A stretch of DNA of 49,923 nt from Perkinsus olseni (Eukaryota). Position numbers and translations under genes: made by a program. The DNA is taken from NCBI GenBank assembly GCA_013115125.1, contig JABANN010000036.1:62001-111923 (forward strand), in the 5' to 3' direction. Below, one piece after another: positions 1 to 49,923 of the stretch; positions within the stretch are counted from its first letter, which is position 1, and each line of letters starts with the position of its first letter. Under the pieces are notes generated by a model. It was not told where the DNA came from. It saw only the letters and a list, made by a program, of their open reading frames with translations, and did no database searches.

Positions 1-1723
1 AGGAAGGCTGAAAAGGTTCACGACCCTCATGAACCTGTGTCTAGGAATGCTACCAGGCGGAATATTTCTGACCACCTGACCTGCTGCCACGAGCGCGCTA
101 AGGAGGCCCTTCTCCAACTTACTGTTGCATGATGATGAGCTGCAGTGCTAGACAGAAGAGCAGTAGTGCTGTGTACTTCAATAAACGCATCCACTGAAGA
201 GAACGACGCCATCGAAAGGGCCAAAGTAGAAAGGCTGCACTCACGTTGCGATGAGGGTATCGAGGGTACCATAGCTGATAACAGAGCGTGGGATAGGCGA
301 TGAACATGTACCTGGCTCGCGATACGTCGCCTACTAGAGCCCAGCGCTAGGGTACTACATATCCTTCAGAGAGAAGCAGCGAGGATACTTTCTGGCAACC
401 TCAAGAGTCTCCTTCTCATCAGCGAGGAGCATCTATAAAGAAAGAGGTATGGATCTCAGCTCGGCGAAAACGGAGGAAACCTTCCTCCGTTCCTTTCGAC
501 CTTCCTCAGGAAGGCGACGATACTACCTCTAGCTTGTTCTTCTTGACAGACCAGAATAGATCATGACAGACATGCCAGTAACTGATGCAAGCATGGAGCT
601 AAGATACCACCGCCGCGATGCACTGCGACCCACCTGACGATCTTCATAGCATAGGTTACCGAACAGCATAGCAGCCCCATGGCTAGGAGACCATGAGGTG
701 CTGTGGCTGAAAGAATGTGCATCAGACGGGGTCCTGACCCGACAAGAGACTCCCTACTTTCAATGGTATACAGGGGTCCTATTAGCACTGCCAGCAAAAC
801 AGATAGCTGCAAAGCATTCGCTAACCGACGGTCCTTCTGCCCCGGCGCGATGTACCTGCCATCGCAGTGAGAGTACCCCAGTCGAATGAGCTCTTGGTGA
901 CAGCGTCAACTCTAAAGAACAGCCTCATACTGTTGTTAACCCTCGGCGCGAATGATACCGGTCGTAGTATCATGGTTAAGTTGCACGACAATACCCCTCG
1001 GTTCTACCTCTCTATGATGTAGCTAAGAGCAGGGCAGCATAATACAAGAATGAGGGTGTAGACCAGAGGAAGATGATGACGAAGGTTGTTAATGGAAAGA
1101 TACTCCCACGGTCTTAGCAGTATGCCGTACTTGATGAGGTTTTCTAGAACCAGACGCAGGTTCAATGCCTGGTCAAAAAACGTATCCAAAACTCACCAGA
1201 GACCTCCACAAGAGAGAAAGATTCCGACGACCTACCACTAACAGCAGACACATGAGGTTCACGATACCGCGATAGTTGGTGCCCTTCGTGCTCATACCGA
1301 GAAGGGGGGCCTGAGAAGGTTCCAAAACGACAATCGTCAATCGCCTGATAGACCCGTGACCCGCATCCTACGCTGCACTTTCGGTTGACAACACGACCAA
1401 GTGGATGAGAGCGTCTGAGCCGACGAAGCTCCTTCTCGTGCTTGACCTCGTCCTCGCTCTTAGAAGGAACCGCCTTGGACTCCTTCTTCTGGTGGTGTGG
1501 CTAACACAGGCGCGGCTCCCAGCACTACAGCAAAGAGAATGGCTAGCCCACCTGCTTGGGGACCTTCTCCACATCGCTTTGGTAGATGCTGCTGACCTGG
1601 TGGAACGTACCAGCCCTCTCAACTGCCATACGCTTCAGTTCCTTTTTCGAATCCTCTCCTAGTTCAGTCGACTTCGAACCTGACCATACTACCCTTCACG
1701 CTAGGCCGCCTTAGCCTCCCCAT
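1..1723 (-). CDS. DGAT1: Diacylglycerol O-acyltransferase 1 (MBOAT family), multi-exon; 3' part runs off the window
   Basis: Exon peptides NYRGIVNLMCLLLVV / ALNLRLVLENLIKYGILL (DGAT1 N.RLIIENL.KYG), CSVTYAMKI and FIAYPTLCYQLWYPR (DGAT1 APTLCYQ..YPR). Start ATG at 1723 is inferred. Confidence 0.88.
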
Positions 1724-1873
1724 TTCACCTTTTTCTGACATCTCTTTCAACGCGTCCGCGGCGTTAGAGAAAAAACTAGTCATACAAGGAAACCTGATCC
1801 GTCTGGCCGATCCAAATTCTCGCCCTCCCTTAAATCCCCCCTCTTCTCGAGCAATGCCACCGAGAGGGCCTGC

Positions 1874-1917
1874 TAAACGCTAGTAGCACGGGTAGCATCG
1901 TGACTGCTAAAATGCGC
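1874..1917. promoter_or_regulatory. Putative promoter motif pair TAAACGCTAGT ... AAAATGCGC in the divergent DGAT1/coiled-coil intergenic region
   Basis: The same two words recur at 14980-15026 with similar spacing; both copies are followed by CGCG-rich sequence. Confidence 0.45.
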
Positions 1918-2082
1918 TCACGCGCGGCGTAAAATAATCGATTACAATGGCGCGCGCTTTTTCCCGAATACGATCGGCGCAAGATCGCTTGCGATTGGTT
2001 CAGTGACTGAAAAGTGCTGACGCGGATGCTCTCTTCGCAGCTATTACTACATTAAATTTTGTTCGCACTACGCCACTCTCCC

Positions 2083-5000
2083 ATGGCCGTACTGCGTACC
2101 ACTATCGCCACTATTCTGTAAGACTATTGAGCCTCCGCAGGGCTCTTTCGAAGATTCCTCTACGACCAGCGCCCCTGCCTTTCTCAGGTCTTTGTCGTCA
2201 GCCTCGGCCCTGTTAGCCCCCGAGCAGGTTATCACCACCAAAGTCATCCCTCAGAGTAGAGCCTCGGTCAACTCGTTCGACTTTGTTACCGTTTTCATGA
2301 CAGATGTGACCAGCTCGCTGATTCAATCCCTCCAGAACGCCGAGTCCAACCTCATTAAGATCGAGAACGACCAGCGATGGGCCACCTGCCAAGCCAACCA
2401 GAAAGACTGGAACTGCCAAAAAGTTCGGTACGTCGGCGCTGTCATTCAGTCCCTGAGTGTACGGTATGTTCCTTCAGATGGGAGGCCTTGAAGGTCCTCG
2501 CTAAGGACCAGGTGGACGTGGCTATCCTGATCCAAAAAGCCTTCGACATAGTACTGGCCGTCACCAAGGGTATCAAAGGCCGCGAGACTGACGTAGACCA
2601 GCTCAAGGACGCTCTCAGTACGTTGTCATGAGGCTGTTGTCTCGCTTGGGAGTGCTCTAACTTACTTTCCCTCAGACGGCCCCGATGGTCTCGTGCAAAG
2701 GGCCAAGACTGTCGCCGACGGTATCCTTCACACGAAGGTAAGACTCGAACACTTCCCCTTGCTACCGGAAGTGCATTCCCCCTGTCTTTTCAGTCCACCA
2801 TTCACGACCAAGCCGAAGCGGTCAGCACTCAAGTGAAGAATCTTGCTGATCAGCTCAAGGCTGAGACGACGATGATCCAGGAGGTGAGATAAGATTCCTT
2901 CTCAAGGCTGGATGGTCCTCTGGATGCCATGGTGTCGCATTTACAACATCCTCTTGCTCAGCACGTGGAAACGAAGCTCAAGAACCTCAACGCGGCCAGT
3001 GCGAAGCTCATGAACGACCAGATGGGGCTCGAGGTGAGCTGCGATGGCTTTGCTCGTGACTGCTGTTGGGGAGAATGATATCCTGCTCAGATGAAAGCCC
3101 TTCAAACTAGCGCTGAGACGGTCAACGCTGAGGAGGCTAGCATTGCTCAGCAAGCCACACAAAATGCTAACCAGACCAACGCTGAGATTGAGCAGACGCG
3201 CGGCGAAGTATCTGAATTTGCCGCGAGCGTTCGCGATGAGTTCGATCAACTCGGACAGAGCCTCGATGAAGAGGAAGATACGATCAAAGCCGAGGAGCAG
3301 GATAGCAAACAGAAAGACAGGGACCTGAAGCACTCAGTGAAGGCAGACCTACAGGCCAGCGTCCATGCCATGCAGGAGAAGGCCGAGCATTATCTGGATG
3401 GCGTCCAGAAGCAGCTTGATGAGAAGCTGGCTACTACCTCTAAAGAGCTGGAGGCACATAGAGAGCAGAGTTTGGAAGCGTCCGAGAAGGAACAGAAGTC
3501 GACGAATGAGGAGATCATTAACGAACTGAACAGCATCAACTCAAAGATTGACAGGCTCCATGAGCAGACCAAAGGTGACGTCAGTGCCTTGGAAAAGAAG
3601 AACAATGCGACTCTGGGGAGTATCAAAAGTACGCAGGAGAGGACACTCAAGGATGTCCAGCGGACTACCGACGAGAACGCTGCTGGCGTGAATGCACTGG
3701 ATGAGGAGGCCAAGGCGGTCCGAGCTGAGTCCGAGGCTGAGCTGGATCAAGCCAAGATGAGCCACGCACAGGACTTCAAGGACTTGCAGAGCAACGTGGC
3801 CAACGCCCAGCGGAATATGGCCCGGGATGCGACCGCTCAATTCGATAAGGCCAATCAGGAGATCGCCGCCAGAGGGGCAGAGGCTAAGCAGAAGGGCATG
3901 CAGGACTCGAAGGAGCTCGACGCCCAGATCAACAGTCTGAAGGTGTACACAGCCAGAGGAGGGAAGAAGAATGCTGAAGGCCTCGGTGATGCCATCACTG
4001 AAGTTGACCACATGAAGAACCTTCTGGGCGGGATGATCAAGTCTGGCGGTGATTCTAACGACCTTCGAAGACAAATGGTGGAGAGTATGTTCGATGCTGA
4101 ACTCCATGATACTGAGCAGACCAAGAGCGACATGGCTAGCAGTGCGGCGAAGCGAGATCATGCGCTGAGTCGGTCTCTCTCGAAGGAGATGAGCGATGCG
4201 AACAAGCTGCGTCACGAGGAGATGCGCAGGGCGAGGGACTCTCAGGATACTGCAGTGTAAGTTGGACGACCTCTGCATGCCTGCCAGTTAGTGGCTGCGC
4301 TCTCATCTGCAGGAACAGACTGCAGCAACGGCAGATCTTGAACAGCCAGAAGTCTCAAGGAGACATGAGGAGGCTCGGATTCGCAGTCGAGGAGCTCGAG
4401 GGGGGCGTCGAGGAGCAGAAAAATGCGGGCGATGTAGCCGATATGGTTACTCTGCGTTGGCAGCAAGTGAACTGGTTCGTCTCAGAATCTCGCCCAATGG
4501 ATCAGCCGCGTGGATGCCTCGTCCGAGGATTCAATGAAGAACCTCGGCGCTCAGATTGAGTCGTCTAAGGCCCTGGAGAAGAGCGAGATCGGTGAGTATT
4601 CAGTGTTAGGTCCGCACGGGTCGATGGATGGGAAGCGTTTCAGACAGTGTTCGGGACAAGATGGCCGCCGACTATGCTTCTCTTACTGATGAGGAGAAGT
4701 CGGCTATTGGCAGCAAGAAGCAGAAGATCATGACAGCCTTCACTTCTGACCTTTCCGACGCTCAAGCCAAGACACACGTAAGTCTTCGGCCGGCCCGACG
4801 CTGCCCCCTCGACCGATCATCTCTCCTCTGCAGGACACCATGAACAAGCTACAGAGCAGCGCTGACAGGCAGAAGCAACTGCTTGCTAATGATCGCATTG
4901 ATGTTGATAAATTACTGAAGGAAACGCAGGAGTTCGAGACTACGGTAGCTGGTACATCTTCGTAGGACTCGAAGTGAGGATTGCTGTCGCTCAGGGAAAA

Positions 5001-7326
5001 TCTGATTTCGAGCAGCTAGAGTCAGCGCTGGCACAGAAGACGGATGATGCTAATATTCAACGTCAACAGAAAATTAGCGAAGTGCAGGAGAGCGAGACGA
5101 AGGAGATGGACCACTTCAAGAGCCGGATGGCGGACATCATCAAGCAGGCTGCTGCAACCACCGAGGCCAGGGGGAACAAGCAGTTCGAGTTGCAGAAGCA
5201 GGCGCTCGACAAACTGGCTAGTCAGCTGCATGCTCAGAGTGCTGAGAGCGAGAAGGTGCAGAGCTTCGCTAAGAAAGAGGCCGAGAAGTTCGGGGCCGAT
5301 GCTCACCGGTTCAACGAACGTCTGGGGAAGGCTAAGAGTACTTTGAGCGAGGAAAGCAAAAAGCAGTTCGACGATCTGCGCAACTTCAAAAACAAGGTTG
5401 ACACTTGGTCCACTGATTTGAAGGGCGACTTGGCTAAGGGAGAGAAGGTCATCGGCCAGGCCATGCATGATATCCCGAAGGCTACTGCGGAGAAGACGAG
5501 CAGGATGAAAGAGGATATCAGCAGGATGGAGCAGAACACTCGAGGCACTGTTGCTACGTTCGCTAAGAATTTCGAAAGCATGAGGAGTGCCATCAACCAG
5601 CACAGAGACGAGCAGAATGCCAGGCGGGCTAGGGCTGTCATAGCGCTCAATGAGGCCATCCTTGCGGGGAAGACGGGACTCTTGGAGCAGCTTGTCGGAT
5701 CGCAGCTGAGCAACGCCGAGGGTACAAAGGAAATGAGCAAGGTACGTTCGCTAGCCGTGGTCGAACTCTCATGGATTTTTGGTATCAGCTTCTCGCCAGC
5801 CTCGCCGGCGATCTCGGTCTGGTGAAGGCAGAGGGAGGCAGCAAGCTGCATGATATCATGAACGAAGTCCTCCAGCTTGGCACCAACACCGGTGGTCTGT
5901 ACAAGCACATGCAGACTGGTCTTGGCAAGGAGATGTCCTTGCTCGATCATCAGCGTCGTATTGATGCGATGCAGAACGAGGATGCTATTCATGGTCGTAT
6001 TCATGCCGGGATGGTAGCAGTGGCGGCTACTGACTGGTATTTCCTTCAGGCTATGCGCTGATGGACGGCCGACGCCTCAGTGGCTTGGGCAACCAGGTCT
6101 CGTCGATGCTCTCGGACTTCCACAAGGACTCTTCCATGGCCAACCTCGCCCTCGCTGGCGATAAGAAGGTACGGCCTACCGGTCTGCAGCAGCTTGCCCG
6201 ATCTCTCCTCACTCAGGACGTCTATGCGCTCGGCAGCCTTATTCAGGGCATGGGGGCTGATTCGAGACTCGAACTCACTAGGATGATCCACAAGATAGAG
6301 TGAGATCTCCCCACCAATGGTGTGGCCCCCAGGCGAACCTCCTCAGGTCCGGCGAGAGTACGATGTTGCAGGAGCTAGCAAGTCATCGTGACATCGACTT
6401 TAAGAAGATCTCGTCCGTTAAGGATGTCGTGCAGGCCTTCGTTAAGGTCATCGAGGGCTACCTAGCCCACTCCCGGCTCGGCTTTGACGACGTAAATTGT
6501 GAACTTTTCAACTGTGAGTGTGATGCTATCCCTTGCAGGTGCATTCGAAGATTGACGCTTTCCGTGTGTACCTCAACGGCAAGCTCCGAAGGGTAGGTTG
6601 TTCAGCGGTATCGTCTCTCGCATGGAGGGGAGTGTCGTCGTCAGGCTGATGTGAAAATGCTCCTCATGTCGCATCAAGCAAAGGAGGCCTTGAGGAAAGC
6701 CCAGCAGAAACAGCAGGTGCTCGAGAGGAGAATGGAAGACGTTGGTGAGTATCTTAGGTCGACGAGAGGAGGATACGCTGATGGCTGGTTGCAGGAAAGA
6801 AACTGAAGAAGGACTTGTATGACTTCCAGGAGGAGCACACTGATATGGAACAGCGCCATGAGAATGAGTACACTGAGCTGCAGAACGAAGTCAGAGAGAA
6901 GACCCACGAGCTGATGAACAAGCAGAGGAACATGACGGCCCAGATCAAGGCGATGATGAGAGAGGAAGATCAATTCATGGAGTCCAAGATCACGGTGAGC
7001 CGCTGCCGCGCATCTCGCCACGGAATCATTTCCCTTCTGTTTGTGTAGGAAGTTCGCAACAAGATTCGCGCTAGTAAACCTCCGGAGCACACCGTCAATG
7101 GCCTCCCCACCGGCGTCAGGGATGTTGCCGGTAAGATTATTATCGACAGCGAAGTGACAGGAATAACCGGACACGTTTTTCAGAATCTCCCGATGCTGCC
7201 AGCAGCGGTTGGTGGGCGAGCTTCCTCTCTCGAGGCAGTCCCAGCAAGAAGAGCGATAAGAAGGCCGGCCAGAGTGACAAGGCTACACTCAGTGACACGA
7301 AAGTGCATGACTTCAGCGGCCGATGA
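2083..7326 (+). CDS. Large secreted alpha-helical coiled-coil protein of unknown function (multi-exon, well over 1000 aa)
   Basis: Spliced N-terminus MAVLRTTIATILSLSSASALLAPEQ looks like a signal peptide. Long E/K/Q/A/D-rich heptad exons (3091-4260, ~4995-5741) are joined by short GT-AG introns. Stop TGA at 7324-7326 is inferred. Confidence 0.75.
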
Positions 7327-7582
7327 TTACTCATCACCACATCACTATGTGATAGACCAATATGGTGTCATGATACTCCTATTCCTCTTGTGTTGGTATT
7401 ACTGTCAGGGTGCGTAACCCCAAATAAAGACAGCTCCTATATGTAAGTCGTGTCGCGGCAGCTGCGGCCGTACTGAAATACCGCACCGCATTCAACGGCT
7501 CTTCGAGTGCGGTATTCCGTACCGTACCAAAGAGACGTTATGTCCATCCCTAGTGCGGAAGAGATTGTTGTAGCGCAACCCA

Positions 7583-8800
7583 TCAATTACACACAGAAAC
7601 TGGCTCAGAAAAAACTCGGCATAACCATGTATCCACATTAGCCACTTTCACTTTGGTCACATCATCGCCGTGAGGGTGACAGCCGAGGGCCGCCACATCA
7701 TCCGCCGAGGCGACGGCGATGACGCCATTTGAGCCATCAGCACGCAAGAACTCCTCTATTGAACGTATGAGGCTCCTGCTGCGACTCAGTCGGAGGCCGA
7801 AAGGCGGGTTGGTTATCATCGTGACAGGGGCGCCACCGTACAGGCTGGACAGCTTCCCCCAGTCGAATGCTTGCACGGGGACAGTGGCCATACCACAAAG
7901 ACGAGTGAGAGGCTCAAGGTTCGACCGAGCATAGTCTACCATCCTGGAGTCGTTGTCGAAGCCTGCGATCAGCGGTCCAGTACTGCCGAGCTGAATCTTG
8001 GAATCTTCTTCTTCTATCGTGTGGCGCCACTCCTCTTCATCGAACTCCTCACCTACAGTGCACGCCCGGAAGCTATCCGATGGCGGCAGCAGTTCCCGCA
8101 TTGATGGATCGCGATATGCAGGATTGAAGTACTGCGCTGGTACCTTCATCAGCCGCATAAGATACTCCAAAATAATCGTCCCGCTCCCACAGAAGGGGTC
8201 GATGACAGGCCGGCCAGCAGTACTGTCAGAGGCCATCGACACCATCGCTGCAGCGAGAGTCTCGTTCATCGGAGCGACGCCTTGTTTTTTACGCAACCCT
8301 CGAATGTGGAGGCTCCTGTCACCATCACCAGCATAAACCCGGAACATATTTCCCTTCTCTGCTAGCAGCAATAAACGCACTTGATAATCGTCCCATTCAA
8401 GGCGAGCGTTTTGCCTTGCAGCGAGCATACCCCTCCAGCCTTCCAGAACGCCCTCCGTGAAATAAAAGTCACTACGCCTCGCTGGATTCCGACCGAAGAC
8501 AGCCACGGTGCTTCCCCTCACCGCGCTAGGGTACTCAATCTCGTTCAAAAAGTTCTGTAGTGCATCTTCAGTAACCCCACGGTCGAGTCGGCTACTGCCT
8601 ATATCCCGCCATATATGAGTGGCTAACCGCGATGTGTAGTGCAATCGGTATACGTCTCGGGCAGAGAGGGAACCCGACACAGTGACAGCACACGAGAAGG
8701 GCCTCTCAGTGGCGACGGATCGGCCCCGGCCGAGTATGGAAAGGACCTCCTTCTCAAGAAGTGACTCCAACCCGGCGATACACCGTAAAAGCAGACGCAT
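7583..8800 (-). CDS. THUMP-domain RNA guanine-N2 methyltransferase, RlmL/YpsC-like, intronless
   Basis: MRLLLRCIAGLESLLEKEV (RlmL-type N-terminus), SLHIRGLRKKQGVAPMNETLAAAM (SLH.RGYR...AP..E.LAAA), SAM motif DPFCGSGTI and catalytic NPPFG. Confidence 0.9.
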   Translation of the reverse strand: MRLLLRCIAGLESLLEKEVLSILGRGRSVATERPFSCAVTVSGSLSARDVYRLHYTSRLATHIWRDIGSSRLDRGVTEDALQNFLNEIEYPSAVRGSTVAVFGRNPARRSDFYFTEGVLEGWRGMLAARQNARLEWDDYQVRLLLLAEKGNMFRVYAGDGDRSLHIRGLRKKQGVAPMNETLAAAMVSMASDSTAGRPVIDPFCGSGTIILEYLMRLMKVPAQYFNPAYRDPSMRELLPPSDSFRACTVGEEFDEEEWRHTIEEEDSKIQLGSTGPLIAGFDNDSRMVDYARSNLEPLTRLCGMATVPVQAFDWGKLSSLYGGAPVTMITNPPFGLRLSRSRSLIRSIEEFLRADGSNGVIAVASADDVAALGCHPHGDDVTKVKVANVDTWLCRVFSEPVSVCN

Positions 8801-8973
8801 AGCAACTGATATCGAGCTGGTTCCGCTAACCACTTGGGACGCAACACTGCGGAGGTCTGCGAACAACGGTGGTAACTATAGTATCGTCGAGTAGAGCTCT
8901 CAGAAACTCGACAAACAAGCAAGAGCAGAGTTCGATCAATCACAGGAGGGACAGCAGGAAGAAGTCAATCGCT

Positions 8974-10870
8974 TCACTTCCGGGCGTAGTAATGAGGCTC
9001 GTCCAAGCTTCGGGGTGTCGCTTGGAAGACGTCATTTTCCAGATCCTGACCGGAATCAGTCACGACTCCGTCACGCGCCACGAAATTCCGCCTGACTCAC
9101 CTCACTCTGAATTCGATCGACCCGGGTCTCAGAATCTTTCGAAAGCTTTCCGTGGTACGTGTGATGGAAGAAGTTGAGGGAGAAGACACATAACAAACCT
9201 ACAAGGATATACTGCCGACCATACCGCTCCGAAGCAGCAGCTCTCACCGCAGCAGTGGACGAGGCCGGTAACGATGAAGTTAAATCGATATCCCCAGTGG
9301 TCGACAAGGAGCCCTCCTATCGCTGCTGAGCCAGACCACGAGAACATGCGGACCTGCGGAAGGCAAGGGAGCGTAGCCGCTCTCAGCAACCAAGAAGGGA
9401 CTTCTTACCATATCGACGGCATTGACCTTTCCCCTGTCCTTCCTCGGAGTGTGGTCCATGAGCATGGCTCGGAACACAGGCCTGGAGCAGTTCATGAAGG
9501 CCATCCTTATAACATAGAGCACCAGCAGGATTCCTATTGGTCGCACTATCACCTGAGCACACCCATGCAGGCGCTTACACCGGCCTCGAAGGCCTTACCA
9601 TAGCCCACAGCAGCAACACAGCGGTTAGCCTGATGGTCACTACGACTTTGACAGTACCGAAACGCGTAGCCAGCTCGTTGGTGACGGCGTAGGTCATAAA
9701 CGCTACGGTCCTGAAGAAGCGCTCAGTCCCCCACCCACTACGCAAGGGGGCCTCACAGAGTGGTCACGACGTTTAGAATTGCCAGAGTCCTCGGGTCCAC
9801 TCCATAGTCATTCTTGAACCAAAGCTGGAAGTACTGCACAGACATGCCGGACCCCAATGCTGTGATGACATCCTGGCCTAGGATGGCGCATACTATGCAG
9901 ATAGAGTTGGTGTAGGAGCGGATTAGCTGAGCAGCGACGAGGAGGCACCATAACGGCTAGTGGCCATCACCCTGCAGTACCTTGGTCCTGTGGGTGAAGG
10001 GTATTGTCACCTCCACCAATTCGTTCGGATTGTCCTCGCATACGGCCTTGGTCGCCACTTTGGCACCTCCTTTGGCATCCTCCTTGCGGAAGAACATATC
10101 AGCAACCATACCGAAGATGGCGCACGAGGAGCCGAAAAGAAGCACCTGCCAAGACCGCTGAGGTACCCTCCAGGTGACGCTGAGCTTACCTTCTTCAAGC
10201 ATGGTAGTGTCCACGTGTTACCCGCTAGAGACAGGATTAAAGCATTCAGAATGGGGCCGCTCGCTGTAGCCAACTGGGCGAGGGTCCACCTAAGGCAATG
10301 CATTCCGGCGACTGTGGCGAGTGTCTCCACCGACCTGAGTGACTCCAGCGGTGCTCGGTTGCCTGTTGACATACCGTCTGCAATGAGGGTACTCAAGGTG
10401 GTCTCCGAGAAGGCAGTGAAGGTCCCCCAGAGGATGTAGGACGGGTAGGCTATCCATAGCTGATCCGTGAGGAAGAGGGCAAAGTTCATACCGATATTGA
10501 AGATGCCCAGGAAGCCCAAGCCACGCATCAAGTCCGGTTTAGAGATGTTGTCGGCCACGATGCCTGCTAGAGGGGCACAGGCCAGACACGTGAGGCCTTG
10601 GACGGAGGAGAAGACCCCAACCATGGTGTTAGAACCGCCGGTGATGGTATATAAATATCCGAGCATAGGAATGCCCGTCCAGATAGACTGACTAAACTTG
10701 ATCAGGAAGGTGACCAGAAAACCGAGCTTAACATTGAACGAGGCACTTCGGAAGCTCCGCCATAAGAACACGATGGGCTGCACATCTTCGCCCGTCTTGG
10801 CGCTGCTGTTCTCCGTGCGGCTGCCAGAGGTCTGCAGTAACCCCTGTTGGAGATCTCGACGTTCGGGCAT
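8974..10870 (-). CDS. Major facilitator superfamily transporter, multi-exon
   Basis: Multiple TM helices; motif-A-like PLAGIVADNISK; C-half motifs MDHTPRKDRGKVNA and WSGSAAIGGLLVDHWGYR. Confidence 0.85.
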
Positions 10871-10956
10871 GGCCGGCGGAAGACGAATTGAAAACCTCCT
10901 GCGTCGGTCCGAGCAGGTCATCAGAGGGCTGCTGCCAACTCAACACCTCAAGACGG

Positions 10957-12379
10957 TCACGAATCGTTGAAAGAAAATTTATCGCTGACTTCAAAACACA
11001 GACTGCCCTCGTCCTCAGCAAGGCCCTCACAGCCGACCAAGCCTTGGGCCACAGCGGCCTCCACTTTAACACGGGAAGGAGCGGCGCCCTGAGTGTAAGA
11101 GACTGATGGGACGAAGAAAACTCCCCTCTACGGACCGGTCCATCCAGCCGCCGCTCTCGCCATGTCCAATTCCGAATGACCTCCTTAGTGCCAAAACGAT
11201 GGAAGAGTCGGGTCTCGACCAGACGTACTAAGACGCCGTCGACTCGCAATAGAAAGGAAGCAAGCACATACCTACACAGCCAGCGTGGGGGCGCTGGAAA
11301 CTGCACCGGTCAGCAGCTCACCAAAAACCCGGCATCACCCTCAGCCGTATTATATATTTACTACTGCCGTTGTCCGCCAACTCATCCTCCCACAGGCAAA
11401 CCTGAAGACGGTGATACCGCATGCCCGCTCCTCCCCTTAGGAGAACTACCTGTGAAAACCACAGTATCGGCAGGCTTCTGTCGGTGAGCTGACCGAGGGG
11501 CAGACAGCCCGCTGGGTCGTCAATCTCCTCCACGGCCCACGGCCCGTTGAAGGTGCCCGCGTACGCTGTGGTGTAGGTCCAGTCTGCCTTGGGCAGCTGC
11601 GGATTGTCGTTGTTATTGCTTGGGCTGAGCACGTGGACGTCAGGATTGCTCGTGTCCGGGTGCCAATTCTGCGCCGCAGCCACACGCACTTGCCGGGGAC
11701 TGAGCGAAGAGATGATACTCCAGTCCACCCCTGATCACCAGTAGTACCATCTTTCTCCGAGTTCACGCCACTTCTCACTGGGCACCCGACCCAAGAGCCC
11801 ATCGTCGGCTGCCGGGACACCTTGATGCCACTCAGCCACCGCCGCCAGAGCCTCAGTGATGTCGAACAATATGTTAACTCCGGCAGTAGGGCAACTGATG
11901 GTCAAATGAGCGCCTGAAAAGTGCCAGTCCATACAGTATCGCCTCGACGTCTCCCGGAGACGCACTGAGTGAGGCAGCGCGAGAAGAATTTGAGTACAGG
12001 AAACTGTGCTGATCAAAGAGTGACTATGATACCCAAGGTTGTGTAGAAGGCACTCCGCTCAGTGTGGATAGCACATACACCCAGGCTACCGTCAGACCCG
12101 GTCAACCCAGTAGCCAGGCAGAGGCGAGTACAGAGCACTACGAGGAAGCTGCGCGAAGGAAGAGGCGACCCAAAGTGTACAACCTCGTTGACTTTCTCGA
12201 TGTGGATCGCGCTAACACCAAGGCTACCGTCAGGCACTACCTGAGAATATCATGTCCGGTATCCAGCGACGATCGAAGGGCAGCTTCTTCTCAATATCGT
12301 CCCGTTCAACAGCATCAGCAATGGCCGCTGATGGTTCCGATGCTTCGAAGACCCAACCCTCGTTAGAGAACTCTGGCAT
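10957..12379 (-). CDS. TIP41: TIP41-like (TIPRL) PP2A/TOR pathway regulator
   Basis: WIPDMIFSG/AHLTI..FDITEAL, DWTYTTAYAGT, LWEDELADNGSS..IRLRVMP and FLLRVDGVLVRLVETRLFH all match TIP41 family motifs. Confidence 0.92.
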
Positions 12380-12478
12380 CCCCACTGACACTAGAAGAAG
12401 GCAACGAGACGGCGGTAACCCCCCCCCCCTCCGCACTTGGCGAGTACTCCAACACTACAGCCGGGACCATCACAACTT

Positions 12479-14806
12479 TTACACTGTCATACTACCACGA
12501 AGAATTGCAAGCAACATCTGCAGGCGCACGGACATGCAACGAATTGGGCTATCCCTGACCAGCAGCCGCGGCTGCCTCCCCCGCCTGCTGCTGCTGCTGC
12601 TGGAGCTTGGCGATCATCGCGGGGCCCTTCTCGTGAAAGTGGAAGTACTGTACCCCTCCGATCTGCCGATGCTTCGATTTATCCCGGCTCAGAATGTATC
12701 TGAGTAGTGAGCTCAAATCGAGGGAACGCCGGAGACGTACAGTCCCCAGGCAACGTAGAGAGCTCCGCAGATGATGAGACCGCCGCCTAGCATCCTATTA
12801 CGGCCACCCTGCCAGTTAGCCGTAGACAAGATAAGAGACCTGATAATGGAGGTGGAAACAACCCTGAAGCTCTGTTCTACCAAGACACACAGGTCACAAT
12901 AGAACGTATCCTACAGATTTCCCCTAGTCGCACGTTTTGGACAGCTGACCTACTTCGAGCCCCCAAACGATAAGGCATCCCAGACGCTCTGGACATAGAC
13001 AGTGATCTCGTCCCCAGGCTGCAGGGTCCGATCTATAACTCCCCACTTCTTCTGGAAGTCCGGCACAAGCGGTGTGACTGCCAAAGACCCAGGTTCAAAT
13101 CCCGGCCCGACCCTTTTACGTCCCCACTCATCCAGTTCTTGAAGTGAGCGTTCTCGAGGCCCCATCCAGCCGGATTCTCCCTGGTCTCGTGGCCCGGCAA
13201 TGACGAGCAAGGAGGATCGAAATTACAGCTTGGGGGATCTGCAACATTTGAGTAGCCCCCCAGGATGATGCCCGACCACCCCCCCCCCTTCCCGGTTACC
13301 GCTGGTAAAGTCGCAGTCTGCCATCTCCACGACGTTGCCGTCGAGGTCTGTAGTAGTGGTACCTACGGAAGGCCCATACTCAACAGTATCCCTTATGCAT
13401 ACGATAAACGCGCGAGATGGTATACGAGTTGATCGTCCACCGAGGAGAGCAAAAAGGACCTAGTCGAAAGTGTCTTCATATTCTAAGTGAAGATGATAGT
13501 CACTATCCTTCCCCTGCCGGACGTCTACTATGACGCACATTCTTTCACTAGCGGATGCCTTAAGACAATTAAGCGGCCCTACTACTGTACGTACGTGCAA
13601 CCCTAGTCGGTATTGGCACAGTGCTGCTATTGGCCGGCACACAAACTTGTGGAGGGAACTCCTCGAGCAGCCAAAAGTTGTGAGTTCTGAAAAATCAGGT
13701 ACTCCGGATCATCGGAAACAAGACAGACGACGAGGACCTCACCTGTAGAACTGTGAGGTCTGCACAAGATCCGCCAACTCCGGGTTTTTGGTAACCACCT
13801 GTGGTTTCGGAGTTACCCTCTCGGGGCTCTGGTCGACTTCTGAGTAACAGTCCATTCGAACTGGGCCGATGGTCTGGAGCCCACCCCTACTACCAAGCTC
13901 AGCGACGGCCCCAGTGGAGTTCTTAACGGAGAGGTAGAACGTGTCCTTGAACACTGAGCGTGCTATAAGACCACACGGGTAGAGCCTGATCCGACCGGTC
14001 ATAGCACTGGCTTCAGGGCAGATCATGTGCTCTTACACTCTCGTATCGACCTCACCGAACCTGGCCGGCTCATCGTCTGCTGTCCTCCAGTCCGTACACG
14101 AGTCTAGATCACCCTTGGCCATATTACTACCACCCTTCAGCTGGTCAGTGTTGACCGATGTGATGTACCTGAACAGGTCGAATCTTGACGAGCGAGGTCC
14201 CGTCACCCTACACTCGGTGATTTTGATAGACCTTCCCCAGACGGTAGTGGACGTAGACTGGCGCCTTCATCTCGTTCTGGACTATCGTTCTCATAGTAAC
14301 AACGCCGTTGGCGTCACCGGGTATGGAGGTGTAATCCAGCTCGATCTCTTGCACGGCGCTAATACCATAAATCCCCCACATCACCACGGTCAACCCCCTA
14401 TTACTTGGCTGAGATAAGCAAGGCAAGGCCGTACGCGATACAGATGCCCCCGAAAATGAAAACACAAGTGGCAGCCCGCACCACCGTCAACAACGGGACC
14501 GTCCCTGGTAGGGTCTGCTGGAGGACCTAATAGAAGAGGCTATCCATCCACTGCGATGAAGCGCCATTCTACATCGTGCTTGGCCTTCTCCCACCAGCTG
14601 ACTTGAGGCGTATCTTCGACCTCCTCCTGCTCAGGATCCTCAGCTAGGATATCTTCAGAAGGTTCATCAGGGGCCTCCGATGCAGCCGACATCCCCCAAA
14701 GATTCGCCTTGGGCAGGATATGCCTTCGACCTCGTGTCGAGGAGGCCTCGTGGTGTCCAATTATCGCAGCCTGGGACGGCCGGCGATGATGAGGCCCGTC
14801 GGACAT
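12479..14806 (-). CDS. CDC50: CDC50/LEM3 family P4-ATPase (phospholipid flippase) beta subunit, multi-exon
   Basis: EMKAPVYVHYRLGKVYQNHR, YPCGLIARSVFKDTF and VYVQSVWDALSFGGSK; TM segments near both ends. The 3' end is approximate. Confidence 0.9.
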
Positions 14807-14979
14807 TCTAATAGCACAACAGAATACAGTCCCTGGACGGAGGTCCTGGGGGTGTTCAAGAAACCCATCCAGAGACTCAGAATCGACCCTCGGGCCGTAT
14901 TTTACGTGTAAAAAATCAATTCCAGAGTCTAGTCTGAGTGTCCGAATTGGATGATGAAACTAGGGGCAGCTTCGCCTCT

Positions 14980-15026
14980 TAAACGCTAGTGACGAAGGAG
15001 ACGTAAGACTTGGCAGGAAAATGCGC
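14980..15026. promoter_or_regulatory. Second copy of the TAAACGCTAGT ... AAAATGCGC motif pair, upstream of CDC50
   Basis: Exact 11-mer and 9-mer matches to 1874-1884 and 1909-1917, with 27 versus 24 nt spacers. Confidence 0.45.
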
Positions 15027-15121
15027 CGCGAAATTGTCGCGCGCCACGAAATTCGCTGCCACTGTGAACTCAAGATCTGCCACGTGAACAGTAGAAACGT
15101 TAACGTGTTGGTAATCGGGCG

Positions 15122-17857
15122 TTAGACTCTCTTCTTCTTAGTTGACTTGCTTGCGGCTTTACGCTTGGGACGGGACACTTCCGCTGGGCGCTTCACACTG
15201 GGCTTGCTAGTCCCCTTCTTAGTCACCTTCGGCGGCGCCGTCTCGGGCTCCTTAGGGGCTTCTACCGCCTGCAAAAGACAATGGTCAACCTAAGATACAC
15301 TGGGAAGAGTCTTACCGGCTCCATCACAGCAGGAGGGACCGCTACCGCCGATTCAGCTAGGGCGGGGGCGCCTTGGGCGGCACTGCCGCGGCTGCCGTCT
15401 TCCTTGTACAGAGTGAAGGCCACATTCTGCCACTTGTCTCTCTGAACGTTAAGAAGGGAAGTCCGACGTACGCGCTGAGTGATGCACTTAATGATGATGG
15501 TTATAAGGAGACGTCCGAAAGCGCGTCAGCTGGCATCCCACTGTAAGACGGTTTCGAACCTTTCGAAACATGGATGGAAAACGGGCTTACCATCTGATTG
15601 GCCTTGGCGACGGATTCATCGCAGGCGGGGGAGGCAAATACGTCTTCTAGCAGGCCGTGAGTGAGGCAAGACACGGGAGACTGTTGCCTCTCCCTTTGCA
15701 AGTCGATTTCGAAGACATCCCCAATCGGCACGGGCTTCTTCGGCTCGACCTTTCGTGAGGGGAGGGGCAAAGCTTCGAGATCGTCCACCGGAGTGAGAAC
15801 CCGCTGGAGCGCTTGGAAGCGAGGGGCGACAAAGCCGGTCGAATGTCGCATCAGATCCACTCGGGAGAGCATCGTGAGCCCGCAAGGCGGCTGTAGACTC
15901 AGCTGAGCCGTGGAGACCTGAGAGCCTGGCCTCTCTCGATAAGTGCACAATAAGGGCTGTCACCTGTTTGATCGTCTGACCGCTGAAGACGTCCCAAATG
16001 CGCAGACCGTCGGCAGCAACGCTCACCACTCTGCTACCGTCGATACCTGAAAGGGGCCGACCACCGAGGCTGTTTCAAACTATCGCCTTGTCGTTCCTTG
16101 CGTATGCGGTTATGCACAACTGGTTTCTTTCCGAAAGTGCGACAAGGAGTAATTCCTGCGAGGTTGAGATGACTACTGCTACGCACCGCGTCCGTGTGCA
16201 TGCGTGCAGAGTAGTCCGGGCATCAGCTATATTCCACGTCCACCTCACAAGCTCCCTTTGGCCCCGTGTTCCACGTATGCTACAACAACGAGCGGAAGAT
16301 ACGGCACTTACTGCATCCCAGACCGAGTAGGCCCGACTGATGGGAGCCTGTGAGGACTGTCATCTCCTTGCTCTCCACATCGATAACCTACGATCAGGGC
16401 ATGCTGCCGTACCAATACCGGGGTGCTCTCTTACATGCACTCTGCCGTCGTCTCCTCCCGCATAGAGGGGACCTCGAGGACTCAGAGCGATGTGCTTAAC
16501 AGGAGTAGGGAGGTTAAACGTAGCAACCTGACGACCGCTGCCGCCGGGCGTGAACTCCCACACCTTCACGCTGCCGTCAGCGGAGCCCGAAGTGATGAGG
16601 ATCCTGAATTAGGAGAATGGCCAACTGGTCAATGCCTCCCTCGCCGGTTTTTGAACGGTCTTTCGTATCCTCCTGTGCACGAGGACGACCCCGATTTTTT
16701 TCACGCGCACAACTTGTGCGGCACAAGAGTGCCTCGATGGCAAGTCTCCATCCGTGACCGAACGTTCAGACATTTGACACGCTCAGAACGGATACACCTA
16801 TGCCACGACTTGAACTCACTTGGATGGCTCTGAGAGGTGGCCTGCAGGCACAGCCTCTTGTAGAATCTCCAATGCATTGACCGGCAAGGTGTGGCCGCGG
16901 AAAACGCGGGCAGGGGACGGGGCACCACCTACAGGGCAGCGCGTTGAGAGCTAGCGATAGTCAGACCGGTAGCTCACCTCCACCTCCACCGGAGGTCAGC
17001 AGACTCGACAATGTGAACACCTGCCACCGAGCACTACGCGTTGACGCAGCCGCCGCACGGGTGACAAGTGGGCACGAAATCACGGGAAAGATTCCGACGG
17101 GTGGATTTTCACATAGGGGCGTACAATAAAACACAGCGATTCAGAATCAGTTTTGTACGAGTAGAAACGCCTACCTTCACCGTAGTGTCTTGGCTGGCCG
17201 TGATCAGGTAGGAAGCGTCAGCCGTCAGTCGCATTTGGGTGACTCCCGAGTAGTGAGCCTTCCAGGTTCGAAGCAGACGGCCCGTGCTCCTGCAGAAGGG
17301 AAGAGCCGCTATGGTGGTTAAACGCTGCACAAGTCGCCTACAGCTGCCACATGTATACCGTCCCAGAGACCCCGCCACCGATCAATAGCTGAGCTCGCCC
17401 TTGAGTGAACAGAATACTGCTGAGCTTCTGAGGGTAGGGATGACGGTAAAAGATGAGTCCCCACCGGAATGGTCGGATCACCTCAGGCGTAGAGCACTTG
17501 TAGCAAGGGTTCGAGGACATCCCTCTGAGTGCATCATCCTCCTCGTCATCACCACCGCTGTCTACCATCTTCCAGTAGTGTAACAGGCCCTTGTTGCTCT
17601 GTGCTGCACACACGTAGCCGTCGGCGGTAGGGACCACAGCAGCCGACGAGGAATCCTACAGTGGACGTCTCAGCCCCACGCTCGGCCGATAAAAAATGAG
17701 GGCTCACGGTGGCAAGAGGCGACAGATCAAGGATCGGTGGTCATGAGCGTACGGATAAGCTCACCTTCATTTGCCTCACAATAGCACCAGTATGCACGTC
17801 AATGACGAAGATGCCACTCCCGCTGCCCGTGGTGGGCACCAAGGCAACATCCAGCAT
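15122..17857 (-). CDS. WDR18: WD40 pre-rRNA processing protein, WDR18/Ipi3-like
   Basis: LLIGGGVSGTVYMWQLSTGRLLRTWKAHYSGVTQMRLTADASYLITASQD, FRGHTLPVNAL and SGSADGSVKVW; basic C-terminus KSTKKKRV. Confidence 0.8.
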
Positions 17858-18370
17858 CCCGAGGTGTCGACCGCTGCTGCTACTGCTGCTACTGCCGTGT
17901 GGTGGCATACTGGGGAAAGGCGGACAAGACAACCCTAGTAGTCACGCGCGGATAATGGAGGCATACTGGCATACCCGAAAGCTCACGATCAACATCTACG
18001 GGCCAGCCACAGTGTCGGAACGAAAACGCACCAGCGTGGCCGCTGGACGTTACGGAAGAGTGGCTAAAATGTTGAACTGTGCTCTGATGATCAGATGGCG
18101 ACTGATCAATGAAGATTTCCAAAACCAGGAGACGACTGCTCCTCGCGAAAACGGAGACCAACGCGGTGAAGTACGAGCCAGAGCCGTAAGGCAACGACCC
18201 ACACATTCTACAGCCTCAACAACCAGCCTGCATGGACAATAGGGAACAAACGCTGAATGCAACAGCAACAACCGCAGTGAGTGCAGGAAGAAACCATACA
18301 CAATGAGAGAAACGTCGCGGGTTGCTGTTGTTGGTACGTAGTAGCGGTGAATTGAGACGACACCACAGGC

Positions 18371-21300
18371 TCACGAGCTGCGGAATGCTCGGCTGCCCAT
18401 GACGCTGAGCAGGACCTGACGAGCACAGGGAGGTCCCCAACAGGGACCGAAAGCTATCCTACTCTGTTCGCCAATGTGTCCTCCATCTCGAATTCATCAT
18501 CATCGTAATCGGGCTCGTCCCAGTGATTGGTCGAGGAGTCACCAGCCACCAGCGTAGCGGGAGGCAGCAGAGGGATGGAGCTGTCGTAACTGAAGCATAG
18601 ATAGGCTCGAGGGTGGGGAGAACAAGATGGTTCCGTGGACAGAAAATCCTATAAAAATGAGAACAGAAAAATGACGTCTGTCGTGACTCAATAAGCGAGG
18701 CATTCAGTATCACCATCACGTATACACGAGAAATATATATGAGATTAACCATTAAAAAACAGCCAGTCCAACGGTCCTGACTACTAGGAGTCTCCTAGTA
18801 GTCAGGACCGGTGGACCTGAAGTCTCCTAGTAGGAGATAACCCCGATCAATACAAAAGCGACAGCATCGCTCTCGGCTACTTACAGTTCATCCTCATCAA
18901 CGGATGTCAACCTCTGTCGCTTCGGTGACGGCTCCTCCAGGCTTGATTCCCGTCGCGAACGGGGAACATCAGGCACGTGACGGGGGTGGAAGGCGGGCGA
19001 GGGCCTAACAGAAAGGAACATACGACGAGACACTCCAGCACCACAGGGTCCCTCGACAAGTGGCCGGTAAGGGAGAAGGCAGACTGTGGTGGGCGAATGC
19101 ACATGTGGAGTCCGATGCATGAGGAAAGCCTTACTCGATAAGGGAAAACAGCAGTTTGTGTCGAGAGACGTGGCGAATGTACCATGTACAGCACGATGAA
19201 AGCATCATGTGCAGTCGATCGACGAGCGAGAAAGCAAGTTCGCCTTGCCAAGTCATGCAGCAGTCTGGTCACTTACGTCACAACAATGGCCGGCCGGTCA
19301 TGCCCTTCCCTTCCCGAACCGTGATCCTGAGGAGAGAGTCGAGATACGGAACCGACACGGTAGGGATTGTCGTACTGCACTAGCCGGTGGATGCAAGGTG
19401 TTAGCGAAGCCCGCCTTCCGAAGTCGCGGCATGGCAACCCTCGCATGAGGATTATAGGTAATCTCCTCGTCTGTAGCGCTCGACGAGTATCCACCTGAAA
19501 AAGGGTTATTCTATTCTCTCCGATATGCAGTCAGCCCACCGTGTTCAATCTCCCCCGCCAGACTGATCTCGGAAGCGTCGGATGCCCCCGAGGCTGCGTC
19601 ATCATCAGCATCACTCGACACTGGATCCTTCCACATGAAAGTGAGCAGCTCCTCAGCCGCCTTCTCCTTGGGCAGGCCCAGAGCTCCAGCGGGCAGCATG
19701 TCCAATACGGCAGTTTTCACGGTCTCATCTTCAACCTCGGGTACGTCACTCCAGTCTCGATAGATCTCCGTGATGAAGCCTTGGGAGTGTCGAAGGTTGT
19801 AGGGTTCGAACGGATAGACCGGCTGAAGTCGCTGCGCCAAGTTGATCGATCCAGGAGCCACCGGCATCGAGCTTCGACGTTGGGCCATGACCTTCCTCTC
19901 GAACTCCTTCCAATTGAGATTCTGAAAGTTGAACTCGCTGGCCTCCCTGAAACAGAATAAATTTCAAACAGGAAACTTCCACCTGGCCGAGCCTTACGGA
20001 TCTGGGCTGGGAGGCACACCGTCTACTGGCTGACCACGATTCATCGAGGCATACTGATGGGCCAGAGCTTCCATAATGAGGACCCCTAGGGGCTGTGCGC
20101 TTGGGACCGTCGCCTGTATAACTAATGTGCCGGCTGGGTTACAGAAGTGCGGCTCACCACTGTCCTTGCCAGTTGCTGGAGCAACGGGGGCGCCACGAAA
20201 TCGAGGAGTTTGGGCTGAACCGACAAGGTGTAGACCAGGGACTTGTGGGACTCCTTGTCAAAGATGCCGTCCAAAAAGTCGGAACCTGCTGGATCACAAA
20301 ATCTTTCCTGTGCGCAAGATATCTATCTACACTCACCCCCTTCCGACGCCCAGGCCTGCAGCTTCCAGCAAAGCATGTAACATATCTGACCAACAATGGC
20401 GATCCGAATGAAGGTCAGGCGGGCGACCCATCCCCTACGCTCTGGACGACCACTACGATGAGGACGCAGGTGTCGAAGTTGAGCGGCTCCTCTTGTTGCT
20501 GGACGAACTCCAACCTGAACATCCACAAGAACGAGTCACACGGGGGCCCAACCGACCGTGGAATAACCACAACGGTTGCCAGCATTCAGCCACCTACATG
20601 AACTTAAGAGTCTGTTGACTGTACGAGCCTGGAAGGAATGTCGCCCGACAGCAGAAGTTGCCAAGATACTCGCCGCACCTGTCATAGACTGGCATAGCGC
20701 AGGCATCAGAGTGGTCGAAACGTACAAGCGCCGTCTAAAGTCATCTCGCATGCTGCCGTTAGCACCCTCCAGATGCGGTCGCTTGTCCTCATTTCGAAGG
20801 CTCACGGAGCGAGTTTCGGTAGGGCTGGATGCTTCTTGGGTCGGGACCTCCTCTTCCCCATCCTCGGTAGTCTCGCCATAGAGCCTCTTGAGGAGTATGC
20901 AAATAAAAGCTTCAGCATACTTGATATGCAGAGAGGAGACGTAGTAACTGAGGACCACGGGGAGGTGCTGCTGCTGCTGCACTGTAGCAAGAAGGCACAA
21001 CCAAGAGACTTGGTCCAAGACCGCTCAGTATTCGACAACTCTCCACTTACTACTACGGACTGCTCCAAGAGTAGACTCTGATCGATTCTGTGGCATCTAT
21101 CTACATGCACTGTTCGTGCGAGTGCTCCCACACACAGGTCAGTAGTCAGGACGCGGGCGCAAGAAGGCAGCTGTCGCTTGCAGCGAGAATAATAATGCTT
21201 CATACCGACCCTTCCCCAAATCACCGCCGGCTTCCCTCGCCTTACGCCAAATACTGGACATATTTCGTCTTGTGCGTCCTCAACACCACATCCTCGAAGT

Positions 21301-23799
21301 GCCCAAGTACGTATGATACCAGCCGGTTGTCTTCGCCACTCGGCAGCTCTCCAGCCGCTGCATCCCCGCCGGACACGCTCAAGGTGTCCCGGAAAAACCT
21401 AGGAAAAAGCAACCGGCATTCACGGAGCTTCGCAGCCCTCTTGGGCGCGCACACCGAGATGTCGACAAAATAACCCCATTCTTCATCGCATCACCGTTGG
21501 CTTTTGTACCATCGACGTAGTCCACCTGCGCCTCAGAGTATTCCAACTTTCCGAGTTCAGGCAATGAGTTAAACAATACCGGCTGTACGAGTGCCAACAC
21601 ACGACCCTCCTCCCTGTATCTGCCGGAGGACCTACCGGAAGCACTCAGTCATGAGTGCATCAAGACGCTGGGCCATGAGGTCCATGTCCTCCTCCGAACG
21701 AGGGTTATCAGCCGCTACACAAGGAGCGGCATGCTTCAGCTACGTCTTTACAGCAGCAACTTGGGCTTACCCTCGGTGAATGCGATATCGCCGTCGCTGT
21801 CGGTCTGGGTCTCGAGGTCCATCTCACAGAGCCGCTCGAACAGGGCAGTCAGGATCTACAAAGGGACGACCCTTCGTTGATTTTCCAGCGATTGCAGCTG
21901 GCGCGAAGAAGCCTCCATACGGATCGGATAGAACAGCACGGTGCATCCGCGCCTACTGTCACAGTACCACGTGACACTACCACAGTGGATATCAGCAAGG
22001 ACTTCTACGCACTGAGGAGATGATCAAACCCCTCGTGCATCGCTCTACTCATCGCTAGGGGATCACGCATGAGTCGGAACTTGATGCAGTTGGTCGGCTG
22101 TGGCAGATTTTCATAATTGCGGATAGGAGATCGAGTTCAAACGAGAGGCTTCGTTAAATCCGTAAGATCGTCGTCATTACATTCTTATGTATCAAGTGCG
22201 GCCTCTTGGCCTTCTTGCACACCTTGAAGCAAAACCGAGTGTACCTTAGAGAACCTTACATCAACAGATTCCAACCCCTCCAGACGGCAACTCACATCCT
22301 CAGCGTATCCAGCGGTTTCATCCTGAACGGCATCTTCTTGGCAACAAGCTGACCCATGTTGATCTCGACTCGGGGTACTGAGGATCCCGCAACCTCTACC
22401 AGGCAGTCGGTGATGAGGTCCAAAGCCTCGGTGGTCGGCAGGGGAAACTGAGCCGAGCAGAATCAGAGAGATACTCCAAGGACGATAGTCACTGCGAGCA
22501 CTGTCCTCATGGGAGCGATGGACTCACCTGCTGAACGCACTGCACGTAGGAGAAGTCCTCAGCCGACATGTCGGACTTCCACTGGACGAAGAACGATCGA
22601 CAGTCGTGGTCCTCTGAGAAGGAAAGGAGCGCGTCGTCGCTACAAGAATGCAGTCGGTCCGCAATCAGACTATCCAGACCGGTTCCCGACGCTCGCAGCC
22701 GCGTCGAGGATGCCTTAGGAGGACAGAGTGGCTATCCCGGACCGACAATTCAATTTGAAATATGTGCCATGTTCGAGTAAAGCGTGAATGATATCGCCAC
22801 TGGGATTCGAACCTCCCCCAGCCCGTCCTCTCCCATTACCATTGTAGCCCACAAAGACCACGTTAACAGCGTCCACGACTTCCTGTAGCTCCAAGGGCTC
22901 CCCTCGCGGTGGCTCCCCCAAATGATTGGTAATTTTACGAGGGTGATACCGCAAGAGCTGCAGCATGATATTCTGGTCATCATCAGACAACAGTTCGTTG
23001 ACATCATATTCTTTCAGCATCTGTCGGCAGCGGGCACGGACCTGATCGGCGGCTCAATCAGATTCGCCTTGGTTGTCCACTAGACGCTCCCTCTCGAGTT
23101 CTCAGGAAGCTGTCAGAAGGTCAGGAGAGGTCTGTTCAGCGCCCTCAGTGATTCAGCCTAAGGCCATCAGCCACTTCCTCTATTCAGTATCCACTACTCC
23201 GGAGAATCGGTGCGGATCGAAACCCGCGCGCATTACCGCAGCCAAATCGGGAAAGGTTGCCTTCCCCAGCACCACTCGAACCTTCGCCGTCCTCTTAGCG
23301 CTACCCTCGACAGTAGGATCCACCAATAGGATAGCTTCATTGATCAACGCTGCTATCACCTAGTGAAGGGAGGGGCAGTCGAGGGGCCATCTGCTGCTAG
23401 GAAAAAGGGACTACGTCTGTAGCGTGCTGGATGCCGACCGAGGCCCCCGCCACCAACAGGTCCTTCAGAAGCTGTCTATTTCGGGCACCAATCGTTGCCC
23501 TGAACCGAGTCTTGATCAGAGGAATCTTATGAGAGCGGCTCACGATGGTGACAGCCAGGGGAACTGCGTTATGAGGGTCTTCAAGACCTCCTTGCTTCCC
23601 CGTTGCACAGCGCCCTTCACTTTACCGCTCGACAGGACCTGCCGTAACACTACCACAGGACGACGAGGACCGCTACAACTACCTTCTCCAAATCGAATGG
23701 GCCCGCCTGGTCGTTCGACAGCGCCTCGAAGATATCCTCCAGCTCCGATACGGCCGAGGCGGCAGCAGCTGTTGCCGAAGAGCTCCGACGAGCGTCCAT
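18371..23799 (-). CDS. RRN3: RNA polymerase I initiation factor RRN3/TIF-IA with an internal DCL (DUF3223)-like domain
   Basis: KKMPFRMKPLDTL (RRN3 EKFPF..K), FEDVVLRTHKTKYVQYL (F...LLPTH....VQF) and YPFEPYNLRHSQGFITEIYRDW (FPFDP..L..S..FI..IY..W). The last two exons (18371-18589) splice in frame. Start at 23799 is inferred. Confidence 0.82.
18766..18816. repeat. Near-perfect palindrome (19-bp perfect arms, 1-nt loop, extendable to 25 bp) inside the 295-nt RRN3 intron 18590-18884
   Basis: cggtcctgactactaggag-t-ctcctagtagtcaggaccg at 18772-18810, flanked by gtcca/tggac; a second small hairpin tctccta-g-taggaga lies at 18823-18837. Confidence 0.9.
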
Positions 23800-24039
23800 T
23801 AGGAAACAAAAAGGCTGCATTGATGATACCAACCCTTCTTGACTACCGACAAGCCCACCACTTCCGAGGTGCTCGCCCGAAGCGATTGAAAGCGAGCCTT
23901 CTCCCGACGGCCTCCCTTACAAACCAACTGCTGCAGTATCCCAAGGCTGCCCCACTCGAACTCAATAGGACCATGACGGTTGTTGCGAGGTTGCCCTTCG
24001 CTGTTACATCTCCACATGCTGACACTCAGCTTGCACACT

Positions 24040-24750
24040 AGGCAAGCATAACAACAAGAACAACTGACGCTACGCCGATCATGCCGAACCATCGCTACCA
24101 CACTTCCTCTTAATCTTATCGAACGAAGCCTGAGGAGTTGAAATCTGCCCAAATTCGCCAATGCTAGGCGACGGACTACCTCGAGTTGCTGGTAGATCTG
24201 CGAGGTCGGGATTGATGCGTACTGGTCCCCACGGTGGAACTTGTTGTAAACGTCGTTGCAGCCATGGGCATCCTCAACGCCTAAAGAAAGAGACTCATCT
24301 TCGACTGCGGTAATTCTATTAATATTGCCATTACGTAGTAGGTATTCCTTCATCACAGAATATCCCTCGACGCCCGCCATGCGCACAGCACGATTACCGC
24401 ACTTCATAGTAACGCCCTCATAGACACCATCGCCAACTCTATTGAAAACAACATGAACGCCAAAGACCTCGGCATAGCACGAGTCTTCGTTAGCCTGAGC
24501 CGGAAGGATAAGAGGAATTCTAAATGGCTACTGTTCACCCTAGGAGCAGCTTCGGCTTCGAGTATCTTGTGTGACCCCTCGGGCCTTCTAACGTTGAGTC
24601 CGCCGTAAGAATAGCAGCCACCAACGAATAGACTGATGATAATGAAAAGGCCAATTGCGGAGCTTCCGGCAACGCCCTTGAGCTTTCACCTTATCATGGC
24701 CATGCTGATGTAAATCAGCAAAGTTACGGTACGAGGTCTGGTGATGGTCA
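24040..24750 (-). CDS. Hypothetical protein, exon structure unresolved
   Basis: Open reading ANEDSCYAEVFGVHVVFNRVGDGVYEGVTMKCGNRAV... preceded by short GT-AG introns; no recognisable family. Confidence 0.4.
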
Positions 24751-25178
24751 TTACGATAATGGATGCTAATGAACTGGTGATAACACCAATTAAACGGCTC
24801 TATTCAGTTCAACCATCGCGCCCATCACTAGAAGGATACCAGCTGCGTATCCTGTATGCTCAGCGAGCCCGAATGACGTGAAATCTCCCTGTGAGTACGA
24901 GCCGGGCTTCTGATACCGAGTGCGCTGGTCGAAAGCTCGCTGGGAGACGTCACGGAGAGCACAGTGCGGCTGCTTCCCTTAACATCCTTCTCCTGATCCA
25001 AAGAACGCGCCTTATAGTACCGGACGCTGCCTCCACAACTATCTCGAGCTCTATTACGACGGCAGCTGTAGCCGGCGAGCAACCGCGACAAGCAACCATT
25101 ACGGGAATGAAAACGCTGATAATGATGCTACCCGCCCGTCCCGGTACTTCTCAGCAACTCAACAACATCGAAACATCA

Positions 25179-26733
25179 TCAACTGGCGCCCCCAGCGGCA
25201 GCTAGTAACTTCTGAACTTCCTCATCATACCGTTGGTATTCCTCATCGGTCATTTGGTCCTGCAGATCGTCTCTTTCCCGCACCACTGAGAGTTTATAAC
25301 GGACCCCGGCCACCGTGACCATGACATCCGCCTTATGCGACGCGGGCTCCTCCTTCAACTCAGCCTTCATGGGCCGCTGAGCCATAACCTCCTGAGCGCC
25401 GGGCAGGCGGGTGACGTCGAAGTGCTTCAACTTCTCCGCCTCCCTCGCAAGCTCCTGTCGCTTCACCCGCTCGAAGGCTTCCTTATCGAAGGTGTCCTCT
25501 GCCGGCCGTTTCTTGACCTGGTCCTTGTTGTGGTTTACTATAGAATCCAGTTCGATCTTAGTTGTAGTAGACTCAGCATTGAGCCAGCTGGGAGCTGCTA
25601 CTGCAGTCTTGCCGAACGATGACGACTGGTTGGGCGAAGGCACGTTGGCCTGCGGCTTCCACTCTCCAGCGTTCCCAAAGATCTCCTGTACTCCACTACT
25701 GACACTAGGCCCGCCGTTCGCGTTGTTTTCCATGGCCGCCTCTTCCTTTGCCCGTTCAGCCCGTATCTTCTCTAGCATAGTTTTCTTTACAACCATTGGT
25801 CGTGGTACATACATTCCTCTAAGAGAACAGAAAGCCCTCGCAAGGCGGGTTCAACCAGGCCACACCCACAACTACCTGCATAGTTCCAGTCTTCGCTCGA
25901 GGCCCGACAGCTGTTGCGTTGCCCGTAGGATCTTGCTTTCCACTTCGGCCTTCTTGTCCTTATTATTGGTAGCAGTGAGCTCTCGATCACAGATATCGCA
26001 ATGGAACAGCCCATCCGCCCCAACCAAGGATATGGCCCGCAGGGTATCGAACACACGATTGCACTCTAAGAAAGGCATTCATGATCGGCTACTCTAAGGC
26101 GCCAACATCAACCCCGAGGAAAGGGATCTTGTTCCAGAGTATTACTATCGCAGTTGAACTCCTCCGCCATTTGCCACCGCGCCAGCTGTTCCTGCAGCTG
26201 CCGCCGCACTTGCTGCAGTCGATAGATGGACGAACAGATGACGTTAGGGGAGAGTCGGTACCAGTTCATAGAGCTGCCAGGCTTGGCATGCCGAGAGGAC
26301 TCGCCCTGACCCACTATGACTAATAACAGTAGAGATCAATATATTGGGCCACTTCACCTGAGGGTTTTCCATCTCTACTACATGGTCCCGGCAGAGGGAG
26401 GCGTCGAGCGCTCCGCGGACTTGCTTGACAGCCAGGTTCAATCCCTGAGACCGGCCAGTTCATCCGAGTGTGGGGATCGGTATATTACCTCTGCTATTTG
26501 CTGGTCCGGATATGCCACGTTATGGTTGTGCAAAAGAAACATCACAACCATGTTCTCGACATCACCGTAGAACATGCCGCACAAACACTCTGAGAGTTGC
26601 TAATGGAGTGGTACGACGAAGACTGATGAACCTTCTTACCAACAGCATCCTTGAAAAGGGCTGGATTGAAGGGTGAGAATCCAGGCGGAGCTTTCAAGGA
26701 CCCTGGTACCGAAACATAGTACTTGTCCGACAT
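25179..26733 (-). CDS. GTF2E1: Transcription initiation factor TFIIE alpha subunit
   Basis: N-terminal winged-helix region (MFYGDVENMVV..., LNLAVKQVRGAL), zinc ribbon FNC..CNRVFDTL...LFHCDICDREL and C-terminal domain VMVTVAGVRYKLSVV...QMTDEEYQRY. Confidence 0.88.
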
Positions 26734-27771
26734 GCTCTGATGACCGACCAAAAGGCTCAGAAAAGCACTAACGGAGATGGCTAGTCCCATGCCAGCCTCT
26801 GTAGAAGCTTTCCTTATACATCGTGCTGTCCATGGTACAATCGCCACGTCTCTCAGTGGGTCGTGCACGGCGGAGTAATTTCGAAGCGACAGCAGGTGAG
26901 ACCGACCAGAAGGGTGGTACTGGTGTATTGTAGAGGGAGCTGAACGGCAGCCTTCGCGGTCGTTCAACAAACCGATTCTGTAACTTAGAATCGATTCTAA
27001 GTGTAAAAATGGATCCCACAGTCGATTCTGAGTTACAGAATTGCTCAATTGTAACGGGGGGTTCAGCAACCCCAACTGAGTTTCTTAGGCCTCCGTTAAG
27101 GAGGACCAGACAAGCCCCCGATAGAACACCGAAATTGTCGAGGATATTTACTTGCAGGTCGTTCCCTGTATGCTGGTAATCGCCCAAGGCAGGCCCGTCA
27201 ACTCGCCAAGAGGCCTCCAACCCGTACAACAGTGAGTTAGTTAAACACAACCCCTACCAACGAGCATTCTCATGGCCGACTAACGTTCGAAGGTACGAAG
27301 GCAGAAGATTCACCTGGCTCTTCCTCTATGAGCCCCCCTTGCCGTCTTCCAACTATCAGACGGAAATTTTACTTTGTGCATGCGTGCAAACCTCGGCGGG
27401 CGCTCGAAGGCCGTGCGCATGGTCGTGAGAACTATACTAACCCTTACTGAGTTCCATCAGCTGTGGCGATGGAGCCCTCTCCACTAGACTAGGGTCTCGC
27501 TGTGATGCATGGAGCGCGCTCTATCAGCGACCTCGGGAGTCCGCCATGGTCCGTGGGAGTTCACTCTGCTGCTTCTCGAGGAGTACTATCATTCCAGTCC
27601 AGTATGGAAGGTGATCGCACCAATTTTTGAAGTAGGAGCCGAGTATTGGAGAGCCTTTCCGAGAAGGGGATCTCTCATAGCGCTAGCGAGGACCTCGGGA
27701 ATAATAGGGTTGTTGCAAGTTGTGCGGGCAGTTCAAACTCAATCTGCAGGTTGCCATTTTGTTACTTTTCT

Positions 27772-29645
27772 ATGACATCTTCGTCTATGGTCCATGAGAC
27801 TTTAGTGACCCCTTCAATCCCACCCCGCAATCATAAGCCCGATAATGACGCTACCCGAAAGAAGAGAGCCCGGCTGGAGTTCGGTAGGCCACCCTCCTAG
27901 CTTTCTCCTTTAGTGATCCTCCTCGCCTTTCAGCTCCCCCGTTGAGCGCCCTGGTTACCGGATATGGCGCCCAGGCTGGCAAGCCCCTAGTGGGCCGTTA
28001 CCAATGCTCCATGGTCTGCCCTAGAGAGGCTCTCCGGAAGCTGATGGCCAAGCTAGTGGACATCCAAGTCGAATCAAGGTGTGTCATTCAACTCGGCGAG
28101 GACGCAGTCGACCCTGAGGGCAACAACGCGGGTGTGACGCTGAAGCTAGCGGCAAGTAGTATCTTATGGCATCCAAGGTTGATGCTTGCTGATGATGGAA
28201 ATGTTGCTGCAGATACTGATCTCGCCTTGCAAGAATGTAAAAATAGAGTGCAGGAGATCATATCAGGCTCTTTGGCCTCCCATGTTGGGAAGATGCCAAG
28301 GGGATATGACAAAAGCGTAATACCAACTTTCGACCAACTTTTGTAAGCATCGACGATTCTTTCAGGTCCTTACTATACCAGCTGCCCGCGTCAGCGATGT
28401 TCTCGGTCCACGCGGTGCTGTTATTCGTGCTATACAGAGAGACTCTGGTGCTAAGTTGATTCTAGCGCCCTTACCCGATGGCGACCCTCGAGCGAACCAT
28501 CCGGGTGACCATGCACTTACTTTAATAGGAGGCTCAGACCAGATTGCCGCTGCCGCATGGATGATCCACGACGTCCTCCAAGGCCAGTACAACACTTACT
28601 GCGCTGTCTTCCAGCAGGAGCTGGATCGTCGTGCTAAGTCACAATCGGCCGGTCCTGGGTTCACCAGGCACGCCGGCGGCAACGTTTGGGAGGAGAGGGT
28701 AACAGCTCACTCGACGCTACTTGACTGAATTCGCTTCTCTTCAGATCGTCCACATCCCCGAGGAGATCGCGTGCTCTATGACTGGCCCTGACGGTAGTAA
28801 CTGCTTCGCGAAGCTGGAAGGTGCCTCGGGAGCTACGGTTACTTTTGAATGTAAGAACCTCTTCTATGTTGAGCTTTGGGGATTTTTTTCTGTCAGCTCC
28901 CACCTTCAACCCCTTTGAATTGGACGGTACGAGTCTGTCAAGTCTTGGTAAGAGGTTGCTACTGTGGCAAAGTGTATCAGTCTCGTTCTTTCAGCCCCTT
29001 CGGTATTCACCCCAAGCCCCATCCCACCTGATGATACCAGCACTCGAACTCTGACAATATCCGGCAGGAGCCCAGAGGTTGCTGCTGCGTACGACGTTGC
29101 AGTTGCCATGATTGAAAGCAACGTGGAAGCTCAGCGAGTTGCGGACCATGCGGGAGAGTAAGTCGCTCAGCCTCCCAAGCCCGATCGGATTTTCTGGTTT
29201 TTCTATCAGAAATGCTCCCGTCTTGTCGCCGTTCGGTGCCGCAAGTGAAGCAAACTCATATTCGACGCTGGGCAGCTCTTCTCGCAGAAGCTCACATCTG
29301 GCCGGAGGCGACAATGAACGCCAAACGCGTGTTCTGGAGATCCCCTTCGAGTACATCGGCAACGTAGTTGGTCCGCAAGGTGCGGTACTGTGGGCCATCA
29401 AGCACGATACTGGTGTCATTCTTACGATGGAAAAAGGAACCGTGCGTGGAGCTCCGAGACCGTTGGTGATGAGGGGCACTCCTGCGAGCCTAGACAAGGC
29501 GACCCAGCTTGTGAATGAAGTCCTCGAGGTGAGCCTTTTCGCTTCCCTGGTCGGTAGAGGAGTTTACTCTTCCTTCCATCAGGGTCGTTACGACATCGAT
29601 GAGGCAGTCCGGCGTCGGCAAGAGGAGTTCCGCAGTAGAAGGTGA
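27772..29645 (+). CDS. Multi-KH-domain RNA-binding protein A
   Basis: GxxG loops VLGPRGAVIRAIQRDSGAKL, MTGPDGSNCFAKLEGASGA and VVGPQGAVLWAIKHDTGVIL. Confidence 0.85.
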
Positions 29646-30392
29646 CGCCGGCTGCTCCCAAGATACGGCAGGTGTCGTTCTGTCAAGGCCGCCGCCTGTA
29701 GATGATGCCCGCTTGGCGTATGAAGTTCATTTTTATTCTGTATCATGTTGTACAGTGTGGTCCTCGGCTTCACCCGAGATCCACGAGGCTGGAACCTTGT
29801 ATTTTCTGAAGGTGTGGTATGAGTGTTTCCCGCCCATACCGTACCGTGTGTGGAGGCCTCTTAGGGGGCTCCTCCTTTTCCGGCCTTTTGTTCATCCAGG
29901 CTCATCAGTATTATCGCCCGACGCTTGAAAGCAGCATCGGTGGTGTCCTGGTACCAGCCGAAACAAACTAATATGATTTCTTCCTTCTATTACTACTAAC
30001 CACAAGCTACTACTACTACAACTCTTCTTCTCTATTCTTATCACTTTCTCTATCATCATTGCTACACCTACGTCGTTACCCGCTATAACGTTGAGTGTAC
30101 AGATCCTTCTAGTAGTCTACTGTTCTTCAGTCGTTTGCTCTTATGGTGCTCATGAGGGAAAACGAGGGCTGCTGAAGACAGCGGCAGCTCTGCTGTTGTT
30201 GTCGCATGTAGTTCAACTTAATAATTTACTGGCGTTAATCCTGAGTAGCTAATCGTCATTGTGATCCATCCGGCTTTCTTGACGACGGTGAGTTGCGTTG
30301 GACCAACCGCGGGGGGATGGACCTCTGAGGAAGTATCCTAGGTCGAAGCTGGCGTGTTTCAGGCAACGTTAAGATACTCCCTACCTCTCATT

Positions 30393-32831
30393 ATGGACAG
30401 CAGCGGTATGACATCCTCCGCTGGGTCATCAGCAGGTGTGAAACGCGGATGGGACCAGAGCGCTACCAATGACAATAGTAGTGGTAATGCGACCAGCGAG
30501 TCCGCTATGCCACCACCTGAGAAGAAGCCAGCCACTGCGGATCTGGTGGCTCAGGCTGCGGCAGCGGCCGCTGCTGCTGCGGCACGAGTGACGGCAAGTG
30601 TGTGCTCCTCCTCTCTTCGGCTCTTTTATGGGTCGTTCTGTAGATGTGCAGCGCCCTCCACAAAGTATGGCACAGCCACCCCCACCACCGCCGCCGGCCC
30701 AGCATGTGCCTCCGCCCCCGCCGGCCCAGCATGTGCCTCCGCCTCCACCGGCCCAGCAAGTGCCTGCCCCACCGGTGCCCATGACACCTCCAGCCAGACT
30801 CGACATCACTCCGGAAGGTGATTAATGGGCCACATGGCGCGAGCATGGCGAGATTGCTTTCCTCTCTGATAGGCGAGAAGAGCTCTGCCAGTGCCTACGG
30901 TGCTGTCATCGCATCCTCGATACCTGAAGAATTCGTCCGTGAGGTTAAGTGCCCACAGTCGGTGATGGGGAGGGTAGGCCAGAGCCGCCATCTCGTGGTT
31001 GGTGGCAGTGTTGGTGGCGTCAGGTTATCGGACCACGTGGCGCGACCATCAATCAGCTGCAGAGCACGACGCTGTGCAAGATACAATGCCAACCTGGAAA
31101 GCCCGGAGGTTTCGCAAGAGTGAAGATCTCTGGCCGTAAGACACCTCGGCGGCATTCTCCTCTCCCCCCGATGAATGGTTCCCCTACCAACGCTGAACCT
31201 CCCGTTGATTCTACTCACTCATCGTGATGCCGTACTGAGTGTGAGAGTGTCTTTAGCTCCTATTAGTGAGCGGCGACTATGATGAGGATTTCGGCTGTCT
31301 TCATACGCGACAGCACAGCTTCCGTGTTCTCAGCTACGCAGACTTGCGTCGACGGCGCTGTGATCTATGTTCAAGCGATGGTCGGCAATTGGGACGACTA
31401 CACCGATGAGCAGCTCATTGCGGCTGGCGGGAAGGAAATTAGAAAGGTAGTATTGCTGGGGACGCTATACACGTTCCTGGTTGCCGCTGAGTCGTTCGAG
31501 CCACGCTGGATTGGTGAGCTTAATCACAGCATTGCCGAACTTGAAAGATCCGCTGGCCTCTGGTTGTACCCGAGCTCCGATCTCGTACGGTCGATGGTTG
31601 ACAACCCGATAGGGCTTCTCTCCCTCCTCTCTCTTGCGTCACACTTGTGTTTTCGGTAGGAGATCGTCATCCCGCACATTCATGTGGGAAGCGTCATCGG
31701 GCCGAAGGGATCTGTCATCAAAACCATCGAGGCCGACACGGGTGCCAAGCTCGAAGTTGGTAAGTTGCTCGGCGCGCATTGGACATCACCATCATCAGCG
31801 GCATCTTCCGACGGTTCTCCGATCAGGGCAGCGGGAGTATGTGAAGGTTGCTATTTCAATTTGAGTGTAGTTTTAGCTACTGCTGCTACCACTACTGAAA
31901 ACCTCCCTTTCTGATCGATTCTGCAGTTGCCTTTGTCGTCTGCCATTCTCCTCGTTCTTGTCACTCTTAATCTGGTTATGAGGAACCGTTGTAGTCAGCG
32001 CTTAGTGCTACAGTAAGTGATTACACTCCAGCATTGAGGAATGACCATCAAGGGACCAGTCCTCCTGTCTTTATACCCTCCCTTTCCTGACAGATAACCG
32101 TAGCTCTCGTGGGTCGAAGGAAGATCGTCACATGACCATCTCTGGACCTGAGCAGGCTGTCGAGAAAGCTGCTCAGTATGTGATGTCCGTCATGGCTGGC
32201 ACGTACGACATCAATCAGGCCGTCCTCAGGATGACAGCCCTCGAGAACAGCACTGGGTGAGTGTGGAGGCGGGGAGATAGACAATGTCTGGATGGACTCT
32301 TGTCGTAGGGCCTACTTCAGCGCTCAAGCTCAGCAGCTCGGTAATGCTCAGCAGCAGCAACAGCAGGCCTGGGCCAATGCCCAGTACCTTAGATGGCCGG
32401 CAGAGCAGGCTATTGCTCAGGCTGCCTACAACCAGGTTATGGCTGAACTCGCCGCGGGAAAGAGTGCCCAGAGCCCCGGAGCCCCGCTGACTCCCGCGGC
32501 TGGCAGTGCAAATGTGGCTGCGGTCAGTCCTGCTACACCGGCCGCCGTTACGCAGACCCCGGCCATGGACCCAGCTACTTTAAAGCAATGGAAGGACTAC
32601 ATCGGTCAGTGCAACAAGGCCATAGCTGATGCCCCCAAGGAAAGACGGAAGGAGATGAAGGACTATGTCGAGAACCTGAAGAGGCAGTACGGGCTGACGG
32701 ATGAGATGCTTGGCGGTGCTATTGAAGTTGCCGAGGAGAAGGAGGCAGCACCGGAGGAGCCAGCGCCCGTAGACCGACGCCTCGCCAGTGTGGGGAAGAG
32801 CACCGCTGCCGAGCAGCAGCCTACTGACTAA
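30393..32831 (+). CDS. Multi-KH-domain RNA-binding protein B (FUBP/KSRP-like) with Ala-, Pro- and Gln-rich tracts
   Basis: VMGRVIGPRGATINQLQSTTLCKI and VGSVIGPKGSVIKTIEADTGAKLE; poly-A N-terminus, PPPAQHV repeats and a Q-rich tail ending in the WKDY region. Confidence 0.85.
30688..30772 (+). repeat. Coding tandem repeat (3 x ~27 nt) encoding PPPAQ(H/Q)VP
   Basis: ccgccggcccagcatgtgcctccgcc units repeated in tandem. Confidence 0.8.
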
Positions 32832-32962
32832 CCTAACGACGTTTTCACCTTTCGTGTAGTATTCGTATTTTGCCCTCAGTAGTAATATGCCTTGTGTTCG
32901 CAGTGTGAGGAGGGGAGCCGTGTCGAAGTTGCAAACCGCAGTGTTGTTAGTCTAGGGCTGCT

Positions 32963-35086
32963 ATGGCCGTGGGCTTGCCGGAATCACCATCGACAACAAG
33001 TCGGTCTAGGTCCAGCGTCGGCACTACAGCTGATGCAGGATTCGTACTCGGGACGCGAAGGTGAGCTCAAGACGGCAGACTGGCGGCCCCTGTTACCTCG
33101 GAAGTTCCGAGTCGGAACGGTGTCCTTCAGTGGCCGGACAGAGCAGCCAGTCCGACTGTCCATAGCCCCGATGGTTGACGTGTCTGACCGAGATTTCCGA
33201 ACGGTAGTCATGGGCATTGGCATCCCAAGGGACCTGACTGTTTCCTCAGTTCATGCGACTGCTGAGTAGCAAATGTGAGGTCTGGACGGAAATGTTGGTG
33301 GACCAGGCACTGGTCCACAACGAGGAGGCCTCACAGCACTTGGAGCAGCTCATAGGCTTCTCCGCGCCAGAACACCCAATCGTATGCCAACTCGGCGGCC
33401 ACGATCCGACCAAGCTGGCAGCCGCCGCCCGGATAGCCCATCTTCGTGGCTACGATGAGGTCAATCTCAATGTTGGCTGTCCGAGTTCGCGCGTAGCCGG
33501 CCACGGCCTGATGGGTGTAGCACTGATGAAGACGCCAGAGTTGGTCCGAGATTGTCTGCGAGCTCTGGAAAACGAAGTGAGCCGGGGATGGTACTACCAT
33601 CATGGTAGGTCGGAGTGGGAGGTCGAAGCCGTAACGGCGGCGAGAGAAGCATCGGTCTACACTGCGGCGTCCGATGGACTCGTGTGTCGGGAATGGGCTC
33701 GGGAAGTAGATCAGCTCTTCCATAGTAGTTATATATGTCGAAGTTAGCCAAGCATTCATATTCGATCTTCACAGCGTGTGGGGACGGGACACCACAGAAC
33801 GCCTTAGCCTGGTTAACTTGACTTTACCCGTCGGGAGTCTATTTGGCCTTGAGTGAGGCCGCCATGCCAGCGCTCAAGGATTCGCCTCATCCCCGGAATA
33901 AAACGCCATATTCGATGCCGCCGCTAAACTGGCCTCCTTATCTTCCGACTCGACCTCCCTACTCCGACTCTACCGCCAAGCCGATGTCTTACTCGCTGAT
34001 GTGATATCCTCGAGCGCTGGCATAACGGCCTCATTCAAGGCCGAAGAGACTTCTGAATAGCATAGTCGGACTAGCGCTCTCCTCAGGTTCCTTATGTTTC
34101 TATTAAAACACGTCTTGGGGTCGATGATCTCGATACGGAAGATTTCACCCGTTCGTTCCTCGACACTATTTTACCTCCTCTGGGCAGCAGCCCGGGTGCT
34201 CAGCAGCCTTATCGTGTCATCATGCACTGCCGGAAAGCCTGGCTGCAAGGCCTATCGCCCGCGGAGAACCGTACGCCACTGGTCTGCTCGAACGGCTCTC
34301 CTGGAAGAGATTCGCCCTCAGGTACCATTCCGCCGCTCGATTATCCCCGAGCATGCAGAGTTTTGGGCGACTTCGGATCCAGAGTTCGGTGGACCCTCAA
34401 CGGCGGCATCGAGACGCTGTGGCAGGCGAAAGACGTTCTGACCAGCGACCTATCCCCGGCCAATCTCGAAGGTACTGAGCAGGGCCCTTAGCCCTTGAAC
34501 CGCGTTATCGTTCGGTCAGGCGTTATGATCGGTCGGGCAGCCTACAATAACCCATGTATGCTGCATGACACCGACGTCTATCTCTACGGCTGTGATGAGA
34601 ACCCTGCATCAGCCCAGTCCCGAGGGGCCCTCCTCGAGGCCTATGCCGACTACCTTCATGACCGGTATCCTCTCGAAAGCGACTCCCCACTCACACCTGG
34701 GACCTTCGCGACCTCACTGAAGCCGGTAATGGGGAGCTGCTCCGCGCCCTTATAATCGTGTATGCTCTCAGACGCTTGGGACGTTTGCGAACAAGTCGGG
34801 CAATAGGGCTTACCGACAGGCCGTCGATAGTCTCATCAAGGCCCATAAGCGCAGCGGGGAGGTCGGCCCGGGGGATGTTATCAGAATGGCGATGAGGGAG
34901 ATGCCCGAAGACGTACTTTGGGAGCCACTGCCTTCCACAGTCGACATTGAAGAGGCTGAAAGGGCGGAGCGTGAACGGATGGCCGATTGGCAGCGCGATG
35001 AGTTAGAGCGTCGACGAGTACAGTACGCCAAGAAAGAGGCTACTCAACGGGCCCGGCTGGAGGCCGCCAAGGCTGTAAATAGCTGA
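32963..35086 (+). CDS. dusA: tRNA-dihydrouridine synthase, DusA-type, multi-exon with a predicted 6-nt microexon (33609-33614)
   Basis: [68 protein letters not shown], LNGGI and GVMIGRAAYNNP. Confidence 0.92.
33831..34056 (+). repeat. Long imperfect inverted repeat (~50-bp arms, ~125-nt loop) in the 472-nt DUS intron
   Basis: 33831-33881 tcgggagtctatttggccttgagtgaggccgccatgccagcgctcaaggat pairs with 34006-34056 atcctcgagcgctggcataacggcctcattcaaggccgaagagacttctga, with several G-U pairs on the sense strand. Confidence 0.9.
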
Positions 35087-35657
35087 ACGTATAATACGGC
35101 TAGTTCCTTGTGTAGCCGAGCCGCAACACCATTACTGTTATTACTGTCCTCTCGTGTGTGTCGTGTGAGTGGACCCAAGGTGGGCAGCAAGAAGCCTGTT
35201 GCATGAGTATCATCAGTACCGCCTCATCACCGTAGCTGTTCTAGTGGCGTAGCGATCAGTTCTAGTTGAGCCCCCCCCACTTGGATGTCTCTATTGCAAT
35301 GCCCTTACTGCCACGCCAAGCTGCAGAGCCCATCCTGCAGGGCGCCGGTGCTCTGCGATGCGAAGACATCAACTCCGCCCATCCGGCACCAACCCTCTCG
35401 AGGCTTGCCTCTGCTCACTCGAGAATCGAGGCTAGCCAATCGTCAATGGCTTTCGCGGAGTCGCCCTTCCGCTGCTGCCAGGAGTAGCAACTCCCTACCG
35501 GGTCCTCCGGTCAGACGCTCAGAGTTGTCCTTCGATGCAGAGTCCACATTCGTCTACGTCACTCCCCGCAAGGCGTCAAGGCGCGGCGCGGCAACATTTT
35601 AGTCCTTCTGTGTGGAGCCAGCCTTCACGCGCATTGAAACTGCCACTCCCATGCTCG

Positions 35658-36995
35658 ATGTTTCCAGCTCGTGTTGTCTTGTCGTTCCCTGTCGGTGTTA
35701 TCGTCCAATCGTCGTCCCGTCAGTTTGATGGTTTCCCCCTCACTCTCGCCACCATCATGGATGTAGGGATGGACTTGCTATTCCTCCATCCCCGAGGTGG
35801 CGCCACCAACCTCGGCCATGTCATCGACGGCGTGGCGACCGGCGGCAGATCTCCATCACAGCACTGGGCTAGACTTCCCGTTAGCTCCAGCTCAGCTCTT
35901 GGTGCGAACTACATCGGCCTCCTCATGATACCAATCGTCATCCTCCTGGCCGCGATGCGTTCATCCGTTCGCAAGGGCGGAGCGAAGGCCTGCGCTCCGG
36001 TGGAGTCCCACTCGTCCAAGAAGCAGATCAGTGCAGTTTGCGGCAGCGTACAAGGAGATGGCGACCCTTATTGTCGAGCCGGTGACCGGGAACTGACGCT
36101 GAAGGTTCCTGCTGGCATCGAGGAGCGGCTCGAGCTACGCAGAGACTCGACGTTTCCCGACATGTCCGTCGTGCTCGAGGAAGGGGCCCGTCTGAGTCTG
36201 CGGGAGTATGTCGACACGGGTGGGACTACTCGGGTGTACCTCGGAGCTGGGGCGAAATTGGTTCACGTTTTGCACCAAACTGCCGGTGATTGTGTGACGG
36301 AAGTCGAACACGATGAGGGGTCCAAGTACAGTCAGACGAGGCTGGTCATACCGCAATCGAACGAAGCAAGGCACTCGACTGATATCAAAGTGAAGGGCCC
36401 CGACTGCGTTTCGGACGTCCACTCGGTGCACGTGGTTGCGCGTGGAAGTGCACACACTGAGTCGGACTCCTACTGCGACTTCCTCTCCACGGGGACGAAG
36501 GCGCAGCAAACTCACAGAGCGGTGAGGCGAAAAGGACGACTCGGGAATTGTGATGATGTATGGTGCAGTTCTCTTCAGGTGCTCTGCGGTCCCAAGAGCC
36601 GAAGCAGCTGGAGGTCGACCTATATGGTTAACAAGGTGGCTCAGCAGACAGACGCCAATCAGGAGTGTAAAGCTTTGCTCTTCGATCGTACAGCGAGGAT
36701 GACTGCCCGACCAGAGTTGAAGATCCAAGCGGATGATGTGAAAGTCACCCATGGGGCAGCTCTGTCGACCACTATCGACCCCAAACAGGTTGGTGACTAT
36801 TTGCCTTGTTGCTCGCCCTGTCAACGCTGTTCTCAGTTGTTATACCTCATCTCCCGTGGAGTGCCACGTTCGCGTGCCCAGTGGCTGTGTGTGAATGGCT
36901 TCCTCGAAGATACGTTGATGAGGGTTGATGACCCCGAGGATCGAGAGTGGCTCCGTGAGAAAGTGAAGGAAGCGATAGCTGACTTTGAAAAGTGA
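35658..36995 (+). CDS. sufD: SufD (SUF Fe-S cluster assembly), probably plastid-targeted; introns 36522-36578 and 36789-36836; start uncertain (35658/35757/35925)
   Basis: TDANQECKALLFDRTARMTARPELKIQADDVKVTHGAAL...IDPKQLLYLISRGV...VNGFL matches the SufD C-terminus; long N-terminal extension containing a hydrophobic segment. Confidence 0.88.
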   Translation: MFPARVVLSFPVGVIVQSSSRQFDGFPLTLATIMDVGMDLLFLHPRGGATNLGHVIDGVATGGRSPSQHWARLPVSSSSALGANYIGLLMIPIVILLAAMRSSVRKGGAKACAPVESHSSKKQISAVCGSVQGDGDPYCRAGDRELTLKVPAGIEERLELRRDSTFPDMSVVLEEGARLSLREYVDTGGTTRVYLGAGAKLVHVLHQTAGDCVTEVEHDEGSKYSQTRLVIPQSNEARHSTDIKVKGPDCVSDVHSVHVVARGSAHTESDSYCDFLSTGTKAQQTHRAVRRKGRLGNCDDVWCSSLQVLCGPKSRSSWRSTYMVNKVAQQTDANQECKALLFDRTARMTARPELKIQADDVKVTHGAALSTTIDPKQVGDYLPCCSPCQRCSQLLYLISRGVPRSRAQWLCVNGFLEDTLMRVDDPEDREWLREKVKEAIADFEK

Positions 36996-38327
36996 CATTT
37001 TCTGACCGACGCATTGAAAGCTCTTTCGTTGTCAGTCAGCACCTCTGCCTAGGGTCTTTATACTCGAGTGGTAGTGGTATACTCACGCGTCCATCTTATG
37101 AATTCATCGCTAGCGAAGCAAAAGGGCCATGGAGCATTTCCATCGGAAATCTTCAACAAGTGATGCGCGATGTCGCTTGCTTTCTTGCGATCCCTTCGAG
37201 GCCCGAAGTTCGAGCGCTCCAGAGGATTTTCCGCAACAGTATCAGCTTGTTGTTAAGACTGGAGCGTGACAGTATATTACTACGCAGTATCGTGCTCGCA
37301 GGAGGTCATCGAACGAGTTCAGCTGTATTCGCGCCTCCGTCGAATGGCCCAGAATATCAGTGGCCAAAGTACCGCGATATTTCTCGCATCCCCGTCCGTA
37401 TACTCTCTTCTTGTGTAAGGAAGGCCGCAGGCTTTACTGAGAGTGAAACCATCGCGGCAGGGGATGCACTACTCAAGCTAGTCGTTTCCCATGATGATGC
37501 TAGTTCTAGCTGCGTTATAATCACCAATTTGTAAAGTGGTGATCTCAACATGGGAGTTGCTGAGAGTGGTGCTGCGGAGACCTTCCACCTGCCTTCCTTA
37601 TCCATGCCTTCATGCTATGTCGGCGCGAGTGGGTCAGTGATATTTTGTGTGACCCGCCCGTCATCTTCGTGGAAGGAATTCAACCCTCCCGCCCTCAACC
37701 TTAACCGAGTCTGCGGGTGAGCCCTTACGGGGTCTCAGGCTGTACGAGTCCAGTATTAGGGTGCATACGTGGTGGCACGTCAAGGACTTTGGTGCGACGA
37801 CTAGCGGGCCAGCGTTGTTTACTGGCCTGTTCTCTTTGATGGGCACGTGGCAGATGACCTGTTCAAGTATGCCATGAGCGTCCTTATCTCCTAGTCCCCG
37901 CAGTCAGAGGTTCCAACCTCCTTCAAAGGTCTGACCCACTAATATAGCCATCAACGTGCTCTGGACGAACGAAGTTGATGGCGCGGCCATAGAACTCGTT
38001 CACTATGGATGGCCCATCATCATTGGCAGTTGCACGGAACCAGAAACTTGATGTCTCATAGAACACCTTCATTTGTTCTCTTCCCTGTAATTCATCTTCT
38101 TCTCTCTCTTTGTACTTCGTCATATATGAGAGCTGCGTTTGTGACATCTAACCCGCATACTCTTCAGCGGTGGGACCTCCCGGCTATGCCCTGATTCCGG
38201 GGACTTCAAGATGTTGATACTTCCGAGCGGTGAAAGTCCCTTGCCCTGCGTACATTCGGACGCATCGTCCATCTGAGGTGGGAGCCAGTTGAGCTACGCT
38301 TGTTGGTCAGTCATCCTGAGTTCTCCT

Positions 38328-39700
38328 ATGTTCCGGCAAATTCCCCTCGTGCGTTTCCTCAACATTGCCGCTTCATTGGCATTATGTTACGGTCTGAGAT
38401 CATTTAACTCAGAGTCTCTGAGCAGGCATAACATGACCCTTACGTATGACGAGGGAACGGCAAGGGTAAACCGTGCTCGTTGTCCTTGCTGCTTGAGGGA
38501 TATCTTGCTCTGTGTCACAAGATAGTGAGTAACTATGAGTGACCTTCGACTTCTATTGTTCCCTGTTACGCGGCCTCTCTTGCAGACTGCCTTTGGATTT
38601 CTTGAAACGTTTGAGACGATCAACCCCGTGTTATCGACGTGGCTCAGACAGAATATCCTAAAGGGTAAGGCGCCAACAGATAACTTGAGAATGATCACGC
38701 TGGAGGGCCGTTATCCATTCAACTGTTTTACATGCTCTTATTCTCAGGAAGGAGGACCCGCTCAAATTCGCTTTCATCGCTGACGAATATGAATTGCGAG
38801 CATTTGACAATCCATTCATAAAAGAAATCGCGAGAACGGCCGATGGTACAACGGTGAGCCCTCCCCCACTCAAGGCACATCTGCTGCGCGAGTTGGGCTC
38901 CGAAGTTCTGGAGGGATACATAGATAAGTTCAATCATAACAGAGTGCTATACTGCAAGTTAGGGGCATTTTCGAGAGGCTGGAACTTGCCGAAGTTCGCT
39001 GAAGTTAGACTTATGGTGAGGTTGGATGCTGGCCAGCTGTGAATACGACTTATCTTACAGTTTCTTGCCGACTTCGAGGCCCATCTTAGCAGGAAGAGCT
39101 CGAACGATCCCTTCGTGCTTAAAGCAATGAAGGCAGAGATTCTTGAGCAGGACCCTGGAGCTGGATGGTAGGTCTAATGATACGCCGAGCTTCGCTTTTC
39201 TCGACCTCGAAGTCGACAGGGCTACTCCCTCCCCTCTCTTGGGCGAGCACCCATTTTGGCAACAGCCCCCAGGGCCGCCCACATGGAGAATTGGATCGTC
39301 CTACGGCCTAGAATTTCCTGGCGATGTTGCTCGTGGATAGTTTTGGCCACAGCGTCAGAGATTAAGCTATTCTGGTCGTTTGCCGAAGCGATGTTCTTCT
39401 CGCTTTTGAATCCTCGGTGTTCTTTCTAGGCCTGCCAACCCGAAGCTGTACGGTAACAGGCTGCGCGAATTGCTGTCCGGCAGTCGGAGAGCAATACCTT
39501 TGATAGGGGAGAAAGCTGAAGACACCTGTAGAAGGCAACTGCAGTTTTACAGTGAGTACATTTCACCGCCTGCACCTGGTATTCACCCTGATACATGGCC
39601 CCTGCTGAAGAGAATGCACCCTAGGAGCATGGGCACTCCGCAGCATGTTAAGAATATTTTCAATTGGCTGACGAATGGGACTATGAAGCCCAGAGACTAA
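38328..39700 (+). CDS. Secreted 'DTWP' family hypothetical protein, copy 1
   Basis: Signal-like MFRQIPLVRFLNIAASLALCYG; C-terminus DTCRRQLQFYSEYISPP...PDTWP...IFNWLTNGTM aligns with the copies at 44.3-45.9 kb and 47.9-49.0 kb. Confidence 0.6.
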
Positions 39701-40104
39701 CTTCGTGCCTCATGTGCCCGGTGCTACTTGAGAGGTTTTCTCGAGCAGCGTGGGGGGCTTTTTCTCTCTTTCGGCCATAATTTGAGAGTCCATGCGAGTA
39801 ATTCTTTCCTCGCGAACAAAAATATGCTGTGCTGTTGCCCATGTGTGTTCTCGGCTGTTCTCATGAAAAGGATTGATGTTGCTCCAAGATCGATGAAGAT
39901 TGTTGCGTTTCAGTAGTGTACTACCATTCTTGCAACTTTGCCTGAGACAGCTTCCGAGACAGTCTGAATTTGGGCCTAGACCGGAAATTCAGAGTTTTTG
40001 CCACCAAGGGCGCAACCTCATACGAAAATGAATCATTGAATCAAATGAATCAATGAAAATGCATTTTTTCGAGGAGTGGCGCGTTTTAGGAAGACCAATA
40101 AGAC

Positions 40105-40845
40105 TGGCCACGCGGGTTTGAATGGTAGCCGCCAAGGCTGTTAATAGTTGGACGTGCCTGCCGGCTGTTACATTATATAGCGGAGGAGCACCGCTGCTGC
40201 GATCCCCGTCATCACATGTGTGTTTTGCTGATGGACCCGAGAGGGGCAACTGAATAAGTATCATCAGTACCGCTTCATGATGAAGCCTTCATCACCGCAT
40301 CTCCGGCAGTGGCGTACCGGCCAGCTTGGTAGGTGGAGGTATCCTCTAGTTGAGCCCCCCTCCACTTGGATGTCTCTATCGTAATGCCCTTACTGCCACG
40401 CCAAGCTGCAGAGCTCATCATGCAAAGCGCCGGTCCTCTGCGACGCGAAGACATCAACTCCGCCCATCCGGGCCAAACCCTCTCGAGGCTTGCCTCTGCT
40501 CACTCGGGAAGCGAGGCTAGCCGATCGTCAATGGGTTTCGTGGAGTCGCTCTTCCGCTGCTGCCAGGAGTAGCAACTCCCTACCGGGTCGTCCGGTCAGA
40601 CGCTCAGAGTTGCCCTTCCATGCGATCTCAACTACTTCACTCTCCGCAAGGCGTCAAGGCGCGGCGCGGCGACATTTTAGTCTTTCTGTGTGGAGCCAGC
40701 CTTCACGCGCATTAGAACTGCCCTCTCCCATGCTCGATGTTTCCAACTCGTGTTGCCTTGTTGACCTTCCCTCTCGATAGCGCTGACCAAGCGTCATCCC
40801 TTCACTTTGATGCTTTCCCTTTCACTTTGGCTACCAACATGGAAG
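40105..40845 (+). repeat. Diverged direct duplicate of ~35050-35760 (DUS 3' end plus SufD upstream region)
   Basis: Colinear matches such as gccgccaaggctgt.aatag, cacttggatgtctctat, ccgctgctgccaggagtagcaactccctaccgggtc and ttctgtgtggagccagccttcacgcgcatt. Confidence 0.9.
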
Positions 40846-40849
40846 ATGT

Positions 40850-42005
40850 GTGAGCTTACAATCCGACCCCGGTTCCGCCTTAGTTGGACTCTCGCCGATG
40901 TGCTCAGTTGGAGACAACGGTTCATCATACTAAGTGCGGTCATTGTGGGTGAGTAAAGAGAAGGCTTATCTGATGCTTAACTGTCAAAGACCGGATCGGT
41001 ATCGCCAGCCGCCTAGTTTGAAACTAGGCGGGATGAAGCTGAAGGCTCCAGCCTGAAGCTCAACCTAATCATCAAGCCCTCCTAGCCTCACAGCAGATCA
41101 ATCAGCAGCAGTCCCCGGTTCCGGCCGGAAAAGTCAGCTCAAAGACTCCTGGTTATCGTCGTACTTCCGCGCGACGAAGTCACTGTCTTCGAGACTGGGC
41201 AAAGCCGAGTTTCCATCGTCCTTGGTTCCACCCCAAAGATTTCTCGAGGCTTTGTACTTGAATCCATCCGCGCACATTGACTTCGACAAGTATTTTAATA
41301 GCTCTTCACCTTTTCAAGGTGTAGTTCTCGAAGCTAGCAGCCTGGCCGAGGATCTCGTTGGTATTACCAACTGGGTAACCCCGTTTTGGTTAGAAAGCTA
41401 CTCCCTTCTACTACGGATGCGGAAAAGAGCAGTGCGAAGCCGATCAAGAATTTCAGTGGCAAATGGTCGAGGGCATTCATCATCAATTCGGTTGCGGTTC
41501 TGGTGGTTCAAGAAACTGAGACGTCCTCCGCCAAGATACCCGATCAACAACGATAGTTCGAGGCTTCGGACAGCAGCTCTGAGGGCGACGACGCTGGGTA
41601 TATATCCTTCCTGGACATGTTAGCCTGCCATAAGCGTCTCCTATGGTACGCGGCGGAATATAATTGGTCGGTGGCTGCATGTGTCGACAAGTCTGTTCGA
41701 CAAGCGATAGATGGTACCTGTCGGGGTGGTACACGGGAGTCTGGCTCAGTATTATAAGTCTTTCGACCTCTGGTCTGGCAAGGCGTCGGAAGTGGTTGGC
41801 CTTGCCATGAACAGCCAGACCGCGCCGTACGGTCCTCTTCGTCAACCACAAGGTAACTCTAAGACATCTGCCACTGCGAATAGTAGCACTCAAGATACTC
41901 ACGTCGGGAAATTCTCGTGGCAGGGCCCGAAGCGTCCGGCTGCGCCTTCTCTTGGGAGAGGCTCACCGTCGAAGATGTCTTTTCCTTTTCTTTCTCGACC
42001 GAATT
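40850..42005 (+). other. ~1.15 kb segment absent from the parental copy, with a long stop-interrupted reading frame; possibly a decayed mobile-element remnant
   Basis: Replaces the 5' half of SufD in the duplicate. ORFs 41222-41623 and 41711 onward are in the same frame, separated by stops. No diagnostic transposase or RT motif recognised. Confidence 0.25.
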
Positions 42006-42007
42006 CA

Positions 42008-42500
42008 TTTCGGACGTCCATTCAGCGCATGTGGTGGCACGTGGAAGTGCGCAGACTGAATGGACTCCTACTGCGACTTCCTCTCCACGGGAACGAAAGC
42101 TCAGCAAACGCACAGGGCGGTAAGGTCACTGTCTATTCATGTCGTAAACATAGTGATGCTCAGGTGCTATGTGGACCAAAGAGCCGGAGTAGCTGGAACT
42201 TCCAGGCTGGAAGTCAACGTACATGGTCAACAAGGTGGCTCAGCAGACAGACGCCAATCAGGAGTGTAAAGCTTTGCTCTTGGATCGTACAGCGAGGATG
42301 ACTGCCCGACCGGAGTTGAAGATTCAGGCAGATGATGTGAAAGTCACCCATGGGGCAGCTCTGTCGACCACGATCGACCTAAAACAGGTTGGTGACGATC
42401 CGCCTTGTTGCTCAACCTGTCAACGCTGTTCTCAGTTGTTATACCTCATCTTCCGTGAGGACTTCACGGGAGATGAGACCACGTTCGCGTGCCCAATGGC
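42008..42500 (+). pseudogene. sufD: Partial SufD pseudogene (duplicate of ~36408-36883) with frameshifts and two fold-back insertions
   Basis: ISDVHSAHVVARGSA, DSYCDFLSTGTKAQQTHRA and VNKVAQQTDANQECKALL..RPELKIQADDVKVTHG lie in different frames; introns are retained; no 5' half. Confidence 0.85.
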
Positions 42501-42644
42501 AGTAACTACATCTCACCGCCTGGTGGGGATACTATCCCTGATATCTGGCCGTTTACTGTCAAGTCAAGCTCTTATCGTTTGACCGCTGAACAACAGGTCA
42601 TTAGTGTTTTCCACTGGCTGACTAACGGCACTATGAAATACTGA
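42500..42644 (+). pseudogene. C-terminal fragment of a 'DTWP' family gene fused directly to the SufD pseudogene
   Basis: SNYISPPGGDTIPDIWPFTVKSSSYRLTAEQQVISVFHWLTNGTMKY* closely matches 48882-49032. Confidence 0.8.
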
Positions 42645-44340
42645 TTTTGTGGCGCATCTGATCCCACTTGGGTAGAGGTTCACCAGATAGGGCAGATATT
42701 TTCGCCTGTAAAGGATGCCCCTATCCGGGTCGGTTATTATTTAAGGGTGCGTTCGAAACTTGAATTTTGCCTGAGGGACTAGATCCTGTGTTTTTGCTAG
42801 TGTTCGTCCAGGCTGTTCCCATGAGAATTGATGTTGCTTTGAGAACGTAACAAACTCTAAGTCTCTTGCGTTGGCATGTACCATTATCATGGTACCTCCG
42901 TCGTGTTACTTATTAATGATGTTACGGAACGCCAACGTAGACCCTCTCCATCCAAATATCGTGGGGTTTCAAGCCCAGACTGACTCACTGACCGCTCAAC
43001 GTTTTAGACCATAGGACCGAAGGCTGCACCGTCCAGCGGGCTCGTATCAGCAAATACGAGAGCAGGTCCGAGGGAAACATCCATCTACCTGTCTGAGAAT
43101 ACCCTTGACTCAAACAAAGTTTGGGAATGTCCAGCGACGGTAGCCGTCCAGCACTGCACGCGCCTCCTGGGATGTAGCAAGGATTTGTTCGATACGGTGA
43201 ACCAGTGAGTCGGGGCTTCAGTGATCGGCTGTCGAACTTCGATGTGCGCTTGTCAGTCTTGGCCTTTTCTCCGATATGCTTGGTGATAACATATCCAACT
43301 TCGGTCTATATTCCCTATTCCCAGCGTCTTACTCACTAGTAGTCTTGCCATTCTAGACTGTTCCCTCATCAAACTTGCACGGGAATTGATTTTGTATTGC
43401 TAGAAATTCAACAGACTCCATAGCGTTAGGTATGAATGAGGCAGTTTTACTAGCTTGGTAAATTCATCTTTGAAGGGAAAGGGTGTCACTGATATGTTCT
43501 AAGTCAGAACTGTCATAGTCTGGCCTGGCGTCCGAGTAGCTGTCAGAGAGATCGTCGCCATAGTCAATCTCCTCATAGATAGACATATGAACTCAACTCC
43601 CATGAAAGAGAGAAGGGAAGACACAAGGCACAAGCCTGCTAGTGGGTCGTGAGGTCTGAGTACTCCCTAAATGACGCGTTTCACACCTTATTTCGGCGCG
43701 ATTTAGTGAGTATCGGCTATCCTGATGAGTTTTGGCTGGATGGTTTCGAATATTGAGATGCAACATGGAGGGATAGCTTTTTGAAAGACGCTCTCTCCAT
43801 TGGTGTACCGCATTAGATCAGATTCAAAGTTGTAAATATAGTTCCCGAGTGAAAGTTGGTATTTTGAGGCGCAATTTTAAGCCGTGTATGCTAAGAGTTT
43901 GTGGAGAAAATTTTTTACGACTTTTCGAGTTCTCAGTAACTATGAAGAGTTAGGCCCTGAAACTCGGAGGTTATATCCTGAGAAGCATAAGAATGACCCT
44001 CCGCGAGTGACAGTTCCGTACTCGTCCAGGTGACAGTGCACGAGTCGAAAAACCGGATATGCTAAGAATTTGTGGAGGGGTGTATTACAAGAATACTGAT
44101 GGGTGCGAGCGAGTATCTAACATCTTCAAAAAAATGTCTCCGTGGGGGAAACTCGCTCCTCTTGGTTATCTTGCCATTCCTCGAGCGTAATGTAGTCATT
44201 CCAGGTAATCTCTCTGAAGGGAATCTCCATGTCTCCTTACGCCCGAGATCGGTCACAATGGGTGTTTTTTCCGAAGCTACATCGTACTCAGGCTCGAAAA
44301 GTTGTGTTCAATTGGTTCCTCAGTAATCCCTGGTTGAGTC

Positions 44341-45852
44341 ATGGTGCGACGATTTCCCCTTTCACGTCTTGTAAGCTTCAGCGCTTTAGCGATATTGTGG
44401 TGGCCCGTGAAATGCGCGAGCCCTGATGTTGGCAGCAGGCAGGCCGTGTCCTTCTCTTATCGAGAGAAGACGATGAAGGTGGGGTGCTTTTCATTGACTT
44501 TCCTTGGCACGTCTTCCCCTGTATCACACGACGGAGAGTCGAATCGAAACTGGACTGGTACATTGTCTTCCTCGCAGACTGTGATCGGATTCCGCGAGAC
44601 TGAAGATGGCGAGCTCCGTGTTATTGATGTGGCGCAATCAAGCTTCCCTGATGGGTGATGACTCTCGCGTTAACTGCTTGCTATCCTCACATTTTTCAGA
44701 ACCGGTCTTCGGCTCAAATTTGCCTTCCTCGCTGACGAAGACGCGTTAAAAGAAGAATTCAACAACCCAACGTTCCAGAGAATCTTAAAAGAGAACGATT
44801 CTTCAACTATTAGCCCGGCCTTACTCAAGACGCATCTCATGGAGAACTTCATCAATTTGGATATTCAAGAAAGATACCATAAGAAGTTCCCAGAAAAAGC
44901 ATGCAGAGTTACACTGCAAATTGACAAGTTATGCCGACACACGGGTAGCATCCGGGGAAGCTGAGGTGTCCAAATTTTTGGTCACTTTCGGGCGCATGCC
45001 TTTCGAATCTGTGGACTTTACGAAGTTTGAAATTGCCTTTGGACACCTTATCTTCTTCAGTTGCCACCTTGGGACAGTTGGGATCTGAGCCATGGGGTGA
45101 GGTCAGTTGCAGCATCTGCAAGCAGCTTGCAAGCTATGAACTAACGACGACTGCAATTTCGTTTTTAGTTTAAGATCCATTACACAATTTACCTTACCAG
45201 GGCGGAGGCCAGTGAGCCTCTGGTGCTTAGGGCTATGAAAGCAGACCTCTCTTGGAAGGAGGGATATAAATGGTAGATTCAATGATAACATTCCAAGGGT
45301 TGAAGTTCAACCGCTCCGCTTCGGTTCTCGATCTTAAAATTGGCTTTCTTACTCGCTGAAATGCCTTCGGAAAGCGAACTGATGAATCAGCTGCTTTAAC
45401 GAACATAGGGACTATTAGTTTCGACACTGAGCTCTGGCTTGCTAATGAATTATTGGGAGTGTTCGCAACTTGCAAGCAGCAAGTACGACATACTGCGCGG
45501 CAATAACAGCGATGCTGTGCTGCGATGTGTAGTCCCTTCATATTTCGAGACACCGCTAAAGGCTTGATTTGTTTGTAGGACTGCCGAGCCGAAGTTCTAC
45601 AGGGAAAGGTTGGACGAGTTGTTGTTACGCAGCGCGAAGGCCACGCCTCGAGCCAACGAGAGTACCCAAGACACCTGCAGGAGGCAAATAAAATTCTATG
45701 CTGAATACCTTTCGGCACGCGGAGAGAGAACTTTTCCTGATACATGGGCGGGAGAGACCTTCGAAGGCAGGTATTTCCGATGGCCCGTTCCTGATAAGTG
45801 ACTTATCTCTGGCATTTACCATTGGTTGACGCGTGATACTATAAAAAACTAG
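44341..45852 (+). pseudogene. Secreted 'DTWP' family copy 2, with an in-frame TGA at 45799-45801
   Basis: Signal-like MVRRFPLSRLVSFSALAILWWPVKC; middle FLADEDALKEEFNNP...PALLKTHL; C-terminus DTCRRQIKFYAEYLS...PDTW...DK*LISGIYHWLTRDTIKN. Confidence 0.6.
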
Positions 45853-46810
45853 CCCTGACGACGCCGCTGGGCTCTGATGTTACTTGAAGGGGCCTTGCGA
45901 GAAGCGTGAGTGATGCATACTCTTGAGAGCACGCTCAAGTGCCCTTCCTCAAATGATATCATCATGTCTTTGGCAGTGTCATACGTGTTGTGCGCATTCG
46001 TGAGAACCCGTTGTTGCACCAAGTTGGAAAGTAATTGTTGCGTCCCGAAGAATGCGGACTCCGCGCCCCAGATTCTCGAAATTCCAGACTTCAGAGTAGA
46101 CTTCAGATGTCGAATGGGCATATCACAAGACAGAACCCATCAGCGATGGCATCGCGATGGCAGTAATGAAACATCAGCATCGCTGCGATGTAATGACTAC
46201 TCACAGCGAATGTGTTAACCACCTACTAGCCAGCAGCCTGCTGGCAGCAAACCCGTTGCCGAGGGAAATTCGAGCAGTGCAACCAGCACGGCGCAGGATA
46301 GTCACGTTGAGCAATCCGTCTCAGGCAGGTCCATCGCTTTTGTTTTAACGGTTTGACGGCAGCTGCGCATGCCTCAACGACTCACAGGCTGCAGACTTCC
46401 TGAAGATGCAGGAAAGCACATCGAAACCCGAACCTCTTCTTGAGGCAAGTTCAATGCGCATTGCGCACTTTAAATTTGCAAAGCTGGGGTAAATGGATTC
46501 AAAGAAAGAGAAACGATCGGTGCTGCACGAGGCGAGCAAAAATCGGACGACTAGGCTGAGTGGCGCCAAGGCGTCTGGGAATGCTTGTTGAGTTGACGAG
46601 TGAAGTATCGCCGGGTCTACCTCACCAGGGCAGAGATCGATCAGGATGACCGGCTCACTTCATGGCGGCCGAGATGGGTGGTCGACCCAAATTGGGTCAC
46701 CCAATGAGACAGCGGAATTGTACGGTATTCGATTTCGAAGGCGGCGACGCTATTTCCTGGCATTTTCGAGCTAGCCATTGATCAGGCTACAGTACTAGCA
46801 CGATTAATCT

Positions 46811-46960
46811 TTGAACGAGCCACTCTTAAATGGTCCCGAAAGGGCATGTACTAGGCATGTGAAATTTTGCAGTAACTACCATCGGCGCGTGGCGATGCTA
46901 AGCCCGATACCTGGCCGAATCCGACTATCGGGTTCCGATCGAGTCCAGCTCTATACATGT
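46811..46960 (+). pseudogene. Degenerate 'DTWP' family C-terminal remnant
   Basis: ACTRHVKFCSNY followed, after a frameshift, by ...ccgatacctggccg (PDTWP). Confidence 0.45.
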
Positions 46961-47856
46961 TACCGTATTTCTCCCCTTGGGCGTTTATCAATCTTGTACT
47001 CGTCTGGTCCAATATGTTTCATGCTGGTGTAATATCGGAACTGCTCGTTGCGATGTCCATCACCAGCACACACTGCCGCAATCCGAGATAATGTAGATCT
47101 TGACAAATTACTGTCATCTTGACATGTCCAGCGATGAGGTTAAGCCGCAGTGGCTAGGAATTTCGAAGAATGTCTTGTGGGAGTGACAAAGCCGACTGGA
47201 AGAAATGACTTGAACTAGTCTTGTTCGTTTCTATTCGTAACAGCCCCTCAGTCGCATCGAATTTCCTTTCTTCTATTTTCGGGTTGCAATACCCTTTACT
47301 ACCCACAGATATTCGTAAGTTCAAGTCTAGGAGCATTCTCCATTGCTGACCTCACCAACTCAATTCTGCGACGGAAAAAATGACTGAACTCGGAAAGCGT
47401 CGCGAGATAGCAAGAAATGGAATCTTCCAAGCACGAAGGTGCTTCCATATCAGTCTTCAGGTTGCATTACGTTTGCTTTTCGATATGCTTTCCTTTTTAC
47501 TCTTGCAGGAGATTCCGTGAACTTAGAGCCTACCATCGGCAGCGCCGATGCTAGTCGAGTACTTCACTGCTCAGTGTTGATCTGAAAACTGTTATCACGT
47601 TGAGACCGTCGTACAAAACGTACGACTCATCATTGTCGAATACCTCCCTCAAGATTCAATATAATTTCGAGTTCCGTAACAACGACAAGCCCCCCCGGGG
47701 TCCAGTCATACCGGGCAGGAGAAATCGTCACATCTTCTTACAGAGCCTCCTGACTTCGCGTCAGCCTCTAGACTGTTAGATCCTAACTCGATGAGCTCGC
47801 GGGTGGAGCCCGGTTCACCGATAGGTCATTTCCTCGTTTGACGACCAAGTAGCACC

Positions 47857-49032
47857 ATGGCCCCACGGATCATCCCGTCGCGTCTTCTGACCGTCACAGC
47901 CCTCTTGGTGTCACCGTCGTATCAAGCTTCTGGCAGCCTCCGTTCGGAGCGTCCGATGAGGGACAGAAAAGTCAGGACTTTCCACGACAACAGCGATAAG
48001 ACAATGACAGAGGTAGAGTAGTGTCGTGAATTCTTGTACTAGAGCATGCTGTGCTCTCCGTCGCATGACATGATAAACCATGGATTGCAACCTGTTACGT
48101 GCCCTGTGACTATCTCTTGCAGACTGTAATCGGGTATGCAGAGGACTCGAGTGGCGAATTCCACGTCATGGATGTGGCACATTTGGAGTATCCGTACGGG
48201 TGAGGATGCTCGCGGCTCTCGCTTCGAATCTCTCTTCCCAGGAACAACAGTTATGTCGAATTCACTGTGCTGGCTGATGAGGCCGCGTTGGAAAGCTCTG
48301 ATAACGCACAGATTGAAGGCTTGCTGATGGCTATGGATACCGGAGAAGAGAACCCGACGCGCTCTGTCGTCTCTGAGATGTTTGAGAAGTACGAAAAGAA
48401 CTTCGTCGACAAGGACGAGATGTTCTGCACGAGACAAGCTACTAGTGAAGTCTGGACAGTCGGAGGAACATGCCAGGTTGAATGGAGGCGAGCTCGGAAT
48501 GTCCGCTAATGGTTCCCTGGCTTCTTAGTTGTCGATTCGTTACACGATATACCTGAGCAAAGCAAACCTCAACCAGCCCTTCAAGCTCAGAGCGTTGAAG
48601 GCAGAACTCGCCACGAATAGCAAGCAGTGTGAATGGTAAGCTTTATGATACTGCGGGACTATGATTCCCCGTCTCGAAAGTGAGATCACCGTCTCCTAGC
48701 CTCTCTTGGCTGAGTCAGCCGGACTGACTGTGGAACGCGACATGCTCTTTGTCCTTTGCAGGATTGTCAAGCCTAAGTTCAACGCGAACAAGTTCAATGA
48801 GTTGCTGTCTCGCAGTAAATCAGCCATACCTCGAGGGAGGGATACCTCAGCTGCGACATGCAGCAGACAAGTCGAATATTACAGTAACTACGTATCACCG
48901 CCTGGTGGCAACGCTATCCCCGATACCTGGCCGTATACAGTCAAGTCCAGCTCTTACCCACTGACCACTGGGCAACAGGCCATCAACGTTTTCCACTGGC
49001 TAAGTGATGGTTCCATGCAGTTCGAGCACTGA
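47857..49032 (+). CDS. Secreted 'DTWP' family hypothetical protein, copy 3
   Basis: Signal-like MAPRIIPSRLLTVTALLVSPSYQA; middle VLADEAALESSDNAQI; C-terminus ELLSRSKSAIP...TCSRQVEYYSNYVSPPGGNAIPDTWP...VFHWLSDGSM. Confidence 0.6.
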
Positions 49033-49923
49033 ATCGTGACCTAATATCCCCGAAGCTCACATGAAGCGTGAACCGTTGTGGCGCTGTCGCGTTTGGAGAT
49101 TCTCCCGCAGAACACGTACATACTATTTACGCCTTTTCTTCTCTCGATGTTCATCAATGCCGTTCTCACGTGCATCCTCGGTGTGATGGAAGTTGTAATA
49201 CTACGGAAGATGCTCATTGCGTTACGGTGTGCCTCACAAGAGACCAAAGCATAGCTCAATTGCCGCTATCCGAGAATGATTCAACTCTTGGAGAATAGCT
49301 GTCTTTGGAGAGTCTCAAGTGATAAGGCTGGACTGCAGTGGCTAGGGATCATAGAGAAAGTCTTATAGAAGTAACGAAGCCGAGTGGGAGGAATGGCGGA
49401 AAGTTTACGCCGGAAACAGGTCTCACTCGTTGCACTCGGTAACCTCCTACCGAGTCCCTGGGATGTTATCTTCTACGTATTCGAGTTACAAAGCGGATCT
49501 GGTCAGAAACAAATGCCAGACAGGTGCCTTGGACCTCCTTCGACAAGTGCCATGCTACCAAGTTTCAGAAATACCTGGCCATTCAAGAAGACGGACAACC
49601 AATGAACAGTAGCCAAAATCACATCCTGAGTTGATACCGTGGGAGGCATTCTAGCCAACTTATGAGATACGAAGTTGGACAGTTCTTAGTGTGCTTTATC
49701 GCCCCCACAGCAGTTTAACTCGTCGGGTTTATAAGAAGCCATACAGTCGGAACTGTCTTGCGCGGCCACAGACGTGCTTCGGACCGGTCGTAATCCATGT
49801 CTCAATATCTCACTGGTAATGTAAACCTACCTTCCCATCAAGACCTGCGATTACAGGGTGTTCCAATTCGATATGCAAATCACAAAAATCAGTCTAATTC
49901 AGCACATACTACGTGTTTGAGGC

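Follow-up and report, generated by a model that had tools for sequence, protein, structure and literature searches.

A DeCL/DUF3223 domain inserted in the RNA polymerase I initiation factor RRN3 of Perkinsus olseni

We have analysed a window of 49,923 nucleotides from Perkinsus olseni (contig JABANN010000036.1, positions 62,001 to 111,923), in which a minus-strand gene encodes RRN3 (TIF-IA) as one spliced-leader trans-spliced mRNA and a 926-residue protein that carries a DeCL/DUF3223 domain (Table 1). Joints in spliced RNA contigs supplied the exon model, which was checked for GT..AG intron ends and for a single open frame; this frame runs uninterrupted across all 926 codons. RNA contigs from four runs (two of them recorded as RNA, from at least three studies) join all of the exons, and every intron is skipped in contigs with GT..AG ends on the gene's strand. 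The entire spliced product from 18300 to 23816, with exons 5, 6 and 7 in one piece, is carried by a single contig of 2895 nt (record 14 of X3, a run recorded as RNA), whose window-located part is the 2869-nt model mRNA. Exon 5 is unbroken in RNA contigs of runs X2, X3 and X13, and the joint of exon 6 to exon 7 (22447 to 22528) is present in X1, X3 and X13. An earlier note on this DNA had proposed one spliced transcript spanning 23799-18371, and such a transcript is what the contigs contain, these limits being the ATG and the stop codon end of the RNA-supported frame.

At 23816 the X3 contig has a loose end whose reverse complement, joined to the genomic AG, reads as the 3'-terminal 11 nt of PmaSL1, the Perkinsus leader sequence given in PMC3101222; on this contig the leader is found at the far 5' end only. 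Upstream, a poly-T loose end of RNA contigs before 23980 represents the poly-A site of the neighbouring gene and thereby defines the boundary of the RRN3-DeCL gene. Exons 5 and 6 together comprise 288 nt, and their skipping would yield an in-frame isoform without the DeCL domain; no joint of this kind was among the 15 of 22 joints listed from the RNA contigs.

Table 1. Features of the RRN3-DeCL gene, in window coordinates
Feature	Position	Strand	Details and basis
5' UTR	23800..23816	(-)	Begins at spliced-leader acceptor, AG at 23816-23815
RRN3-DeCL coding region	18371..23799	(-)	23 exons, 22 GT-AG introns, 926 aa; spliced RNA contig joints
N-terminal RRN3 HEAT helices ahead of the insertion, aa 52-109, exons 2-4	23330..23602	(-)	hhalign, N-terminal HMM, structural alignment
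DeCL start, aa 125-140, 3' end of exon 4 (exon 4 = 23237-23359)	23237..23284	(-)	Model strands at residues 128-130 and 133-135
Intron 4, 195 nt, within DeCL coding region	23042..23236	(-)	RNA contigs and exon model
Exon 5, DeCL aa 141-207, including RYHP motif	22840..23041	(-)	Pfam DUF3223 positions 1-32
Perkinsus-specific 17-aa loop, aa 177-193, in exon 5	22883-22933	(-)	
Intron 5, 226 nt, within DeCL coding region	22614..22839	(-)	RNA contigs and exon model
Exon 6, DeCL aa 208-236, SFFVQW...EDFSYVQCV motif	22528..22613	(-)	Pfam DUF3223 positions 51-75
Exon 7, first RRN3 core helices past the insertion, aa 237-286	22296..22447	(-)	PDB profile alignment
RRN3 acidic loop, aa 318-347, exons 9-10	21683..21828	(-)	Position versus yeast/human acidic insert in PDB profile alignments
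Conserved C-terminal RRN3 motif (YPFEPY...)	19760..19822	(-)	Pfam RRN3 positions 520-557

Residues 125-236 are a true DeCL/DUF3223 domain, as established by Pfam, a profile search of the PDB and the predicted fold. Taken alone, the exon ORF of the first half matches positions 1-32 of the 75 in Pfam DUF3223 (PF11523; E 6.9e-4, 20.5 bits) and that of the second half covers positions 51-75 (E 8.1e-3, 17.1 bits), both scores lying just below the curated cut-off of 21 bits because an intron splits the domain. For the Pfam, PDB and fold tests the spliced product was represented by two stand-ins: P0002, an annotated P. olseni protein identical to the spliced model at 900 of 909 aligned residues, and P0042, a relative with no taxon attached. 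The 17-residue loop is absent from P0002 and present in the P. chesapeaki protein P0001. Positions 1-75 of PF11523 are matched in both Perkinsus proteins, with 42.5 bits (E 9.8e-11) for P0002 and 31.9 bits for P0001, and the family profile finds plant NRPD1 (5.3e-15), NRPE1 (1.7e-14) and the bacterial DUF3223 structure 2K0M (4.6e-12) in the PDB. The three motifs of the family (..LL.yHP.., rCFfv.r.DG and eDFSY.kC) appear in the window as RYHP, SFFVQW and EDFSYVQCV, with the first Cys and the Arg-Asp-Gly of the middle one altered in Perkinsus and present in dinoflagellate relatives.

In the P0002 model the domain is an alpha/beta fold with pLDDT of 86-97 in most 10-residue blocks, the highest of the model, and VIA-align superposes 102 of 104 residues on 2K0M (Z 12.3, rmsd 3.7). 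The P0042 model (pLDDT 92) has 2K0M as its sole Foldseek match at E <= 0.001 (E 1.1e-5, target TM-score 0.75, rmsd 1.9); the solved Pol IV/V chains, matched by the sequence profile, are absent from the fold-search matches. The earlier note had recognized a DCL/DUF3223 domain from its peptides, which do lie on the minus strand where it placed them, and Pfam and fold agree on its identification.

The remainder of the protein is RRN3. Pfam RRN3 (PF05327, curated cut-off 25 bits) scores 101.9 bits on P0002 and 97.6 bits on P0001, and of the window's own ORFs, 19511-19963 alone reaches 26 bits (positions 520-557, E 4.3e-6) and 21242-21490 reaches 17.8 bits. The P0002 model (pTM 0.78) aligns with yeast Rrn3 (5n5y_O) over 445 of 473 residues (VIA-align Z 28.9, rmsd 4.1), the span running from model residues 3 to 689 and yeast chain residues 61 to 616, and with human RRN3 (7oba_O) at Z 27.8. 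Its long C-terminal tail is disordered and ends in a short conserved helix.

RRN3 helices flank the domain on both sides. The N-terminal region matches 57 canonical RRN3 sequences in hhalign (probability 92.3%, E 5.4e-7), the matching part being collinear, and an N-terminal HMM matched 7, later 11, DeCL-less RRN3 proteins at 16-33 residues ahead of the core; the match is moderate, with an hhalign probability of 92% and HMM E-values that range, among 151 proteins, from 2e-7 to 3e-4. Between these helices and the core, 48 DeCL-bearing proteins have a median of 105 residues and the 11 DeCL-less ones a median of 21; the linker is about 16-33 residues long in ordinary RRN3 and about 97-133 here. 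Exon 7 corresponds to yeast Rrn3 from residue 174 and to human RRN3 from residue 189, and the insertion lies at yeast Rrn3 residues ~164-173 (before residue 189 in human RRN3), between HEAT repeats 3 and 4. DeCL is thus a genuine insertion with RRN3's own helices upstream, and not an N-terminal fusion, and we have high confidence in the architecture as described, with DeCL at residues 125-236 between repeats 3 and 4. The placement of the domain within RRN3 was anticipated by the earlier note; its further suggestion that the insertion falls near the variable acidic loop did not hold, as that loop, marked by low pLDDT around residues 310-320 in the P0002 model, lies ~80 residues and two repeats downstream.

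In yeast Rrn3 a serine patch faces the A43 stalk (S101/102, S109/110, S145/146 and S185/186, as described in PMC9705513). In the alignment, the equivalents of S145/146 look like A/G in Perkinsus and are SS, SA or SC in many relatives, and an SS pair adjoins the S185/186 position. Given the A/G at the S145/S146 equivalents, the stalk interface of Perkinsus RRN3 may differ. The same source gives Cryptosporidium RRN3 as 882 residues, a length that no sequence of our set has.

Sequence comparison indicates that the RRN3-DeCL architecture is not private to Perkinsus and is widespread in dinoflagellates. The order N-terminus, DeCL, core is repeated in 29 of the 49 representatives that were scanned and in 31 of the 58 matches of a dinoflagellate query, many of them from transcriptomes, and named bearers include Ceratium (MMETSP1074), Effrenium voratum and a 'symbB' Symbiodiniaceae model; two Perkinsus proteins were among the matches listed for the alignment-based profile search. 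In a tree from the core columns only, all 51 DeCL-bearing rows fall on one side of a branch and 81 DeCL-less rows on the other, with SH-aLRT of 97 and one change, this being a 'quick' LG+G4 search with long-branch warnings for P0052, P0059 and P0013. DeCL-bearing subclades branch deeply (P0008; P0032/P0038; P0040/P0081/P0096/P0140; P0052/P0059; P0013). On this phylogeny, the insertion had a single origin and was kept in the clade holding Perkinsus and dinoflagellates.

Between the window protein and P. chesapeaki, identity is 83% in DeCL (93/112), 79% in the core and 72% in the N-terminus; by this comparison DeCL is conserved no less strongly than the RRN3 core. We consider it very probable that the domain is functional and under selection.

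The architecture could in principle be an artefact of gene modelling, with a small DCL gene and an RRN3 gene lying head to tail and joined only by annotation or assembly. Contigs cannot by themselves prove a single molecule, and some public models of the family are clearly over-merged (P0032 with 2273 residues, P0038 with 3087, P0170 with TPR domains). However, the leader occurs only at the contig's far 5' end and a single frame is open through both parts, RRN3 helices precede DeCL, the exon 6-exon 7 joint recurs in three runs, and the same order is repeated in the relatives counted above; this explanation is close to refuted and we give it almost no chance. A different objection is that DeCL and an unrelated helical leader replaced the first ~130 residues of RRN3. 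In DeCL-bearing relatives the Pfam RRN3 match begins only at profile positions ~127-156, and phmmer finds the N-terminal stretch non-significant against the PDB (score -2.2), which would fit such a swap, yet that same stretch still falls on yeast residues 94-163 and reproduces the published serine-patch numbering (S101/102, S109/110 and S145/146). The collinear hhalign match, the DeCL-less RRN3 proteins found by the N-terminal HMM and a structural alignment that starts at model residue 3 also argue against a replacement, and we judge it very unlikely.

That the domain is a decaying passenger without present function seems scarcely credible: its Pfam score in Perkinsus (31.9-42.5 bits) is below that of most relatives (up to 70 bits) and it has gained the 17-residue loop, but its core motifs are intact, its identity between the two Perkinsus species exceeds that of the RRN3 core, its pLDDT is the highest of the model, and it is kept in 51 of 51 judged members of the clade. 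By analogy, DeCL may be a protein-protein or regulatory module rather than an RNA binder, and it might contact Pol I or promoter factors that take the place of core factor, or might gate stalk binding instead of phosphorylation of the serine patch. DeCL domains are described as binding proteins too (AtDomino with La1, NRPE1 with RRP6L1), removing the Pol V DeCL has an effect like that of losing the recruitment factors, PMC9705513 tabulates the SL1/core-factor subunits except TBP as not detected in Cryptosporidium, and the S145/146 equivalents are non-serine in Perkinsus. Against this, the sole biochemical data on an isolated DUF3223, as presented in PMC12972900, show RNA binding, and the alignment suggests that the insertion point is at the solenoid edge facing away from the serine patch; we regard a purely protein-directed or regulatory role as possible but rather unlikely. 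The best explanation overall, and in our view a likely one, is an RRN3 with a DeCL of single origin inserted as a binding module on this Pol I factor.

The protein resembles canonical RRN3/TIF-IA (yeast Rrn3 in 3TJ1, 5G5L and 5N5Y; human RRN3 in 7OBA) in its HEAT solenoid from the N-terminal repeats to an FPFDPY-type C-terminal motif, with VIA-align Z of 26-29 over 430-450 residues. It differs in that a folded DeCL of ~100 residues stands in place of the 16-33-residue linker between repeats 3 and 4, in the divergence of the first ~130 profile positions of DeCL-bearing proteins beyond the reach of Pfam, and in the long disordered tail with its terminal conserved helix in Perkinsus. Plant NRPD1/NRPE1 share the domain family (profile matches of 5e-15 to 6e-12) and likewise tether DeCL to a multisubunit nuclear RNA polymerase machine, but on the tail of a catalytic subunit, whereas in Perkinsus it sits inside a detachable Pol I initiation factor; the lineages differ, and we take the acquisitions in plant Pol IV/V and in the RRN3 of Dinozoa to be independent. 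The genuine La of alveolates (Tetrahymena Mlp1) similarly carries DUF3223 on a factor that handles nascent polymerase transcripts, as reported in PMC7928011 and PMC9705548, although there the domain is C-terminal and partnered with a La motif and Pol III transcripts. Plant DCL/DOMINO1 proteins, members of which PMC7928011 ties to rRNA processing and ribosome assembly, and bacterial 2K0M agree in fold and motifs (HP, CFF, DFSY.KC), but are single-domain or tail-domain proteins, unlike the DeCL inserted in the HEAT solenoid of Perkinsus.

Studies of these relatives bear on what the inserted domain might do. The DUF3223 domain of AtDomino is reported to bind RNA and La1 (PMC12972900), that of Mlp1 to be required for tRNA-mediated suppression (PMC9705548), and the NRPE1 DeCL to be required for Pol V function in vivo, to interact with RRP6L1 and, when lost, to resemble the loss of recruitment factors (bioRxiv 10.1101/111831). 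Drawing on the analogy with Pol V (RRP6L1), DOMINO1 and ciliate La, we infer that the inserted DeCL serves the Pol I initiation factor as an accessory module that binds RNA or protein. The RRN3-DeCL protein would still act as a Pol I initiation factor and bind the A43 stalk via its N-terminal repeats, with DeCL rigidly held by short linkers on the solenoid edge opposite the serine-patch turns, a position read from the helix and turn pattern of the alignment and not from coordinates. In this position it would provide the Pol I-RRN3 complex with an additional surface for binding RNA and/or protein, and its role could lie in retaining nascent or regulatory RNA or in bringing in a promoter factor or one for RNA processing. 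Only tentatively do we suggest that it works at rDNA through binding to RNA or to a partner in RNA processing.

A broader and more speculative reading, which we would not expect to hold in full, is that DeCL is a recurrent module for polymerase-tethered RNA handling, with Pol IV/V in plants, with Pol III transcripts through La in alveolates, and with Pol I inside the RRN3 of perkinsids and dinoflagellates, perhaps of all alveolates. The RRN3 DeCL would then capture the emerging 5' ETS; alternatively, a Rrp6-type exonuclease or a processing factor would be recruited at initiation, or DeCL would substitute for missing core-factor contacts. If this reading is true, a major eukaryotic lineage would have a physical link between Pol I initiation and the early handling of pre-rRNA. 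The earlier note had likewise suggested that the insertion could couple Pol I initiation to pre-rRNA processing, a connection that would have to be regarded as conjectural.

To our knowledge, RRN3 is regarded wherever it has been studied as a simple HEAT protein with a single fold. The earlier note knew of no described RRN3-DCL fusion: in the literature searched we likewise found no paper that mentions RRN3 together with DUF3223 or DeCL, yet the architecture, with both Pfam domains, is already in public automatic annotation of P. olseni and P. chesapeaki. The occurrence lists for DUF3223 given in PMC7928011 (2020) and PMC12972900 (2026) are confined to plant DCL proteins, Pol IV/V, the La of alveolates or ciliates, and bacteria, and RRN3-DeCL widens the range of the domain beyond these lists. 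A folded domain, putatively binding RNA and protein and fixed inside the stalk-binding half of RRN3 throughout the history of perkinsids and dinoflagellates, would mean that the core machinery of Pol I initiation has changed across this whole lineage. Additionally, this would be the third independent case of DeCL linked to a nuclear RNA polymerase system, offering new ground on which to test what DeCL does, and it gives an essential factor a feature that appears specific to these parasites and to dinoflagellates.

We confirm that a DeCL domain (DUF3223, PF11523) lies within RRN3 (TIF-IA, PF05327), the RNA polymerase I initiation factor, in Perkinsus olseni, and that both parts are encoded by one gene. 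Contigs from four public sequencing runs (two recorded as RNA, from at least three studies), placed on window 18300-24100, show one multi-exon minus-strand gene from 23816 down past 18371. These contigs lack every intron; the missing pieces are bounded by CT..AC as read on the plus strand, corresponding to GT..AG for the gene. One 2895-nt contig of the RNA-recorded run X3 (record 14) spans 18300 to 23816, and contains the pieces 22840-23039 and 22294-22447 and all later exons. An exon model built from listed joints and record coordinates, with cuts moved within the stated ambiguity to GT..AG ends, has 23 exons, 22 introns and a single open reading frame of 926 codons; 15 of the 22 joints were listed, and the other seven were inferred from record arithmetic, splice-site rules and frame. 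The model mRNA over 18300-23816 measures 2869 nt, exactly the on-window part of record 14 (its positions 18 to 2886), and this agreement is an independent check on the model. The single spliced transcript over 23799-18371 proposed in an earlier note is thus borne out, as record 14 covers it and the ends of the reading frame match.

Features of the RRN3-DeCL gene and its upstream neighbours
Feature	Window positions	Protein positions (aa)	Strand	Remark
Reading frame	ATG at 23799, stop ends 18371		minus	exon model
DeCL domain		125-236	minus	
Exons 5 and 6	22528-23041		minus	
Segment absent from P0002	22883-22933	177-193	minus	
Acidic loop	21683-21828	318-347	minus	
Clade tail features	18374-19004 (exons 21-23)	830-909 of P0002	minus	common to DeCL-bearing RRN3
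Inverted repeat, intron 21	18766-18816			
Short matching stretch, intron 20	19163-19198			
Upstream poly-A site to RRN3 leader acceptor	23817-23980		minus	
Last reading frame of upstream gene	23799-24527		minus	
Reading frame matching PF11521	25179-25850		minus	

The X3 contig has nine loose letters at 23816; reverse-complemented and joined to the genomic AG, they spell the 3'-terminal 11 nt of PmaSL1, the Perkinsus spliced leader reported in PMC3101222. Trans-splicing of this mRNA therefore takes place 15-17 nt before the ATG. In the public run X1, a poly-T loose end before 23980 shows where the upstream minus-strand gene is polyadenylated. Thus, both 5'-side boundaries are fixed, and the DeCL exons run on into those of RRN3 with nothing in between. 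The upstream poly-A site lies about 165 nt before the RRN3 leader acceptor, and the last reading frame of that gene had no Pfam match. A further reading frame matches the TFIIE alpha C-terminal domain (PF11521, E 8.6e-5, 23.3 bits against a cut-off of 22), and so a second transcription-factor gene stands two genes upstream.

Exons 5 and 6 together make 288 nt with both outer borders between codons, and their skipping would delete aa 141-236 in frame; no such joint occurs among the 15 of 22 joints listed from the RNA contig alignment. Additionally, the 295-nt intron 21 holds a near-perfect inverted repeat, its 25-nt arms 1 nt apart and 96% complementary. About 36 nt of intron 20 are the sole matching part of several X1 and X3 contigs that continue into unrelated sequence on both sides, and look like a short repeated element common to other loci or transcripts.

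The translated exon 5 reading frame finds two public proteins, P0002 from P. olseni (909 aa, named 'DNA independent RNA polymerase I transcription factor') and P0001 from P. chesapeaki (977 aa), both with precomputed PF11523 and PF05327. The spliced window product and P0002 share 900 identical residues out of 909 aligned. Seventeen residues shared by the window product and P0001 are absent from P0002, whose public model seems to mis-call a 51-nt intron in the DeCL exon, because the RNA contigs keep this exon whole. Compared with its P. chesapeaki counterpart, the window protein is 83% identical over DeCL (93/112), 79% over the core, 75% over the tail and 72% over the N-terminal helices.

Profile, PDB and fold tests were run on stand-ins for the spliced window product, namely P0002 and a 231-aa relative, P0042. 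The assignment to DCL/DUF3223 made in the earlier note holds, with Pfam, PDB profile and predicted fold in agreement. Pfam DUF3223 scores 42.5 bits over positions 1-75 in P0002 and 31.9 bits in P0001, and the exon reading frames match it separately (positions 1-32, E 6.9e-4; positions 51-75, E 8.1e-3); RYHP, SFFVQW and EDFSYVQCV align with the family motifs HP, CFF and DFSY.KC. A profile of 24 family members matches the DeCL domains of NRPD1 (5.3e-15) and NRPE1 (1.7e-14 and 6.3e-12) and the bacterial DUF3223 NMR structure 2K0M (4.6e-12). In the AlphaFold2 model of P0002 (143-row alignment, pTM 0.78), DeCL adopts an alpha/beta fold and is the best-confidence region, most of its 10-residue blocks scoring 86-97. 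VIA-align places 2K0M next after the Rrn3 chains and ahead of every generic HEAT protein (Z 12.3, 102/104 residues aligned, rmsd 3.7). For the P0042 model (pLDDT 92.1), 2K0M is the only Foldseek match at E <= 0.001 (E 1.1e-5, target TM-score 0.75, rmsd 1.9). A 545-aa protein of the representative library, P0105, carries four tandem DUF3223 domains (325.6 bits over four stretches).

The Pfam RRN3 match begins at position ~127-156 in DeCL-bearing proteins, immediately after DeCL, and at position 6-10 in ordinary RRN3. Taken alone, this late start could mean that DeCL replaced the front of RRN3 and is no insertion. Against such a swap, hhalign matches the region upstream of DeCL to 57 canonical RRN3 proteins with 92.3% probability (E 5.4e-7), on collinear helices with the pattern W...LVSA...Lv..f. 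An HMM of the upstream region also matches DeCL-less RRN3 (7 proteins in the first set, 11 after enlarging), always stopping 16-33 residues ahead of the core. Between helices and core, 48 DeCL-bearing proteins show a median gap of 105 aa (range 97-133), and the 11 DeCL-less ones a median gap of 21 aa (range 16-33). The P0002 model aligns with yeast Rrn3 from model residue 3 (chain 61) to 689 (chain 616), at Z 28.9 with 445/473 aligned. DeCL therefore sits inside RRN3, as the earlier note held, and not in front of it.

By PDB profile alignment, the helix after DeCL begins at yeast Rrn3 residue 174 and human RRN3 residue 189, and the upstream stretch covers yeast 94-163 in a weak, non-significant match. 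The numbering of that stretch reproduces the serine-patch doublets 101/102, 109/110 and 145/146, with 185/186 in the next turn (residue list in PMC9705513). From this numbering, the insertion replaces the linker at yeast ~164-173, which the alignments place after the second helix of HEAT repeat 3 and before the first of repeat 4. This point falls within H2-H4, the region that makes up interface I with the A43 stalk (PMC4947163). As the serine doublets are intra-repeat turns and the insertion is an inter-repeat linker, we infer that DeCL projects from the solenoid edge opposite the serine patch. The earlier note was right about the fusion and wrong about its site near the acidic loop, because this loop lies about 80 residues downstream.

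A phmmer search with P0002 against 1.84 billion representatives gave 194 matches at E <= 0.001; the best 150 of them were taken further. All full-length matches ranking above the first ordinary RRN3 (P0024) align unbroken across DeCL and core. Among 49 of these 150, picked for Pfam scanning by the location of the best stretch, 29 have both domains, 10 RRN3 only and 10 DUF3223 only, two of the last being Rpb1-type fragments. Our own HMMs find both parts in 34 of 151 proteins, and in 56 of 199 once matches to the dinoflagellate-like P0010 are added. The P0010 search returned 58 proteins: 31 with both Pfam domains, 24 distant ordinary RRN3, and three close RRN3-only matches that are not judgeable for DeCL because they are cut at the N-terminus. 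Source names, given for few of the two-domain matches, include Ceratium (MMETSP1074), Effrenium voratum and a 'symbB' Symbiodiniaceae model.

In a maximum-likelihood tree of the RRN3 core alone (132 rows, 394 columns; 28 rows with too short an N-terminus dropped), all 51 DeCL-bearing rows fall on one side of a branch (SH-aLRT 97) and the 81 DeCL-less rows on the other, which corresponds to one change. Within the DeCL clade, Perkinsus adjoins a 39-row set containing the named dinoflagellates, and there are three deeper groups besides. The survey that the earlier note had suggested thus finds the architecture in at least perkinsids and dinoflagellates. The tail of this clade ends in a short acidic helix and has a conserved PSPAF.P in an otherwise disordered region, two features absent from ordinary RRN3.

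The literature searched holds no paper on RRN3 together with DUF3223, DeCL or Perkinsus. The parts of PMC7928011 and PMC12972900 that list DUF3223 distribution include no RRN3, and supplementary figures (for example, Figure S1 of PMC7928011) might add architectures. The earlier statement that no RRN3-DCL fusion is described stands for this literature, but automatically generated public annotation does record the two domains together; the novelty therefore lies in recognition and placement, not raw discovery.

The most economical reading is that this RRN3 retains its normal job and that DeCL would give the Pol I initiation complex an additional surface for binding RNA and/or protein. The Arabidopsis DOMINO DUF3223 has nanomolar affinity for RNA and also binds La1 (PMC12972900), and Tetrahymena Mlp1 without DUF3223 nearly loses tRNA-mediated suppression (PMC9705548). 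The DeCL of NRPE1 (Pol V) is dispensable in vitro, is needed in vivo for Pol V transcripts and methylation, and interacts with the exonuclease RRP6L1 (bioRxiv 10.1101/111831); for plant proteins of the DCL type, PMC7928011 notes a link to rRNA processing and ribosome assembly. Set beside these relatives, a role in RNA or RNA processing at the rDNA is a tentative possibility, and a mainly protein-contact or regulatory role is another, slightly less likely one. RRN3-DeCL is a new, lineage-wide variant of RRN3 in which the role of the added domain is putative.
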